DNA of 64,000 nt from contig JBCBOS010000023.1 of NCBI GenBank assembly GCA_039821145.1, positions 64,609 to 128,608 of the forward strand, written 5' to 3'. Every line of letters begins with the position of its first letter. Position 1 is the first letter of the stretch. This document shows, piece after piece, positions 1 to 64,000 of this stretch. The translations under genes and the position numbers were made by a program. This stretch comes from Bacteroidota bacterium (GTDB lineage Bacteria > Bacteroidota > Bacteroidia > Chitinophagales > Saprospiraceae). The notes below the pieces were generated by a model, which saw only the letters and a list, made by a program, of their open reading frames with translations, did no database searches and had not been told where the DNA came from.

Positions 1-2
1 GC

Positions 3-122
3 CACATCCTGGTGGGTGAGGAGCGCCAAAGAGTGGTCCGCATTTTGGAGCATGGCATTGCAACACGGCCCGAATTGCCCGACTACAAAGCCATCCCACT
101 TCCCAAGCCCCCTATAGCCTAA
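3..122 (+). CDS. 3' end of an upstream gene running into the window (C-terminal fragment, unknown product)
   Basis: Frame 3 is open from the window edge to TAA at 120-122 (...HILVGEERQRVVRILEHGIATRPELPDYKAIPLPKPPIA*). It ends 20 nt before the proline-racemase-family gene, consistent with an operon. Confidence 0.3.
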   Translation, partial: HILVGEERQRVVRILEHGIATRPELPDYKAIPLPKPPIA

Positions 123-141
123 AGACAGCCAGGGAACCCAT

Positions 142-1143
142 ATGAGAAAAACCTTCTTTTGCATAGATGCACATACCTGTGGCAATCCTGTCCGGCTGGT
201 GGCAGGAGGTGGTCCCCTCTTACGGGGCGCCAATATGATGGAAAAACGCCTGCACTTCCTCCGGGAATTTGACTGGATTCGCAAAGGCTTGATGTTCGAG
301 CCCAGGGGCCACGACATGATGTCCGGCGCCATCCTCTATCCGGCGAGCGACCCTCAAAATGACATCGGCATTCTCTTCATTGAGACCAGTGGCTGTCTTC
401 CCATGTGCGGGCACGGCACCATCGGCACCGTCACCATAATGCTGGAGGAAGGGCTGGTGACACCTCAGACCGAAGGACAGGTTCGATTGGAGACGCCCGC
501 CGGACTGGTGCTGGCCAGTTATCAGATGAGCAAGGGAAAAGTATCTTCCGTCCGCTTGACCAATGTCTCCTCCTTTTTGTACAAAGAACAACTGGAAGTC
601 GACTGCCCCGATCTGGGATGCTTGCACTTGGATGTCGCCTATGGGGGCAATTTTTATGCAATTGTAGATCCACAGGACAACTTTGCTGGCATACAAGCAC
701 ACACAGCCGGGCAGCTCATCCACTGGAGTCGAAGCATTCGCCAACAACTCAACCAAGAACACAGCTTTCAACATCCCCTTTCGCCTCACATTCAAGGGCT
801 GAGTCACTTGTTGTGGACGGGTGATACGCTGAGTGCAGAGGCCGACGGACGCAATGCAGTGTTCTATGGAGAAAAAGCCATCGACCGTTCTCCCTGCGGC
901 ACGGGAACCTCGGCCCGCATGGCGCAATGGCACGCCAAGGGAAAGCTGTCCGTGGGCGATCGCTTTGTTCACGAAAGCTACATCGGGTCCCAATTCATTG
1001 GTCGGATTGAAGAAATTGGGGCGGTGGGAGACCATCCAGCCATTGTGCCCAGCATCGAGGGTTGGGCGAAAATCACGGGCTACAACACCTTGATCATCGA
1101 CGACGAAGACGATCCCTACGCCTTCGGCTTTCAGGTGATCTGA
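142..1143 (+). CDS. Proline racemase family enzyme (proline racemase or 4-hydroxyproline 2-epimerase type, with the Cys/Cys catalytic pair)
   Basis: N-terminal 'FFCIDAHTCGNPVRLV'; first catalytic motif 'SGCLPMCGHGTIG'; second motif 'SPCGTGTSARMA' carries Cys, not the Thr of the 3-hydroxyproline dehydratase subclass; typical length of 333 aa. Confidence 0.85.
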   Translation: MRKTFFCIDAHTCGNPVRLVAGGGPLLRGANMMEKRLHFLREFDWIRKGLMFEPRGHDMMSGAILYPASDPQNDIGILFIETSGCLPMCGHGTIGTVTIMLEEGLVTPQTEGQVRLETPAGLVLASYQMSKGKVSSVRLTNVSSFLYKEQLEVDCPDLGCLHLDVAYGGNFYAIVDPQDNFAGIQAHTAGQLIHWSRSIRQQLNQEHSFQHPLSPHIQGLSHLLWTGDTLSAEADGRNAVFYGEKAIDRSPCGTGTSARMAQWHAKGKLSVGDRFVHESYIGSQFIGRIEEIGAVGDHPAIVPSIEGWAKITGYNTLIIDDEDDPYAFGFQVI

Positions 1144-1144
1144 T

Positions 1145-2029
1145 CTATTTCAATTGCCACAGTTTTCGGTAGGCAGATGGGGTCGTTTCCTTGGCCTTTT
1201 TGAATTGGCGGACAAAATTGGAGACATTTTTAAACCCCACCTCATAGCAAATTTGCTCCACAGTGGCAGTCGAGGAAGTCAACAACACACAAGCATTTTC
1301 CACCCGCAGCTCATTGAGAAACTGAATGTACGTCTTGCCAGTGTGGTATTTGAAAAAACTGCTGAACTGCGACCGACTCAAACAAGCCACCTGGATGATG
1401 TCCTGCAAGCTGATGTCCTCTCTGTACTTTCGAAAGGTGTAATTCAAGACCTCATTCAAACGCCCTCCTTCGTCTTCGCTCTTGCGCACGGGCCGGTACT
1501 GCTGCTTGTTGAGAGGCATTTTGTCTGCTCGTCGAATGCGCGATAAGATTTGCAAAAAGGCAATGATTCGCCCTTCTTCCTCTTGTTGGGGCATGGACTG
1601 TATGGCTTGAAAAATGGCTCGACAATCTCCTGTCAACTTGATCACCCGCCGGAAGGATTGCAGCAGGCTGTGAATGCCAGACAACTCACTCAATTCAAAA
1701 AACTTTTCTCCAAAGGACTGTTGGTCAAAAAAGAGCGACACACTTTCTGCTCGCTTGTCGGCTTGCTGGTAGTAGTTGGCCGGATGCTTGAGCAGGTGGG
1801 GCACATCTGGTCCGATGAGGAAAATGTCGCCGGGAGAAAAAGCGGTCATGCTGTTGCCTGCGTACAAAATGCCCTCTCCTTGTTCGATGGCGGTGATTTG
1901 GTATTCGGGATGGTAGTGCAGCTTGTCGTAAAAAAATGCCCCCCGATCCAATTGCACCAGCAGGGCATGCTTGTCGGATTTCGAGATTCGAAAAGGGATG
2001 GCTTTGTTCAATCGCTGCATGGGAATCAT
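1145..2029 (-). CDS. AraC family transcriptional regulator (N-terminal cupin-like sensor, C-terminal HTH)
   Basis: C-terminal AraC-type HTH 'LQDIIQVACLSRSQFSSFFKYHTGKTYIQFLNELRVENACVLL'. Start placed at the internal ATG (MIPMQRLNKA...) so that it overlaps the upstream qor stop by ATGA; the 328-aa track ORF begins at an upstream ATG (2131, MDGGSG...) 106 nt inside the qor gene. Confidence 0.8.
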   Translation of the reverse strand: MIPMQRLNKAIPFRISKSDKHALLVQLDRGAFFYDKLHYHPEYQITAIEQGEGILYAGNSMTAFSPGDIFLIGPDVPHLLKHPANYYQQADKRAESVSLFFDQQSFGEKFFELSELSGIHSLLQSFRRVIKLTGDCRAIFQAIQSMPQQEEEGRIIAFLQILSRIRRADKMPLNKQQYRPVRKSEDEGGRLNEVLNYTFRKYREDISLQDIIQVACLSRSQFSSFFKYHTGKTYIQFLNELRVENACVLLTSSTATVEQICYEVGFKNVSNFVRQFKKAKETTPSAYRKLWQLK

Positions 2030-3033
2030 TGCTTGCTTTGTCCAGAGGAGTCGTCTTCTATCCGCAGTACGATCTTGCCACTGTTGAGATTGGCCTCCAT
2101 GCGTTGGTGGGCGGCCACTACCTCCGTCCAATCAAAGACCGAATCGATGATGGCCCGCAAACGTCCGTCGGCAAACTGATCCCAATAAGCGGTGGTGAAA
2201 TCTTTGACCAATTGGCGCTTGTAGGTCAGGCTGCGGGCCCGCAAGGTAGAGCCTTGAATTCGCAGGCGTTTCTGTAGCAGAGGCAAGAGATTGCATGTCT
2301 CCACCTTCACGCCCCCCATCAAGCCCAGGAGCAATAGGCGTCCATCCATGGCAAGACAGGCCACATTGTCGTTCCAGTACGACGCCCCCAGAAAGTCCAA
2401 AATGATGTCGACCCCTCTCCCATTCGTTTCTTCCAGTACAACTTTTCGAAAATCTTGGCTTCGGTAGTCAATGGCACAACTGGCTCCCAATTGCCGACAG
2501 ATGTCGTGCTTCCCGGCAGAGGCCGTCACCAAGCTGGTCACCCCTTTTTGCCTGGCCAGTTGCAAAGCTGCCGTCCCCACCCCACTCGCTCCGGCATGGA
2601 TCAAGACACGTTCTCCCGGCTGCCACTCTGCCAAACACTCCAATGCCTGGAAGGCCGTCAGGAAGACCTCTGGAATGGCGGCGGCTTGCTCCATTGTCAT
2701 GCCGTCTGAGATGGGCAGCAGCAATTGCTCGTCCACCGCCACATACTCCGCGTATCCTCCACCCGCCAAGAGGGCACAGACCCGCGTTCCTTCCTGCCAC
2801 CGATCGGCCTCGGCTCCCCTGGCGACAATCCGCCCCGCTACTTCCAAGCCCAGCAAGGGGCTGGCACCGGCTGGTGGTGGATATTTGCCTCTTCGCTGCA
2901 AGGTATCGGCTCGATTGAGGGCTGTGGCGGCCACCTTGACCAAGACCTCATGGGGACCTGGCACGGGCTGCTCCCATTCGCGAATCTGCAAGACCTCTGG
3001 CCCACCTGGCTGATCGAATGCAATGGCTTTCAT
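2026..3033 (-). CDS. NAD(P)H:quinone oxidoreductase, zinc-independent MDR superfamily (Qor-like)
   Basis: 'MKAIAFDQPGGPEVLQIREWEQPVPGPHEVLVKVAATALNRADTLQRRGKYPPP' and a Rossmann 'GASGVGTAALQLAR'; 335 aa; stop overlaps the AraC start by 4 nt. Confidence 0.85.
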   Translation of the reverse strand: MKAIAFDQPGGPEVLQIREWEQPVPGPHEVLVKVAATALNRADTLQRRGKYPPPAGASPLLGLEVAGRIVARGAEADRWQEGTRVCALLAGGGYAEYVAVDEQLLLPISDGMTMEQAAAIPEVFLTAFQALECLAEWQPGERVLIHAGASGVGTAALQLARQKGVTSLVTASAGKHDICRQLGASCAIDYRSQDFRKVVLEETNGRGVDIILDFLGASYWNDNVACLAMDGRLLLLGLMGGVKVETCNLLPLLQKRLRIQGSTLRARSLTYKRQLVKDFTTAYWDQFADGRLRAIIDSVFDWTEVVAAHQRMEANLNSGKIVLRIEDDSSGQSKQ

Positions 3034-3144
3034 GGAGATGGATTTTGTGGAGGGGGCAATTTAGTGAAATCCCATTTGGCAAGGGAGGGCTGGGAGGAGA
3101 TTTTGCTTGAAATGAGTATCTTTGAATAAATTTCAACTCGGAGA

Positions 3145-4536
3145 ATGAATCAGATACAACAGGCCGTCGAACTCAAAAAAGAGCTGGATCAGGAACGACC
3201 CTTATCGGCTGAAACAGAGGCACGCATCATGCAAAAGTTTCGGCTGGAATGGAACTACCACTCCAATCACATCGAGGGGAACAGTCTGACGTATGGGGAA
3301 ACAAAGGCCCTCATTCTATTTGGAATCACGGCACAGGGAAAGCCCCTCAAGGATCACTTTGAAATCACGGGTCATGATGAGGCCATCAAATGGATACTGG
3401 AGGTGATCAAGCAGGACCGTCCACTGACGGAAACCTTCATCCGGGAACTTCACACCCTCATCCTCAAGGAGCCTTACCAATCCAAGGCCATCACCCCAGA
3501 TGGACAGCCTACAACAAAACGAATCAATGTAGGTCGATACAAAGAAACACCCAATCATGTAAAAACTGTCACAGGTGAAATCTTCCGCTTTGCGACACCA
3601 GAGGAAACGCCTGCCAAAATGAAGGACCTCCTAGAGTGGTATGCAAAGCAACAAGACAGTGCAGACTTCAACCCCATTGCCACGGCCATTGAATTCCACT
3701 ATCGCTTCATCCGCATTCATCCCTTCGACGATGGCAATGGCAGAACCGTACGGATACTGATGAATTTTATTTTGCTGACCAATGGTTATCCTCCCGTCAT
3801 CATCAAGACGGAGAAAAAGGAAACATACTTTGCGGCCCTGCGACAAGCAGATGCGGGCCTCATGGACCCTTTCATTGATTTCATTGTCTCCAATCTTTTG
3901 GTGTCCTTGCGGCTGATGCTTCGCGCGGCCAGGGGAAAGAGCATTGAGGAGGCTAATGATTTGGACAAAGAGCTTCGGTTGTTGGAGCAGAAGTTGAAGG
4001 AGAGGGGGCCAAAGGTGGAAATGGTGAGAAGTCGGGAAGTATTGGTGGGCTTGTATGACCGTAGCATAAAAGCCTTGTTTGAGGAGTTTTTAAAGATTAG
4101 CCAAAAGTTTCTTCTTTTTTACATTAATGCAGAGGTCTTTGTGAGGGGAGCCGGGCAGCCCTCTGCCCATAGCTATAAGGTGAGGGACCCTTTTGTCACA
4201 GAAGACTTCCTGCTGGAGGATAAGAAGTTCCCCCTTGATAAAGATACTTTTCATAATATAGCAAAGAGCACAAAACCACTTTTGCAAAAAGATGTAAGGT
4301 CTATTGAACTCAAATGTCATTTCTACACCTTTAATAATTCTGTAATAAAGCCATTTGATTACAAAACAGAAATAGAAGTTTTTTTTACAGAAACTTACTA
4401 TGAAATATTAAGTACTTATCCCGAAATCAGAATCAAAAAGATTTATCCTCAATCACCGACCAAAGATGAAATCGACAAATTCGTCCGCAAAATAGCCTAC
4501 GAACACATGTCCTACATCGATAAGCGAACGGCCTGA
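3145..4536 (+). CDS. Fic family protein (class II, N-terminal inhibitory motif) with a ~210-aa C-terminal extension of unknown function
   Basis: Canonical Fic motif 'HPFDDGNGRTVR' (HPFx[D/E]GNGR); N-terminal inhibitory (S/T)xxxE(G/N) motif 'SNHIEGN'; the C-terminal third is encoded by strikingly AT-rich DNA (see findings). Confidence 0.85.
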   Translation: MNQIQQAVELKKELDQERPLSAETEARIMQKFRLEWNYHSNHIEGNSLTYGETKALILFGITAQGKPLKDHFEITGHDEAIKWILEVIKQDRPLTETFIRELHTLILKEPYQSKAITPDGQPTTKRINVGRYKETPNHVKTVTGEIFRFATPEETPAKMKDLLEWYAKQQDSADFNPIATAIEFHYRFIRIHPFDDGNGRTVRILMNFILLTNGYPPVIIKTEKKETYFAALRQADAGLMDPFIDFIVSNLLVSLRLMLRAARGKSIEEANDLDKELRLLEQKLKERGPKVEMVRSREVLVGLYDRSIKALFEEFLKISQKFLLFYINAEVFVRGAGQPSAHSYKVRDPFVTEDFLLEDKKFPLDKDTFHNIAKSTKPLLQKDVRSIELKCHFYTFNNSVIKPFDYKTEIEVFFTETYYEILSTYPEIRIKKIYPQSPTKDEIDKFVRKIAYEHMSYIDKRTA

Positions 4537-4543
4537 TCCATCA

Positions 4544-4906
4544 TCACCACCGATCCACCCCAAACCCATGCCTCCCCTCCTCGGTAAACAAAAACAACTG
4601 ATCACCACCAGGGAGCTTGTACAAACTATCCCCCACAGAGGCCAACTTGCTGAAACTTCGCCCCTCCTCCACAGAAGGACGCAAAGACAAATAATAAACC
4701 TGATCGCTTTCTCCAATCTTGACCCGCAAGCCACCACTGGACGCCCGCAAGTACGTGATCCGTCCCTCGATCTTGCTCCTGAGAAAGAACTGGTGATCCT
4801 CTTCCGCATTTGGGTAGGCAAAATGGCGCACTGCCAAGACCACCAACAACCACAACAGGAAGCCGATCAAATTTCGTTTGCGGAAAAAGGTCTTCTTAGA
4901 TGCCAT
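4544..4906 (-). CDS. Hypothetical membrane-anchored protein (single N-terminal TM)
   Basis: Internal ATG gives 'MASKKTFFRKRNLIGFLLWLLVVLAVRHF...' with a hydrophobic helix; convergent with fic, 8 nt between the stops. No recognisable family. Confidence 0.4.
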   Translation of the reverse strand: MASKKTFFRKRNLIGFLLWLLVVLAVRHFAYPNAEEDHQFFLRSKIEGRITYLRASSGGLRVKIGESDQVYYLSLRPSVEEGRSFSKLASVGDSLYKLPGGDQLFLFTEEGRHGFGVDRW

Positions 4907-4967
4907 GGACAATCGTTGAGGAAAGAGGTTTCTTTTTACCTTTATAAGATAACAAAAAATCACGGAC

Positions 4968-5654
4968 ATGGCCCTTTTCGATTGCTGTATCTTCGATGCC
5001 TTTGGCACCCTTTTTCGCCTCGACCTTCCCCACCAACAGTTGGATCAACTGGCAGGAGAGCGGGCAGAGGCCTTGATGAGTTGCTGGCGGCAAAAGCAGT
5101 TGGAATACACTTGGTTGCGCAGCCTCATGAAACGACATGCCAACTTCGAACAACTGACCCGCGAAGCCCTGCAATTCGCACTGGACCAAACCCAGCTGCA
5201 AGAGCAAAGCGAAGCCATTGAGCAATTGCTCCTGCCCATTTACCAAAGCCCCGATTGCTTTCCAGAAGTTCCTGCCGTGTTGCAACAACTCAAAAAACGA
5301 GGATTGACAACTGCCATTCTGTCCAACGGCACGCCCCAAATGCTGCAAAGCGGTGTCGACAACACTGGCATCGCCTCTTCCATCGACCATCTGTTTTCGG
5401 TCGAAAGCGTGGGCGTCTTCAAGCCCGATCCGCGCGTCTACCAAATGGCAGTGGCCCGCCTGGGACTGGCTCGCCATCGCATCCTGTTCATTTCCTCCAA
5501 TGCCTGGGACGTAGCAGGAGCCGCCGCCGCCGGATTGGCCGTCGGATGGGTCAACCGGCAAAACCAACCCCCAGAGCGACTTCCCGCCAAGGCCACTTAT
5601 GAGGTGAAAGACTTGCGAGACATCCTCCAAAAAATAGAAACGCCACAAGGGTGA
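4968..5654 (+). CDS. HAD-superfamily hydrolase, haloacid dehalogenase type II-like
   Basis: HAD motif I 'CIFDAFGTLF' (DxxGTL); motif III/IV region 'ILFISSNAWDVAGAAAAG'; 228 aa. Confidence 0.75.
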   Translation: MALFDCCIFDAFGTLFRLDLPHQQLDQLAGERAEALMSCWRQKQLEYTWLRSLMKRHANFEQLTREALQFALDQTQLQEQSEAIEQLLLPIYQSPDCFPEVPAVLQQLKKRGLTTAILSNGTPQMLQSGVDNTGIASSIDHLFSVESVGVFKPDPRVYQMAVARLGLARHRILFISSNAWDVAGAAAAGLAVGWVNRQNQPPERLPAKATYEVKDLRDILQKIETPQG

Positions 5655-5747
5655 AATCCCGCAAAAGTCGTAATTTGAGTGTTCCAATGAAAAAAGCGGT
5701 TCAAAAAATCATCCGACCGCTTGGAAGCTGCTGAGGCAGTGCCCTAA

Positions 5748-7217
5748 TTGACGACAGGCACAAGACAGTACACAAATCATATGTTCGGAGATTCACCAGA
5801 GAAGAAAATCAAGAAACTTGAGCGAGAAAACCAATTGCTCAAAGAGAGGCTCGACAATCTTCAACAAAACAGAAGAGGGGCCCGCCGGAGAAGCTTGCGC
5901 TACATGCTGAGCAAAAAGGCCGCCTATCTCATCATTGGCAAGGGACTCAAAAACAGCTTGATTCAACTCTACACCGAACTGCCCCACGGCGTCAAAAAAG
6001 ACACCTTTGCTGATGTGAGCGCCCATTTGGTCTGGCGATTGACCCGCATCGGGGTATTTGCCGTCATCATCGGCGTGGTCCCGCTGCTCATTTTATTGAC
6101 CCAAACCATCATCCTCAGCCAGCAAAACAAACTGCTTTCCAGTCAGAACGAGCTTTTCCGACTGCAAGTCGAGCAAGTCAACAACCAGAACAATCTCATC
6201 GACGGTCAAAACCAATTGTTCCGCGAACAAAACAAGCTCTTCGAAAGCCAAAACGAAAAAGTCGATGTCCAAAACGACCTTGTCAAAGGCCAAAACAGAC
6301 TGGTGACTGCCCAAAATGGCCTGTTCGACAACCAAAACAGTTTGGTGGCCAAGCAAAATCAACGCATCGAACAACAAACGGAATTGATCGAAGCCGATCG
6401 CCGAAGCTCTCTCGTCTTTCTGATGGGCAACATCATGGACCGCCTCGATTCCGAACTCAAATCCGAATCCAACGACAAACGCGCCCTCAGCTTGGAACTC
6501 ATCGGACAGATCTCGGCCCTGAGCCAATCGCTCAAGCCCTATCGCTATTTGAAAAATGACCGACTCATCAAAAAGCCCCTCAGTCCCGAGCGGGGCCAGC
6601 TTTTGCTCAGTCTGATCAACAGTCGACTCGATACAGCCGAAACCTACAAGAACATCTACATCAGCACCAAGTTTTCCAGAGCCGATTTGGATGAAGCATT
6701 CCTCAGAGGAGCCTACATGCATGGCGCTATTCTGACCAATGCCGTTCTAGACGAAGCCGATCTCAACAATGCCATTCTCAGCGAAGCCTATTTGCGCGAA
6801 GCTGACCTGAAGGAAATCTACGCCACCAATAGCGACTTCCGCGATGCCGACCTCAGCGAAGCCGAACTAAATTTGGCAGACCTCCGGCGATCCAATCTGA
6901 CCCGCGCCAATCTCAACGAAGCCGAGCTGGACAAGGCCGAACTCAACAGTGCCATCCTAACAGATGCCTCCCTCAAAAATGCCATTTTGATTGATGCGGA
7001 CCTCAGCGAGACCAACCTGATCAGAGCCAACTTCAAAGAGGCCGATCTTCGAAAGGTAGACCTGACATTCGCCATCGTCGACAGCAAAAAATGGTTCAAA
7101 AAACTAGAAAAGTGGAAGGTCAAAGGCCTGGAGGACATCCGAGAGAAGTACAGCCTTGAACCCATCAAAAATGACGATGGCGACATAGCGCACTATCTCC
7201 TGGTCCCCAAAGGCTGA
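5748..7217 (+). CDS. Pentapeptide-repeat protein with N-terminal coiled coil, one TM helix and a central block of 13 'QNxLxxx' heptad repeats
   Basis: Coiled coil 'KKIKKLERENQLLKERLDNLQQ'; TM helix 'IGVFAVIIGVVPLLILLTQTIIL'; heptads 'QNKLLSS QNELFRL ... QNSLVAK'; C-terminal A(D/N)LxxA pentapeptide run 'ADLDEAFLRGAYMHGAILTNAVLDEADLNNAILSEAYLREADL...'. The start may be the internal Met (MFGDSPEKK...). Confidence 0.7.
   Translation: MTTGTRQYTNHMFGDSPEKKIKKLERENQLLKERLDNLQQNRRGARRRSLRYMLSKKAAYLIIGKGLKNSLIQLYTELPHGVKKDTFADVSAHLVWRLTRIGVFAVIIGVVPLLILLTQTIILSQQNKLLSSQNELFRLQVEQVNNQNNLIDGQNQLFREQNKLFESQNEKVDVQNDLVKGQNRLVTAQNGLFDNQNSLVAKQNQRIEQQTELIEADRRSSLVFLMGNIMDRLDSELKSESNDKRALSLELIGQISALSQSLKPYRYLKNDRLIKKPLSPERGQLLLSLINSRLDTAETYKNIYISTKFSRADLDEAFLRGAYMHGAILTNAVLDEADLNNAILSEAYLREADLKEIYATNSDFRDADLSEAELNLADLRRSNLTRANLNEAELDKAELNSAILTDASLKNAILIDADLSETNLIRANFKEADLRKVDLTFAIVDSKKWFKKLEKWKVKGLEDIREKYSLEPIKNDDGDIAHYLLVPKG
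6123..6395 (+). repeat. 21-bp periodic tandem repeat (13 units) encoding QNxLxxx heptads inside the 5748..7217 CDS
   Basis: 'caaaac'/'cagaac' recurs every 21 nt (cag aac gag ctt ttc cga ctg / caa aac caa ttg ttc cgc gaa ...); the protein-level heptad period is exact. Confidence 0.8.
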
Positions 7218-7278
7218 TCCCCAAAGGATTTCCCCAAAGGATTTCCCCATTCCATTTGTCAAAAATATACTTATCAAC

Positions 7279-8247
7279 ATGCACGCACTCATCCTCCAAC
7301 AAGCCGATCAACCACTGTCCTACGACAGCTGCGACACCCCCGTTCCACAAGAAGGCCAAAGCCTGGTCCGCATCCATGCCGCCGCCCTCAACCATCGCGA
7401 TGTGTGGATCACCAAGGGGATGTACCCCGGCATTGTTTACCCCTGCATCCTCGGCTCCGACGGAGCTGGCACCACCCCGGACGGCCGGGAAGTCATCATC
7501 AACCCGAGCCTCAACTGGGGCGACAATCCCCGCGCACAAGGAGCCGGCTATCACATTCTCGGCCTGCCAAGCCAAGGAACCTTTGCCGAACAATTGGCCA
7601 TCGGTGATGACAAACTCGTCGACAAACCCGGCCATTTGACCTTCCAACAGGCAGCCGCCCTCCCCCTGGCAGGACTCACCGCTTACCGCGCCCTCTTCAG
7701 TCGGGCACAATTGCAAAGTGGAGAACGGGTGCTCATCTCTGGCGTAGGAGGGGGCGTGGCTCTGTTTGCTTGCCAATTTGCCCTGGCGGCAGGTGCCGAA
7801 GTCTGGGTGACATCAGGCTCCGAAGAAAAGATCGCCAAGGCCGTAGACATGGGTGCCAAGGGAGGCATGAACTACAAGACGGCCAAGTGGGGGAAAGCGC
7901 TGAAAGCCCAGTCCGGTTTGTTTGATGTGGTGATCGACAGTGCGGGCGGAGATGGATTTGGAGAATTGGTGAGACTCTGTGCTCCGGGGGGTCGAATCGC
8001 CTTTTATGGTGGCACGCGCGGCAATTTCCCAGCCTTGAGCCCACAATTGCTTTTCTGGAAACAAATCTCTTTGCTGGGCAGTACCATGGGCAACGATCAG
8101 GAATTTGCGGACATGGTCGCCTTCGTCGAAAAGCACAAGATCGTTCCGGTTGTCGATTCTGTTTTCCCAATCGCAGACGGCAATGCCGCCTTCCAGCGAA
8201 TGGACGATGGGCTGCAGTTTGGAAAAATTGTCTTAGAACTTGTCTAA
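7279..8247 (+). CDS. Zinc-binding alcohol dehydrogenase / quinone oxidoreductase family protein (MDR)
   Basis: 'VRIHAAALNHRDVWITKGMYPG' and a Rossmann 'GVGGGVALFACQFALAAGAEV'; 322 aa; second MDR paralog in the window. Confidence 0.8.
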   Translation: MHALILQQADQPLSYDSCDTPVPQEGQSLVRIHAAALNHRDVWITKGMYPGIVYPCILGSDGAGTTPDGREVIINPSLNWGDNPRAQGAGYHILGLPSQGTFAEQLAIGDDKLVDKPGHLTFQQAAALPLAGLTAYRALFSRAQLQSGERVLISGVGGGVALFACQFALAAGAEVWVTSGSEEKIAKAVDMGAKGGMNYKTAKWGKALKAQSGLFDVVIDSAGGDGFGELVRLCAPGGRIAFYGGTRGNFPALSPQLLFWKQISLLGSTMGNDQEFADMVAFVEKHKIVPVVDSVFPIADGNAAFQRMDDGLQFGKIVLELV

Positions 8248-8655
8248 CCACTCCTTGGACCTCCGGTAAACGGTCCCCTTGAACAAAGCAACGAGCTGGT
8301 CCTGCTCATCCTTGACCTCTACCCGATAGATGGCAATGCGATGGGCAAGACTCTCCTCTGTAGCCGTAGCAGTAATCAAAGTACCAGCTTTCAACGGCTG
8401 TAGATGGGAAATGGACGTCTCAATGGAAACGGCATGTCGTCCTTGGGAGTTGGAAGCAAAGGCCAGGGCACTGTCGGCCAGCGAATACGTGATGCCACCA
8501 TGTGCAATGCCAAAGCCGTTGGTCATTTCGGGCCGAATTCGCATCCGCAATACGCAATGGCCCGGTTTTTCAACCACCCGCTCGATCCCCAGCCATTGGC
8601 TGAAGGCGTCATTCTGAAACATTTGATCGATGATCTGAGAGGCGTGTTTCTCCAT
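8233..8655 (-). CDS. PaaI-family hotdog-fold thioesterase
   Basis: 'GFGIAHGGITYSLADSALAFASNS' is a typical PaaI/4HBT thioesterase core; 140 aa; convergent 15-nt overlap with the MDR gene. Confidence 0.75.
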   Translation of the reverse strand: MEKHASQIIDQMFQNDAFSQWLGIERVVEKPGHCVLRMRIRPEMTNGFGIAHGGITYSLADSALAFASNSQGRHAVSIETSISHLQPLKAGTLITATATEESLAHRIAIYRVEVKDEQDQLVALFKGTVYRRSKEWLDKF

Positions 8656-8658
8656 GGC

Positions 8659-9261
8659 TTATTGTTTTGTCTCTTGCAGGCGAAAGACCAAGCGCAGTTT
8701 CGGAACTTTCCCGATGTTGATGGCCTTCCCACCAAATGGTCTGTCTCCCCTCCTCTCCTTCCACTTCTCCTTGCACGCCCGCTTGCTCAGGGGCTCCCCC
8801 TTTTCCACATCGTAGCAAAAGGTATGATCTATTTTTTCAAGGACCAAATATTGATCGGTGAGATTGATCAGCTTGTAAGATGCCTTCCAGGGGCCGCTGC
8901 GCTTGCCATAGTCAACCGTCGTTTCCAGGCTGAATGTCCCGCCCGCCTCGTAGTAGCGAACCATCATGTGGCCATAGGGCTCGTTGTTGATCTTGGTGAA
9001 ATAAGGATCGACCTGCACATGCGATTCCTGAAAATTCCAGTACATGCCCAACTCTCTCAGGTAAGACTCCTTGACGCGCTTTCTTTTGACAGCCATCGTT
9101 TGCTGGTATTCCCAGGTACCCATCTGCTGCAAACGCTCCATCCAGTCGCTGGGAATGCGTTTCTTTTTGTTCAAAACAAGGGAGCGAAGATCATCTTGGG
9201 CCAGACAATTGCCCAAGAGGAAGGCGGTAAAGAAAAAGAATAATAGAATTCTCATAGCCAA
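8659..9261 (-). CDS. Hypothetical secreted protein
   Basis: Signal peptide 'MAMRILLFFFFTAFLLGNCLAQDD'; 200 aa; last gene of a four-gene co-oriented cluster of exported proteins. Confidence 0.5.
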   Translation of the reverse strand: MAMRILLFFFFTAFLLGNCLAQDDLRSLVLNKKKRIPSDWMERLQQMGTWEYQQTMAVKRKRVKESYLRELGMYWNFQESHVQVDPYFTKINNEPYGHMMVRYYEAGGTFSLETTVDYGKRSGPWKASYKLINLTDQYLVLEKIDHTFCYDVEKGEPLSKRACKEKWKERRGDRPFGGKAINIGKVPKLRLVFRLQETKQ

Positions 9262-9294
9262 CTACATTCGCCATCTCAACACAAAAAGCAAAAC

Positions 9295-10161
9295 CTATTT
9301 CTGAAGAAGTTTCTCCACAAGGGTTGCTGACCAGTTGAGTGTTCCGTTGTTACGGTCGTGGTCAAACACCAAGACCTCCCCTTCGGCAGGTCCTTTGAGG
9401 CCCATGCCCGACCCCAGGAAGACAATGCCATCGCTGGTGCGGTGTTCGAAGTAAGGAATCCGATTGCCCAAGTCTCCTCCGATGCAGATGACCTGCGTTC
9501 CAGCAGCCTGTATCTGTTGCAAGGCGGGGAAAAGATCGGTGTAAAAATTGTTCTGCGGCCTCAGGCAATAGCCACAGTTGCGCAAGGGGCCGTTGGACAC
9601 TTGATTGGCCTGCGCCTCCAACTCTCCCCCATCGACCATCCAAAGCAGATGGTGGTGCAACAGGATGAGGAAATCCGATTGCTGCAGGGTATCCGTCACA
9701 GCTCGGAAAAGGTCCAATTGGTCATCGGCAATTTGATTGCCATCTATTTGGGTATCGAGGACCAGAAAAGTGATTCCATTTTCGTGATGACTATAGAAAG
9801 TCGGGCGACCCGTCACAGCGGATATGCGTGCCGGAGAGGTATAGTCGTGGTTGCCGGGGGCAAAAAGGGTTTGTGGAGAGGAAAGCTGAAAGACATCGTC
9901 CAATTCCTGGATTTTCTCATCGCTGTTGGTGCTGAAATACACCAAGTCTCCCCCCAACCAAAGCATGTCATAGGCATTGTAATCCACCTGGTCCACTCCT
10001 TCGATCAGGTCATTGGACTGTTCTGTATCCCTGGTGTGAGAAAGGAAGACATAGGTAGCTGGAGGCAATTCCATCTTGACCTCCTCCTTTTGACAAGCCG
10101 AGGCGAGCAACAAAAGGAGCATGCCGCCCAATAGGTGCCGAATGGGAAAGTTCTTATTCAT
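9295..10161 (-). CDS. Metallophosphoesterase (calcineurin-like) lipoprotein
   Basis: Lipoprotein signal '...LLLLLASAC'; motifs 'GDLVY', 'GNHDY' and 'ILLHHHL'; 288 aa. Confidence 0.7.
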   Translation of the reverse strand: MNKNFPIRHLLGGMLLLLLASACQKEEVKMELPPATYVFLSHTRDTEQSNDLIEGVDQVDYNAYDMLWLGGDLVYFSTNSDEKIQELDDVFQLSSPQTLFAPGNHDYTSPARISAVTGRPTFYSHHENGITFLVLDTQIDGNQIADDQLDLFRAVTDTLQQSDFLILLHHHLLWMVDGGELEAQANQVSNGPLRNCGYCLRPQNNFYTDLFPALQQIQAAGTQVICIGGDLGNRIPYFEHRTSDGIVFLGSGMGLKGPAEGEVLVFDHDRNNGTLNWSATLVEKLLQK

Positions 10162-11113
10162 CAGTAAAAGTATAGATTCCGCCCCCAGAGCCTACGATGA
10201 AGCCCTTGCCGTCTACCACCTGGATGGCCTTCAGATCGCCCGGCGGTGGGGATGCAATTTTTTTCCAGACCTCTCCGCCATCTTCCGTTTTCCAAAAGGT
10301 CTGATCATCTCCTACAATATACCCCTTTTGGGGGTTGACAAAAAATACAGATCGAAAAGGGACGTCGGATTGACTCAATTTTCTTCCATCTCTTTGTTTG
10401 AACCAAGTGCGGCCCCCATCGGTGGTCTTGGCAATGGTCCCCAACAAGCCAACGGCATAGCCAACGTCTGCAGTCGGAAAGTGGATGGATTGAAAAAAAT
10501 CGCCATCCATGTCTCGAAAGGCCCAGGTCAGTCCGGCATCTGTGGATCGCAACAAAGCGCCATAGCCTCCAATGTGGGCCGTGGAATCGTCAGAAAAACA
10601 GACCGCACTCAACTCAAATTCGAAACTATCTTGGTGCAACAAATCCCATTGAGGGCTGTACACCAGCAAGCGACCATCTTGAAAGGCCTCTCCACTCACG
10701 ATCAAGGTGCGGCCACTCGGCCCCACACACAAATCCCGATGGATGGCGACAGGAATGAGCTTGGCCGTTTGCCAATCCCGATTGTTGCTTTTTTGAAAAA
10801 CGCGCCCCCCGATGCCCACTGCATAGAGTCGTCCGTCAGGTCCATTGCTCAGCGCTTGCAGTTCGGCACGCCACAGAGAATCAACCGTCCAGCTTTGTCC
10901 GCCATCCCTTGTTTGGAGTTGTTGGCCAAGGAACCAAGTACTGCCACCCAATGCCACTCCATTTTGGGCATCGGTGAAGTAGATGTCATTGAGTTGTGAA
11001 TTTGTCCCGGAGGAAAGTCGGTTCCACAGCAAGTCTGTGCTCTCCATTTTACCACAAGATGACCACAGCAAGGTGACGAGGGCCAAGGCAAGACACTTAC
11101 TTCTCGTCTTCAT
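10154..11113 (-). CDS. BNR-repeat / Ycf48-like beta-propeller lipoprotein
   Basis: Lipoprotein signal 'LALALVTLLWSSCGK'; repeated BNR/Asp-box-like motifs 'DGGQSWT', 'TDAGLTWA', 'TDGGRTW', 'EDGGEVW'; 319 aa. Confidence 0.65.
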   Translation of the reverse strand: MKTRSKCLALALVTLLWSSCGKMESTDLLWNRLSSGTNSQLNDIYFTDAQNGVALGGSTWFLGQQLQTRDGGQSWTVDSLWRAELQALSNGPDGRLYAVGIGGRVFQKSNNRDWQTAKLIPVAIHRDLCVGPSGRTLIVSGEAFQDGRLLVYSPQWDLLHQDSFEFELSAVCFSDDSTAHIGGYGALLRSTDAGLTWAFRDMDGDFFQSIHFPTADVGYAVGLLGTIAKTTDGGRTWFKQRDGRKLSQSDVPFRSVFFVNPQKGYIVGDDQTFWKTEDGGEVWKKIASPPPGDLKAIQVVDGKGFIVGSGGGIYTFTDE

Positions 11114-11660
11114 TGCGGGAACTGTCCTTTGGCGAAGGCGTTTGGTTTTGTGGCTTGCGCTCTGGTTGTGCAGAAACCCGCCGGGGAGATGTGGGAAAAC
11201 TGGCCGTGCTGTAGTGCGAATAACGCTCTTCCGCCACCAAGGGGAAGGTGTAGTGATTCATGAAGCTGGAGAAAAACGCCTTGAGTTCATCTTGATCCAC
11301 CAGTTTCGAATTGGGCTTGAGGTAGTAGGTGATGTGCCGGATGCGACCGTCTTTTTCCCAAAAGAAGTTTACCCAGGCCTTGATGCCCTTTAGGTCATAA
11401 CCGATCAGTACAGAATAGGCCTCTATTTCCTGGATCATGCTCCACCATTTGCCATAGGCGACATCCATGTCATCTTCACAGGCTGTCAACAGCATGGTAC
11501 CGTGCTCCATCGCCAGTGCTTCGTATTGCTGCTCGTGCTCGCCGATCATGAATACTTTCGGCAATGTCGTATCTGCCTGCAATTGAGAAGTTGGCTGCCA
11601 TTGATTACAAAATCCCAAATGACCCCAACAACACAGCAATAGAAAGAGAATAGGCCTCAT
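11097..11660 (-). CDS. Hypothetical secreted protein
   Basis: Internal ATG gives the signal peptide 'MRPILFLLLCCWGHLGFC'; 187 aa; overlaps the downstream gene by 17 nt. The longer 327-aa track ORF has no signal peptide at its N-terminus. Confidence 0.45.
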   Translation of the reverse strand: MRPILFLLLCCWGHLGFCNQWQPTSQLQADTTLPKVFMIGEHEQQYEALAMEHGTMLLTACEDDMDVAYGKWWSMIQEIEAYSVLIGYDLKGIKAWVNFFWEKDGRIRHITYYLKPNSKLVDQDELKAFFSSFMNHYTFPLVAEERYSHYSTASFPTSPRRVSAQPERKPQNQTPSPKDSSRNEDEK

Positions 11661-12166
11661 AAATTCATCGATTTTTGTACCAAAAATAGTAAATAATTCA
11701 AGTTGCAATTCATCCAGAGAAACAAAAATGCATTGGATGTTTGCCTCAAAACGTCTTCTGCAATCAAGTCTTTTGCAAAATTGACCCGATCGCCACAATT
11801 TGTATTCACATACTCCGCATGGAGGGAAGGGTGTAGCTGCAAGCAAAAACAGACCTATCTCAGCGGGCATATTACGATTTTTATACATGCATAATTCCCA
11901 CAATAATGCTGCCATAGTCTGAAAGCAGCCGATGAAAGCCACCAGTTGGGGGGATCGGAGTGTACCAATGATGTGTGTATCTGGAATGGTCATTGCACCC
12001 AAGGATGCTTCCCAACGTATTCGGGACAAGGGGATGAACCCTTCGCAACTTGCGCTATGACATTCTGAATACACAAACATAACGAAAAAATGGAGAAAGA
12101 ATTCTGTACTTCTCCAAACATCTCACTCCATCCCCCGTTTCTTCTGTAAGCAGAAAGCCAGAGCGA

Positions 12167-14140
12167 TTGGTACAACAGGCTTTCCCGCCACCCACTCATC
12201 AACCTGAATCAAAGCATATGAATTCATCCAGCACCTCCGAAGTCACACTTCCCGGCAACCCAAGTCTACCCAGCAGCCCAGCGTCTTTGCAGACATTGGT
12301 CGACGCCTCAACAGGCGATTTTCCCTACTCTGTAGAAGATTTCTTTCGCCTGCCAGAAAAGGCACAGTACCGCCTGTCACCAGATGGGCGCTATTTTTCT
12401 TTCCTTGGACAGTTTGAACGAAGACAAAACATCTTCATCCAGGAAATCGGCTCGGACAAGGCCACCCGCATCACCAGCGAAACAGATCGCAACATCGCCA
12501 GCTACTTTTGGGCCAACAACAACAGATTGCTATTTGTGAAAGACAGCGGAGGGGACGAAAACTTTCAGCTGCATGCCGTAGACAAGGATGGACAAAATGC
12601 CCGCGACCTCACTCCTTTCGAAAAAGTGCGCATCAACCTCATCGATGCCCTCGAAGAGATCGAGGAAGAGATCATCATCGGGATGAACAAAAACAACCCC
12701 CAACTCTTCGAGCCCTACCGGATGAACATCAACACGGGCGACTACCAACAACTTGCCAACAATGATGACCCCGCCGCTCCCATCGACAATTGGGTGACAG
12801 ACCACGATGGCAAACTGCGGCTCGCTTCCAGGGTGATTGGCACCAATACCACCCTCCTCTACCGGGACAGTGAAGTGGAAGCGTTTCAGGAAGTTTTCAC
12901 CACAGACTTCCGCATCAGCGTGGAACCTCTCTTTTTCGAATTCGACAACAGCGCTGTCCTCTATGCCTCTTCCAACAGAGGACGAGACAAATCGGCCATT
13001 GTCCGCATCGATCTGCGCAGCGGAGAAGAAATCGGCGAGCCCTTGTTCAGTCATCCAGAAGTCGATGTCGAAAAACTGGGATACTCCAAAAAGCGCAAGG
13101 TGCTGACCTACATCAGCTACAATACCAGCAAACAGCAATACCACTTTTTGGACGATCAACGGGCCCAGCTTCAAAAGCGATTGGAAGGAGAACTGGCAGG
13201 TTATGAGATCGTCATCCCAAGCATGAACAAGGCCGAAGACAAATACATGATTCGCACCTACAGCGATCGATCCTTGGGTGCCTATTATTGTTACGACCAA
13301 CAGACTGACCAGCTGGAGAAAATTGCAGAAGTCAGCCCGTGGATTGAAGAAAATGACATGTGTACCATGACCCCGATCCAATACACCTCGCGCGATGGGC
13401 TGACCATCAACGGCTATCTGACACTGCCTTCCATCGATCCACCCCGGCAACTTCCCGTAGTGGTCAATCCGCACGGAGGCCCCTGGGCACGCGACAGTTG
13501 GGGATTCAATCCCGAAGTCCAACTGCTGGCCAGTCGAGGCTATGCCATCTTGCAGATGAACTTCAGGGGCAGCACCGGCTATGGTCGAAGCTTTTGGGAA
13601 AGCAGCTTTCAGCAGTGGGGACGAAGCATGCAAGACGACATCACGGATGGCGTTCAATGGCTGATCGACCAAGAAATTGCCGACCCAAAGCGGATCGCCA
13701 TCTACGGTGGCAGCTACGGTGGCTATGCAACCCTGGCGGGCGTTACCTTCACCCCAGACTTGTACGCCTGCGCCATTGATTATGTCGGCGTCTCCAACCT
13801 GCTGACATTCCTCACCACCATTCCTCCCTACTGGAAGCCCTACCTGGAAATGATGTACACCATGGTTGGCCATCCCGAAAAGGACAAGGAGATGATGATG
13901 GCTGCCTCCCCGGCCCTACATGTGGACCGCATCAAAGCACCACTCTTTGTCATACAAGGTGCCAACGATCCACGGGTCAACATCGATGAGGCGGACCAAA
14001 TCGTGGAGCGGCTTCGAGAAAATGGCGTCGAGGTTCCCTACATGGTCAAGTACAACGAGGGACATGGATTTCAGAATGAAGAAAATCGCTTTGAAGTCTA
14101 CAAGGCCATGCTGGGCTTCTTGCAGAAATACATGAGTTGA
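12167..14140 (+). CDS. S9 family serine peptidase (prolyl oligopeptidase / acylaminoacyl-peptidase type)
   Basis: N-terminal beta-propeller plus C-terminal alpha/beta hydrolase with nucleophile elbow 'GGSYGGYAT', 'VNPHGGPWARD' and 'QGANDPRV'; paralogous to 46885..48873. Probable start at the internal Met (MNSSST...). Confidence 0.85.
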   Translation: MVQQAFPPPTHQPESKHMNSSSTSEVTLPGNPSLPSSPASLQTLVDASTGDFPYSVEDFFRLPEKAQYRLSPDGRYFSFLGQFERRQNIFIQEIGSDKATRITSETDRNIASYFWANNNRLLFVKDSGGDENFQLHAVDKDGQNARDLTPFEKVRINLIDALEEIEEEIIIGMNKNNPQLFEPYRMNINTGDYQQLANNDDPAAPIDNWVTDHDGKLRLASRVIGTNTTLLYRDSEVEAFQEVFTTDFRISVEPLFFEFDNSAVLYASSNRGRDKSAIVRIDLRSGEEIGEPLFSHPEVDVEKLGYSKKRKVLTYISYNTSKQQYHFLDDQRAQLQKRLEGELAGYEIVIPSMNKAEDKYMIRTYSDRSLGAYYCYDQQTDQLEKIAEVSPWIEENDMCTMTPIQYTSRDGLTINGYLTLPSIDPPRQLPVVVNPHGGPWARDSWGFNPEVQLLASRGYAILQMNFRGSTGYGRSFWESSFQQWGRSMQDDITDGVQWLIDQEIADPKRIAIYGGSYGGYATLAGVTFTPDLYACAIDYVGVSNLLTFLTTIPPYWKPYLEMMYTMVGHPEKDKEMMMAASPALHVDRIKAPLFVIQGANDPRVNIDEADQIVERLRENGVEVPYMVKYNEGHGFQNEENRFEVYKAMLGFLQKYMS

Positions 14141-14156
14141 TGCCTGGCTGGCCCAT

Positions 14157-14897
14157 TCAATTGAGGCGATACAAAACGTTGATGGCAAACTGCAGGTTTT
14201 GGTTGGCGGCGATCAGTTGAGGTCGTAGGATCATTTCGTTTTTGATGATCGAAAAAGAGCCGTCCAGGATGAATCCTCCCTCTCCTACCCCAACAGCCAT
14301 GTAGGTCCCATCGTCCTTGCCCATGCCAAAGCGGACGCCCATTCGAAAGCGCGGGCCGACATAATGTGCATACGTACTGCCAACTCCGGCGTAAAAGGCA
14401 GCTCCGCGGATGGGGCCCAGATAGGTGTAGGCACCATAGTCAAAGCGTCGCTCCCGATCTCCAGTCACATGGCCTGCATTGTTCATGCGCCCATAGGCTC
14501 CTCGAAAAATGAATCCTTCCTTATCGCCAAGGAGGCCGTATTCCAGTGCGACGCCATATCCTCTGAATCCAAATCGTTGGGTGGTGCGGTCCGCCCGGCC
14601 CTTTTCGTGGTAATCGACATCGGCGCCATGCAGCCGAACGCTCACCCAATTGAGTTCTTTGCTCCGATAGAAAAAGCGGCTGATGCCCATGGTGACACTG
14701 GAGAAGGTGGCATCGTGCTGTGTGGTGAAAGAAAATCGAGGGCCAAAGGTGGCTCGGTGTTTCCCCATGGAGAAACCTCCCTCAAAGGTCCAAAATCCCT
14801 TGGAAGAGGTGGGCAGCAGTTCGAATTGTGCCTGGGCAGATGGACAGAGCAATCCAAGCAGGAAGAAGCAGAAGAGAAAAGAAGTTTTGACTTTCAT
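14157..14897 (-). CDS. Hypothetical outer-membrane beta-barrel-like protein
   Basis: Signal peptide 'MKVKTSFLFCFFLLGLLCPSAQAQ'; Gly/aromatic-rich alternating beta-strand pattern and a C-terminal '...NVLYRLN' with an aromatic near the end; 246 aa from the internal ATG. Confidence 0.5.
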   Translation of the reverse strand: MKVKTSFLFCFFLLGLLCPSAQAQFELLPTSSKGFWTFEGGFSMGKHRATFGPRFSFTTQHDATFSSVTMGISRFFYRSKELNWVSVRLHGADVDYHEKGRADRTTQRFGFRGYGVALEYGLLGDKEGFIFRGAYGRMNNAGHVTGDRERRFDYGAYTYLGPIRGAAFYAGVGSTYAHYVGPRFRMGVRFGMGKDDGTYMAVGVGEGGFILDGSFSIIKNEMILRPQLIAANQNLQFAINVLYRLN

Positions 14898-15101
14898 AGC
14901 GATCAATTTTCGAAAACAAACAATCCTTTGGGCGCGCAATGAGCGGCAACTTTCCCTGCCATCTTTCTGGCCAGAGGGACATCCCCATGTATAAAGACGG
15001 TCCAAATTGGCACTACAGTTGGCTTATTTGGTCGGGTTTCTGCCTCAATTTATCCTTTATCTGTGCCAAATGAGCACTAAAATCTTATTTTTGTAGTCGT
15101 T

Positions 15102-15689
15102 ATGGTGATAGATATTGTCTTTTTCATCTTCATTGCCTACGGTTTTTACTTGGGCTTTTCGCGCGGCATCATCCGCACGGCCTTCACCATATTGTCGCTG
15201 ACCATCGGGGTAATGGCCTCTCTGAAATTGGCCCCTGCCACCACCAAGTTTTTGGAAACGACCTTTGCCGATGACAATCCACTGATGTTTTTGGCGGGCA
15301 TGCTGCTTTCCTTTACCATTGTCATGGTGATCCTTCGCATGATCGCGCGGGGCCTGGAAGGCATCCTCAAAACCGCCAACATCAACGTCATCAACCAAAT
15401 CATGGGTGGAGTGCTTCTCAGTGCCCTTTTGGTATTGCTCTACAGCGTATTGCTGTGGTTTGGCGACCAAGCCCACATGATCGATAAGGAAACCAAGGTC
15501 AAATCCATCACCTACCCCTATCTGCAACAATACCCAGGCAAGGTCAAGCAAGTGGCCATGCAGTTTCAGCCAATGGTAGAAGAGTTTTGGGATCAATCCC
15601 TCGACATGATGGATCGACTAGAGAAAATCAGTATTGAACAAACAGAGAAAACACGCATTGAAGACCGCTCCAACGAACTCCAAGAATAA
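15102..15689 (+). CDS. cvpA: CvpA family membrane protein (colicin V production protein-like)
   Basis: Four hydrophobic helices and a start 'MVIDIVFFIFIAYGFYLGFSRGIIR' characteristic of CvpA; 195 aa. Confidence 0.7.
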   Translation: MVIDIVFFIFIAYGFYLGFSRGIIRTAFTILSLTIGVMASLKLAPATTKFLETTFADDNPLMFLAGMLLSFTIVMVILRMIARGLEGILKTANINVINQIMGGVLLSALLVLLYSVLLWFGDQAHMIDKETKVKSITYPYLQQYPGKVKQVAMQFQPMVEEFWDQSLDMMDRLEKISIEQTEKTRIEDRSNELQE

Positions 15690-16260
15690 GAGAATTCTCC
15701 TCATCGACAATTACGATTCTTTCACGTACAACTTGTGGGATTACTTTCTGCAATTGGACACCGATTGCCAAGTTGTGCGCAACGACGCCTGGCCCCTGGA
15801 ACAGTACCTGCAAACTGATTTCGATGCGCTGGTCCTCTCCCCCGGTCCCAAAACCCCTGCCGAAGCGGGTCACCTCATGAGTCTGATCCAATATTTTCAC
15901 CAGCGAAAACCCATTTTGGGCATCTGTCTGGGCCACCAAGGCATCGGCGAATTTTTTGGTGCCCAATTGACCAAAGCGTCCTTGCCCGTCCACGGCAAAA
16001 CCTCGACCCTCCTCTGCGAGGACCACCCACTTTTCCACCAACTTCCCAAGCACTTTGAAGTCATGCGCTACCACTCTTTGCTGCTCAAACAACTCGATCA
16101 AACGCCCCTCCAAGCCATTGCCCATACCCCTGAAGGCGAAATCATGGCACTGGCCCATCGCCAACTGCCCATCTACGGTTTTCAGTTCCACCCCGAATCC
16201 ATCCTCACCCAGTACGGACTCGAATTGCTCCGAAACTGGTTGCGACTCCTCGACGACTGA
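15634..16260 (+). CDS. Glutamine amidotransferase component of anthranilate / aminodeoxychorismate synthase (TrpG/PabA type)
   Basis: 'ILLIDNYDSFTYNLWDYF', catalytic 'ILGICLGHQ' and 'HPES'. There is no ATG/GTG/TTG between the cvpA stop and 'RILLIDNYD', so the start lies inside the cvpA 3' end with a 56-nt overlap. Confidence 0.8.
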   Translation: MNKQRKHALKTAPTNSKNKRILLIDNYDSFTYNLWDYFLQLDTDCQVVRNDAWPLEQYLQTDFDALVLSPGPKTPAEAGHLMSLIQYFHQRKPILGICLGHQGIGEFFGAQLTKASLPVHGKTSTLLCEDHPLFHQLPKHFEVMRYHSLLLKQLDQTPLQAIAHTPEGEIMALAHRQLPIYGFQFHPESILTQYGLELLRNWLRLLDD

Positions 16261-16334
16261 AGCAGCTGTCTGAAAATGGACAATGCAAACTTCTTGCGCT
16301 CCCCCAAAACAAGCTGGTACTTTTCCTTGTTGCA

Positions 16335-16973
16335 ATGGATAAGAAACAGCATTGCCACCTGGCCAAGCGCATGAAGAACCTCTGGGAGTACGTCAAAAGC
16401 CTATTTGAACAAGCCGAGCAAAGCTCGCCCTCCCAGCCTGTGCACCACGGCCTGATCGAGCGGAGTGAAACCGAGCAGGAAGATTACCAACACTGGAAAA
16501 GCACCTTCTCCAGCCGTCGCTTGCTCAACTGGCTCAACGAACAGCACATCCAATACCTCGTCAATGCCGATCACTTGGATGAAGCCATCGATTTTCTGAA
16601 CACGCCTTCCGCCAAGGGATTTGTCATCCATTTTGAAAAAACCCGCTACCCCCGTCGCGAAACCGTTCACCTCTTTGACCTCCTCAAGGAAAGAGTCTTG
16701 CTGCAAGGCTACCGCAGCTACATTTCGGACGTGCGCACCTACAACCGCACCTCTTGGGTCGAAACCATCCAGCGCCACTATCTGAAACCACCCTCCCAAT
16801 TGCGCCAGCCCATCAAGGAAAAGTTTGAGCAGAAATACGGCAACATCACCATCCAACTGGTCGAGCACGATCAAAAAGTAGCCTACCTAAAATTCAATGC
16901 CACCAGCTACAAGGATCACCTGTTCAAAGATGCAGATGACTTCAAGGAGCTGATGTCGGCCCTCCTGATCTGA
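16335..16973 (+). CDS. Hypothetical protein
   Basis: 212-aa ORF with normal composition and no recognisable motif; it is preceded by an ~18-mer shared with the next gene's upstream region. Confidence 0.5.
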   Translation: MDKKQHCHLAKRMKNLWEYVKSLFEQAEQSSPSQPVHHGLIERSETEQEDYQHWKSTFSSRRLLNWLNEQHIQYLVNADHLDEAIDFLNTPSAKGFVIHFEKTRYPRRETVHLFDLLKERVLLQGYRSYISDVRTYNRTSWVETIQRHYLKPPSQLRQPIKEKFEQKYGNITIQLVEHDQKVAYLKFNATSYKDHLFKDADDFKELMSALLI

Positions 16974-17050
16974 CCAACAATCTGGAACAGCTTTTGCAAA
17001 ATGGACAATGTAACCACCTTGTTTGCGCCATCGGTAAAAGTTAACCTAAC

Positions 17051-17677
17051 ATGAAATTCCCCCTTCTGTACCTCGTGTCAGTATTCTTTGTGGCCGTGGG
17101 GCCCGTCCATGGACAAGCCCCGAGTCAAAGCGCTGAGCCCGACTTTCAAATCAGCCTGCAAGGCACCAGCCACGTCCGCCTGGACTGGGTACTCATCGAT
17201 GAGCAGGGCAATGCGCGCTACGAGGTCGAACGCTCCAGCAATGGCACCGACTACCAAGCCGTTGGACAAATCTACGCCTACAACCAAATGGGTTTTCAGA
17301 AATACATCTTCATAGACCGCAATCCCGAAGGAAACATCAATCACTACCGATTCACCAGAGTAGACAAATCAGAAAATCGCCATCTCTCCAATAGCAAATC
17401 CATCCAACTGAGTGGTTCGACACCCTCTGTACAACTAGTCCCCAGCCCTCCCAATCACCTCCCCGACCTGAATTTGGAACTGGTCCAGTCGGAAAAAGTC
17501 AAGATCGAACTGCTCGATCCCAGCCAGGATCAGAGAGTCCATCTTCTGCACGAGGGAGTGGTAAAGGCAGGCAGTCACCAATTCTCTTTACCAGAGGAAG
17601 AGTGGCAGGCAGGCAATTTTCAGCTGCGCATCGAGGGCATCTCATTTCAGCAAAATATGCAGTGGATCATGTTGTGA
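17051..17677 (+). CDS. Hypothetical secreted protein
   Basis: Signal peptide 'MKFPLLYLVSVFFVAVGPVHGQ'; 208 aa. Confidence 0.5.
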   Translation: MKFPLLYLVSVFFVAVGPVHGQAPSQSAEPDFQISLQGTSHVRLDWVLIDEQGNARYEVERSSNGTDYQAVGQIYAYNQMGFQKYIFIDRNPEGNINHYRFTRVDKSENRHLSNSKSIQLSGSTPSVQLVPSPPNHLPDLNLELVQSEKVKIELLDPSQDQRVHLLHEGVVKAGSHQFSLPEEEWQAGNFQLRIEGISFQQNMQWIML

Positions 17678-17697
17678 AAAGTAGATGAAATCAGCTG

Positions 17698-19143
17698 TCA
17701 ATTTTTCCAATCCTTGCGTTCCTGCTCAATGTGATGGAGAACCACCTTCACTCCGTACTTGTCCCGCAAATGGCGAGCAGTGGCATCGGCAGCGTACACA
17801 GAGCGATGTTGGCCTCCGGTACAGCCGAAGTTGATGCTCAGGTTGGTAAAACTTCGCTCGATGTAGTTTTCCACAGCTGCATCCACTATCCGAAAGACAT
17901 CATTGAGAAAGGCAGGCATGGGGCTGTGCTGTTTCAAAAAATTGATCACAGATTCATCGCGCCCCGTCAGCTTTTTGTAAGGCTCGTATCGACCGGGATT
18001 GTGAATGAAGCGGCAGTCGAACACAAAGCCCCCTCCATTGCCCGAATCATCTTGAGGAACCCCTGTGATTTTGTAGGAAAAGCTATTGACTGCCACGGTC
18101 AATAAAGAGGAGGACCCCTTGATCTTGTCAAAAGGTTCGAAGCGTTTGGAAGTGATCAGTCCTTCCAGGCCTTGTCGCAATTCGGGAAGGTCCAGCGGCA
18201 ACTTGTCGTTTTCCAACAACCACTTGATGTTGCGAAGGGCAAAGGGAATGCTCTGCAGGAAGTGTTCTCGCCTTTCGTACAGCCCCCGGAAGCCATAGGC
18301 CCCCAGCACTTGTATGCATCGGATGAGAACGTAGCCGTAATAGTATTCTGTAAACTGCGTCCGGTCCAAATCGATCAGCTCAGAGGCGACGTCCATGTAA
18401 TAGGTCAGAAGGTCCTGGCGGATGTCGGCCGGAATGTTGGCCTTGGCCTGGTACAGCAAGGAAGCCAAGTCGTATTGCAAGGCCCCTCTTCGCCCTCCCT
18501 GGTAATCGATGAAGTAGGGATTTCCCTCTTTGATCATGATGTTGCGGGTCTGGAAGTCGCGGAACATGAAGTGGGAGCAATCGGCTTGCAGCAAGTAATC
18601 GGCCAGTCGATGAAAGTCTTCTTCCAGGGCCCCTTCGTCGAAAGGTACCTTGGCCAGTTTCAGAAAGTAGTATTTGAAGTAATTGAAATCCCAGAGCATG
18701 GCCTGCTTGTCAAACGACTCTCTGGGGTAGCAATAGCGATAGTCCAATCCCTTCCCTCCATTGATCTGCAAGCGAGCCAATTGCTCGACCACTTTTTTGT
18801 AAATCTGGATCAAATAGTCGGGAAAGTAATCGCCCTTTTGCAATAGGTAGCTGTAGAGGGTGGTCGCCCCCAGGTCTTCCTGCAAGTAGACGTGATTGTC
18901 CAAATCATCGATGTAGATATCGGGAACTGGCAGGTCTTTGGATTTGAAGTGGCGCGAAAAACTGAGGAAGGCTTCATTCTCCCGTCGGTTCTCATTGTAG
19001 GTGCCGATGGCGACCCGCTGCTTTCCGCTGAGTCGAAAATATTGGCGGTAAGAGCCAGAGGGTGCCAGGGGCAAAATGAGCGTCGCCTTTTCGCCTGACC
19101 ATTCTTCAAAAATGGCTGCCAGAGCGATTTCAATCGCATTCAT
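17698..19143 (-). CDS. Fusion protein: N-terminal APH/choline-kinase-like phosphotransferase domain plus C-terminal RapZ (YvcJ) C-terminal domain
   Basis: N-terminal kinase catalytic-loop region '[29 protein letters not shown]' (Brenner-like HxDxxxxN degenerated, DxxG); C-terminal '[28 protein letters not shown]', the hallmark of the RapZ C-terminal domain; overlaps obg by ATGA. Confidence 0.7.
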
Positions 19144-20138
19144 ATGGATTCGTTGATTTTCAACCAGAGCTGGTCTTTGAGTCGATCGAGCCCTTGTTGG
19201 GCCACCGAGGAGATGAAGACATGATTGATCCCTTTGGGCAATTCAGGTGCCAACATTTCCTTCATTTCTTCATCTGCCATATCGGACTTGGAGATGGCCA
19301 GCAGTCGCGGCTTGTCCAGCAATTCCGGATTGTACATCTCCAACTCGTTGAGCAAAATGTCGTATTCCTTTTGGATGGAATCGCTGTCGCAGGGGATCAT
19401 AAACAGCAAGACAGCATTGCGTTCGATGTGGCGCAAAAACCGATGTCCGAGTCCCTTGCCTTCATGTGCCTTTTCGATGATTCCGGGGATGTCGGCCATC
19501 ACAAAGGAGCGATTGTCGCGGTAGGAAACGATCCCGAGATTTGGTTTCAAAGTGGTGAAGGCATAATTGGCAATCTTGGGCTTGGCAGCCGTGATCACCG
19601 ACAGCAGCGTCGATTTGCCCGCATTGGGAAAGCCCACCAGGCCCACATCTGCCAGCACCTTGAGTTCCAGGATTTTCCACTCTTCCTTTCCTTCCCTGCC
19701 AGGCTGTGCGTAGCGAGGCGTCTGATTGGTTGGCGATTTGAAGTGAGAATTGCCAAGGCCTCCTTTGCCTCCTGCCACCAATACCACCTCTTCTCCGTCT
19801 TCGGTAATTTCAAAATGCAACTCGCCACTTTCCGCATCTTTGGCAACCGTCCCCAGCGGAACATCCAAGATGACATCCTTGCCAAAGGGACCTGATTTGT
19901 GACTTTCGCCACCGTGGCCGCCATGACCAGCAAAGATGTGCTTGCGGTACTTGAGATGCAGCAGCGTCCACCGCTGTTTGTTGCCTCTCAGGATGATGTG
20001 CCCCCCTCTGCCTCCATCTCCTCCATCGGGGCCACCACGAGGGTTGGTCCGGGTGCGCAAGAAATGCGCTGAGCCATTGCCTCCGTTTCCAGAACGACAA
20101 CAGATTTTGACATAATCAACAAAATTTTCCTGTGCCAT
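19140..20138 (-). CDS. obg: GTPase Obg/CgtA
   Basis: Gly-rich Obg fold '[17 protein letters not shown]...AGHGGHGG'; G-domain '[11 protein letters not shown]' and 'DIPGII'; 332 aa. Confidence 0.9.
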
Positions 20139-20318
20139 GCCGCAAAAGTAGAAAAAAGGAAGGAATATTGCTGCCCTTCAAAAACGGTGGTTTTTAATAA
20201 GTACCCGTCGAACGGAATGTAAGCCAGCTTGCAAAACCACCAGTTGACCATCTCGGATGTGCAACGACTACCGTATATTAAAAAAGACATTTATTCATCA
20301 CAGAAAACAAAAAAAAGC

Positions 20319-22487
20319 ATGAAACGAACGTTTACACTCCTCGTTTTACTCTCCCTCTTTTACTTCTCAACAATACATGCACAAAACGCTCTCAGGGTCA
20401 TCGACCCAGCCACCTTTGACCGAACGGGTGTCCCTGGTGTGATTGAGGAAGCAAGCATCAGCCTACAGCCTCAGGGCTTGTACACAGAAATTGGCGTCTA
20501 TCTGACCATCTCCGCTCAGCCACAAAACGGCTTATCGGGAGAACAACTCGAAATCGTTCTGGACTTCAATCTACCGTCTGGCTCCATCGTACACGACTCC
20601 TGGTTGTGGATGCTGGATGATGAGACCATCGTACAGGCAGACGTTTTCGATTTGTGGAAAGCCATCAGCACTTACGAAGAGATTGTCGACCGACAGCGCG
20701 ATCCCTCCATTCTTTACCAAAAAGAAACCGGAGGCCATCAATTGCGCATCTACCCCTTGTTTCAGGGCGAATATCGAAGAATCAAATTCACCTATTTGGT
20801 CCCCACCGTTTGGTCTGCCGAAACCGTCGAATCCTGGTTGCCGACCAGTCTTCTACAGACCTCCGACACCCCGCTTGAATCTGTCCAACTCATCACCTTT
20901 CCAAGCCCCACTTGGCTGGAGCCCAAGATTGCAGAGCTGACCGATCACGAATTTGTCCCCGCCATTGACCAACAGCTTGGCCAGGTATTGGTCATGGACC
21001 TGGATGGCAGTACACTTTCACAGCCCTTGCACTTTTCCGTCAAGGCTCCCTTCAACGACCAGCAAGTCTATGCCAGCAAGCTGAGCCACGGGGGAGACAA
21101 CTTCTACCAGATTGCCTACTTGCCACCAGATATTCCAGTGACGCGGGAGAGCAAAAACTGTCTCTTTCTCTTCGATCATGTGGACGAAAATGCAGATGTT
21201 GACACACGCTTTTTGTTTGACTATGTGGGCAAGCAGTTGCAGGAAACACTGCAGCCCGATGACAAATTCAACATCTTTTATGCTGGCAATACCGTTCCGC
21301 AGCGATACGCCACCGAATGGACAGAGGCTGGTTCCGATGCTGTCCTGCAAGCCTTTTCGCAGCTCGGCCATCCCATCCAAAGCAAGAGAAATGCCTTGCT
21401 GGACTTGATGAGAGAAGCCATCGTATTTGCCAAAAGCAAGGGGGAGGCCTGTGAGATTTTTCTCCTGACCAACTCCAACGATCTCTTGTATTGGGAGGCC
21501 ACTCAGAATGCAGAAAACATCTTGGACTTGATCGACGAAGCAGACATCCGCCTCCACTTCATCCCGTATCAAAGTCAAAACTATCGGGTCACTTGGAGCT
21601 GGAACATTGGAGATGTGACAAGCTACCAAAACGAGGTTTTCTTTCAGCTCCTTGTCGATGCCACTGGCGGCAGCATGAACGAAGGTCCGTTGTACGGCAG
21701 CACCAGCGTCTGGCAGAGCGTCGACAACACGCTTTCCAAGGTACTCCTGCCCGGTATGACTCATGAGTTGCAACCTCAGCTCCAAACGGGTTTTACCTAT
21801 GAGCGCTTTCACCAGCACTATGGAGGTCAGTCGCAACTTCCCAATCGAGCCATTCTCCAAATTGGCAAGTACCAAGGAAATTTCCCAATGGAATTGTCTT
21901 TCAATGCCTTTGCCGATGGAAATTTCTATTCTGAAAAAGTACAGATAGATGCGGGCGAGGTCGAGGAAGGCGATACCCTGAGCCGCAAGATTTGGATGGG
22001 TCATCACCTGGCCTTATTGGATGCCACCGCGCAAGGAAACAATGACATCCGCGAAATCATCGACATCAGCAAAGCTGAAAGAGTGCTGACACCCTATACT
22101 GCTTTTCTGGCGCTGGAATTGGAACAGGGGGGCGAAGAGTGCGGTGCTTGTTGGTTCTTCAATCAAGAAATCATCCTGAACATAGATGATCCAGAAGAGA
22201 CAAGCCCAGATCTGCAGTTGTCGGCCTCTCCCAATCCCTTCCGGGAACAAACGCAGATTGCCATTGACTGGGCCGGACAAGATGGTCCCATCAGCCTACA
22301 GTTGTTCGATGCATTTGGCAAGTTGATCATCGATGTAGAGCCTTCCGACTGGAGCAGCGACGGTCGCCTGCGCTGGCATTGGGATGGCACGGATGCCAGT
22401 GGACAAGCACTGCCAGCTGGTGTCTACTATTTGCTTGTAAAAACACAGAACGAAAACAGAAATATAAAGCTGGTATTAGTGAGATAG
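20319..22487 (+). CDS. Secreted protein with a T9SS (Por secretion) C-terminal sorting domain; possible vWA-like central region
   Basis: Signal peptide 'MKRTFTLLVLLSLFYFSTIHAQ'; C-terminal 'LSASPNPFREQTQIAIDWAGQDGPISLQLFDAFGKLI...GVYYLLVKTQNENRNIKLVLV' is a type A T9SS CTD; 722 aa from the internal ATG. Confidence 0.7.
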   Translation: MKRTFTLLVLLSLFYFSTIHAQNALRVIDPATFDRTGVPGVIEEASISLQPQGLYTEIGVYLTISAQPQNGLSGEQLEIVLDFNLPSGSIVHDSWLWMLDDETIVQADVFDLWKAISTYEEIVDRQRDPSILYQKETGGHQLRIYPLFQGEYRRIKFTYLVPTVWSAETVESWLPTSLLQTSDTPLESVQLITFPSPTWLEPKIAELTDHEFVPAIDQQLGQVLVMDLDGSTLSQPLHFSVKAPFNDQQVYASKLSHGGDNFYQIAYLPPDIPVTRESKNCLFLFDHVDENADVDTRFLFDYVGKQLQETLQPDDKFNIFYAGNTVPQRYATEWTEAGSDAVLQAFSQLGHPIQSKRNALLDLMREAIVFAKSKGEACEIFLLTNSNDLLYWEATQNAENILDLIDEADIRLHFIPYQSQNYRVTWSWNIGDVTSYQNEVFFQLLVDATGGSMNEGPLYGSTSVWQSVDNTLSKVLLPGMTHELQPQLQTGFTYERFHQHYGGQSQLPNRAILQIGKYQGNFPMELSFNAFADGNFYSEKVQIDAGEVEEGDTLSRKIWMGHHLALLDATAQGNNDIREIIDISKAERVLTPYTAFLALELEQGGEECGACWFFNQEIILNIDDPEETSPDLQLSASPNPFREQTQIAIDWAGQDGPISLQLFDAFGKLIIDVEPSDWSSDGRLRWHWDGTDASGQALPAGVYYLLVKTQNENRNIKLVLVR

Positions 22488-22554
22488 AAAAGATTCCATG
22501 TACATATCAAGCCTCCGGTCTGCGATCGGGGGCTTTCTCTTTTGTGTGCTTCCG

Positions 22555-23892
22555 TCAAACTGGTTGAAGGGACAATTGGCTAGAGGGAAGTTTCTGAAAT
22601 TGCTCCGGTGGTTCATATGGCAGGGTAAAGAAAAACGAGGCTCCTTCTCCTTCGGACGACTCCACCCAGATCTGCCCCTGATAGCAAGAGACAATTTTCT
22701 TGCAGGTCGCCAATCCAATTCCCGATCCTTCATATTGATTGATCGCATGCAGACGAGTGAAAGGCTCAAATATTTTTTGGTGGTAGTCTGTCTCCATTCC
22801 AATGCCATTGTCGGCCACACAAATGCACCAAAAATCTCCTTGCCGTTTTGCACTGATCTGAATCTGTGGTGCCACCGAATCCTTCCGGTACAGCAGACCA
22901 TTGGAAATCAAATGATAAAACAACAGGCGAAGCAGGTCTGAATGGCCCCGAACCAATGGTAAGTCGTCAACATCAACCTGCCCCCCAGATTGGTCGATAT
23001 TGTGTCGCAACTGATCACAGACCAACAAGACCGTATTTTGCAAATCCACCACTTCCTGTTCTTTCAACCGCTTGCCAACCCTGGCATAGGAAATGAGATT
23101 GTCCAAAAGTCGACTCATGCGTTGGGCAGCATCTTGAATGAAGTGGAGAAATTCCTGGCTCGATGGATCGGCAGGCATGCGCCTTTCCAACAACCGACCA
23201 AAGCTGCTGATCATGCGCAGGGGCTCCTTCATGTCGTGCGACGCCACACTGGCAAAATGATCCAATTCTTTGTTGACCCGCAACAGTTGTTCTTGAGCTG
23301 CCTTGTAGCGTTCTCCCGCCTCCATCAATCGCTGCTCTTTTTGTTCTGATGCTTCTCTGTAATGGGCAAAAAGGAGATAGGTGACCCAGCCCATCCCGAT
23401 GGCATTGAAAATCTGCGACAGGGCCGGATAGGGGTACTCCAAGTAGGGTTCGGTGTATTGAAAGATCAGCAAACAGCCCACCAAGCCCACCAGGCAGTAC
23501 AAGCTCAGCCACCGACGAAGATCGGTACGCTTGTAAAAAATGTGTCCTATGGCCAACAACAAGAGCATCCCAAATTCAATGTTGGACGGTTCTCCCGTGG
23601 TCCGGGCGATGAGCAATAAGAGAAGGTAAAAGAGAAAGATGAGCAATTGGCGCCCCAATCGGTGGGCACCGTAGTAATTGGCAAGGATGGGCGAGACGGC
23701 AATGACAACGAAAAAGGCCGACCAGTAAATTCCCTCCCAATTCTTGGCAGGCAAAAACATCATTCCACTCACCACGATGGCAGCAGCAAAAGAAAAAGCG
23801 ACTTGGTTACAAATCTTGATCTTGTTGCCAGCCGCTGGAAGTTCTTGACCGCTCATTCCAATATGAGAAATGCGGTCGAAAAGGCTTTTCAT
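22555..23892 (-). CDS. Sensor histidine kinase (multi-TM N-terminus, HisKA plus HATPase_c), orphan
   Basis: H-box 'ASVASHDMKEPLRMISSFGRLLE'; G-boxes 'DNGIGME' and 'GSGIGLATCKKIV'; five to six N-terminal TM helices. The track ORF runs to a GTG at 24132, but that would overlap the divergent gene at 24011; the likely start is the internal Met 'MKSLFDRISH' near 23890 (±a few nt). Confidence 0.75.
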   Translation of the reverse strand: MKSLFDRISHIGMSGQELPAAGNKIKICNQVAFSFAAAIVVSGMMFLPAKNWEGIYWSAFFVVIAVSPILANYYGAHRLGRQLLIFLFYLLLLLIARTTGEPSNIEFGMLLLLAIGHIFYKRTDLRRWLSLYCLVGLVGCLLIFQYTEPYLEYPYPALSQIFNAIGMGWVTYLLFAHYREASEQKEQRLMEAGERYKAAQEQLLRVNKELDHFASVASHDMKEPLRMISSFGRLLERRMPADPSSQEFLHFIQDAAQRMSRLLDNLISYARVGKRLKEQEVVDLQNTVLLVCDQLRHNIDQSGGQVDVDDLPLVRGHSDLLRLLFYHLISNGLLYRKDSVAPQIQISAKRQGDFWCICVADNGIGMETDYHQKIFEPFTRLHAINQYEGSGIGLATCKKIVSCYQGQIWVESSEGEGASFFFTLPYEPPEQFQKLPSSQLSLQPV

Positions 23893-24010
23893 ACCAATTG
23901 TGTCTGTATGCATAAACTTGAATGCACTGCTGTTTTGTACGCTCTGAGAGGGCGAATGTTTCTCCTGCCTATTCGAAATGTGTGTTATCTTGGCGGCCAA
24001 ATCCATTGAT

Positions 24011-24925
24011 ATGTCGCCTTTTGTCAAGTTTTGTCTCCTGAGTGGATGCTGCCTCCTACTTGCCAGCAGCAGTGCCCAAACAGTCAAGAAATTCAAGCTT
24101 CCAACAGCTCTCCAGGAAGTCTCTGGGCTCACCTATGCTGGGCCAGACAGCCTTTGGTGGATCAGCGACAGCGGCTCGCCCGCCGTCCTTTTTCGCACCA
24201 ACAACCGGGGAAAGATGCAAGAGCAGATCGACCTGTCCACCGCTCGCAATGTCGATTGGGAAGACCTCAGCGCCACTCCTGACCGATCGACCTTTTACAT
24301 CGGCGACTTCGGCAACAACCGCAACAAGAGACGCAACCTAAAAATATACATCTATCAACCCAACGCTCGCCAACTCGACTCCATAGAATTCGACTATCCA
24401 GACCAAACAGCATTCCCACCGCTCCCCGCTGCCGCCAATTTTGACATGGAGGCATTTTTCTACCACCGGGACTCCCTCCACCTGTTTTCCAAAAATCGAG
24501 TTGGCAAAGGCAATGACTACACAAAGCACTATGTGCTGCCTGCCCGCCCAGGCCGCTACACAGCCCAATTGCGGGACAGCATTTACCTCAAAAACAGGGT
24601 CGTCACTGCCGCGGCCATCAGCCCCGATGGCAAGACGGTGGCTTTGCTCAGCTACACCTACAAAAAAGTATTCGGCTTCCTCCCCTACTCCAACGCCTCC
24701 GTCTTCTTGATGCGGGATTTCTCAGGCCAACACTTCCTGCAAGGCAATGTGTACCGCCGCCGCATCCCCCACTTCCTGCTCTCTACGCAGTTGGAATCCT
24801 TGGACTTCATCGACAACACACAATGTTACATCGCCTCCGAGCAGACCAGTTTTGTCAAGCCTTACGGCAAAAGACTGCGGATCAAAAAACGCCATTTCAA
24901 GCCTTCCAAAAGAATCCATCCTTGA
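24011..24925 (+). CDS. Hypothetical secreted protein (possibly an SdiA-regulated / phytase-like beta-propeller family member)
   Basis: Signal peptide 'MSPFVKFCLLSGCCLLLASSSAQT'; 'LQEVSGLTY...WISDSGSPAVLF...VDWEDLS' recalls the YjiK/SdiA-regulated domain; this is a weak call. Confidence 0.45.
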   Translation: MSPFVKFCLLSGCCLLLASSSAQTVKKFKLPTALQEVSGLTYAGPDSLWWISDSGSPAVLFRTNNRGKMQEQIDLSTARNVDWEDLSATPDRSTFYIGDFGNNRNKRRNLKIYIYQPNARQLDSIEFDYPDQTAFPPLPAAANFDMEAFFYHRDSLHLFSKNRVGKGNDYTKHYVLPARPGRYTAQLRDSIYLKNRVVTAAAISPDGKTVALLSYTYKKVFGFLPYSNASVFLMRDFSGQHFLQGNVYRRRIPHFLLSTQLESLDFIDNTQCYIASEQTSFVKPYGKRLRIKKRHFKPSKRIHP

Positions 24926-25037
24926 CAGTCGGTTTTGATGGCAAGCCAGCAGGTGATTTCTTCCAGCGAGTAGTGGATGTTCTAAAGTGGATGCCTCATG
25001 ATTGGTCAGTGCATTTGTGTGTTGCGCCCGGCCCCGC

Positions 25038-25631
25038 TCATTCGATGTGCAGCTGGTGTTTGCTGAGCAGCCTGGCAAGGTCAGCCTGCAAAAAGCGGGC
25101 GTTGCGCACTTGGTTGATCTCCGGGTCGATGAGGAAGTTGCGAGCCGTTCGAAAGTCGGCTTTTTCAAGTTTGGTTCGCTCAAAAATGGCCCGATCCAGA
25201 TCACATCCATCAAAAGAAGCCCCCGTCAGGTCTGCCTCTGTAAAATCAACTTCGCGCAGTTGGCAATTGACAAAGCGCATGCCCTTGACAGAGCGTTGAT
25301 GAAAAGAACTCAAATCGAGTTGGCTGTCTTCAAATTCAGCGGCAAAGGCATAGGGATTGAGGTGTTCGAACTGCAGCCCCAACAGCTTGCAATTGACAAA
25401 GCTGACATCGCGCAGCCCCAGCTCGTGCAAGTGGGCATTGCTCCAATCGCAATTGGTGAAGGTGCATTCCACAAATTGGATGGCGGACAGATCGCTTTGC
25501 GAGAAGTTGCAATCCTCAAATTGGCAATACTCATAATCGCCACGGGCCAGCCGCTGACTGCTGTAGTCCTTTCCGACAAAGTTTTGCTCCTCGACAAAAA
25601 TCCGCTTCATGTGGGCTTCTTTGGGGTTCAA
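25038..25631 (-). CDS. Pentapeptide-repeat protein (Qnr/MfpA-like right-handed quadrilateral beta-helix)
   Basis: Continuous A(D/N)LxxA-type pentads: 'QSDLSAIQFVECTFTNCDWSNAHLHELGLRDVSFVNCKLLGLQFEH...FVNCQLREVDFTEADLTGASFDGCDLDRAIFERTKLEKADF'; 197 aa; 4-nt overlap with the upstream gene. Confidence 0.75.
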   Translation of the reverse strand: MNPKEAHMKRIFVEEQNFVGKDYSSQRLARGDYEYCQFEDCNFSQSDLSAIQFVECTFTNCDWSNAHLHELGLRDVSFVNCKLLGLQFEHLNPYAFAAEFEDSQLDLSSFHQRSVKGMRFVNCQLREVDFTEADLTGASFDGCDLDRAIFERTKLEKADFRTARNFLIDPEINQVRNARFLQADLARLLSKHQLHIE

Positions 25632-26644
25632 ATGTCTTCAATGGCAAATACCATCCGCTGGCGGGCCTGTTCTACCTTGCGCCGCAGATTGTTGAAATAC
25701 CAAGATCGGCTTTTTTCTGCATGGGTACTAATGGAAACAGACTTGCCAATGATTTTGCGAAACCAAGACTCGGTATAGTCACACATTTTGGGATCGGTAC
25801 AGCGCAAGAAGTCCGGTGTATTGTAGGTCGTGTAGATGACGCGCCGGATCGGAGTCATGGCCAAAAAAGTGTTGTTGGTAGAGACCATTTCGTTGTGGTA
25901 CAGGTCAAAATTGACTTTTTGCTGATCCCTGGGCTTTTCCCCGATGCGAAATTTCTGGCCGTGCTTGGCCATGCTGCGCATGTGATCCACCAGTTCGAGC
26001 AGATTGTCGCACAGCAAGAGAGCATCCTCTGGCTTCCGAAAGCCCCCGATTTTCAAATGGTATTCAATCTGATTGAGGGTGTTATCCACAATATTCAAAT
26101 GCCACAGCTCGGTGGTTGGGATGTCGTTGTACATCTGCAAGATGTCACCTGTCAGGCCCAGGTCCTCCTCCGTGACGATGCCAAAGTCAAATTTTCGCTC
26201 TGTCATGTCTCCAAAATTCCAGATGGTCCTGGCCCAAACGTAGAGTTTGAAGCTGATCAGGCCCGGAAAGTGCAGATAGTGAAAAACGGGAATCTCTGCT
26301 GTGGTATAATAAAACTCAGAGCCCGGCAGCACATGTACTTCTTGTATGTATCGATAAACTTCCTGTAAAAAGTCCCGAAATTTCTTGATCGGCTCGGAAA
26401 AGGACTGGTAGACAAAGGGGACCACATCCAACTTGTCGAAGATCAATTCGTCCAAGGAGATGTTGAAGGTTCGGCTGAGAAGGGCCAGTTCATCAGGACT
26501 GAGAGGGGTTTCGCCCCGAAAACGGCGGTAGATGGAGTCCTTGCCCACGCCCAGGAGCTTGGTCAGGCGATCGACGGCCTGAGAACGCTTGTCAAATCGG
26601 CTCAGCACCGCCAGGAACAGTCGGTCTTGTAGAGAGTCACTCAT
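25628..26644 (-). CDS. Putative HTH-domain regulatory protein, tandem paralog A
   Basis: N-terminal HTH-like segment 'LTKLLGVGKDSIYRRFRGETPLSPDELALLSRTFNISLDELIF'; roughly 40-45% identical to the adjacent 26671..27732 protein along the full length ('NIVDNTLNQIEYHL...RKPEDALLLCDNL...FDLYHNEMV'). Confidence 0.55.
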   Translation of the reverse strand: MSDSLQDRLFLAVLSRFDKRSQAVDRLTKLLGVGKDSIYRRFRGETPLSPDELALLSRTFNISLDELIFDKLDVVPFVYQSFSEPIKKFRDFLQEVYRYIQEVHVLPGSEFYYTTAEIPVFHYLHFPGLISFKLYVWARTIWNFGDMTERKFDFGIVTEEDLGLTGDILQMYNDIPTTELWHLNIVDNTLNQIEYHLKIGGFRKPEDALLLCDNLLELVDHMRSMAKHGQKFRIGEKPRDQQKVNFDLYHNEMVSTNNTFLAMTPIRRVIYTTYNTPDFLRCTDPKMCDYTESWFRKIIGKSVSISTHAEKSRSWYFNNLRRKVEQARQRMVFAIEDI

Positions 26645-26670
26645 GATTTCGATTTGGTACGACTTGTCTT

Positions 26671-27684
26671 CTAGCCTCCCATTTCCATCTCCATCCGATG
26701 GCGAGAGCGTTCAATCTTTTTGCGCAAGCGATTGAAAAACCACTCCCGGCTGCGCTCCGACTGCATGCTGATGGAATTGGACTTGACGATCACCTTTTGA
26801 AACCAATCCTCCATGAACTCACAGATTTGTGGGTCGCTGCTCTTGAGGAAGTTGGGATTGCTCAGGGTGGTGTAGAGGACGTTGCCTGTTGTGGTCGTGG
26901 CCAAGATGGTGTTGTTGGTATGGACCATCTCGTTGTGATACAGGTCGAAGGAAGAACCGCTGGTTTCGCTCGGCGTGGCTCCCAAAGCCATTTTGCGTCC
27001 GTGGCGAGCCATCAACTGCATGTGATCAATGAGTTCGCTCAGCTTATCGCACAACAGCAAGGCATCCTCTGGCCGTTTGAAACTGCCACTGCTCAGGTGA
27101 TATTCAAATTGATTGAGGGTATTGTCGATGATGTTTTGGCTCCACAACTCTGTCGATGGCAGTCGGATGTAAATGCTGAGCATCTTTTCTGTGAGCTGCA
27201 TGAGCGGCAAAGGGATCAAGTCAAAGGAAAAGGACGCCTCCTGTATGAAGCCAAAGTCGAGAACGGTTCGTCCCCAAATGAACATCTTGAAGGCGATCAA
27301 CTCCGGGACAAACATGGACTGAAACAAGGGCAGCTCTGCCGAGGCATAGTAAAAGCGGTAGTCGGGCAGCTTACTGGCCCGTTCCATCTCCTCCAGGAAA
27401 TTCCAAAGGAACTCCTCAAAGTTTTTGCTGGTCTTGGAAAAGCGGTTGAAGGTAAAGAAGACCGTATCTGTGTTTTCAAATACCAATGCATCGAGCGAGA
27501 TTTTGAATTGCCGCGACAAAAGCCCCAGCTCGTCGGGCGTCAGCAAGGTATCTCCTCTGAGGCGCCGATAAACGGCATCCTTGCCGATGGCCAAAATCTG
27601 AGACAACTCCTCTACGGCAGTAGCTTTTTTGGCATACTTACTCAAAATGGTTTCAAGTAATTGCTGCTGGAGTCTCGTATGCAT
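26671..27684 (-). CDS. Putative HTH-domain regulatory protein, tandem paralog B
   Basis: 'LSQILAIGKDAVYRRLRGDTLLTPDELGLLSRQFKISLDALVF' and 'QNIIDNTLNQFEYHL...KRPEDALLLCDKL...FDLYHNEMV'. The start could be ATG at 27684 (MHTRLQ) or at 27732. Confidence 0.55.
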   Translation of the reverse strand: MHTRLQQQLLETILSKYAKKATAVEELSQILAIGKDAVYRRLRGDTLLTPDELGLLSRQFKISLDALVFENTDTVFFTFNRFSKTSKNFEEFLWNFLEEMERASKLPDYRFYYASAELPLFQSMFVPELIAFKMFIWGRTVLDFGFIQEASFSFDLIPLPLMQLTEKMLSIYIRLPSTELWSQNIIDNTLNQFEYHLSSGSFKRPEDALLLCDKLSELIDHMQLMARHGRKMALGATPSETSGSSFDLYHNEMVHTNNTILATTTTGNVLYTTLSNPNFLKSSDPQICEFMEDWFQKVIVKSNSISMQSERSREWFFNRLRKKIERSRHRMEMEMGG

Positions 27685-28277
27685 AGTGTGATGATTTGAT
27701 CCAAATGGGAGCACGTCCGGAAATGGACCCATTTTTTGCTCCTGTGCTAAAGGTACGGATTAATTGCATATGCGAAAATTTCCCCGCCCTTTCTATGTTC
27801 GATCCAAAGATGAACAGCTTTTCAGAATTCTTAACAAAAGTGTCCGGATATACCAGAAAAAAAAATATGAAATCGGATGAAATCACCCTTTTCTACCTCC
27901 AAATCTCCTGCATCTTGCAAGTGTAATTCATCGGAAAGCCAAAAAGTTGAGCAAAAAAATGGTGATTACTTTGAATAGGCTGTGAACCAAACACTGACCA
28001 GTAGCCCGGACTTCCAAGGCCGGTGAGCGAAAGAATGTTTAGCATGAGAAGGTTGCACGACGACTGTACAAACTGTCTGACTGACCGAGGGAGCCGGGGC
28101 TGCTTTTTGACATGAAACACAAAGAACTTTTGCTTTATGCACACGCTTTCTTGGGGATACTCCACCACTTGTTGGTGGAGTACTTTTTACCCAAGCCATC
28201 GCATGGGACAAAACAAGCACAACACAAACAATTGAACGGCACGAGAAACGAGCTTACAATGAGACAACCAAAACGAC

Positions 28278-28985
28278 ATGACCATGATACAGCTACTGCC
28301 TTCGCCAAATGGCAGGCACTCCTGGAAAGTGCACATCCTTTTGACGATGTGCAGCCTGGCCAGCGCCCTGATCGCCATCAGCATAGGAATGAGCCTTTTT
28401 TGGCTGGGCCTGATTCCGGGCAGAGCATTCCTGGTGGGCAGCGCATGGATGGGAATACTGGCCTGCTACCTGTTTCCCTTCAGACAGCGCAACCAAGGCA
28501 AGACAGCATTCCAGAAGATGCAATTCGGTAGCAACATGGTCTTGATGATGAGCGGGCTGCTTCTGTTCATCGCCACCGGCAGCTACATCGCCGCCAACAA
28601 CACCAAAGAGCAATTGAGCCAACGAGGCTACACGACATTTACCGCATCCGGAGCAGCACACGGTGCCCCCCAATTTTTGAAAAAATACGAATCAGCATAC
28701 AAAGTGAATTACAACACACAACCAAAACTTCAACACCAGGCAGAGGTAGCCGTGCACTTGTTTAGAATGTACAACGAGGATCTGCCAAAGGACTTAGTCC
28801 TCTTTTTGATCCTCACAGGAGGGATCACGGCTGCCTGCTTGAGTGTGTTGATCGCCCTACTGGCCTCCCAAGTCGACTACACCGGCTTCTTTCTGGGAGG
28901 ATCTGCCGCCGCAGTTCTCAGCCAGGGCATATGGGCAGGAGCCGCCGTACTGGCCATCCTGATCATCCAAAAACTGACGCGCTGA
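28278..28985 (+). CDS. Hypothetical integral membrane protein
   Basis: Six predicted hydrophobic helices ('ILLTMCSLASALIAISIGMSLFWLGLIP', 'VLMMSGLLLFIATGSYIAA', 'LVLFLILTGGITAACLSVLIALLA'...); 235 aa. Confidence 0.5.
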   Translation: MTMIQLLPSPNGRHSWKVHILLTMCSLASALIAISIGMSLFWLGLIPGRAFLVGSAWMGILACYLFPFRQRNQGKTAFQKMQFGSNMVLMMSGLLLFIATGSYIAANNTKEQLSQRGYTTFTASGAAHGAPQFLKKYESAYKVNYNTQPKLQHQAEVAVHLFRMYNEDLPKDLVLFLILTGGITAACLSVLIALLASQVDYTGFFLGGSAAAVLSQGIWAGAAVLAILIIQKLTR

Positions 28986-29085
28986 GTCTTGCTGACACAA
29001 ACTGATCATACGTTTCATAACCATACTTACACATCCATTAATTTCTAATCATTCTTTCCTATTTTTGTTCGGTCAACTTGATACA

Positions 29086-29116
29086 GGCTATCCTCTCCGG
29101 ATAGCCTCTTTTTTTT
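29086..29116 (+). terminator. Rho-independent terminator hairpin followed by a T-run
   Basis: 'ggctatcc tctcc ggatagcc' is an 8-bp perfect stem followed by 'tcttttttttgtct'; it lies between the convergent 28278..28985 and prs genes. Confidence 0.6.
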
Positions 29117-29197
29117 GTCTCCACCCCAAATGACAAATGGCCTCACCACTGGCAAGACCATTTGACAAACACAATATTTTTTCCTGTACAGGACAGA

Positions 29198-30127
29198 TCA
29201 TTCATTGACAAAAAGGGCCGAAATGGACCGATGCTCGTGCGTGTTGCGGATGGCGCGCGCAAAGAGCTTGGCACTGGACAACACCTTGATTTTCTTGGAC
29301 TTCTGACGAAGCGGAATGGTATCGCTCACAATGATTTCCTGGATGCGGGACTGCTCGATGTTTTCGTAGGCTTTGCCAGATAAGACTGGGTGGGTACACA
29401 ATGCTCGCACACTCTTTGCTCCGCGGTCCATGATCAGATCAGCGGCCCGGCAAAGGGTCCCGGCAGTATCTGCAAGGTCATCGACCAAGATCACATCGGC
29501 ATCCTTCACATCCCCGATGAGGGTCATGCCTGCCACTTCATTGGCCCGCTTGCGGTACTTGTCGCAAATGACCAAATTCCGTTCAAAATGTTTGGCATAG
29601 GTCCGGGCGCGTTTGACACCACCAACATCTGGCGACGCAAAGGTCACATTCGACAAATCCTCCTTCTTGAGGTAGGGGAAAAAGATGGCCTCGCTCTTGA
29701 GGTGATCCACCGGAATGTCGAAAAAGCCCTGAATCTGATCGGCGTGAAAATCCATGGTCATGATGCGGTTGGCACCCGCAGCTTGCAGCAGATTGGCGAT
29801 CAATTTGGCAGAGATGGGCACCCGCGGCTTGTCCTTTCTATCCTGGCGTGCATACCCAAAGTAGGGAATGACGGCGGTGATGTAACCGGCAGAAGCGCGT
29901 TTGGCCGTATCGATGAGCAGCAGAAGCTCCATCAAATTGTCGGAAGGCGCAAAGGTAGACTGAATGAAAAAGACATAAGAACCTCTGACCGATTCGTTGA
30001 TGATGGGTTGCATTTCTCCATCGCTGAAGCTCAACAGATCGTAAGAGCCAAGGGAATAGCCGTAATAGTCGGCAATTTTTTCTGCCAAATATTTGGAACG
30101 ACTGCCGGAAAATAGTTTAACCTCCAT
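29198..30127 (-). CDS. prs: Ribose-phosphate pyrophosphokinase (PRPP synthetase)
   Basis: 'MEVKLFSGSRSKYLAEKIADYYGYSLG', 'VDHLKSEAIFFPY', and a PRPP-binding loop 'VLIVDDLADTAGTL'; 309 aa. Confidence 0.9.
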   Translation of the reverse strand: MEVKLFSGSRSKYLAEKIADYYGYSLGSYDLLSFSDGEMQPIINESVRGSYVFFIQSTFAPSDNLMELLLLIDTAKRASAGYITAVIPYFGYARQDRKDKPRVPISAKLIANLLQAAGANRIMTMDFHADQIQGFFDIPVDHLKSEAIFFPYLKKEDLSNVTFASPDVGGVKRARTYAKHFERNLVICDKYRKRANEVAGMTLIGDVKDADVILVDDLADTAGTLCRAADLIMDRGAKSVRALCTHPVLSGKAYENIEQSRIQEIIVSDTIPLRQKSKKIKVLSSAKLFARAIRNTHEHRSISALFVNE

Positions 30128-30566
30128 GGTGGTTGCCGGATTAACGAGTGATACGATAAAAAAATGGATGTGGTATTCTCAAGCGAAAGGGGACTTTGTC
30201 ACGATTGTAAAGGTAAGAAGATTTGCCCAAAAGGAACCTCTTTCCAGCCATCCGGCTTCGAAATTCTCCAATATTTTCTTTTCCCGGCCGTCCGCAACAG
30301 ACCATTTCACCTTTTGGCAAAACATTGGGGGAGAGAAACGGTGGAGCAACAAACAAATGACAAAATCTGACATTTTAAATCCCCTCTTTCGACGAACTGC
30401 TTTTTTGACGATATTTACACGCGATTTGTCGATACATACAGGCATATTTTAACATTTTACACTACCTTTAGTATGCTCCTCAGCTGTATCAACTGAGAAC
30501 ATTTGTTCCAGAGCCAGCTAGATCAATAGAAATACAATACTGAAACATTCTTAATACAAGAGAATT

Positions 30567-31199
30567 ATGCGATTACTCTTTTTCGGTCAATGGTGGAGTG
30601 AGCTGGATGGTGTGCAGCAGGTTTTCTGGGGGATCGCTTTGATTTTTTCCGTCCTCTTTGTCATCCAGTTTGTCCTCAGCTTGGTAGGGCTTGATTTTGA
30701 TGGTGACGCTGACGGAGATTTCAGTGGCCATGCCGATGTAGACACGGGCTACAGCCTCGATGCCGACTTTACCCTGCTATCCGTGCGATCCATCATCGCA
30801 TTTTTCACCTTCTTCGGCTGGACGGGCGTCATCGTTCTCAACGGCGGCCACGGCACCTGGGCAGCACTCGGATTTGCCAGCATCGCCGGAATGGCGGCCA
30901 TGTTCATCGTCGGCTACCTGATGTATTTGTTCTCCAAGCTGACACAAGAAGGAAATGTAGACATCAAAGAAGCACTATACAATACCGGAGAGGTTTACCT
31001 GACCATTCCGGCCAACAGAGGAGGCTATGGAAAAATACACGTCAAAGTCTCTGGCTCCTATCAAGAGCTGGATGCAGTCACCAGCGGAGATGCACTCCCA
31101 ACCGGATCATCCATCCGCATCGTCGAAATTTTGGACGACAACTTACTGCTCGTCGAACAAGCCAAGGACTATCTGACGGAAGAAAGTCTGAAGTCTTGA
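30567..31199 (+). CDS. NfeD-like membrane protein (short YuaF type, with a C-terminal OB-fold)
   Basis: N-terminal TM helices, an acidic loop, and a C-terminal beta-rich 'GEVYLTIPANRGGYGKIHVKVSGSYQELDAVT'; sits immediately upstream of a flotillin gene, the classic NfeD/SPFH pair. Confidence 0.6.
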   Translation: MRLLFFGQWWSELDGVQQVFWGIALIFSVLFVIQFVLSLVGLDFDGDADGDFSGHADVDTGYSLDADFTLLSVRSIIAFFTFFGWTGVIVLNGGHGTWAALGFASIAGMAAMFIVGYLMYLFSKLTQEGNVDIKEALYNTGEVYLTIPANRGGYGKIHVKVSGSYQELDAVTSGDALPTGSSIRIVEILDDNLLLVEQAKDYLTEESLKS

Positions 31200-31279
31200 C
31201 CCACTGGATCATTTTATCAAAACGAAACTTCATTACCTCATGACCACTGCCCGTGCAGGGGTTTCAAAACAAAGAAATT

Positions 31280-32722
31280 ATGGGTGGATTAGCAGTTATC
31301 ATTTCGGGATTAATTGGGCTTGCGTTCCTGATGTTGCTCTGGGCAGCGACGCGTTACAAGCGATGCCCATCAGACAAAATCCTCGTCATCTATGGAAAAA
31401 CCGGACACGGTTCTGCCAGAACATTGGCCGGTGGAGCGGCCTTTGTATGGCCTGTCATCCAGGACTATGAATACCTGGACCTGACCCCCATTTCCATCGA
31501 CGTAGACCTAAAAGGAGCCCTGAGTAAGCAGAACATTCGCGTCAGTGTCCCCTCTCGCTTTACCGTCGGAGTGTCCACACAAGAAGGCGTGATGCTCAAC
31601 GCCGCTGAGCGTTTGCTAGGCAAGTCTACTGACCAGATCAGAGACATCGCCAAAGACATCATCTTCGGTCAGTTGCGACTGGTCGTGGCGACAATGGACA
31701 TCGAGGAAATCAATGCCGACCGGGACAAATTCCTCTCCAATGTATCGACCAACGTGGGAGCAGAGCTTCGCAAAATCGGACTGTCTCTGATCAACGTAAA
31801 CGTCACAGATATACAAGATGAATCGGGCTACATCGAGGCACTCGGTAAGGAGGCCGCCGCCAAGGCCATCAACGATGCCAAGATGAGCGTAGCGGAGAAA
31901 AACCGCGACGGTTCCATCGGGGAAGCCAACGCCCGCAAAGACCAGCGCATCCAGGTTTCTGCCGCCGACGCCCAGGCCAAGGTCGGGGAAGCCGATGCAG
32001 AAGCCAAAGCCATCGACGGAGAAAACATCGCCAAAATCTCCATCGCTCAATCCAATGCGGAAAGGCAGGTGAAAGAGGCAGAATCCCTCCGCTTGGCCAC
32101 CGCAGCCGAAAAGATCCAGGCAGCCAAGGCATTGGAGGAGGCCTACACGGCAGAAACCGAAGCGGAAGAGGCACGTGCCAAGCGCGAAATGGCCACCCGC
32201 GAGGCCGATGTCATCGTACAGGCACAAATCCAAAAGCGAAAGGCAGAAATCGATGCCGAAGCCGAAGCGGAGCAAATCCGACGCCTCGCCAAAGGGGAAG
32301 CGGATGCGATCTACCTCAAGCGGGAAGCAGAGGCCAAGGGGATGTATGAAATTCTCAGCCGCCAGGCCGAAGGTTTCCAGCAAATCGTCAATGCCGCCAA
32401 TGGAGACTCCCGCGATGCCGTACTGATGATGATCGCCGACAAGCTCGAAGACCTCGTCAAAACGCAGGTCGAGGCCATCAAAAACATCAAGATCGACAAG
32501 GTCACCGTCTGGGAAGGAGGCAACAACGAAGGTGAGGGCAACTCTACCTCCAAGTTCGTCTCTGGACTCTACAAGTCGGTTCCTCCACTGAGTGATCTGT
32601 TCAACATGGCAGGCATGGATTTGCCCAACTACCTGGGCACCAGAGAGGCCAATGGCAACGGAAAAGCACAGATAGAAGAAATTGAGGTGCCTCGCATCGA
32701 AGCGGAAGAAAACAATGGATGA
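31280..32722 (+). CDS. Flotillin-like SPFH/band-7 domain protein
   Basis: N-terminal membrane anchor 'MGGLAVIISGLIGLAFLMLLWAA'; SPFH core; a long A/E/K-rich coiled-coil 'EA' repeat region (AEAKAIDGENIAKISIAQSNAERQVKEAESLRLATAAEKIQAAKALEEA...). Confidence 0.8.
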   Translation: MGGLAVIISGLIGLAFLMLLWAATRYKRCPSDKILVIYGKTGHGSARTLAGGAAFVWPVIQDYEYLDLTPISIDVDLKGALSKQNIRVSVPSRFTVGVSTQEGVMLNAAERLLGKSTDQIRDIAKDIIFGQLRLVVATMDIEEINADRDKFLSNVSTNVGAELRKIGLSLINVNVTDIQDESGYIEALGKEAAAKAINDAKMSVAEKNRDGSIGEANARKDQRIQVSAADAQAKVGEADAEAKAIDGENIAKISIAQSNAERQVKEAESLRLATAAEKIQAAKALEEAYTAETEAEEARAKREMATREADVIVQAQIQKRKAEIDAEAEAEQIRRLAKGEADAIYLKREAEAKGMYEILSRQAEGFQQIVNAANGDSRDAVLMMIADKLEDLVKTQVEAIKNIKIDKVTVWEGGNNEGEGNSTSKFVSGLYKSVPPLSDLFNMAGMDLPNYLGTREANGNGKAQIEEIEVPRIEAEENNG

Positions 32723-32755
32723 GAAAGCCCTCTGAGGTTTTCACTTAGGAAATTC

Positions 32756-32790
32756 AAAGGCCGTCCCCAGGGATGGCCTTTGTTGTTTTT
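32756..32790 (+). terminator. Probable intrinsic terminator after the flotillin gene
   Basis: Imperfect hairpin 'aaaggccgtcccca gggatggccttt' followed by 'gttgttttt'. Confidence 0.5.
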
Positions 32791-33114
32791 GGCCACATTT
32801 GTCTGTACACGACGCTTCAAGCAGTCATTTTCTCCCCAAAACACCCTATATTTACCCTCTCAAAACCATTCTCTCATTCCCCTCCCAAAACTGATCGGCT
32901 ACCCCATTTGCAGTGGATGAATTCCGATGGCAGCTACTCGTGGCCATTTGGACATACAACGACCTACTTGCCTGCCGACATCTGGCACAATTTTAACCCC
33001 ATTCCCAAGAGGGAAAAGACTCCAGAGTCTCGTCAATTCGAGGCTTGCAAGCACCAGGGCGGGTCCGGAAGATGTCCGAAAGGAACCTTTGCAGCTCGCT
33101 GAAACACCGATAAC

Positions 33115-36100
33115 ATGAAGAAGACCATACACATTCTGTCATTTTTGACCCTCCACATGCTGTTATTGCCCCTGGCACTGTCCGCCACAGAAGGAGAAAA
33201 CGACATCTGTCAAGCGCCGCCCGTGGCCGACTTCGTAGCCTTCGGCACCAGCGGATGTGGCCCCCTGGAGATCAAATTCTTCGATCAATCACAGGGAGAT
33301 GTTACGTCCTGGAATTGGAGCTTTCCCGGAGCCGACACCACTTCTTCTGACCAAGTCAATCCCATTGTGGTATACGATGCCGTGGGCACCTATCCCGTAA
33401 GTCTGGAAGTGAGCAATGCCGATGGGAGTGATCAAATCACCAAGGATGGCTACGTCACCATCACCGGACGCCAAGTTGTCATCGACTTTTCCTTTGAAAA
33501 TACAGACCGAACCATCACCTTTCAAAACAACAGCCAATGGTCTGATGACTTCAGTTGGGATTTTGGCGACGGCAACTTCAGCACCGAGCGCGCGCCCATA
33601 CATACCTACGACAATGACGGCACCTACATCGTTCGGCTCAAAGGGACCAACGAATGCGATGGCCAGGAAGAGAGTGAAATCGTGATCCTGGGTTGCTGTG
33701 GCTCGCCCGTCAACTACACCGCCAACGATCGGGTCACGCCCTACAAAGGCAGCTTCCGGCCAGGCACCAACTTGGGCTACAATCCCCCCTGGTCCGATGA
33801 AGAATTGGCAGACATTGCCGCGGGCAACGAATCCCTCGGGGTGAAAGGAGCGGGCTGCAAAACCATCCGGCCGGCCTTGAACGAGAGTTTTTTGGAAGAA
33901 TGGGGCTACGACATTCGCTTTGAGACCTACCAACACTACGGCAGCCTGGGACTGAAAGATTTGACGGCCATCGTCGGTTTTCCCTCGCCGGAGCACCAAG
34001 ACCCCACCTATTTTTGCAGCGAACACCAGTCGGAGCTATTTGCCAATATGTACACCCCCATCTGGGACAATGGCGAAAATGGCACCCCCATCAACGACAC
34101 CAACTACCTGGCCCTCTACCTTTTCAAAACCTTGCACCTCTACAAGGACAATGTGAAGTTTTGGGAAATCTGGAATGAGCCGGGCTTTGACTATACTTTT
34201 ACCACAGGCTGGCTGGGGCCAGGGCAGGACGGCAATTGGTGGGAAAACGACCCCACCCCGTGCGATTACAAACTGCGCGCTCCCATCTATCACTACATCA
34301 GAACCCTCCGCATCAGCTACGAAATCATCAAAACCATCGACCCGGATGCTTATGTTACCCTGGCATCGGTGGGCTACACCAGTTTTCTGGATGCCGTATT
34401 GCGAAATACCGACAATCCCACCGATGGGTCGGTCAATGCCGACTATCCACTGGGAGGTGGTGCTTATTTCGATGCCATTGCCATCCACTCTTATCCACAC
34501 CTCGATGGCACAATGCGCGAATGGGACCAAAGCACCCAATCATTTGTCTACGACCGACACTCAGACCGGGCCGTCCAAGGCATCCCATTGACCAAAGATA
34601 CCTTCCAAGTGGTATTGGACCAGTACGGATACGACGGTGTTACCTATCCCGAAAAAGAATGGATCATCACCGAGATCAACGTCCCGCGCAAAGCCTTTGC
34701 GGACTACATCGGCTCGGACACCGTACAGATCAACTACATCATCAAGGCCTATGTGGAATCTGTCATCAACGACATCCGACAGATACACGTCTACGACATG
34801 GCCGAGTCTTTTGAGTTTGAGGATGCGGTCAACGAATTTCAGCTGATGGGCTTGTACAAACGGCTCTTTGGGGTGTGGCCCTACAACGAGCGGATCAACC
34901 ATTTGGGAGTTGCCTACAAAACAGCATCCGACATGCTTTTCAATTCGGACTACGACCCCATTCGATCGGCAGGCATGGAATTGCCAGCGGGTGTCCGCGG
35001 CGAGGCCTTTTTGGACCACAACGGTCATTATACCTATGTACTTTGGGCCGCTACCACGCAGGACATGTCGGAGGAAAGCAGCGCAACCTACAGCTTTCCC
35101 AGCAGTTGGAATTTGTCCAACCTGCAACTGACCCACTGGAACCACTCCTATTTTCCACAAATCGATCAACAAGTGCCCAACAACATCGCCCTGACAGCGA
35201 CCCCAATCTTTTTGAAGGATACCAGCCAAGTCTTTTTGACCACCCCATTGGCAGACTTTGCCATTGATACGGCCGTAGGCTGCTTGCCCTTGACGGTCCA
35301 GTTTCAAAATGCCGCCACCACCAATACGACCCAATGGGAATGGACCTTTGAAGGAGGCACACCCTCTACTTCCAATCTTCCCAGCCCCACCGTCAGCTAT
35401 GAGCAAGCAGGTACCTTCGATGTTGTTCTTCGGGTCAGCAATGCAGCTGGCTCCCACGAAATCCGCAAAAGCCAACTCGTCAGTGTCAACGACGCCCTGC
35501 CAGTGGCAGACTTTGGCATAAGCATATTCGAAAATGTCGTTACCTGCTCCAACAACTCTTCCAATGCCACCGACTACAAGTGGGACATGGGCACCGGAGA
35601 GATTCGATACGAGTCCAACCCAACCATTAACTACCCCATCCCAGGACTGTTTACCATCACGCTGGTTGCCTTCAATGGCTGTGGGTCCGATACCAGTTCC
35701 CAAACCTTCATCATCGATCCCGATGCGCTGACTCCGATCCCTGACTTCCGCGCAGACAAGCTCTTGGGATGCGCCCCGATGGAAGTGCAATTCACAGACT
35801 TGTCCACAGAAAATACAACAGACTGGTGGTGGTTCTTCGAAGGAGGCACGCCCCAAATATCTACAGAGCAACATCCGGTGGTCACCTTCGAGGAGCCAGG
35901 TACTTACTTTGTGCGACTCATTGCCACCAATGCAGGAGGCTTGTCTGCAGAGGCTTTTAAGGGAGAATACATCACCGTGGATGCTGCTGTGCCACCCATC
36001 GCTGGCTTTGAAACCTTCATCAGCGGGGGGACGGTCAGCTTCAGCAATCTCTCCACAGATGCCAGCTCTTATCTCTGGGACTTTGGCGATGGGACCAGAA

Positions 36101-38415
36101 GCACGGAAGAGGCCCCCACCCACAACTACCAAGATGGCAATTACACCGTCATGCTGATTTCCTACAACTTCTGTGAAACAGATACAAGTCGACAAAACAT
36201 CACCATTGTCACGCCGCCCCTGGCCGACTTTGGCGCCGAGGCAGCCAGCGGTTGCGCGCCTCTGCAAGTGCAGTTTGAAGATCGTTCGTCCGACAATGCC
36301 ACCAGCTGGAATTGGACATTTGAGGAAGGAGACCCCACCAGTTCTACAGAGCAACATCCAGTGGTCACCTACAACAGTCCGGGGAGTTATCGAGTCAGTT
36401 TGGAAGTGAGCAATGATGCAGGAGACAGTCAGGTGAGTTACAACAATTGGGTTGTGGTAAACGATGAGCCCATCTCCGGTTTTGCTTGGCAACTCAGTGG
36501 CAAGACCATTCGCCTCACCGCAACAGCTACGCGGGCCGATAGCTTACGCTGGGATTTCGGCGATGGCAGTGAAAGCAGTGAACTCAACCCGGTACATACC
36601 TATGCCGACAATGATACCTACACCGTTAAGCTAGAGGTATTCAACGAGTGTGGAATGGGCAGCAGAATGGAAGACATCCGAGTCAATGACGAGGCAGTGG
36701 CTGGCTTTGAAGCGACGCAAACCTCCGGCTGCATTCCATTTGATGTGCAATTCAGCGACCGCTCGTCCGATAATACCCTGCGTTGGGAATGGCAATTTCC
36801 CGGCGGAACCCCCAGCAGTTCTATCGAACAAAATCCGTCTGTCACCTACGAAGAAGTTGGACTCTATGATGTATCGCTCAAAGTGTGGACCGCGACAGAC
36901 AGCAATCTCTTCGAACAAGTGCATCTCATCAGGACAGAAGATGCGCCCTCGGCAGCCTTCGAGGTAGACATCAGCGTGCTCAACGTTCGCTTCAATAATC
37001 TCAGCCAAGGTGCCAACCGCTACTTTTGGGATTTTGGCGATGGCAATACCAGCACAGAAATACAACCCGAACACAGCTATGCCAACGAGGCAGACTACGA
37101 AGTCTTTCTGACAGCCTACAACGATTGTGACAGCAGCAGCTACCAAACAAGCATCAGTCTAACGGGCATTCCACAGGCGGCCTTCTCCGCTGATTTGCGA
37201 GAGGGATGTCATCCCTTGGAAGTGCGTTTCACAGATGAAAGCAGTGACAATACAACAGGATGGAATTGGAATTTCCCAGGGGGGACGCCTGCCAACTCCC
37301 AAGAGCAAAACCCAGTGGTCGTCTACGACAATCCCGGTGTGTACAGTGTTTCTTTGGAAGTCAGCAATGGCTCGGGGAGCAACCGCAATGAGCAATTGGA
37401 TCTGATCCGCGTCATTGGCCAGCCCGAGGCAGCTTTCGATGCGCAATTCTTGGGAGATTCTACTGTAGCCTTCAGCAATCAATCGACGGATGCAGACCGT
37501 TTCATCTGGTATTTTGCCGACGGCAACAGCAGTGAGTTGGTCAATCCCACCCACCAATTTCCCCGCGGTGGAGACTTTTTTGTCCAATTGATCGCCTTCA
37601 ACCAATGTGGCAGCGACACCATCACGCAGCCCGTAAGCATCCCAATCCAAACAGTTCTGACTGCCGCCGTCGCAGCCGACCGCCAAGCTGGCTGTGCTCC
37701 TTTGGAGGTTTCCTTCCGCGACCAATCCACTGGCCAGCCCGAGCGCTGGGAATGGCAATTTCCCGGAGGCCAGCCCGCCAGCAGCTCCGAGGCCAATCCA
37801 CTCGTCACCTACAATGAGTCCGGTCAATACGATCTGAAAATGATTGTCTACAAGGGCAGTGAAGCAGACACCTTGGAGTTGAGCAATTACATCCAAGTCA
37901 ACGAAATCCCGGAAGCAAATTTTGCATTTACGCTGACAGCACGCAGCATTGAGTTGACCAACAACAGCTTGCGAGCCAATGACTACGCTTGGTCCTTCGG
38001 AGATGGGAACACCAGCAATTTGGCTGCGCCCACCCACACCTACGCCAGCAATGGCGTGTACCAACTACAGCTCATCGTCAGCAATGAATGTGGCAAAGAC
38101 ACCCTTGAACAAGAGGTGAACATTCAGCTTTCCTCTCTTTCTCAAGTTGCCAAGGAGGACATGGTTCTTCGACTGTTTCCCAATCCAAATGACGGGCAAT
38201 TCACCATTTGGCTGGAGGAAGTAGCAGCTTCGGAAGTCGAATTGGTGCTCTACAACAGTTTGGGCAAGCAACTGCAGCAGCAAGCGGTCCAATTGCTGTC
38301 GGGAAAGGCCGTCGTAGAATGGGATGCATCCGCTCTCAGCCCTGGCCTGTATTGGCTGGAAATCAAGCAGGGCAAGCAATCGCTGGCCAGCCGACGGGTC
38401 ATCATTCAGCCATAA
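33115..38415 (+). CDS. Very large secreted multi-PKD-domain protein with a clan GH-A-like glycoside hydrolase catalytic domain and a T9SS C-terminal sorting domain
   Basis: Signal peptide 'MKKTIHILSFLTLHMLLLPLALSA'. At least 14 PKD-like modules in an alternating A/B pattern ('GCAPLEVQF..WxWxFxGGTP' and 'WDFGDG...THxY...NxCG'). The catalytic region carries 'KFWEIWNEP' (NEP acid/base motif of clan GH-A). C-terminal 'LRLFPNPNDGQFTIW...GLYWLEIKQGKQ' is a T9SS CTD. Confidence 0.8.
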   Translation: MKKTIHILSFLTLHMLLLPLALSATEGENDICQAPPVADFVAFGTSGCGPLEIKFFDQSQGDVTSWNWSFPGADTTSSDQVNPIVVYDAVGTYPVSLEVSNADGSDQITKDGYVTITGRQVVIDFSFENTDRTITFQNNSQWSDDFSWDFGDGNFSTERAPIHTYDNDGTYIVRLKGTNECDGQEESEIVILGCCGSPVNYTANDRVTPYKGSFRPGTNLGYNPPWSDEELADIAAGNESLGVKGAGCKTIRPALNESFLEEWGYDIRFETYQHYGSLGLKDLTAIVGFPSPEHQDPTYFCSEHQSELFANMYTPIWDNGENGTPINDTNYLALYLFKTLHLYKDNVKFWEIWNEPGFDYTFTTGWLGPGQDGNWWENDPTPCDYKLRAPIYHYIRTLRISYEIIKTIDPDAYVTLASVGYTSFLDAVLRNTDNPTDGSVNADYPLGGGAYFDAIAIHSYPHLDGTMREWDQSTQSFVYDRHSDRAVQGIPLTKDTFQVVLDQYGYDGVTYPEKEWIITEINVPRKAFADYIGSDTVQINYIIKAYVESVINDIRQIHVYDMAESFEFEDAVNEFQLMGLYKRLFGVWPYNERINHLGVAYKTASDMLFNSDYDPIRSAGMELPAGVRGEAFLDHNGHYTYVLWAATTQDMSEESSATYSFPSSWNLSNLQLTHWNHSYFPQIDQQVPNNIALTATPIFLKDTSQVFLTTPLADFAIDTAVGCLPLTVQFQNAATTNTTQWEWTFEGGTPSTSNLPSPTVSYEQAGTFDVVLRVSNAAGSHEIRKSQLVSVNDALPVADFGISIFENVVTCSNNSSNATDYKWDMGTGEIRYESNPTINYPIPGLFTITLVAFNGCGSDTSSQTFIIDPDALTPIPDFRADKLLGCAPMEVQFTDLSTENTTDWWWFFEGGTPQISTEQHPVVTFEEPGTYFVRLIATNAGGLSAEAFKGEYITVDAAVPPIAGFETFISGGTVSFSNLSTDASSYLWDFGDGTRSTEEAPTHNYQDGNYTVMLISYNFCETDTSRQNITIVTPPLADFGAEAASGCAPLQVQFEDRSSDNATSWNWTFEEGDPTSSTEQHPVVTYNSPGSYRVSLEVSNDAGDSQVSYNNWVVVNDEPISGFAWQLSGKTIRLTATATRADSLRWDFGDGSESSELNPVHTYADNDTYTVKLEVFNECGMGSRMEDIRVNDEAVAGFEATQTSGCIPFDVQFSDRSSDNTLRWEWQFPGGTPSSSIEQNPSVTYEEVGLYDVSLKVWTATDSNLFEQVHLIRTEDAPSAAFEVDISVLNVRFNNLSQGANRYFWDFGDGNTSTEIQPEHSYANEADYEVFLTAYNDCDSSSYQTSISLTGIPQAAFSADLREGCHPLEVRFTDESSDNTTGWNWNFPGGTPANSQEQNPVVVYDNPGVYSVSLEVSNGSGSNRNEQLDLIRVIGQPEAAFDAQFLGDSTVAFSNQSTDADRFIWYFADGNSSELVNPTHQFPRGGDFFVQLIAFNQCGSDTITQPVSIPIQTVLTAAVAADRQAGCAPLEVSFRDQSTGQPERWEWQFPGGQPASSSEANPLVTYNESGQYDLKMIVYKGSEADTLELSNYIQVNEIPEANFAFTLTARSIELTNNSLRANDYAWSFGDGNTSNLAAPTHTYASNGVYQLQLIVSNECGKDTLEQEVNIQLSSLSQVAKEDMVLRLFPNPNDGQFTIWLEEVAASEVELVLYNSLGKQLQQQAVQLLSGKAVVEWDASALSPGLYWLEIKQGKQSLASRRVIIQP
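35250..38110 (+). repeat. Approximately 510-bp di-domain (PKD-A + PKD-B) unit tandemly amplified ~6 times within the 33115..38415 CDS
   Basis: The protein repeats 'ADF...GCAPLEVQF.D.S.DNTT.W.W.F.GGTP.SS.EQNP.VTY...G.Y.V.LEVSN' and '.FSN.S..A..Y.WDFGDGN.S....P.H.Y...G.Y.V.L...N.CG.DT' alternate six times in this span. Confidence 0.8.
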
Positions 38416-38433
38416 AAGCTTGGAATCGACGGA

Positions 38434-38955
38434 TTACTTGCGAGGACGTTTGTAGATGGGAACAATGGAACAGGGTTCTCCATACATGATGCTTCTGGCG
38501 AGGGGCCGCAGCTTGCGGGTCAGCTCTACATAGGCGAAAGCCGGCACTTCTTTGTCTCCACAACCTTTGACCACAATCCGCTCGCCTTCATACTGAGCGA
38601 CATCCATGTCGTCGAGTGCCCGTTGGAAGGAATGGCGGTAAAAATCTGCCTCCGTTCCCTGGTAGACAAGCTGGGCGTAAGGCGTTGCATAGGCCGTGAC
38701 CAACATGTAGGCCCAAAGCGGTAGAATGGCATTGTTGGAACAATAGACCAAGAGTACCTTGCCCTCGTACTGGGTCCAATCGTGCTCCTTGAGGGCAGCC
38801 CGAAAGTCCTTTTCCTTGAGAATCAATTCCTTGAATAGATGGTCTTTCAGATCGAAGTGCGCCAGGGGCTGAGTTGGAAAAAACTCTTCCAATTTGATGG
38901 TGATCAATCCGCTGGCGGCTACCCGGTTGACCAGGGGTTTGTCTTCTCTGCTCAT
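38434..38955 (-). CDS. DUF2480-like Bacteroidota-specific hypothetical protein
   Basis: 'NRVAASGLITIKLEEFFP...LKEKDFRAALKEHDWTQYEGKVLLVYCSNNAILPLWAYMLV...IVVKGCGDKEVPAFAYVELTRKLRPLARSIMYGEPCSIVPIYKRPRK' matches my recollection of the conserved ~170-aa DUF2480 family. Confidence 0.5.
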   Translation of the reverse strand: MSREDKPLVNRVAASGLITIKLEEFFPTQPLAHFDLKDHLFKELILKEKDFRAALKEHDWTQYEGKVLLVYCSNNAILPLWAYMLVTAYATPYAQLVYQGTEADFYRHSFQRALDDMDVAQYEGERIVVKGCGDKEVPAFAYVELTRKLRPLARSIMYGEPCSIVPIYKRPRK

Positions 38956-38984
38956 GTCGGGATGTTGAAATGATGTGTTAATGA

Positions 38985-39776
38985 TTATTCTTCTTCCTGG
39001 CGGGCCTCTGAACTGGGTGCATCCGTTGCCTCCAGTTCGCCGGTCTCTGCGACAGGGGGTGCCTCTGCCTCAGCAGTGTGTTCCACCTCGGCTTCCAGTG
39101 GGCGCTCCTCCGCTTCCATTGATTGCTCCTCTGCCACTGTCACTGCCTGGTCTTCTCCCTCCTGACTCTCTCCTTCCACTTTGTTGGCGGCCTCTTCCGC
39201 GTCGACCGATTCTTCGATGGGTGCCGCTTCTCCGACTGTATTTTCCGGCATCTTGAAGTCTTTGGTCTTGGGCAGGTCCTCCAGGGATTTTAGGCCGAAG
39301 TAGTCCATGAAGCGTTCGCTGGTTGCATAGAGCAATGGACGTCCAGGACCTTCGCTTCGCCCTGTAATAGTAACCAATTCCTTCTCCAAAAGTTTTTGCA
39401 CGGCATAATCGCAATTGACGCCGCGAATCTTTTCAATCTCGGTCTTGGTGACGGGTTGTTTGTAGGCCAGGATGGAAAGGGTTTCGAGGGCGGCCCTGGA
39501 CAGGCGCTTTTTGGTGGTCAGCCGCAGGTAGGTCCCGATGGTGTGGTGATAGGCTCCTTTTGTCAGAAATTGAAATCCCTTGGCGATTTCCACCAATTCG
39601 AGGGCTGTATCAAGCTGTTGATAGCGTGCCGTCAGCTGTTCGAGGGCCTCTTGGATGTGGACCATTCGGACCTGTGATTCGAATACTTCTTCGAGACAAT
39701 CTCTGATCTCTTCGGCTGTGATGGGTTGTTCGCAGGTGAAGATCAGACTTTCGATGTGTTGCGCCAAATGTTCCAC
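38985..39776 (-). CDS. scpB: Segregation and condensation protein B (ScpB) with an acidic C-terminal tail
   Basis: 'ESLIFTCEQPITAEEI' and the two winged-helix regions 'ALETLSILAYKQPVTKTEIEKIRGVNCDYAVQKLLEKELVTITGRSEGPGRPLLYATS'; the C-terminal ~70 residues are E/A-rich. Confidence 0.8.
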   Translation of the reverse strand: MEHLAQHIESLIFTCEQPITAEEIRDCLEEVFESQVRMVHIQEALEQLTARYQQLDTALELVEIAKGFQFLTKGAYHHTIGTYLRLTTKKRLSRAALETLSILAYKQPVTKTEIEKIRGVNCDYAVQKLLEKELVTITGRSEGPGRPLLYATSERFMDYFGLKSLEDLPKTKDFKMPENTVGEAAPIEESVDAEEAANKVEGESQEGEDQAVTVAEEQSMEAEERPLEAEVEHTAEAEAPPVAETGELEATDAPSSEARQEEE

Positions 39777-39835
39777 AAAAACAGGATTGGTGAATAATGG
39801 AGGCGCAAAGGTAAGGAAAATTTTAGCTTAGGAGT

Positions 39836-40732
39836 TTACTGTAAAAAGCCACATTTTTCCTTTGCCTTGGACTGAAATGGGATGTCTCTGATCAATCGGT
39901 GGAAGGAATCGGTATTGTGCTTGGGGTTTTCCTGCGGAGAGGTTTCCTGAAAGTAAAAATCGGCATAGCCACCAATGCCTTTCAGCTCGTAGGCAACATC
40001 GGCCAGACATCGGACATAGCTGGTGTCCATGTGGGCCCATTTGTCGAGGTACTTGCCAACTGCCCGGTCTTTGTACACCTTCAATTGTTGGCCTGTGGGG
40101 CGCTCGTAATCTATGATGTGCTGTTTGGGATTGTTGGGAATGTAGCGAACGATGAATTCGTCACCTGCCTCCAAAGGCATGCCCGTTTCCAGGATGATTT
40201 CCTTGGCGTCCTGCTTGCCCTCTTTTACGGTGAAAGCCTTGCCATCGACAATGAAGAAGTAGGAAAGCGTTTTGGAATCTTCCTCATCGCCCACCAACAT
40301 GATCTGAGCATTGGTCTCCTTGCCCACTGCATCGAGCTTGTCGGCCAGGGCCACTTTGGATTGGACAGAATTGTAGTAGGTAAAGGCATAGGTAACGGTC
40401 GCTACCACCAATATGAGCCCTGCCAGGAGTGCCAGGCTTTGTCGAAAGTGTTTTTTCTCAATTTTTCGCCTCTGCCGATTGAGAGGAGTATCCGCTTCGG
40501 TATCGATTTCGAAGCCGTAGTAAAACTGATCGCCTTTTCGTTCGACAACGATGTCGACCAATTGTTCGTCGATGAAGAGAGAATAGGTCTTGGTCTCAAG
40601 TACCTCAAAGTCGATGAGGATGATGGCAGAGTTGCAGTAGACCAGCAAGTGTCCAGACTCTGCGCCATGCATCAGTCCTACATTGTAGCGCTTGCCATTC
40701 GTGCCCAGGTATATCCAATTAAATCGGTTCAA
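39836..40732 (-). CDS. Hypothetical single-pass membrane protein
   Basis: 298 aa; a central TM helix 'LALLAGLILVVATVTYAF'; no recognisable domain. Confidence 0.45.
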   Translation of the reverse strand: MNRFNWIYLGTNGKRYNVGLMHGAESGHLLVYCNSAIILIDFEVLETKTYSLFIDEQLVDIVVERKGDQFYYGFEIDTEADTPLNRQRRKIEKKHFRQSLALLAGLILVVATVTYAFTYYNSVQSKVALADKLDAVGKETNAQIMLVGDEEDSKTLSYFFIVDGKAFTVKEGKQDAKEIILETGMPLEAGDEFIVRYIPNNPKQHIIDYERPTGQQLKVYKDRAVGKYLDKWAHMDTSYVRCLADVAYELKGIGGYADFYFQETSPQENPKHNTDSFHRLIRDIPFQSKAKEKCGFLQ

Positions 40733-41045
40733 TGGTGCTTTATTTATAGACGGCTTACAATCGTTGGGTGACTCTGTTTATCTCATAACAATTTTCTTTT
40801 ATAAAAGATACGCTGTATACAGGGGATAACATCTCCAAAAAATGTTAAAGTTTACATTTCGGCTCTTGCAGTCCGCATTCTTGCACATTGGCTGACTTTT
40901 CACATCTGTAATCTCTTGTTTCACAGCCCCTTCGATGGCCTTGATGCTGGTGGTTCCTCCATTTTTCTGTTATCTTGTCCTTCTTACAAGATTGCTTGTG
41001 CAAAAATTGTGCATAAATTTCAGCGGCAAACCTAAAATTCACCAC

Positions 41046-41381
41046 ATGGACGACTCAGCCAGAGAACAACTCAAGGCCAAAATCATTGCCACCATTGAGG
41101 AAATGGGGATGAAGATCAAACAGTTGGAAGAAAATACCAAGCCCATCGGGCCAGAGAATGCGATTGGAAGGGTCAGTAGAATGGATGCCATCAACAACAA
41201 AAGTGTAGCAGAAGCTGCCTTGCGTTCCTCCAAGCGGAAGCTCAGCAAATTGCAAACGGCTTTGACAAAAATTGATCGTCCAGAATTTGGCATTTGTACC
41301 CGCTGCAAAAGACCCATCGCCACGGCTCGACTCATGTACATGCCCGAAAGTAACAGGTGCATTCGCTGTGCAGATCGCTGA
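41046..41381 (+). CDS. DksA/TraR family C4-type zinc-finger protein
   Basis: N-terminal coiled coil and a C-terminal 'CTRCKRPIATARLMYMPESNRCIRC' (CxxC-17-CxxC); 111 aa from the internal ATG. Confidence 0.75.
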   Translation: MDDSAREQLKAKIIATIEEMGMKIKQLEENTKPIGPENAIGRVSRMDAINNKSVAEAALRSSKRKLSKLQTALTKIDRPEFGICTRCKRPIATARLMYMPESNRCIRCADR

Positions 41382-42036
41382 TGTGGGCTGGTTGCCCATC
41401 TCGTATATCAAACAGGGGTAAAATAAAAACAGGGTACATACATGACGAATCACGCAGCACCCTGTATAACCCCAAAAAACCAAATGAAAACAATCTACAT
41501 ATCTTAGAATTCCTTTCGGAACTTTATTGCTGAGAAGGCTATTCTTTAACAGCCAAAGAATTTAAAAGTTGCACTCCCTCTTGACTTCTTTTCTCGCTTT
41601 GCTGTGCATCATTGTTAAATTCGACCTTATGACGGGGCTTCATTTACCCGGTCACATTTCCGAAAAAAAATTCTTTTTTACCGTACTCTCGGGCGGATTG
41701 TGGTGCTGTTCTTTTTGTTAAGATTTCCCAAACAAAAAGCAATTCCGCTGTAGATTGTTCCCCAAAAATAATTTGGAATTTTGAATAATGAAACCCCCAG
41801 CACTTTCAAAGGCAGGAAGGAGAAAAAACAATCTGTAAATAAAACGTCATTTTGCAGAATAAAACTGTCATCACCGCAATCGTACCACTTCTCTCCAAAT
41901 TTTATTTCCTTTAACCAAAAACCCATCAAATGTTAAGAAAATGTTAAAACTATTTTTTTTCTGTGACACCCCCTGTGACCTGTCAATATTGGCGGTTGTA
42001 ACCGGATTTCTTCTCATCAAAAAACGACAATAGACC

Positions 42037-43416
42037 TTGGCCAAAGTAAAAAAGATATTTGCCTGTACCAATTGCGGTGCCACTTCTCCCAAATGGGTGG
42101 GAAAATGTCCTGCCTGCGGAGAATGGAATACCTACGTGGAAGAAGTCATCACCAAAGAAACCCAACAGGAGGCAAAACGCAACGCATGGGCTGACAAAAG
42201 CTCCAACAAAAAGACCGTCACGCCCATTGCATTGCCAGACATCAAAGCGGGACAAACCCAGCGACTGGCCACACCCGACGGCGAGCTGAACCGCGTCCTC
42301 GGTGGCGGCATCGTAGCGGGCTCCCTCGTACTGATCGGTGGGCAGCCAGGCATTGGGAAGTCCACTCTCCTCCTGCAGGTCGCGCTGCAACTGAATGCCA
42401 AGGTGCTGTATGTGTCTGGAGAAGAAAGCGAGGAACAAATCAAGATGCGGGCCGACCGCATCGGGGAGGCCGTCTCGGACTGCTACATTCTCACAGAGAC
42501 CAATACCACCAAGATTTTGACCAATGCCCAATCCCTGCGCCCCGATCTATTGGTCATCGACTCCATACAAACCCTGGCCTCTCCCCACATCGACTCTACC
42601 CCCGGCAGTGTCTCCCAGGTGCGCGACTGCGCCGGAGAGCTCCAACGATTTGCCAAAGAAAGCAATGTCCCCGTTTTCATCATCGGCCACATCAACAAGG
42701 AGGGGTCCATTGCAGGTCCCAAACTTCTGGAGCACATTGTAGATGCAGTCCTGCAATTTGAGGGAGACAGAAATTACACCTATCGCATCCTGCGCACCAT
42801 CAAAAACCGCTTTGGGTCCACGGATGAAATGGGCATTTACGAAATGCAGGCCAATGGGCTACGCGAAGTCTCCAATCCCTCCGAGCTCTTGCTGTCACAA
42901 AATGAGGAAGACCTCAGTGGCAGTTCCATCGCCGCCACCATGGAAGGCATGCGTCCCATGCTCATCGAAACCCAAGCCCTGGTGAGCACTGCCGTCTATG
43001 GTACCCCACAACGCTCCGCGACCGGATTTGACCTCCGACGCCTCAGCATGCTGCTGGCTGTACTCGAAAAACGCTGCGGCTTTCAGTATGGCCAGCAAGA
43101 CGTCTTTCTCAACATCGCAGGTGGCATCCGCGTAGATGATCCAGCCATTGACCTGGCCATCGTGAGCGCGCTCATCTCTTCTTTGCAAGATGTCTCCATC
43201 CCCAACGATGTGTGCTTTGCAGGTGAGGTCGGTCTATCGGGAGAGATCCGGGCGGTTAATCGCATTGAGCAGCGCATCCAGGAAGCCGACCGCTTGGGCT
43301 TTCAAGAAATGTATCTTTCCAAGTACAACACCAAGGGATTGGATGCCGATCGCTACAACATTCGCTTGAAGACCATCGGAAAATTGGAAGAATTGTACCA
43401 CGAACTCTTTGTTTGA
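42037..43416 (+). CDS. radA: DNA repair protein RadA (Sms)
   Basis: N-terminal zinc finger 'CTNCGATSPKWVGKCPACGEW'; Walker A 'GGQPGIGKSTLLLQ'; KNRFG motif 'IKNRFG'; C-terminal Lon-like domain; 459 aa. Confidence 0.9.
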   Translation: MAKVKKIFACTNCGATSPKWVGKCPACGEWNTYVEEVITKETQQEAKRNAWADKSSNKKTVTPIALPDIKAGQTQRLATPDGELNRVLGGGIVAGSLVLIGGQPGIGKSTLLLQVALQLNAKVLYVSGEESEEQIKMRADRIGEAVSDCYILTETNTTKILTNAQSLRPDLLVIDSIQTLASPHIDSTPGSVSQVRDCAGELQRFAKESNVPVFIIGHINKEGSIAGPKLLEHIVDAVLQFEGDRNYTYRILRTIKNRFGSTDEMGIYEMQANGLREVSNPSELLLSQNEEDLSGSSIAATMEGMRPMLIETQALVSTAVYGTPQRSATGFDLRRLSMLLAVLEKRCGFQYGQQDVFLNIAGGIRVDDPAIDLAIVSALISSLQDVSIPNDVCFAGEVGLSGEIRAVNRIEQRIQEADRLGFQEMYLSKYNTKGLDADRYNIRLKTIGKLEELYHELFV

Positions 43417-43447
43417 CAACTCCTGGCACCCTTTAGGCGTTTAAACA

Positions 43448-43873
43448 GTGATGGAAAAGACAACTCACATACCGAGCAATCATCCCATCGTCTTATTTGA
43501 TGGGGTATGCAATTTGTGCAATTCTTCTGTGCAATTTCTCATCGAACGCGACCCAGAGCGGCACTTTCGATTTGCCTCCCTCCAATCAGAAGTGGGACAA
43601 AGCTTGCTGAAGCAACACGGACTGCCTGCCGAGCACCTATCCAGCGTGGTGCTGATCGAAGACGGCCACGCCTACACCCATTCCGATGCGCCACTGCGCG
43701 CCACCCGACACATGAGTGGTCTGTGGCCAGCCATGGGCGTCTTCCGCATCCTGCCTCGCTTCCTGCGCGACGCTGTCTACAACTGGATCGCCCGCAATCG
43801 CTACCGCTGGTTTGGCAAGCAAGAAAGCTGCTGGCTCCCCCGCCCAGAACTCAAACAATTGTTTCTCGACTAG
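43448..43873 (+). CDS. DCC1-like thiol-disulfide oxidoreductase family protein (DUF393)
   Basis: 'IVLFDGVCNLCNSSVQFLIERD...FRFASLQSEVG' carries the CxxC motif and family signature; 141 aa. Confidence 0.7.
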   Translation: MMEKTTHIPSNHPIVLFDGVCNLCNSSVQFLIERDPERHFRFASLQSEVGQSLLKQHGLPAEHLSSVVLIEDGHAYTHSDAPLRATRHMSGLWPAMGVFRILPRFLRDAVYNWIARNRYRWFGKQESCWLPRPELKQLFLD

Positions 43874-43958
43874 TAGACTTTGTGCATTCGATAGAATCAT
43901 TGTATTTTCGCAACTCTTTTGTGAAATAATGTGTATACAGTTGTAAAAATTCATCAAA

Positions 43959-45419
43959 ATGTCACAAGTTAGTAGCGAACAGTCGGCCATCAAGCGCAGC
44001 GAAATTGCTGCCCTGCTCGCCGAGGCTCCCCTCAACGAAGAGGTATTGGTCAAAGGATGGGTAAAGGCCTTTCGATCCAATCGTTTCATCGCCCTCAACG
44101 ATGGAACTTCCATGAAGAACCTACAATGTGTCATCGACTACGAAAATTTTGATGAAGAGATCAGCCGTCAGATCAGCTTTCACGCCTGTGTGGCCATCAG
44201 AGGAAAGGTGGTCGAGTCGCAAGGCGCTGGGCAGGCCATAGAGGTTTTGGTAGAGGAAATCGACATTCTCGGTGCCTCCGATCCGGAAAAATACCCCATC
44301 CAGCCCAAGAAAATGACGATGGAATTTCTCCGTGAAAAGGCTCACTTCCGGATGCGGACCAACACCTTCAGCGCCGTCTTCCGGATTCGCCATGCCGTCG
44401 CCTACGCCATTCACAAGTTTTACAACGACCGGGGCTATTACTACCTCCACTCCCCCATCGTGACAGGCAGCGATGCCGAAGGAGCGGGCGAGATGTTTCG
44501 CGTGACCACCCTGCCAGCTGAAGGAGCGCCCAAAACGGAAGATGGACAAATCGACTGGAAGCAGGATTTCTTTGGCAAGCCAACCAACCTCACCGTCTCC
44601 GGCCAATTGCAAGCCGAAATCGGTGCCCTGGCCTTGGGCAAGGTGTACACATTCGGACCGACGTTCCGGGCCGAAAACTCCAACACCTCCCGCCACCTGG
44701 CCGAGTTTTGGATGATCGAACCAGAAGTCGCCTTCAACGACATCCACGACAACATGGACCTGGCCGAGGATTTTGTCAAATACCTGATCCAATACGTGCT
44801 CGACAACTATCCAGACGACCTGGCTCTTCTGGACAAGCGCATTCAGGACGAGGAGAAAAACCTCCCCAAGGACAAGCGTCGCCCCATGGGCCTGTTGGAA
44901 ATGCTTCGCTTTGTGGCCGACAACGACTTCGAGCGCATCACCTATACTGAGGCAGTCCGCCTCCTCCAACGCTCCAAGCCCTACAAGAAAGGACGCTTCG
45001 AATTCCCAGTGGAATGGGGCAAAGACTTGGCCGCAGAACACGAGCGCTATTTGGTAGAGAAGCATTTCAAAAAGCCCGTCATCGTTCGCGACTATCCAAA
45101 GGACTTCAAGGCCTTTTACATGCGCCTCAATGACGACGACAAGACAGTGGCCGCCATGGACGTGCTGTTCCCCTTCATTGGAGAAGTCATCGGTGGCTCT
45201 CAACGGGAGGAGCGCTATGATGTCTTGGTTCAGCGCCTCAAGGAGTTCCACATCCCAGAAGAAGAATTGAGCTGGTATCTGGAGTTGCGCCAATTTGGAG
45301 GCTGTCCGCACGCTGGCTTTGGATTGGGCTTTGAGCGAATCGTCCAATTCATCACGGGCATGGGCAACATCCGCGATGTCATTCCATTCCCAAGGACACC
45401 GGGCAACGCAGAATTCTAG
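43959..45419 (+). CDS. asnS: Asparagine--tRNA ligase
   Basis: Class II aaRS motifs 'FRAENSNTSRHLAEFWMIEPE' and 'GGCPHAGFGLGFERIVQFITGMGNIRDVIPFPR'; 486 aa. Confidence 0.9.
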   Translation: MSQVSSEQSAIKRSEIAALLAEAPLNEEVLVKGWVKAFRSNRFIALNDGTSMKNLQCVIDYENFDEEISRQISFHACVAIRGKVVESQGAGQAIEVLVEEIDILGASDPEKYPIQPKKMTMEFLREKAHFRMRTNTFSAVFRIRHAVAYAIHKFYNDRGYYYLHSPIVTGSDAEGAGEMFRVTTLPAEGAPKTEDGQIDWKQDFFGKPTNLTVSGQLQAEIGALALGKVYTFGPTFRAENSNTSRHLAEFWMIEPEVAFNDIHDNMDLAEDFVKYLIQYVLDNYPDDLALLDKRIQDEEKNLPKDKRRPMGLLEMLRFVADNDFERITYTEAVRLLQRSKPYKKGRFEFPVEWGKDLAAEHERYLVEKHFKKPVIVRDYPKDFKAFYMRLNDDDKTVAAMDVLFPFIGEVIGGSQREERYDVLVQRLKEFHIPEEELSWYLELRQFGGCPHAGFGLGFERIVQFITGMGNIRDVIPFPRTPGNAEF

Positions 45420-45445
45420 AAATACAAATCAAAATTTCCATCGCC

Positions 45446-45489
45446 ATGGCCTCGGAGGAATTGACAGCCCCGAGGCCATCGCTTTTTTT
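45446..45489 (+). terminator. Rho-independent terminator after asnS
   Basis: 'atggcctcgg' - 13-nt loop - 'ccgaggccat' is a 10-bp perfect stem followed by 'cgcttttttt'. Confidence 0.7.
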
Positions 45490-45528
45490 GCTCGTTCTTC
45501 CCGAGCTGGGTTTTGAGATGTTTTTTTA

Positions 45529-46197
45529 TTGCGCTATTTTGGAGACATGAAGGAAACGATCAAAGCCAGCCGATCCGATCACATCATTGGCTGTGCCAGG
45601 GAAGTGTTTTTCAAAAAAGGATATTCCAAAACGGCGATTTCAGACGTTTGCAAACTGGCGGGCTGCAGCAGAACCACCCTGTACAGCTATTTTGCCTCCA
45701 AGGAAAATCTATACCTGGCGGTTGTCGAGAAGACGTTTCGCAAGTCTTTGGACCATTTTTCCCAACTGGACTTGGACAGTAAGACAGGCTTGGAGCGGGT
45801 CCTGAGCATCGCCACTGGATTTGTGGATTTTGCCCAAAAGATGCCCCAACACTATCAGCTGATGCTGGACTTTTATACCATCCTGAGAAGCATTGGCGAG
45901 GAAACGGGACAAACAGAGGCACAAACCAAGATCGAAGAATCCCCCAATTTTGAAGGTGTCAAGGAGTTGGCCCAACTGCCACTCCAGCTCTTGATAGAGG
46001 AAATCCAACGCGGGCAGGAGGATGGAACCATCAACAAAGATGCCTCTTCCGTGGAGTACATGATGAGCGTTTGGGCCTACCTCAAGGGGATCACAGACGT
46101 ATCACCTTTTGTCAGGAATGTCGCATTTGGCAAAAAACACGAGATTGATCTAGAGCGTTCGATAGAGAGAACCATCCGTGCCTTGTTGAGAAAATGA
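45529..46197 (+). CDS. TetR/AcrR family transcriptional regulator
   Basis: N-terminal HTH 'HIIGCAREVFFKKGYSKTAISDVCKLAGCSRTTLYSYFASKENL'; 222 aa. Confidence 0.8.
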   Translation: MRYFGDMKETIKASRSDHIIGCAREVFFKKGYSKTAISDVCKLAGCSRTTLYSYFASKENLYLAVVEKTFRKSLDHFSQLDLDSKTGLERVLSIATGFVDFAQKMPQHYQLMLDFYTILRSIGEETGQTEAQTKIEESPNFEGVKELAQLPLQLLIEEIQRGQEDGTINKDASSVEYMMSVWAYLKGITDVSPFVRNVAFGKKHEIDLERSIERTIRALLRK

Positions 46198-46231
46198 CCG
46201 CCGCCCCAAACCCGATGCGAAGGAAAACAAG

Positions 46232-46756
46232 ATGCTTGAACAAGGGAGAAAAACTCTTTGCATGATCACCTTTAGAAATGCTGCCATCACCGATTTGGAA
46301 CTGCTCCGTTACTGGGACAGCAAACAGCATGTCATCGACAGTGACCCTGATGATGAATGGGATTGGGAACGCGAACTGGCATACGATCCCGACTGGCGGG
46401 AACAACTGGTTGCAGAGTTGAATGGCGAGCCCATCGGGTTTGTGCAAATCATCGACCCGCATTTGGAAGAAAGCCATTATTGGGGCAGCGTTCCTCCGAC
46501 CAAAAGAGCCATAGACATTTGGATTGGAGAAGAACACCATCTCAACAAGGGCTATGGCACAGAAATGATGCGACTGGCCATCAAAAGATGTTTTGCCAAC
46601 CCAAGTGTAGATGGTATCTTGATCGATCCTTTGAAAACCAATGTCAAAGCACACCGTTTTTATGAAAGACTGGGATTTGTTTTTCAAGAAGAACGATCTT
46701 TCAATGGAACATCGTGTTATGTATTTGAACTGACAAAACAAGTTGCCACTGATTGA
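46232..46756 (+). CDS. GNAT family N-acetyltransferase
   Basis: Acetyl-CoA-binding motif A region 'WIGEEHHLNKGYGTEMMRLAIKRCF' and 'AHRFYERLGFVF'; 174 aa. Confidence 0.7.
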   Translation: MLEQGRKTLCMITFRNAAITDLELLRYWDSKQHVIDSDPDDEWDWERELAYDPDWREQLVAELNGEPIGFVQIIDPHLEESHYWGSVPPTKRAIDIWIGEEHHLNKGYGTEMMRLAIKRCFANPSVDGILIDPLKTNVKAHRFYERLGFVFQEERSFNGTSCYVFELTKQVATD

Positions 46757-46884
46757 TGTAATACCTCAAAGCAACCTATTCACCAAAGACCACTCTTTAA
46801 TCGTACATGTTTTATTTTCATCATCCGACGGAAAGAGCCACAAGCCATCGTTGCCATTCTTTTCGTCACTTATCACAGCATTCC

Positions 46885-48873
46885 ATGAAGAAAATTTCAA
46901 TACTCGCCTTTTTGTTCTGCCTATTGGGAGCCTATGCCAAGGGGCAACCCGCCCAAGACAGCTTGCCAGGAAACACCGCCCTTCCCTCTTCGCAGGAAGA
47001 ACTGGCCCGCATGGCTGCCTTGGACAAAGGCGATTATCCATATTCTGTGGAAGACTATTTTGCCAAGCCAACAAAATCTTATTTTCAAATATCGCCCGAC
47101 GGCAAGCACCTTTCTTTAAAGGAAAAAGACAAAGATGGCAAAAACCACGTCTACGTCAAAAACCTGGAAAGTGGCAAAGTCACCATGATCATTCCAGAAA
47201 AAGACGAACTGGTACAAGGCTATTTCTGGCGCAATCCAAGCAAGCTGCTCTTTGTCAAGGACAAGGGTGGAAATGAAAATTACCACATGTACTCTGTCAA
47301 CATCGACGGGAGTGGACTACGCGACCTCACACCCTTCGAAGGCGTCACCCTGAGTTCGATCGACTTCATCGACAAGGAGCCAGACTATGTCATCGTGGCG
47401 CTCAACAAAAACAATCCCGAAATATTTGAGCCTTTCAAAATCAACATCAATACGGGGGAAATCGAGCGAATCTACGAAAACAGCAATCTCGAAAAACCTG
47501 TAGACGAATTCATTTTGGACCGGGCTGGCGTGCTCAGAGCCATCGTCCAGAAGGTTGGCAATACAGACTATCAAGTCCGATTCAGACGGACGGCCGAGGA
47601 GGAGTTTCAAGAGGTGGTGACCTACAGTTGGCAGGATCAATTCAGCGTTCTGGAAATGCACCAGGAGAACAAAGATTTGGCCTATGTAGCGACAAACATT
47701 GGGAAAGACAAAACCGAGATTGTCCTCTACGACATGACAAAGCGCCAACAGGTCGAAACCCTTTTCCAACATCCAGACTTCGACGCAGACGACCTGACTT
47801 TTTCCAAAAAGAGAAATTTCGAAATCGACTACTTCGAGTATGTGGGAGAGAAAGAGAAAATGATCCCCGTCAGCCCCACCTTCCAAAAACTACATCAAAC
47901 ATGGACAGAGAAGTTTTCTCCCAATCAGTTTTCCGTCGTTGACAGAACCAAGGCAGAGGACAAATTTTTGTTGTACGTCAACAGCGATAAGATTTATGGT
48001 CGCTATTACTTATACGATGTAGCAACAGATGAATTCACTCTCTTGATGGACCTGATGCCCAATTTGAAGGAAGAAGACATGGCGGAAATGCGTCCCATTC
48101 GATTCAAAAGCCGGGATGGGTACAACATCCACGCCTACATCACCTTGCCCAAAGCAGTGGCCAATGGAGAGAAAGTGCCGCTCATCGTCAATCCCCACGG
48201 CGGGCCGTATGGCGTGCGAGACATCTGGGACTTCAATCCGGAGACCCAACTGTTTGCCAGCCGAGGATATGCCACCCTGCAGATCAACTACCGTGGGTCT
48301 GGTGGCTATGGCAAAAAATTCTATTTGGCGGGCAGCAAGCAAATCGGTCGGAAAATGCTGGACGACCTGGAAGACGGTGTCCAGTTCGTTCTCGACCAAG
48401 GATGGATCGACAAGGACAGGATTGCCATCTATGGCGGCAGCTACGGTGGGTTGGCCACATTGGGCAGCTTGATCAAAACTCCTGATCTGTACAAGTGTGG
48501 GGTGGACTATGTCGGGGTGAGCAACTTCTTTACCTTCATCAATTCCTTCCCGGCTTACTGGAAGCCCTATATGGAAGAATTCTACGCCCAATGGTACGAT
48601 CCAGACATTCCCGAAGAGAAAAAGATCATGGAGGAAGTGTCTCCAGCTCTGAACATCGACAAGCTCAACAAACCCGTCTTTGTGGTCCAAGGCGCCAACG
48701 ACCCAAGGGTCAACATCCATGAATCAGACCAGATCGTGGAGCAATTGAGGGCAAAGGGATACGAGGTACCCTACATGGTCAAGTACAACGAGGGACATGG
48801 ATTTTCACATGAAGAAAACCGCATCGAACTCTACAGAAGCATGCTTGGTTTTTTCAAAATGCATCTGCAATAA
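46885..48873 (+). CDS. S9 family serine peptidase, secreted paralog of 12167..14140
   Basis: Signal peptide 'MKKISILAFLFCLLGAYAKGQ'; 'GGSYGGLAT', 'VNPHGGPYGVRD', 'QGANDPRV'; shares 'YPYSVEDYF', 'KDKGGNENY' and the terminal 'VPYMVKYNEGHGF' with the other S9 gene. Confidence 0.85.
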   Translation: MKKISILAFLFCLLGAYAKGQPAQDSLPGNTALPSSQEELARMAALDKGDYPYSVEDYFAKPTKSYFQISPDGKHLSLKEKDKDGKNHVYVKNLESGKVTMIIPEKDELVQGYFWRNPSKLLFVKDKGGNENYHMYSVNIDGSGLRDLTPFEGVTLSSIDFIDKEPDYVIVALNKNNPEIFEPFKININTGEIERIYENSNLEKPVDEFILDRAGVLRAIVQKVGNTDYQVRFRRTAEEEFQEVVTYSWQDQFSVLEMHQENKDLAYVATNIGKDKTEIVLYDMTKRQQVETLFQHPDFDADDLTFSKKRNFEIDYFEYVGEKEKMIPVSPTFQKLHQTWTEKFSPNQFSVVDRTKAEDKFLLYVNSDKIYGRYYLYDVATDEFTLLMDLMPNLKEEDMAEMRPIRFKSRDGYNIHAYITLPKAVANGEKVPLIVNPHGGPYGVRDIWDFNPETQLFASRGYATLQINYRGSGGYGKKFYLAGSKQIGRKMLDDLEDGVQFVLDQGWIDKDRIAIYGGSYGGLATLGSLIKTPDLYKCGVDYVGVSNFFTFINSFPAYWKPYMEEFYAQWYDPDIPEEKKIMEEVSPALNIDKLNKPVFVVQGANDPRVNIHESDQIVEQLRAKGYEVPYMVKYNEGHGFSHEENRIELYRSMLGFFKMHLQ

Positions 48874-48954
48874 GAGTGAGCAAAGCAGCATCCGAAGGGC
48901 TCACAAGAATTGGATCACTCTTGTGGGCCCTTTCCATGTGTAAGAGGCGAGTGT

Positions 48955-49578
48955 TTACTTTTGAGAAGAGGCCAGAGAGGGCGTAGACACAGCTTCTTCT
49001 TTCAACCCACTCAGCAACAAGATTTCCATCTCTTCTTGCAGCACATTTTTGTCTTTGGTCTCCACAATTTTGCGGGGCCGATAGTGCAACCAGCGAAGGG
49101 CCGCCAGGATGGTGTAAAGCACCGTGGAAGGATCAATCCTGCGCAACTGACCTTGGTCGATTCCCTCCTGAATGATGTGGCGCACTTTGGACTCGTACTC
49201 CTTGCGCAAGTCCAAAAACTCGGTGAGGGGTTCAGAGCTGAGATGGCGCCACTCGTCATTGAAAACGATGATGGAGGTGGCATCCTCGGTGGCAATGGAA
49301 ATGTGCAAGCGGATGAGTGCCCGCAACTGATCGATGGGGCCCTGGCCTTGCTGACAGATGGCCACCAAGCCATCCAAGAACTTGTGGGCATTGTTGAAGC
49401 AAATGTCGCGCAGCATTTCTTCTTTGGAGGAATAGTGGCTGTAGAGGCTGGACGCCTGACGCAAGCCTACCCGCTCGGCCAGGCCGCGCATGGAAGTGGC
49501 CTTGTAGCCGTTTTCGTGAAAGAGTCCTGCGGCAGCCTCCAATATGTATTCTTTCTTGGTTTTTTGCGTGTCCGTCAT
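48955..49578 (-). CDS. TetR/AcrR family transcriptional regulator
   Basis: 'KEYILEAAAGLFHENGYKATSMRGLAERVGLRQASSLYSHYSSKEEML'; 207 aa. Confidence 0.8.
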   Translation of the reverse strand: MTDTQKTKKEYILEAAAGLFHENGYKATSMRGLAERVGLRQASSLYSHYSSKEEMLRDICFNNAHKFLDGLVAICQQGQGPIDQLRALIRLHISIATEDATSIIVFNDEWRHLSSEPLTEFLDLRKEYESKVRHIIQEGIDQGQLRRIDPSTVLYTILAALRWLHYRPRKIVETKDKNVLQEEMEILLLSGLKEEAVSTPSLASSQK

Positions 49579-49592
49579 GATGTAGGCAAAAT

Positions 49593-50672
49593 TTAAACGT
49601 CGAAATCCACTACAATTCTCTCACTTCTGGGATGGGCCTGACAAGTCAGAACAAAGCCTGCCTCTACCTCATCGGGTTCCAAGGCATAGTTGACGAGCAT
49701 GTCCACCTTGCCTTCGATGACCTTGGCCTTGCAAGTGCAGCAGACCCCTCCTTTGCAGGCGTAGGGCAGGTCTCCACCCGCTTTTAGGGCTGCATCCAGC
49801 ACGGATTCGCCCGCATATGGCAGCTTGAACTCAAAGCCATCTCCATCGATGATGACTCGTACCCGGCTTTCCTCTTCCGATGACACAGCCACCCCACTGG
49901 CGGCAACAGCCTTTTTCTTGGCAGCTCCTCCGCCCGTTCCAAAGAGTTCAAAATGTATTTTTTGGTCTGTCACGCCCAAATCGCGCAAGCTGTCGCGCAA
50001 GTCGAGCAACATGCTCTCCGGGCCGCAGATGAAGTAGGCTTCTATCTTTGGGGGATCGAAAAACAAATTCGCAAATTTCCTGCATTTCTCCCCGTTGAGC
50101 CGACCATTGAACAAGGGGCTGTCTCTGTCTTCGCGGCTCAGCAGATGGTGAACCGACAGGCGTTCCATGTACAAGTTTTTCAAGTCCTCCAATGCATCGC
50201 GGAAGATGATCGTCTCTTGTGTCTTGTTGGAATAAAAAAGGGTAAAGCGACTCTTTGGCTCCGCTTTCAGCACCGTCTTGAGGATGGACATGATGGGGGT
50301 GATGCCACTGCCTGCTGCAAAGGCCACATACTCGTGCTCGTGATCTGAGTCCATTTCGGTAAAAAACTTTCCCAAGGGCGGCATGGCCTCCAGCTTGTCC
50401 CCTACCTGCAGTTCTTCGTTGACAAAGGTGGAGAACTTTCCATAAGGCACCTGCTTGACAGCCACCCGTAACTCTTCGTCATAGGGGCTGACACAAACGG
50501 AATAGCTCCGACGCACTTCCTCTCCCTTGATGAGTGTCTTGAGGGTGAGGTATTGTCCTTGCTTGAAGCGAAAGGCATCCGCCAGGTCATCGGGCACGTC
50601 GAAGGCCACAGAAACAGCTTCTGGCGTTTCGCGGCGAATGTCTGAGACAGTTAAAGTATGAAACATAGGCAT
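49593..50672 (-). CDS. FAD/NAD(P)-binding ferredoxin reductase with a C-terminal 2Fe-2S ferredoxin domain (PaaE / flavodoxin-reductase family)
   Basis: 'RRSYSV' FAD-binding RxYS motif; 'AFAAGSGITP' NAD-binding motif; C-terminal plant-type ferredoxin cysteines 'CKGGVCCTCKAKV...LTCQAHP'. Start at the internal 'MPMFHTLTVSD'. Confidence 0.75.
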   Translation of the reverse strand: MPMFHTLTVSDIRRETPEAVSVAFDVPDDLADAFRFKQGQYLTLKTLIKGEEVRRSYSVCVSPYDEELRVAVKQVPYGKFSTFVNEELQVGDKLEAMPPLGKFFTEMDSDHEHEYVAFAAGSGITPIMSILKTVLKAEPKSRFTLFYSNKTQETIIFRDALEDLKNLYMERLSVHHLLSREDRDSPLFNGRLNGEKCRKFANLFFDPPKIEAYFICGPESMLLDLRDSLRDLGVTDQKIHFELFGTGGGAAKKKAVAASGVAVSSEEESRVRVIIDGDGFEFKLPYAGESVLDAALKAGGDLPYACKGGVCCTCKAKVIEGKVDMLVNYALEPDEVEAGFVLTCQAHPRSERIVVDFDV

Positions 50673-50877
50673 GTAAAATGAGCGTACAATGTCAAACATC
50701 ACAAAATACGAACGATCATTCGTTTGTGAAAGTTCTACGGCCAAAAAGAAAACCTGCCAGGCAATTTCTTTGGCAAAGGAGTACAATTGGCTTCGCCCAT
50801 GCATTTTGCTGGCCTCCACATTTGCCGTATTGTCCCTATATTTATCATCAGCCCGAACGCAAAAATGGAATGGACAA

Positions 50878-51876
50878 ATGAAACATCTGCTTCTCCCTAT
50901 CTTTCTTCTCATCAATTTTGGTGCATTTGGACAAAACAACTTTCTGTCCCAGATCAACCTCTACGAATTTCAGGATGCGGCATTGGGCAAAGTTGAGGTA
51001 GGCGTGTTCAAATCAGAAAAAAAAGGGCCAAAGCCCTTGGCATTGATCCTCAGTGGCTCTGGTCTGAAACCAACCTTTACCTACAATCTCGCTGACCAAC
51101 AGGTCTATTGCTCAGGATTCTGGGGCTTCACCCGATTCAAGGACGACTACCACATTGCCTACATCAACAAGGCAGGGATTCCCCTCTATGACTCCATCAA
51201 AAACAATGCTTTGCCCTATCCGGTGGATGGGACGGCCATCCAGAACAATACCCTCGATTGGAGAGCTGAATCAGCTTCCTTGGCCATCGATCAATTGATT
51301 GCTCAACTCAATCCAAGCAAAGTCTATGTGATCGGGCACTCGCAGGGCGGACAAGTGGCCCCCAAAGTAGCAGTCCTGAACCAGCATGTCGATAAGGTCG
51401 TCATGATGTCGGCCAATGCACTGGATCACATCTATGACAGGATTCTCCTCGCCAGACAAAAAGCACTCAACCGTTTGATGACACATGAAGAGGCCCAATA
51501 TGTGGTTGACAGCCTCTTTGCCATCCAAAGAGACATCCATCAAAACCCGACAAGCATTGAGAAGGAGTTTTGGGGAGAAGCGTACAGCAAGTGGTACAGC
51601 TATTCCAAAACAACGCCATTGGATCACATGCTCCAATTGGACATCCCCATTTTCCTCATCGCTTCTGGCAGAGATGTAGACGGCTCCTACATTGCAAATA
51701 CGGATTATGCCATGCTCGAATTCATTCGAAAAGGAAAAGGCAATCTGACCTACAAGGTTTACCCAAACTACGATCACATCTACATGGAAACCAAATGGAA
51801 ATTGGGAGAGGAAATTGGCCTCGGGTTCAAAGCCAATGAGGTGATCCAAGATGTGTTTACCTGGCTGCAACAATAA
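50878..51876 (+). CDS. Secreted alpha/beta-hydrolase (esterase/lipase-like)
   Basis: Signal peptide 'MKHLLLPIFLLINFGAFGQ'; nucleophile elbow 'VIGHSQGGQV'; 332 aa from the internal ATG. Confidence 0.7.
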   Translation: MKHLLLPIFLLINFGAFGQNNFLSQINLYEFQDAALGKVEVGVFKSEKKGPKPLALILSGSGLKPTFTYNLADQQVYCSGFWGFTRFKDDYHIAYINKAGIPLYDSIKNNALPYPVDGTAIQNNTLDWRAESASLAIDQLIAQLNPSKVYVIGHSQGGQVAPKVAVLNQHVDKVVMMSANALDHIYDRILLARQKALNRLMTHEEAQYVVDSLFAIQRDIHQNPTSIEKEFWGEAYSKWYSYSKTTPLDHMLQLDIPIFLIASGRDVDGSYIANTDYAMLEFIRKGKGNLTYKVYPNYDHIYMETKWKLGEEIGLGFKANEVIQDVFTWLQQ

Positions 51877-52031
51877 TGTGGAACGACCAAATACGACTTC
51901 ACCTCATGCACCAGCGTATGTCTTCTTTGCTTTCCCTGGAAATCTGAAAATCCCCCTTCTGAAGCAATCCCGATTCGCAAATCCTTTTATTTTGGGTATT
52001 GTTTATATATTCGTGATTTGTTTAATGCCAC

Positions 52032-54881
52032 TTGCGAATGTACAAAGCAGAAGATTGCGGCCTGTTTATCGGATTGACGACCATGCCTTTTGGGCAGGAA
52101 CGCGCTTTCTATGAAAATGAAATCGCGCAGGGCATCTTCCGGCAGTACAAAGAAAGGCTTCAGCAGTTTGGGGACCCGACAGATGAGTCGGAAGCAGCGC
52201 AGGCATTTCACCAATATTTTTACCGCCCCAAAGCCTATCGACTCTTCGGCAATTTCGACTTGGCCGTCCTTTCCCTGGTAGACGATTTTGCCATGAGCAG
52301 CCGGGTGTTTCACCCCTACAGTTCGCTGGCCCAACAGGCGGCAGGCCATCGACCGGGCAGTTTCAAATACCAAACCATCACAGGCCCCGTTCCAGACTTA
52401 TCACACGCTCATCCTGCCAGCCGGGAAGAACACTTGTCGCCCTCTCCACTGATTGGGAGAGCCAAGCGAACCTTTCTGGCCAGCCATCAACAGGAACTGG
52501 CTGCTGATTCGGTCTATCCCTTCATTGGCATTTGCTCTCTCAAGATCAACAATGCCTTGCTCATCGGCGCAGGGGGGCGAAGCGTGCAGCTCGTTTTGCG
52601 GGCCTTGAAAGGGATGCTGGAGCAGAGCGAAGAGTACAAAGAGCAACGCCTGGACTACCTGATCCTGTCCTCCTTTTCCTGGAATGAAATCAATCTGATT
52701 GTATTTTCTGATAGCTACAAATGCATCAGCCGACAAATCCTTCGCGTGCGGGAGTTGGCCCTCCGAGATTTGCAGCATTTCGGCCAAGGCGATTTGTATG
52801 AAAAAACTTGCAGCGACAGCCTGCTGGGACAGTTCATTCGACAAAGAGGGATGGACAAAGAGGGATGGGAGGTAGCAGGGCATCACGTCTTTGTGGAAAC
52901 CCACAGCACATTGGGCTTCGACTTTGACTTGGTTTGTCACCCAGAATGGCTGGAGCAAAGACCAGATCATTTCAAGGAATGGCACGACATCAGTTCCGAT
53001 GACCTCAAGCTCTATCTTCGCTGGCACATCAAACCCGGACACCTGCAGGAAAGCCTTCGGCTGCTTCCACCACAGGCCAAACAGCGGATCGTCATTGGCC
53101 GGGGCGACATCATCCAGCCATTGCCCCAAGCCGACCTGACACAATTGCTGCAACAGCTCAATCAGTTGTCGTCGGAGCAAGCCAATGCATTTCGCCAACA
53201 CATTCGAAAAATCTACACCGTTCCAGAAATCATAGAATCCTCTGACCAGCTCCCTGGCAGCCCCACTTCTCCCCTCCACCTGGCCTTGACAGAAGAGGTA
53301 GGGACCACCTATGCCTTTTCGGTGGAGGAGATTGCAGAAGTTCGCAGGCTGTTGAAGCAGTGCCGGGTCTCCAAGATTTTGCTGGACAAGCTGGTCAATA
53401 TGTATGTCAACTTCAACGATGGCATTCAAGACCCCATCCTATATGGCTATTTCATAGAATTGCGTCCCTTTTTGGAGCACATCCAGCAGGAGGCCACATC
53501 CTTCCAATCTGCAGACAGCCCCTACCAAACGGTGAAGCAACTCAGCGAGGTCCTCCAACGCCTTTGCCAGGCCTTTGAGTTGGCGTACCGCAACCGCTTT
53601 CAGCAGAGTTACATCATGAATGAGATCACTGATTACAATCTGGAATTCAGCGGTGGCATTCAACAACTGGTCAGTGCCTTCGACGGAGCCTTCAAGGGAA
53701 TTTCGACAATTTTGGGATGCAAGGATCGCTTTTTGCCCATCGCCTACATCTCCAGCCATTCTGGCATAGAGTCCGACTTCTACACAGTGAAGCTGAACTA
53801 CTATCATTTGTTCCATCCAGAGTTTTTCGTGGCCGTGGCAACCCATGAGGCGAGCAACTTCTTTTTGGAGCGATTGGATACCGCCTCTGGCAATTTGGAC
53901 GAATACCTCGACCTGCACCGATTGTTCAACGACAAGGTCTATTGCAATGAGCACAGCATCCCCGATGCGGTCTCCTACTTTCCGGTAGACATCATCACCT
54001 ACTATCTGGGCTACAATACCAATGGCGAGTTGTTCAGCTATTGGCACTGGGGCAATTTTGTCTCCACCTCCTTGTATTACAATACGGATGGAAGCATCAA
54101 TGAAAATCTATTTGCCCAGCTCATGCTCCGCATCTTTTTGTTGCTGCAATATCGGAAAGAGGCCGACCAGCTGTCTGCCGACCGCCCCCCTTGTACACTG
54201 CTGGCGGATTGTTGGCGAAAGTACTTTGGTCCCATCACGAGTCTGGCCAAGAGTCTGTTGAACAACCCTCGTTTTCAGATTTGGTATTCTTATTCGGAGA
54301 CGATGGCCAAAGAAGCAGTCATCGACGACTTTACGGGCATCACGGAAAAGCGGCAAGCTGTCGAGGGCATCAATACCCGCGACTACTTTGCCCCCATTTT
54401 CGACGAAGTCTTGCTCAAGCAGCACGATGTGCGGGAGAAGGAGCGCTTTCTCCAACAGTACAGCCAGTTGCAGGAGCGAGAGGTCTTGTTGCTCTTGGGC
54501 CGCCTGGAAGAGATGGAGAATGTCTCCAATGACATGATGGATGCCTTCCGCAAAGGAATCATTTTTGAGCGGCGGGATTTCGATGTGTTGCAATCCAATT
54601 CCTTTCGGATACACAGCTTGTTTTACGCCTATCTCAAATTGCTGAAGCAACTCAATGGCGACCGCTTGGAGGTATTGCCGCGAAATGCCCAGGGGGAGCC
54701 ATCCCATGGAACTTCTTCCGAAAATTGTCTGTTATTTGATGGTATGGGAGGGGTATTCACCCGAAATTTCGCGTTGAGAAGAAGCTATTTCCGATACAGA
54801 TCATTGCTGATCCAATCCCTTTGGCACATAGCGACGAAAAGTAAGATCAAATTGTTTGGAAAGTTTGCCGACGGGCAATGA
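52032..54881 (+). CDS. Large (949 aa) cytoplasmic hypothetical protein of no recognisable family
   Basis: Long uninterrupted ORF with composition typical of the window; no Walker, SIR2, HEPN, nuclease or other motif I can identify; convergent with a small ORF and a TIR-domain gene. Confidence 0.5.
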   Translation: MRMYKAEDCGLFIGLTTMPFGQERAFYENEIAQGIFRQYKERLQQFGDPTDESEAAQAFHQYFYRPKAYRLFGNFDLAVLSLVDDFAMSSRVFHPYSSLAQQAAGHRPGSFKYQTITGPVPDLSHAHPASREEHLSPSPLIGRAKRTFLASHQQELAADSVYPFIGICSLKINNALLIGAGGRSVQLVLRALKGMLEQSEEYKEQRLDYLILSSFSWNEINLIVFSDSYKCISRQILRVRELALRDLQHFGQGDLYEKTCSDSLLGQFIRQRGMDKEGWEVAGHHVFVETHSTLGFDFDLVCHPEWLEQRPDHFKEWHDISSDDLKLYLRWHIKPGHLQESLRLLPPQAKQRIVIGRGDIIQPLPQADLTQLLQQLNQLSSEQANAFRQHIRKIYTVPEIIESSDQLPGSPTSPLHLALTEEVGTTYAFSVEEIAEVRRLLKQCRVSKILLDKLVNMYVNFNDGIQDPILYGYFIELRPFLEHIQQEATSFQSADSPYQTVKQLSEVLQRLCQAFELAYRNRFQQSYIMNEITDYNLEFSGGIQQLVSAFDGAFKGISTILGCKDRFLPIAYISSHSGIESDFYTVKLNYYHLFHPEFFVAVATHEASNFFLERLDTASGNLDEYLDLHRLFNDKVYCNEHSIPDAVSYFPVDIITYYLGYNTNGELFSYWHWGNFVSTSLYYNTDGSINENLFAQLMLRIFLLLQYRKEADQLSADRPPCTLLADCWRKYFGPITSLAKSLLNNPRFQIWYSYSETMAKEAVIDDFTGITEKRQAVEGINTRDYFAPIFDEVLLKQHDVREKERFLQQYSQLQEREVLLLLGRLEEMENVSNDMMDAFRKGIIFERRDFDVLQSNSFRIHSLFYAYLKLLKQLNGDRLEVLPRNAQGEPSHGTSSENCLLFDGMGGVFTRNFALRRSYFRYRSLLIQSLWHIATKSKIKLFGKFADGQ

Positions 54882-54901
54882 TGGATGGGAAGCAGTAAGC
54901 C

Positions 54902-55120
54902 TTACTGTTGTTCCTTTTGAGCGTTTGCATCAATCAAACGAGCCAAGACAGGGTCCTCACTGGTAGAGGCAAAAGACTTGCCCTTCAGTTCACTGCCTTT
55001 GCGCCCTGATACAATTCTGATGTCTTCTATCAGCTCGGAATAGCTTCCGTATCTGACAGAGTTGTGCATGTGTTGGCGCTTTTCGCTTTCAAAAAGTGCT
55101 CTGTTTAAAAACTTGAACAT
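54902..55120 (-). CDS. Possible small protein (72 aa)
   Basis: ORF 'MFKFLNRALFESEKRQHMHNSVRYGSYSELIEDIRIVSGRKGSELKGKSFA...'; 21 nt from the stop of the 949-aa gene; no other support. Confidence 0.25.
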   Translation of the reverse strand: MFKFLNRALFESEKRQHMHNSVRYGSYSELIEDIRIVSGRKGSELKGKSFASTSEDPVLARLIDANAQKEQQ

Positions 55121-55341
55121 GAGATTCCTCCTGCTTTTCTAAAAAAATGGTTCCATATACAACTATGGGAATCTATCCAAAGATAGATTTTTTGCCCCAA
55201 AAGCGAAAGTATATTTCTACTTTTTATTGATAATCAGACTCTTATGAAAAATATTCCTAATATCACTGTGGTCTCCATTTCAACAGCATTGCGGAAAAAA
55301 TAGTTTGGTACGAGCCTGACAAAGCCCCGCTTTAACAAATT

Positions 55342-55845
55342 TTAACCATCCTTTTGCCCCTTGGACAACAGATTGTAGATTCTCTGTACCACCTGTGTCC
55401 AGGCATCGTCCTTGAATTCTCCCCAGCGATTGACGGGCCGGAGGCGACGGTTTTCGTCTTTGGGCAGGATGTTGAGCTTGGACAGATCGTGAACTTCGTA
55501 GAGGAAATTGCGGATGAGGACCGGGACGACGGCAACATCGTCAGTGGGGTCGGCATGTCGGCGGAGGGCCAGAGGCATTTCAACGCTTCGGATGAATTCG
55601 GAGGAGATGTAGTCAGCACTGATGAGGAGAACGATGATGTCGGATTTGACCAGGCGGGTATTGATTTCTTTTTCCCAATCGGCACCGGGCGCCAGCATTT
55701 CATCGTACCACAAATCGACCAGACCTGAATCGACCAATACAGAGCAATGCTTGCAGAACTCCGCGCAGTAGTCCGCATCTACCCGGGTGTAGGATACAAA
55801 CAATTGTGGGATGGATTTTGAATCTGCTACTTTGCCGTCGGTCAT
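55342..55845 (-). CDS. TIR-domain protein (stand-alone TIR, ThsB-like size)
   Basis: 'PQLFVSYTRVDADYCAEF' is the βA 'F(I/V)SY' start, and 'DIIVLLISADYISSEFIRSVEMPLAL' matches the SxxYxxSxW(C)xxE αC motif of bacterial TIRs; 167 aa from the internal ATG (MTDGKVAD...). Confidence 0.75.
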   Translation of the reverse strand: MTDGKVADSKSIPQLFVSYTRVDADYCAEFCKHCSVLVDSGLVDLWYDEMLAPGADWEKEINTRLVKSDIIVLLISADYISSEFIRSVEMPLALRRHADPTDDVAVVPVLIRNFLYEVHDLSKLNILPKDENRRLRPVNRWGEFKDDAWTQVVQRIYNLLSKGQKDG

Positions 55846-55987
55846 TAAAGACTTGTTTAGAACGGAAAACGCCCATGGCCCATTCAATGGTATGTTTTGC
55901 GTTCAGTCAGTTACTCAATTGGACGAGTTGGCGCCATTGTGTGGTACCAACAGTGTGAAAGCGGTCGTAAAAATAGCATAAAATAGC

Positions 55988-56022
55988 AAAAGAGTGTAGT
56001 CCATCGTACAGACTACACTCTT
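55988..56022 (-). terminator. Rho-independent terminator downstream of rpsT (minus strand)
   Basis: 'agagtgtagtc catcgtaca gactacactct' is an 11-bp perfect stem; on the minus strand it is followed by 'tttgctattttatgctatttt'. Confidence 0.65.
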
Positions 56023-56058
56023 TTGAGCCAAGATTGTGCAAATGCGATCAGATACCTC

Positions 56059-56310
56059 TTAGAGGCTGGCCACGTAGCGGGTCAGTTTTCCTTTGAGGTT
56101 GGAGGCCTTGTTCTTGTGCCAGGTATTGCGCTTGGCCAAGCGATCGATCATGCTGATGACCTTTGGCAAAAACTTTTTGGCTTCTGAAGAGTCGGTCATT
56201 TCGCGCAGTTTTTGGATGGCTGTGCGAGTAGACTTCTTGTAGTAGCGATTGGCCAGTCTTTTCTTGGCATCTTGGCGAATCCGCTTTTTGGCTGACTGAT
56301 GATGTGCCAT
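56059..56310 (-). CDS. rpsT: 30S ribosomal protein S20
   Basis: 'MAHHQSAKKRIRQDAKKRLANRYYKKSTRTAIQKL...' is a typical basic S20; 83 aa. Confidence 0.9.
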   Translation of the reverse strand: MAHHQSAKKRIRQDAKKRLANRYYKKSTRTAIQKLREMTDSSEAKKFLPKVISMIDRLAKRNTWHKNKASNLKGKLTRYVASL

Positions 56311-56696
56311 ATGCTGAATTTCTTATTTGACTTCAAAATGTTTTGGTACAGGGCATAGAATGATCCCTTTTCCGTACCGGAGCGCAAAGTTATGTGTTTT
56401 TGTACGAACAAACAAATTATGATGTGATAAATGATGTGGCTTTTCGGGAAAAGCAGGGCAACTACAGCATCTTTTTTCCCATCCATCCTTCAAAGTAGGC
56501 CCAAAGTCTTTCCCTGTGTAGACCAGTGAAAGAAGTGACGGACAAACGGTCATTTATTTCCGACATATTTTATAAATTTCTACGATATTTGCTTCAATTT
56601 ACGCTATAGCAAACAGAGAAGGCCCGACAATTCTTTTTGGCATCAACTTTTCCAGGGTCTTTTCGTAAAAAGTATCAAAGAGTAAAAACCAAATTT

Positions 56697-59459
56697 ATGA
56701 AAGACTACTCCTATGTCTTCAATGCTCACCCCAGCTACATAGAGTCCATCTATCAACAATATCTCGACAATCCCGAGTCCGTAGATCAAGGCTGGCGCAC
56801 CTTCTTTCAAGGGTTCGAATTTGCCCAAAATGGCATGAACGGCAGCACCAGCAATGGCCACTCCACCAACGGCCACTCTGCTGCAGGCAATCAAGTCGAC
56901 AAGGAATTCGGTGTACAATCCATCATCCACGGTTTTCGCAACCGAGGACATCTATTGTCCACCACCAATCCCATACGCGAACGCCGGGACCGCCGCCCGC
57001 ACTTGCAGCTGAGCGACTACAATCTGGAAGAAAGCGACCTCAACAAGGTATTCAAAGCGGGAGAAGAGATCGGAATGAAAAATGCAACGCTGCAGCAAAT
57101 TCTGGATCGACTCAAAGCCATCTATTGCGGCAACATCGGCTTTGAATATTCCTACATCGAAAAGCGGGAAAGAAGAATGTGGCTGCGCGACAAAATCGAA
57201 AATCGCCCTCTGAACAACTATGGCATCGATGTGGAGAAAAGGCACCGCATACTCGAAAAGCTCAACGGTGCCGTCATCTTCGAAAGATTTTTGCACACCA
57301 AATACATCGGCCAAAAGCGCTTTTCCCTCGAAGGAGGAGAAACCGCCATCGCCGCCCTGGACGCCATCATCAACAAAGCAGGGGAAGACAAAGTGGAGGA
57401 AGTCGTCATTGGGATGGCCCACCGCGGCAGGCTCAACGTGCTGGCCAATGTCATGGGCAAAACCTACGAGCAAATCTTCAACGAATTTGAAGGCACTGCC
57501 ATTCCCGATCTGAGTTTTGGAGACGGAGACGTCAAATACCACCTGGGCTTCTCCTCCCAAGTCAACATGCCCAACGGCAAGATGATGAACCTTAAGTTGG
57601 CCCCCAACCCCTCGCATCTCGAATCTGTCAATACGGTTGTCGAAGGCTTCTCACGGGCCAAGGCAGACATCCTGTACGACAGTGATTACGACAAAATCCT
57701 GCCCATCCTGATCCATGGTGATGCCGCCATTGCCGGACAGGGAGTGGTGTACGAAACTGTGCAGATGAGCCAACTGGAGGGCTACTACACTGGTGGGACC
57801 ATCCACTTTGTGATCAACAACCAGGTGGGCTTCACCACCGATTTTGACGATGCCCGTTCTTCTACTTACTGTACTGGGGTGGCCAGTCTGGTCCAAGCCC
57901 CTGTCTTCCACGTCAATGGCGATGACCCGGATGCCGTGGTATTTGCCGTAGAACTGGCCACAGAATATCGCCAAAAATTCAATACCGATGTCTTTGTAGA
58001 TATGGTGTGCTATCGCCGCCACGGTCACAATGAGGGGGACGACCCCAAGTTTACACAACCCAACATGTACAAGTACATCAGCAAGCATCCCGACCCGCGC
58101 GAGATCTACTCCAAGAGGCTGGTGGAAACAGGCGCTGTGGAAAAGGAATTGGCGGAAAAAATGGAGCAAGAGTTTTGGCAGGAGTTGCAAAGGCGGCTCG
58201 ACATGGTCAAGCAAAAGCCCCTACCATATGACTACCAACAGCCCGAATTGGCCTGGAGGGCACTCAAGAAAACTACTGATCCCAAGGACTTCGAGATCTC
58301 CCCTCCTACTGGCATCGAAAGAACACGCGTCGACAGCATCATCCAACACTTGATGACTCTGCCGGACAACTTCAAGCCCCTCAGCAAAGTCAATCGACTG
58401 CTCAAGGGCAAGGCCAAGTTGCTGGACAAAGGACAGTTGGATTGGGCATTGGGCGAACTGTTGGCCTATGGCTCCATCCTATTGGAAAACAAGAATGTGC
58501 GGATGAGTGGACAGGATGTCAAAAGAGGAACTTTCTCGCACCGCCACGCCATCTTCTACGATGCAGAGACCAATGAGGAATACAACCGCCTCAACCACTT
58601 GACCGACGAACAAGGAGAATTCCTGATCTACAACTCCCTCTTGTCTGAATTTGGGGCATTGGGTTTCGAATACGGCTATTCCATGGCTTCGCCGGATTCT
58701 CTCGTCATTTGGGAAGCGCAATTTGGAGACTTTTACAATGGAGCGCAGACCATCGTCGACCAGTATGTGTCGGCGGCAGAGAGCAAGTGGCAGCGAATGA
58801 GCGGATTGGTCATGCTGTTGCCCCATGGCTACGAAGGCCAAGGACCAGAGCACTCCAGCGCCCGCCTCGAACGCTTTTTGCAGATGTGTGCCGAGAAGAA
58901 CCTCACGGTGGTCAACATCACCACTCCGGCCAACTTCTTCCACGCCATGCGTCGCCAATTGGCTCGCCCCTTCCGCAAGCCATTGATCGTCATGTCGCCC
59001 AAATCCTTGTTGCGACATCCTCTCTGCGTCTCGCCCATCGAAGCCTTCGAAGACAAGACCGAAAACAGCTTCTACGAGTACTACGACGACCCGGCTGTCA
59101 ACAGCAAAAACCTCAAGAAGGTCAAGCGAGCTTTGTTCTGTACTGGAAAGGTCTACTACGATCTGTTGCAATACAAGATGGAGAATGACCGGGACGATGT
59201 CGCCATCATCCGCATCGAGCAGTTGTATCCCTTCCCCAAAAAGCACATCGATGCCTTGTTGGAAAAGTACAATGCGACCAAAAACTACTGGGTGCAGGAA
59301 GAACCGACCAACATGGGAGCATGGCCATTCATCGCCTACAAGTACCCGAAGATGGACTTCGAACTGATCGCCCGCAAGCCAAGTGCCTCCCCTGCCACAG
59401 GATTCAAAAAGGCACACGACGAGCAACAAAAGGAAATCGTCGAAAAGGCATTTTCCTAA
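56697..59459 (+). CDS. sucA: 2-oxoglutarate dehydrogenase E1 component
   Basis: 'MKDYSYVFNAHPSYIESIYQQYLDNPESVD', 'HRGRLNVLANVMGK', and the ThDP-binding region 'GDAAIAGQGVVYETVQMSQL'; 920 aa from the internal ATG. Confidence 0.9.
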   Translation: MKDYSYVFNAHPSYIESIYQQYLDNPESVDQGWRTFFQGFEFAQNGMNGSTSNGHSTNGHSAAGNQVDKEFGVQSIIHGFRNRGHLLSTTNPIRERRDRRPHLQLSDYNLEESDLNKVFKAGEEIGMKNATLQQILDRLKAIYCGNIGFEYSYIEKRERRMWLRDKIENRPLNNYGIDVEKRHRILEKLNGAVIFERFLHTKYIGQKRFSLEGGETAIAALDAIINKAGEDKVEEVVIGMAHRGRLNVLANVMGKTYEQIFNEFEGTAIPDLSFGDGDVKYHLGFSSQVNMPNGKMMNLKLAPNPSHLESVNTVVEGFSRAKADILYDSDYDKILPILIHGDAAIAGQGVVYETVQMSQLEGYYTGGTIHFVINNQVGFTTDFDDARSSTYCTGVASLVQAPVFHVNGDDPDAVVFAVELATEYRQKFNTDVFVDMVCYRRHGHNEGDDPKFTQPNMYKYISKHPDPREIYSKRLVETGAVEKELAEKMEQEFWQELQRRLDMVKQKPLPYDYQQPELAWRALKKTTDPKDFEISPPTGIERTRVDSIIQHLMTLPDNFKPLSKVNRLLKGKAKLLDKGQLDWALGELLAYGSILLENKNVRMSGQDVKRGTFSHRHAIFYDAETNEEYNRLNHLTDEQGEFLIYNSLLSEFGALGFEYGYSMASPDSLVIWEAQFGDFYNGAQTIVDQYVSAAESKWQRMSGLVMLLPHGYEGQGPEHSSARLERFLQMCAEKNLTVVNITTPANFFHAMRRQLARPFRKPLIVMSPKSLLRHPLCVSPIEAFEDKTENSFYEYYDDPAVNSKNLKKVKRALFCTGKVYYDLLQYKMENDRDDVAIIRIEQLYPFPKKHIDALLEKYNATKNYWVQEEPTNMGAWPFIAYKYPKMDFELIARKPSASPATGFKKAHDEQQKEIVEKAFS

Positions 59460-59490
59460 CCTTCAACAGCGACAACACCCAAAAAGAGAA

Positions 59491-59519
59491 GTGCTTGGAG
59501 TCTGATCGACTCCAAGCAC
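59491..59519 (+). terminator. Stem-loop immediately after sucA (possible terminator)
   Basis: 'gtgcttggagtc tgatc gactccaagcac' is a 12-bp perfect stem starting 32 nt after the stop; it is followed by 'atatata' rather than a clean T-run. Confidence 0.45.
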
Positions 59520-59891
59520 ATATATAAGAGAGATAGCTATTCAATCAATAAGTAGTTGTACAAGCAAAAATAACAGATTAGAGGAAGGTAATAACTCTGG
59601 GTTGGTTGATTGACAGCCCATCTCTCATTGATAGCAGAGTTGTGTCATTAACTCATAGATTGGGTTTGACTCTAGACTTTGTTCCGCTCTCCTCGGCCGT
59701 TACCCGCGCTCCTCTCCTCTCTCTGCGATCTCTCTTTTGCGCCGACGAATCAGCCCCTGCAATGAAGTACAGCATGAAGAAGATGGAAAGTGCAATGGTC
59801 AGCCTGTTGTAGAGGAAGGACATGAATTCACCATCATTGGCGACGCCTTCAGAACTAACGTACAGAAATAAGTCATTCATATCAATTGATT

Positions 59892-60890
59892 TTATACAAA
59901 GCCTACAACGTTTTGTATGAGAAAGTAATAAAAGGGGATTCCGATGATGATGTTGATTGGGAAAGTGATTCCCAGGGCCATGGGCAGGTACAAACCAGGA
60001 TTTGCCTTGGGCATCGCCTGCTTAAAGGCAGCTGGAACTGCGATGTAAGAGGCCCCTGCGCCCAGTATGGCAAAGAGCAATAAGTTGCCTGCCGAATGCG
60101 TGAGAAAGGACGCCATTCCCAAGGCCAACAGGCCGTTGAAAAATGGAATGATGCTGGCAAAGAGCAACAAAAACCGCCCATTTCGTTTCATATCACCCAA
60201 CTGGCTGCCCGCCCGGATGCCCATGTCGAGAAGGAACACCGCCAAGAATCCTTTGAAAATATCGGTGGTGAAAGGTTTGATCCCCTCCGCCTGAGCGTCG
60301 CTGGCCAGGTACCCGATGATGAGGCTTCCCAGGATCAGGAAGACGCTGGCATTGTTGAGAGAGTGATTGAATACCTTGCCGAAGGAAGTATCGGAGACCG
60401 AGGTACCCGATTCTTTGCTCTCAGCGAGGGAAATCATCAATATCCCTATGACGATGGCTGGTGCCTCCATGAGTGCCATGACAGCGATCATGTGACCGCC
60501 AAAGCCCACCCCTTCGAAATCAAGAAAAGAAATGGCTGTCACGAAGGTAACAGCACTAACGGAGCCGTAACACGCTGCGATTGCACCTGCATTCTTTGTA
60601 CTTACCCGCCGCTTGAGGACAAAAAATGCCATCACAGGGATGAGACAAGCCAAAGCAACTCCCAAGAGGAGGCTGGCGAGGATTTCGCCGTCTACCGGGC
60701 TGTGAGACAACTCATTGCCTCCTTTGAACCCAATCGACAGCAACAGGTAGATGGAAATGAACTTGGAGGAGTTATCGGGAATTCTCAAATCGTTTTTGAA
60801 CTGAACGGCGAGGATTCCCAATATGAAAAACAGCAGTGCCGGATTCGTTAGATTTTCGAATAAACTCGACATATCACTAGCGGATTTCAA
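59892..60890 (-). CDS. SbtA-like (DUF897) sodium-dependent bicarbonate-transporter-family permease
   Basis: About 10 TM helices; 'IPDNSSKFISIYLLLSIGFKGGNEL' resembles the SbtA-family signature; a divergent LysR regulator is adjacent, as in CCM loci. Confidence 0.55.
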   Translation of the reverse strand: MKSASDMSSLFENLTNPALLFFILGILAVQFKNDLRIPDNSSKFISIYLLLSIGFKGGNELSHSPVDGEILASLLLGVALACLIPVMAFFVLKRRVSTKNAGAIAACYGSVSAVTFVTAISFLDFEGVGFGGHMIAVMALMEAPAIVIGILMISLAESKESGTSVSDTSFGKVFNHSLNNASVFLILGSLIIGYLASDAQAEGIKPFTTDIFKGFLAVFLLDMGIRAGSQLGDMKRNGRFLLLFASIIPFFNGLLALGMASFLTHSAGNLLLFAILGAGASYIAVPAAFKQAMPKANPGLYLPMALGITFPINIIIGIPFYYFLIQNVVGFV

Positions 60891-61140
60891 TCATGGTTTT
60901 CTTGGTGAGCTTGAGGTCCAAGCCCAATTCTTCTACCTCAAGCATGAGGGTGTGCAGCTTCAGGTTTGGAATTTCGTTGAACTCCAATTGGCCATCCTTA
61001 TTCAACTTCGCTTTGTTGGGATTGATTCCGTTGTTTTTCAGCAACTTTCTGATGACCTTATTCAGCTTTTCCTTTGTGAAGTTGTGCTTGGTACTTGCAC
61101 AGGAAGGATGTGTATATGTTTCTGACATTGAGATAACCAT
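60877..61140 (-). CDS. Possible small protein upstream of the SbtA-like gene
   Basis: 87-aa ORF co-oriented with the permease and overlapping it by 14 nt; a competing 89-aa ORF lies on the + strand at 60893..61162; no recognisable fold. Confidence 0.3.
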   Translation of the reverse strand: MVISMSETYTHPSCASTKHNFTKEKLNKVIRKLLKNNGINPNKAKLNKDGQLEFNEIPNLKLHTLMLEVEELGLDLKLTKKTMIEIR

Positions 61141-61245
61141 CGTCCTAATTTTTTTGAGTTGAATAATTCAATTGCACCACAAAGATGTGGGGAATATTTA
61201 TTAAATTTAATTTATGTTTATAATGCATGACATAAACTAAAACTT

Positions 61246-62154
61246 ATGAATTACACATTACACCAACTTCGCATCTTCCTCAAAGTATGCGAAGCAGGTA
61301 GCATTACCAAGGCCTCCGAAGAGCTGTTTTTGACACAACCAGCCATCTCCATACAACTGAAAAAATTGCAAGATGAGTTCGAGATTCCACTGACCGAAGT
61401 CATTGGCAGAAAGCTGTATATCACAGATTTTGGACTGCGAATTCGCGCTTTGGCAGAAGATATTTTGGAAAAAGTGGATCAGATCAAATCTTCTGTTGAT
61501 CAGTACAAAGGCATTCTGAGTGGGCAAATCAAGATCGCATCGGCATCCAGCGGCAAGTATGTCATCCCCTATTTTTTGACTGGATTCATGCGAAAACACC
61601 CCGGAGTTTCCATCTCCATCGACGTGGCCAACAAGACCAAAGTTGTGGAAAAACTTCAGGAAAACTCCATCGATTTTGCCATGATTTCCGTCATCCCAAG
61701 CAATCTTTCGCTCAACTGTATCCCCCTCATTCGCAACGAACTGCAGCTGGTCGCCTCTGCCGACTACCCGGGAATCAACAAACGAATGCCACTCAAAAAG
61801 CTCAATACACACACACTCATCTTCCGAGAAAAAGGCTCTGCTACCAGAGCAGCCATGGAAAATTACTTGCAAAAGAACCAGGTACAAACCAAGCGATCCA
61901 TGTATCTGGTATCCAACGAGGCGGTCAAACAGGCAGTGAAGGCGGGACTGGGCTTGTCGATCATGCCTCTGGTAGGCATCAGAAGTGAATTGGCACTGAA
62001 CGCCATGAAGATCGTCCAAATGAAAAACCTCCCCATCGTGACCCAATGGAATTTGGCCTACGGCAGCGGCAAGCAACTCTCACCAGTCCACCAAGCGCTG
62101 ATCGAGTACATCAGTGAACACAAGGAACGAATTGGGGAAAAGCATTTTTCTTGA
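61246..62154 (+). CDS. LysR family transcriptional regulator
   Basis: 'MNYTLHQLRIFLKVCEAGSITKASEELFLTQPAISIQLKKLQDEF' is the LysR HTH, followed by a LysR substrate-binding domain; 302 aa. Confidence 0.85.
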   Translation: MNYTLHQLRIFLKVCEAGSITKASEELFLTQPAISIQLKKLQDEFEIPLTEVIGRKLYITDFGLRIRALAEDILEKVDQIKSSVDQYKGILSGQIKIASASSGKYVIPYFLTGFMRKHPGVSISIDVANKTKVVEKLQENSIDFAMISVIPSNLSLNCIPLIRNELQLVASADYPGINKRMPLKKLNTHTLIFREKGSATRAAMENYLQKNQVQTKRSMYLVSNEAVKQAVKAGLGLSIMPLVGIRSELALNAMKIVQMKNLPIVTQWNLAYGSGKQLSPVHQALIEYISEHKERIGEKHFS

Positions 62155-62224
62155 GGAGAGAACAAATGGAAGAAACCAAGACAAGGCGCTGGAGTTGGAC
62201 CTTGTCTTGGCATCAGCAGAAGGC

Positions 62225-63439
62225 CTACAGGTCTCTGGGAGAATGAATGTTGCAGCGATAGCCCACTCCCAGGGAAATCTTTTCAGCACCTGGCATCCTA
62301 CCGCGGAAAGGGTCATTGGCCCCATCATCTATGACAAAGGCCGCATCGACATATATCCCCTTGTAAGACAGCCCACTGCCAAAGCTCCAAAAGGTCCGAT
62401 TGCCCTTGGAGGGGTCTTCGTAGCGATAGCCAAAGCGGAGGGAGGCCCGCAAGTCGCGGTAGCTATAGCCCATCTCCATTCCAATTTTGCGGATGATCTC
62501 TCGAAAATCTTCTCCACCATGATGGTCGTCGGTGAAGGAAGTCAACATGCCTTCCAAGGCTGATTTTTCCAAGTAGTCTGCTACAAAGTTTTCGTCGTCG
62601 TCGCAATTGCAGGGAGTCGGAACCATGAGCTTGTCAAACTGCAGCGACATCCCAATGTCAAATCCATGATTGTCGTTCAATTCTTTTGTCAGCCGAAAGG
62701 CGCCTCCCAGGCGAATGATGGCAGGAGAATAGGATTGGGCAAAGTCCCCCTGAAAATAACCCACCTTGGGCCCCATATTCTGAAAGGACAAGCCAGCTGA
62801 CCAATGCAAGGCCAGGCCATTGGAGAGTTGCTGCATGCTGTGAAAATGTACGCCCAAATCAAACATCAGTGTATTGATGGCTTCGTAGCCCTCAAAAATC
62901 TCTTCCCCATCTCTCAACGGATCACTCTTTACGTATTTGAGGCCCGCACCGATGGACCAATTGGGGTGGAGCTGATAGGCATAGGACAGAGACGTCAACC
63001 ACTCGGTGGGTTGCAAATCAATGGTATCGCCAGTGAAAAAGTCGATGGCAAAGGATGATCCCAGTTCAAAGTCTTTGATGTTCAGCCCCAAGGCGTGGCG
63101 CTCGTTTGCCTGTAGCATGACCCCCAGTCCTCGAAAATAGATGGGATCCCCTCCGTTGGACCCATCCAACCAGGGCATGTAAGTGGCATGGACGTCCAGT
63201 TGGCGGTTGTTGGCAGTGAGAAGGGCTGGGTTTTGGGTCAAGGCAGACTGCCCATTGCCGCTCATGTTTACGACACCAACTTCCCCCATTCCCAAATGAT
63301 AGGGCTTGGCATCGATCAATGCAAAAGGAACGGCTGTCCGGATGGGATTGAAATCTCGAAGATTGCCGATGAAAGGACTCTGGGCTGATATGGTTGTGGT
63401 CAACAAACAGGCTAGAAGAATCAGATATTGCGTTTTCAT
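62225..63439 (-). CDS. Putative outer-membrane beta-barrel protein (FadL/PorV-like size)
   Basis: Signal peptide 'MKTQYLILLACLLTTTISAQ'; alternating hydrophobic beta-strand pattern rich in G/Y/F; 404 aa from the internal ATG. Confidence 0.5.
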   Translation of the reverse strand: MKTQYLILLACLLTTTISAQSPFIGNLRDFNPIRTAVPFALIDAKPYHLGMGEVGVVNMSGNGQSALTQNPALLTANNRQLDVHATYMPWLDGSNGGDPIYFRGLGVMLQANERHALGLNIKDFELGSSFAIDFFTGDTIDLQPTEWLTSLSYAYQLHPNWSIGAGLKYVKSDPLRDGEEIFEGYEAINTLMFDLGVHFHSMQQLSNGLALHWSAGLSFQNMGPKVGYFQGDFAQSYSPAIIRLGGAFRLTKELNDNHGFDIGMSLQFDKLMVPTPCNCDDDENFVADYLEKSALEGMLTSFTDDHHGGEDFREIIRKIGMEMGYSYRDLRASLRFGYRYEDPSKGNRTFWSFGSGLSYKGIYVDAAFVIDDGANDPFRGRMPGAEKISLGVGYRCNIHSPRDL

Positions 63440-63629
63440 GTACTTCAAATTTTGGAATTGTTCAAAAAGGATGTCATTCAGGCCGATTGTGGCGGCCTCA
63501 GGGTACATGTCTAGCCATATACAACCAATTGGATTTTTTTGTTGTGCCGACCAATGGGTGATCAGATACTATGGTAGACAGCAGAGAAAGGGAACTGGGT
63601 TGGGCCTTGAGAACATTTTTTCTTTCTGA

Positions 63630-64000
63630 TCAACTGTATTGTTCGATTACTTTGCCGCAGGCCTTGTCCAGCATTTGAAAAACCCGCTCGAAGCCATCGC
63701 CTGCTCCATAGTAAGGATCGGGGACATTTTCGTTGTAACCTGGTTGCCAGAAATTCATGATCAGGTGTACCTTGTCTTCTTGCTCTTTGCTAGAGGCATG
63801 TCGCATGATGCTCCGGTAATTGGCACTGTCCATGGCCATGATGAGGTCGTAGCGGTCCAGGTCAGCTGCTTCAAACTGGCGGGCCCTTTGTCCACTGATG
63901 TCTATCTGATGGCGAGCGGCTACCTCCACCGATCGCGGGTCGGGTGATTCTCCCACATGCCAATAGCCTGTGCCGGCAGAATCGACTTGCCAATCGAGCT
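63630..64000 (-). CDS. Low-molecular-weight protein-tyrosine phosphatase, N-terminus outside the window (partial)
   Basis: C-terminal LMW-PTP region 'VPDPYYGAGDGFERVFQMLDKACGKVIEQY' including the DPYY loop. The CX5R P-loop would lie beyond position 64000; the track's start is an in-frame GTG. Confidence 0.7.
   Translation of the reverse strand, partial: LDWQVDSAGTGYWHVGESPDPRSVEVAARHQIDISGQRARQFEAADLDRYDLIMAMDSANYRSIMRHASSKEQEDKVHLIMNFWQPGYNENVPDPYYGAGDGFERVFQMLDKACGKVIEQYS

Follow-up and report, generated by a model that had tools for sequence, protein, structure and literature searches.

Does the small TIR-domain gene of this locus stand alone, or does it belong with the large convergent gene that faces it and encodes a 949-residue protein of no recognizable family? 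In this study, the locus was analysed within the window (the whole stretch of 64,000 nucleotides) and compared with its relatives in other genomes. The three open reading frames, encoding proteins of 949, 72 and 167 residues, were verified at the positions first given (Table 1). The 949-residue protein and its homologues are referred to here by the working name BIG. As set out below, the genes for BIG, the small protein and the TIR protein may well form one functional module, part of an undescribed family of conflict systems that most probably act against phage by abortive infection, a reading that we favour with a confidence a little short of even.

Table 1. Features of the BIG–TIR locus in window coordinates.
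Feature	Positions	Strand	Remarks
BIG (949-aa ORF)	52032–54881	+	TTG start; undescribed family
Small ORF, 72 aa	54902–55120	-	Probable third component; same strand as TIR
Putative non-coding leader/promoter region of small ORF	55121–55272	-	Conserved relative to L001
TIR-only gene, 167 aa	55342–55845	-	ATG start; predicted catalytic Glu E89
rpsT terminator hairpin	55987–56025		Inside spacer 55846–56058

The 167-residue protein is a TIR-only protein, as it had been described: Pfam TIR_2 (PF13676) matches residues 16–113 (E = 1.8e-12; 48.2 bits against a cutoff of 28), and neither Pfam nor PADLOC detects a second domain. Its start agrees with that of the orthologue in the related locus L001 (MADGK). 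The PADLOC ThsB1 model, which is largely a generic TIR model, matches the protein at 1e-23, and the remaining PADLOC matches involve only the TIR portions of CBASS, Pycsar, SPARTA and CRISPR-type effectors. Among PDB TIR structures, a profile of the partner TIRs matches Cat1 best (3.6e-8), followed by L6 (2.7e-6) and AbTIR (3.8e-5). The profile–PDB alignment places E89, in the motif ...SSEFIRSVEMPLALRR, on the Glu of the W-C-x-x-E-L helix of Cat1 and L6; its equivalents in the αC helix are presumably SARM1 E642, AbTir E208 and L6 E135. By this alignment the catalytic Glu, the possible absence of which had been raised, appears to be retained. It is kept in most partner and fused TIRs and is missing from one TIR subclade (L007, L008, L033 and L036–38) and from L030, so that NAD+ cleavage cannot be universal among partner TIRs. 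A reciprocal search from the TIR side, within the limits of its word index, returned only six proteins, and the nearest TIRs not linked to BIG, as far as this search reaches, are about 32% identical and belong to other architectures.

The BIG and TIR genes are convergent and are not co-transcribed; the stop codons of the small ORF and BIG lie 20 bp apart. The locus is flanked in the window by the genes for bS20 (rpsT) and 2-oxoglutarate dehydrogenase E1 (sucA), both confirmed, and further neighbours, recognized by eye from their translations, are an S9 peptidase, a TetR regulator, a PaaE-like reductase and an α/β-hydrolase. Among the neighbours, some of which were identified by reading translations only, no SIR2, SLOG, pAgo or cyclase was seen, in line with the initial annotation, which reported no SIR2/SLOG ThsA, pAgo or cyclase near the TIR; nor was a CD-NTase, PycC, Cas10, SAVED, CARF or APAZ found on or beside the TIR, where the flanks are rpsT, sucA and metabolic genes. 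The genes were also correctly described as host-like in composition (BIG has a GC content of 51% and TIR one of 52%; that of the window is 50.4%). The spacers at 55121–55341 and 55846–56058, which had been called unusually AT-rich, turn out to be ordinary intergenic DNA: their GC contents of 34.4 and 42.7% fall within the range of the 21 intergenic gaps of the window (28–54%; median 43%).

BIG homologues align from residue 3 onward, and the ATG at 52038 is therefore a likelier start than the TTG at 52032 and is probably the one used. The protein is cytosolic, with a mass of about 110 kDa, a pI of 5.9 and no transmembrane segment. The earlier failure to find a known motif in it is confirmed by the absence of any true match in Pfam, PADLOC, NCBIfam, PHROGs and a sequence-profile search of the PDB, the single NCBIfam match (DS1_2_antiphage; E = 0.12, 11.5 bits against a cutoff of 315) being at chance level. 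BIG contains no recognizable sensor, NTPase or enzymatic domain; no P-loop NTPase core (NACHT, NB-ARC or AAA) was found, and sequence and structure searches revealed no SLOG, Macro, SIR2, transmembrane or nuclease module. In the AF2 model (pLDDT 85.4, pTM 0.90), residues 1–400 are predicted to form about four tandem ferredoxin-like α+β barrel units and residues 405–948 an all-α domain of about 545 residues (pLDDT 83.9 for the C-terminal domain), for which a PDB fold search found no relative. The dimeric α+β barrel superfamily (chlorite dismutase/HemQ, DyP peroxidases, ABM monooxygenases and Lrp/AsnC RAM) shares 6–12% identity with BIG, with Foldseek E-values of 0.017 or worse and no sequence-profile link, and BIG is set apart by its array of about four such units and its large helical domain. 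Conservation scored over 214 sequences reveals about 20 near-invariant polar residues: Lys171, Glu219, Arg240, Lys334, His337, Asn462, Asp467, Asn521, Arg522, Asp534, Gln545, Lys555, Asn589, His592, Glu606, Asp653, Arg700, Arg884, Asp903 and Lys938. A zincin-like protease, considered on account of a THEASN motif, was rejected; only Glu606 is kept family-wide, the His is not, and no protease fold was found.

The neighbourhoods of the BIG homologues were compared in 55 informative loci, those with at least 1.5 kb of readable downstream DNA. The partner gene encodes a TIR protein in 18, a metallophosphoesterase in 20 and an ECF-like sigma factor in seven, and ten have none of these. The TIR-partnered loci reduce to about 15 that are non-redundant and have different flanks, and their TIR gene is always downstream of BIG and convergent with it. 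The type of partner tracks the BIG phylogeny and is swapped between sister clades. In five homologues (P0026, P0027, P0029, P0078 and P0082) BIG itself carries a TIR domain at its C-terminal end as a fusion, and no other domain is fused in the 16 long homologues scanned. Relatives of the 949-residue protein do, then, adjoin TIR genes elsewhere, and of the two readings first offered, an unrecognized TIR-partner system or an orphan TIR, the former stands and the latter falls. The phosphoesterase partners retain the DxH, GD, GNHD, H and GHxH motifs, by which they are predicted to be catalytically intact, and the PADLOC model for a CBASS 'Effector/Endonuclease' recognizes them at 1e-15. One locus, L022, shows joint decay, with BIG and the partner phosphoesterase each in fragments. 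The sigma clade combines BIG, the sigma factor and a 116-residue gene product. An adaptor domain common to the C-terminal extensions of the long TIR partners and the phosphoesterase partners was sought and dismissed (hhalign probability 0.2%).

The 72-residue ORF had been treated as a mere neighbour, a description that no longer fits; it is probably the third component of the module. An ORF of 53–103 residues lies between BIG and TIR, on the TIR strand, in every type-A locus examined. The protein in the window is basic (pI 9.2) and has no family match in Pfam, PADLOC or NCBIfam, and the small ORFs share the weak motif [KR]G-x-F ... [DN]P-x-[LI]. Comparison of the small ORF with its L001 counterpart gives 26 identical, 18 synonymous and 22 non-synonymous codons, with 18/13/31 differences at the three codon positions, a substitution pattern indicative of coding sequence. 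Between the window and L001, BIG is 68%, TIR 69% and the small ORF 65% identical, against 82–93% for the flanking housekeeping genes; the three genes evolve at equal rates and much faster than their flanks. The leader of the small ORF is 78% identical to that of L001 over 163 nt, more than the adjacent coding DNA (73–75%). A perfect palindrome with 8 bp arms at 55171–55190 (AATCTATC-TTTG-GATAGATT) includes a TAnnTTTG-like box, and an AGGAGG six nucleotides ahead of the ATG is fully conserved; the spacer at 55121–55341 appears from these features to hold a conserved promoter/RBS-like region. A structured RNA was also considered for this AT-rich spacer and discarded: the leader has no Rfam match and folds no better than its shuffles (z = -0.63), so that a putative protein-binding or promoter element is more likely.

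The BIG family comprises about 900 sequence clusters (925 representatives), found almost wholly in uncultured Bacteroidota (Saprospiraceae and Bacteroidales) and candidate phyla, including WOR-3. Its distribution is patchy and rare: a scan of 185,579 species genomes by pattern matching found only 26 loci. An origin in phages or plasmids was rejected, as a pattern scan of IMG/VR, a PHROGs search and tblastn against phage and plasmid sequences gave no match; the exception is L046, in which the BIG locus lies beside prophage head genes. The module is syntenic in relatives: upstream of it lies a PaaE-like gene in four loci (the window, L001, L002 and L031), and an aldo-keto-reductase-like gene occupies that place in seven others. 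In two Saprospiraceae-like lineages, inheritance of the module is apparently vertical and its synteny stable. PADLOC found no clear defence island among 108 neighbours of BIG loci; its matches are scattered, mostly to generic helicase, ATPase and radical-SAM proteins, with no control set for comparison. NLR-like STAND giants adjoin BIG in L019, L035 and L039.

On the favoured reading, BIG would be the constant core of the module and probably a cytosolic sensor or regulator, a role drawn entirely from the logic of the neighbourhood since BIG has no recognizable sensor, NTPase or enzymatic domain. The modelled N-terminal barrels and conserved polar pocket residues might bind a ligand or protein trigger; once this was detected, BIG would switch on the TIR by direct contact or oligomerization, and the activated TIR would consume NAD+. 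The small basic protein would have an accessory role, as an inhibitor or as an adaptor. The partner gene would supply an interchangeable output, which here is a TIR NADase; a sister clade has a metallophosphoesterase in its place, and a third clade an ECF-type sigma factor. Because it is swapped for these in sister clades, the TIR behaves as an effector and not as a signal-generating sensor. The candidate system is credible and a role in defence plausible. It is possible, and we suggest it more hesitantly, that BIG represents a new class of cytosolic sensor or regulator, in which several ferredoxin-like barrels are joined to a helical domain without a PDB fold relative, and that it directly drives interchangeable outputs, in a three-subtype anti-phage/conflict family that spans Bacteroidota, WOR-3 and other uncultured lineages and includes a small accessory protein.

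Other explanations of the locus were weighed. That an orphan TIR merely happens to lie beside an unrelated 949-residue gene would suit the convergent genes, their separate promoters and the lack of any annotation in common, and is nevertheless extremely improbable: once redundancy is removed, about 15 loci with differing flanks show the same convergent layout, the three genes have diverged at equal rates and five homologues are gene fusions. The fusions, the recurring layout and the partner type following the BIG tree refute chance adjacency, and partner type, fusions and a conserved, apparently coding small ORF together argue that the adjacency is functional. A functional module need not serve defence. 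It could be an 'institutionalized' regulatory module of normal physiology in Bacteroidota and neighbouring phyla, in which BIG acts as an enzyme or senses stress or a metabolite, and its output comes from a sigma factor, a phosphoesterase or a TIR that may be non-catalytic. The stable synteny and apparently vertical descent, the housekeeping flanks, the ECF-sigma partner of one clade, the TIR clade without the catalytic Glu, the absence of BIG from phage and plasmid collections and the lack of a clear defence island are all in keeping with this view. We nonetheless regard it as rather doubtful, given how much faster the module evolves than its flanks (65–69 versus 82–93% identity), its rare and patchy distribution, the STAND giants beside three BIG loci, and the effector swapping and TIR fusions, which are hallmarks of conflict systems (PMC8195603). 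The sigma-factor partner would equally fit an ordinary regulatory system. Convergent genes, housekeeping or metabolic flanks and the ten of 55 loci without any of the three partners are points against the module as a defence system.

The locus could alternatively be Thoeris-like, with the TIR as a ThsB-type phage sensor making an ADPR-derived signal and BIG as a new effector whose barrels bind it. Its resemblance to Thoeris is that of a small TIR-only protein of ThsB size, with a predicted catalytic Glu and a best PADLOC match to the ThsB model, beside a larger protein. Thoeris effectors are moreover very diverse and often of unknown function, and a convergent pair could escape a pipeline that drops TIRs outside multigene operons (10.64898/2025.12.03.692087). 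In Thoeris (types I–XI; a ThsB TIR with ThsA or other effectors), however, the TIR is constant, the effector variable and the operon co-oriented, whereas in the BIG loci the large protein is constant, the TIR variable and the order always convergent. A signal synthase is not easily replaced by a metallophosphoesterase or a sigma factor, BIG has none of the known signal-binding or killing modules (SLOG-SIR2, Macro-TM, caspase, DUF2270, DUF6650 or SLATT; nor any nuclease), and in the five fused homologues the TIR is joined to the C-terminus of its partner. We consider a Thoeris-like system unlikely, and the ThsB analogy of the initial annotation does not survive the exchange of the TIR in sister clades.

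If the module of BIG, small protein and TIR is indeed a defence or conflict system, bacterial immunity would gain a new, unannotated core family with a C-terminal domain that has no known fold relative. The TIR would serve as a plug-in effector of a sensor unrelated to SAVED, pAgo and STAND proteins, and an ECF sigma factor, with a transcriptional output, would take the place of defence-type outputs such as the NADase and the phosphoesterase. Uncultured Bacteroidota and candidate phyla are poorly covered by operon-based, model-organism-centred screens, and the convergent order would evade pipelines that demand co-oriented operons. Should its function lie outside immunity, BIG, as a conserved 110 kDa protein without a known relative, is still a worthwhile target for structural and functional work.

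Several known systems place a TIR effector under a sensor, namely TIR-SAVED in CBASS and type III CRISPR, Cat1, the TIR-APAZ of SPARTA and TIR-Avs/NLR proteins. They resemble the proposed logic in that a sensing module controls a TIR NADase, in trans or fused, and Cat1 is also the PDB entry that the partner-TIR profile matches best; they differ in that BIG has no SAVED, CARF, pAgo or STAND NTPase, and neither a nucleotide cyclase nor a CRISPR locus was observed upstream. In CalpL-CalpT-CalpS, the protease, anti-sigma factor and ECF sigma factor of a type III CRISPR system, a sensor controls an ECF sigma factor via a small partner. This three-component layout is similar to that of the BIG, sigma factor and 116-residue clade and, by analogy, perhaps to that of BIG, TIR and the small ORF, although BIG lacks the Lon and SAVED domains and shows no sign of protease activity, and the small proteins are unrelated. 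In the TRADD-N/EACC-type conflict systems the effectors differ in arrangement, those of BIG being mostly separate genes, and searches of BIG and its partners turned up no domain of the TRADD-N, Death-like, caspase or EAD kind. These systems are likewise enriched in Bacteroidota and other complex bacteria, and they carry the same alternative modules on one constant element: TIR, calcineurin-like phosphoesterase and ECF-sigma HTH are documented there as effector modules that can replace one another in conflict systems of bacteria (Kaur et al., 2021; PMC8195603).

Homologues of the 949-aa protein of the window (BIG) recur beside a small set of partner genes, and the TIR gene of the window represents one kind of these partners. 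Loci carrying BIG homologues were sampled from species genomes (26), metagenomes (46) and exact protein look-up (7), and their neighbours were assigned with our own ORF caller and with HMMs built locally, using Pfam checks as anchors; the scans of the genome and metagenome collections undercount because they are pattern-based. The census rests on the 55 loci whose downstream sequence extends for 1.5 kb or more, and its counts include near-duplicate contigs (L003/4, L028/29, L037/38, L024/64, L050/71 and L009/41/47). A TIR partner, always downstream of and convergent with BIG, is present at 18/55 loci (about 15 non-redundant), and the co-occurrence that the initial annotation had proposed to look for is thus recurrent. 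Metallophosphoesterases of 450–650 aa accompany BIG at 20/55 loci, mostly co-directional and abutting, and ECF-like sigma-70 factors of about 200 aa with Sigma70_r2/r4 domains at 7/55; ten loci have none of these partners. Partner type tracks BIG clade in an NJ tree of BIG, with secondary exceptions in the TIR clade (a transposase in L006, a NACHT-LRR giant in L019 and a degenerate Metallophos_2-like gene in L027). A C-terminal TIR domain is fused to five BIG homologues (P0026, P0027, P0029, P0078 and P0082), and no other fused domain was found among 16 long homologues. Compared with L001, its closest relative, the window shows identities of 68% for BIG, 69% for TIR and 65% for the 72-aa small ORF, as against 82–93% for the flanking housekeeping proteins; the three genes therefore evolve jointly and faster than their surroundings.

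BIG is not an orphan. A word-indexed search yielded 30 homologues; when 1.84 billion cluster representatives were searched exhaustively with a profile, 925 matched at E <= 1e-3, 508 of them reaching E <= 1e-30. The absence of a recognisable family, noted initially, holds in Pfam, PADLOC, NCBIfam and PHROGs and in a profile search of PDB sequences, and a scan of 31 aligned family members revealed no recurrent domain except the TIR of the fusions. A non-exhaustive search of the searchable literature, in which Thoeris Table S1 was covered in part, returned no description of the family. The AlphaFold2 model built with the family alignment is confident (pLDDT 85.4, pTM 0.90); Foldseek gave no match below E 0.017, and the predicted likeness to chlorite-dismutase/DyP-type barrels is at the fold level only. 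Some 20 polar residues reach a conservation of 80% or more in 214 family members, mostly in the helical half (N462, D467, N521, R522, D534, Q545, K555, N589, H592, E606, D653, R700, R884 and D903), which points to a putative binding pocket or active site. The fused BIG–TIR genes of L077 and L078 are preceded by genes of 153–159 aa, whose C-termini (ERKYFHSR, QRYFHES) resemble a conserved motif, RRxYFxYR, close to the C-terminal end of BIG (residues ~915–922 of the window protein); this could be mimicry or coincidence.

By its sequence, the window TIR protein is a genuine member of the TIR-domain proteins: it scores 48.2 bits against Pfam TIR_2 (cutoff 28) and matches the PADLOC ThsB model (1e-23), and no second domain was found with Pfam or PADLOC. 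The partner-TIR profile matches the solved structures of Cat1 (3.6e-8), L6 (2.7e-6) and AbTIR (3.8e-5). The catalytic Glu is present as E89 (SVEMPLAL), which, in alignments of this profile to PDB TIRs, falls on the Glu of the WCxxEL helix, the catalytic residue of TIR NADases. This Glu is kept in the fused TIRs and most partner TIRs; Asn or Asp takes its place in L030 and in one subclade (L007, L008, L033 and L036–38), whose TIR-like partners are probably non-catalytic. Members of the Glu-less subclade have about 310–366 aa, with a C-terminal domain of no known kind, and are also without the usual W-D-x-G motif.

ORF calling recovered all three ORFs where the initial annotation had placed them. 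For BIG, ATG 52038 is the likelier start because homologue alignments begin at residue 3. BIG and the small ORF lie tail to tail, their stops 20 bp apart, and no transmembrane segment was found in the three window proteins. The locus lies among ordinary chromosomal genes: those for ribosomal protein bS20 (rpsT) and 2-oxoglutarate dehydrogenase E1 were confirmed, and an S9 peptidase, a TetR regulator, a PaaE-like reductase and an alpha/beta-hydrolase-like gene upstream were identified solely by reading translations. The last of these had no relative in a PDB sequence search; in L001, L002 and L031, which are syntenic with the window, it is missing from this place and BIG directly adjoins the PaaE-like gene. 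The spacers, initially described as unusually AT-rich, have 34.4% and 42.7% GC against a median of 43% and a range of 28–54% for 21 intergenic gaps of this window, and are therefore normal intergenic DNA.

Every TIR-type locus carries, between its BIG and TIR genes, an ORF of 53–103 aa on the TIR strand, with motifs shared within subclades (WEKRG[LM]FS, LKWLV[KR][KR] and [KR]G-x-F...[DN]P-x-[LI]). Window and L001 versions differ at 18/13/31 sites by codon position, mostly the third; of the changed codons, 18 are synonymous and 22 non-synonymous. An AGGAGG-N6-ATG ahead of the ORF is invariant. The DNA upstream matches no Rfam family, has no stable fold and may be an operator or promoter. We consider it probable that the small ORF is a third gene, driven by a regulated promoter of its own. 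A third small gene is also conserved in the other two types (a gene of about 145 aa behind the phosphoesterase, one of about 116 aa behind the sigma factor), and the third small genes of all three types have no Pfam match.

Positions of features in the window and, where a locus is named, in related loci
Feature	Position	Strand	Remarks
alpha/beta-hydrolase-like ORF, 395 aa	50689-51876		GHSQGG motif; immediately upstream of BIG
BIG, 949 aa	52032-54881	+	annotated TTG start, probably wrong
Small ORF, 72 aa	54902-55120	-	
Small-ORF upstream DNA, about 150 nt	55121-55272	-	78% identical to L001, above coding DNA
Perfect palindrome AATCTATC-TTTG-GATAGATT	55171-55190		upstream of small ORF; with TAnnTTTG-type box
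TIR gene, 167 aa	55342-55845	-	counted from ATG; start agrees with L001 orthologue
rpsT terminator hairpin	55987-56025	-	strong, 18-bp stem; 82% conserved in L001; upstream boundary of TIR transcription unit
Glu-less TIR-like partners	L007:11233-12168; L008:6350-7288; L033:8181-9281; L036:8191-9132; L037:8170-9111		
Broken BIG and metallophosphoesterase genes	L022:2629-7101		Tannerellaceae MAG
Metallophos_2-like protein, 222 aa	L027:9125-9793		co-directional, after BIG, in place of TIR
BIG with small ORF, no TIR gene	L006:6505-9011		small ORF of L051 cluster
Giant STAND proteins	L019:11617-16524; L035:3295-7524; L039:7126-7824		beside BIG homologues without TIR, phosphoesterase or sigma
BIG and lambda-like head module	L046:1501-8644		BIG homologue of 922 aa, directly upstream
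Genes of 153-159 aa	L077:4179-4658; L078:663-1124		before fused BIG-TIR genes

Several loci depart from these arrangements. At L022, BIG is in five fragments and the adjoining metallophosphoesterase gene in two, reflecting either joint pseudogenisation or assembly frameshifts. The BIG homologue of L027 (P0004), a member of the TIR clade, shares 45% identity with the window protein; the metal-binding motifs of its neighbour look degenerate (SGIYLG, GNFI). At L006, the region downstream is taken up by a YhgA-like transposase (Transposase_31) together with three short ORFs, which suggests that an insertion removed the TIR gene. One of the STAND giants is a NACHT-pentapeptide-LRR protein of 1635 aa, and the other, of 1409 aa, combines an N-terminus like that of Mrr nucleases with a P-loop and WD40 repeats. 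At L046, BIG occupies the slot expected for the large terminase, ahead of genes for a head–tail adaptor, portal, maturation protease, decoration protein and major head protein; phage collections are otherwise free of BIG.

BIG is the constant element of these loci, and the TIR, phosphoesterase or sigma factor is the variable one. To our knowledge, fusion to the sensor is the rule for TIR effectors (TIR-SAVED, SPARTA, Avs). The phosphoesterase partners retain every catalytic motif and resemble the PADLOC CBASS effector model (1e-15). A published study (PMC8195603) describes TIR, calcineurin-like phosphoesterase and ECF-sigma HTH as effector modules that replace one another on the TRADD-N proteins of bacteria. 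Because BIG is constant and its partner variable, the phosphoesterase motifs are intact, the same trio has this TRADD-N precedent and sensor–TIR fusions exist, we tentatively favour a model in which BIG would sense a trigger and then turn on the TIR NADase, the small basic protein acting as an inhibitor or adaptor. All functional statements are computational. Linkage, fusion, partner swapping and the presence of the catalytic residue are demonstrated by the sequences; we infer that control runs from BIG to TIR, with NAD+ depletion and a role in defence.

Chance adjacency of BIG and TIR is scarcely credible, being refuted by the recurrent partners, the clade-wise partner type, the TIR fusions and the joint evolution; linkage and fusions bear out the TIR-partner system that the initial annotation had weighed against an orphan TIR. 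It is unlikely that the module is regulatory and non-immune. Synteny is stable in two lineages, the flanks are housekeeping genes, one output is a sigma factor, one TIR clade is without the catalytic Glu and a test run without a control set gave no clear defence-island signal; however, the module evolves fast, its distribution is patchy, its effectors are swapped and NLR-like STAND giants adjoin BIG in L019, L035 and L039. A Thoeris-like arrangement, in which the TIR would be the sensor and produce the signal and BIG would be the effector, fits the ThsB-like size and HMM match of the TIR, and the Sorek Thoeris survey (10.64898/2025.12.03.692087) dropped TIRs outside operons, so that it could have missed this locus. 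Yet it leaves the phosphoesterase and sigma clades and the TIR fusions unexplained, and BIG is without any killing module, making this arrangement unlikely.

The likeness to ThsB suggested initially holds for the TIR protein, which matches the PADLOC ThsB model; the features that define Thoeris (known effector module, operon and constant TIR) are missing at the locus. CBASS, Pycsar and SPARTA differ likewise, no cyclase, pAgo or SAVED being present; the lack of the first two had been noted from the start. BIG also differs from STAND sensors in having no P-loop. We class the locus as a candidate among the modular conflict systems, a known kind, in which a TIR effector is combined with a core protein, BIG, that is itself undescribed.
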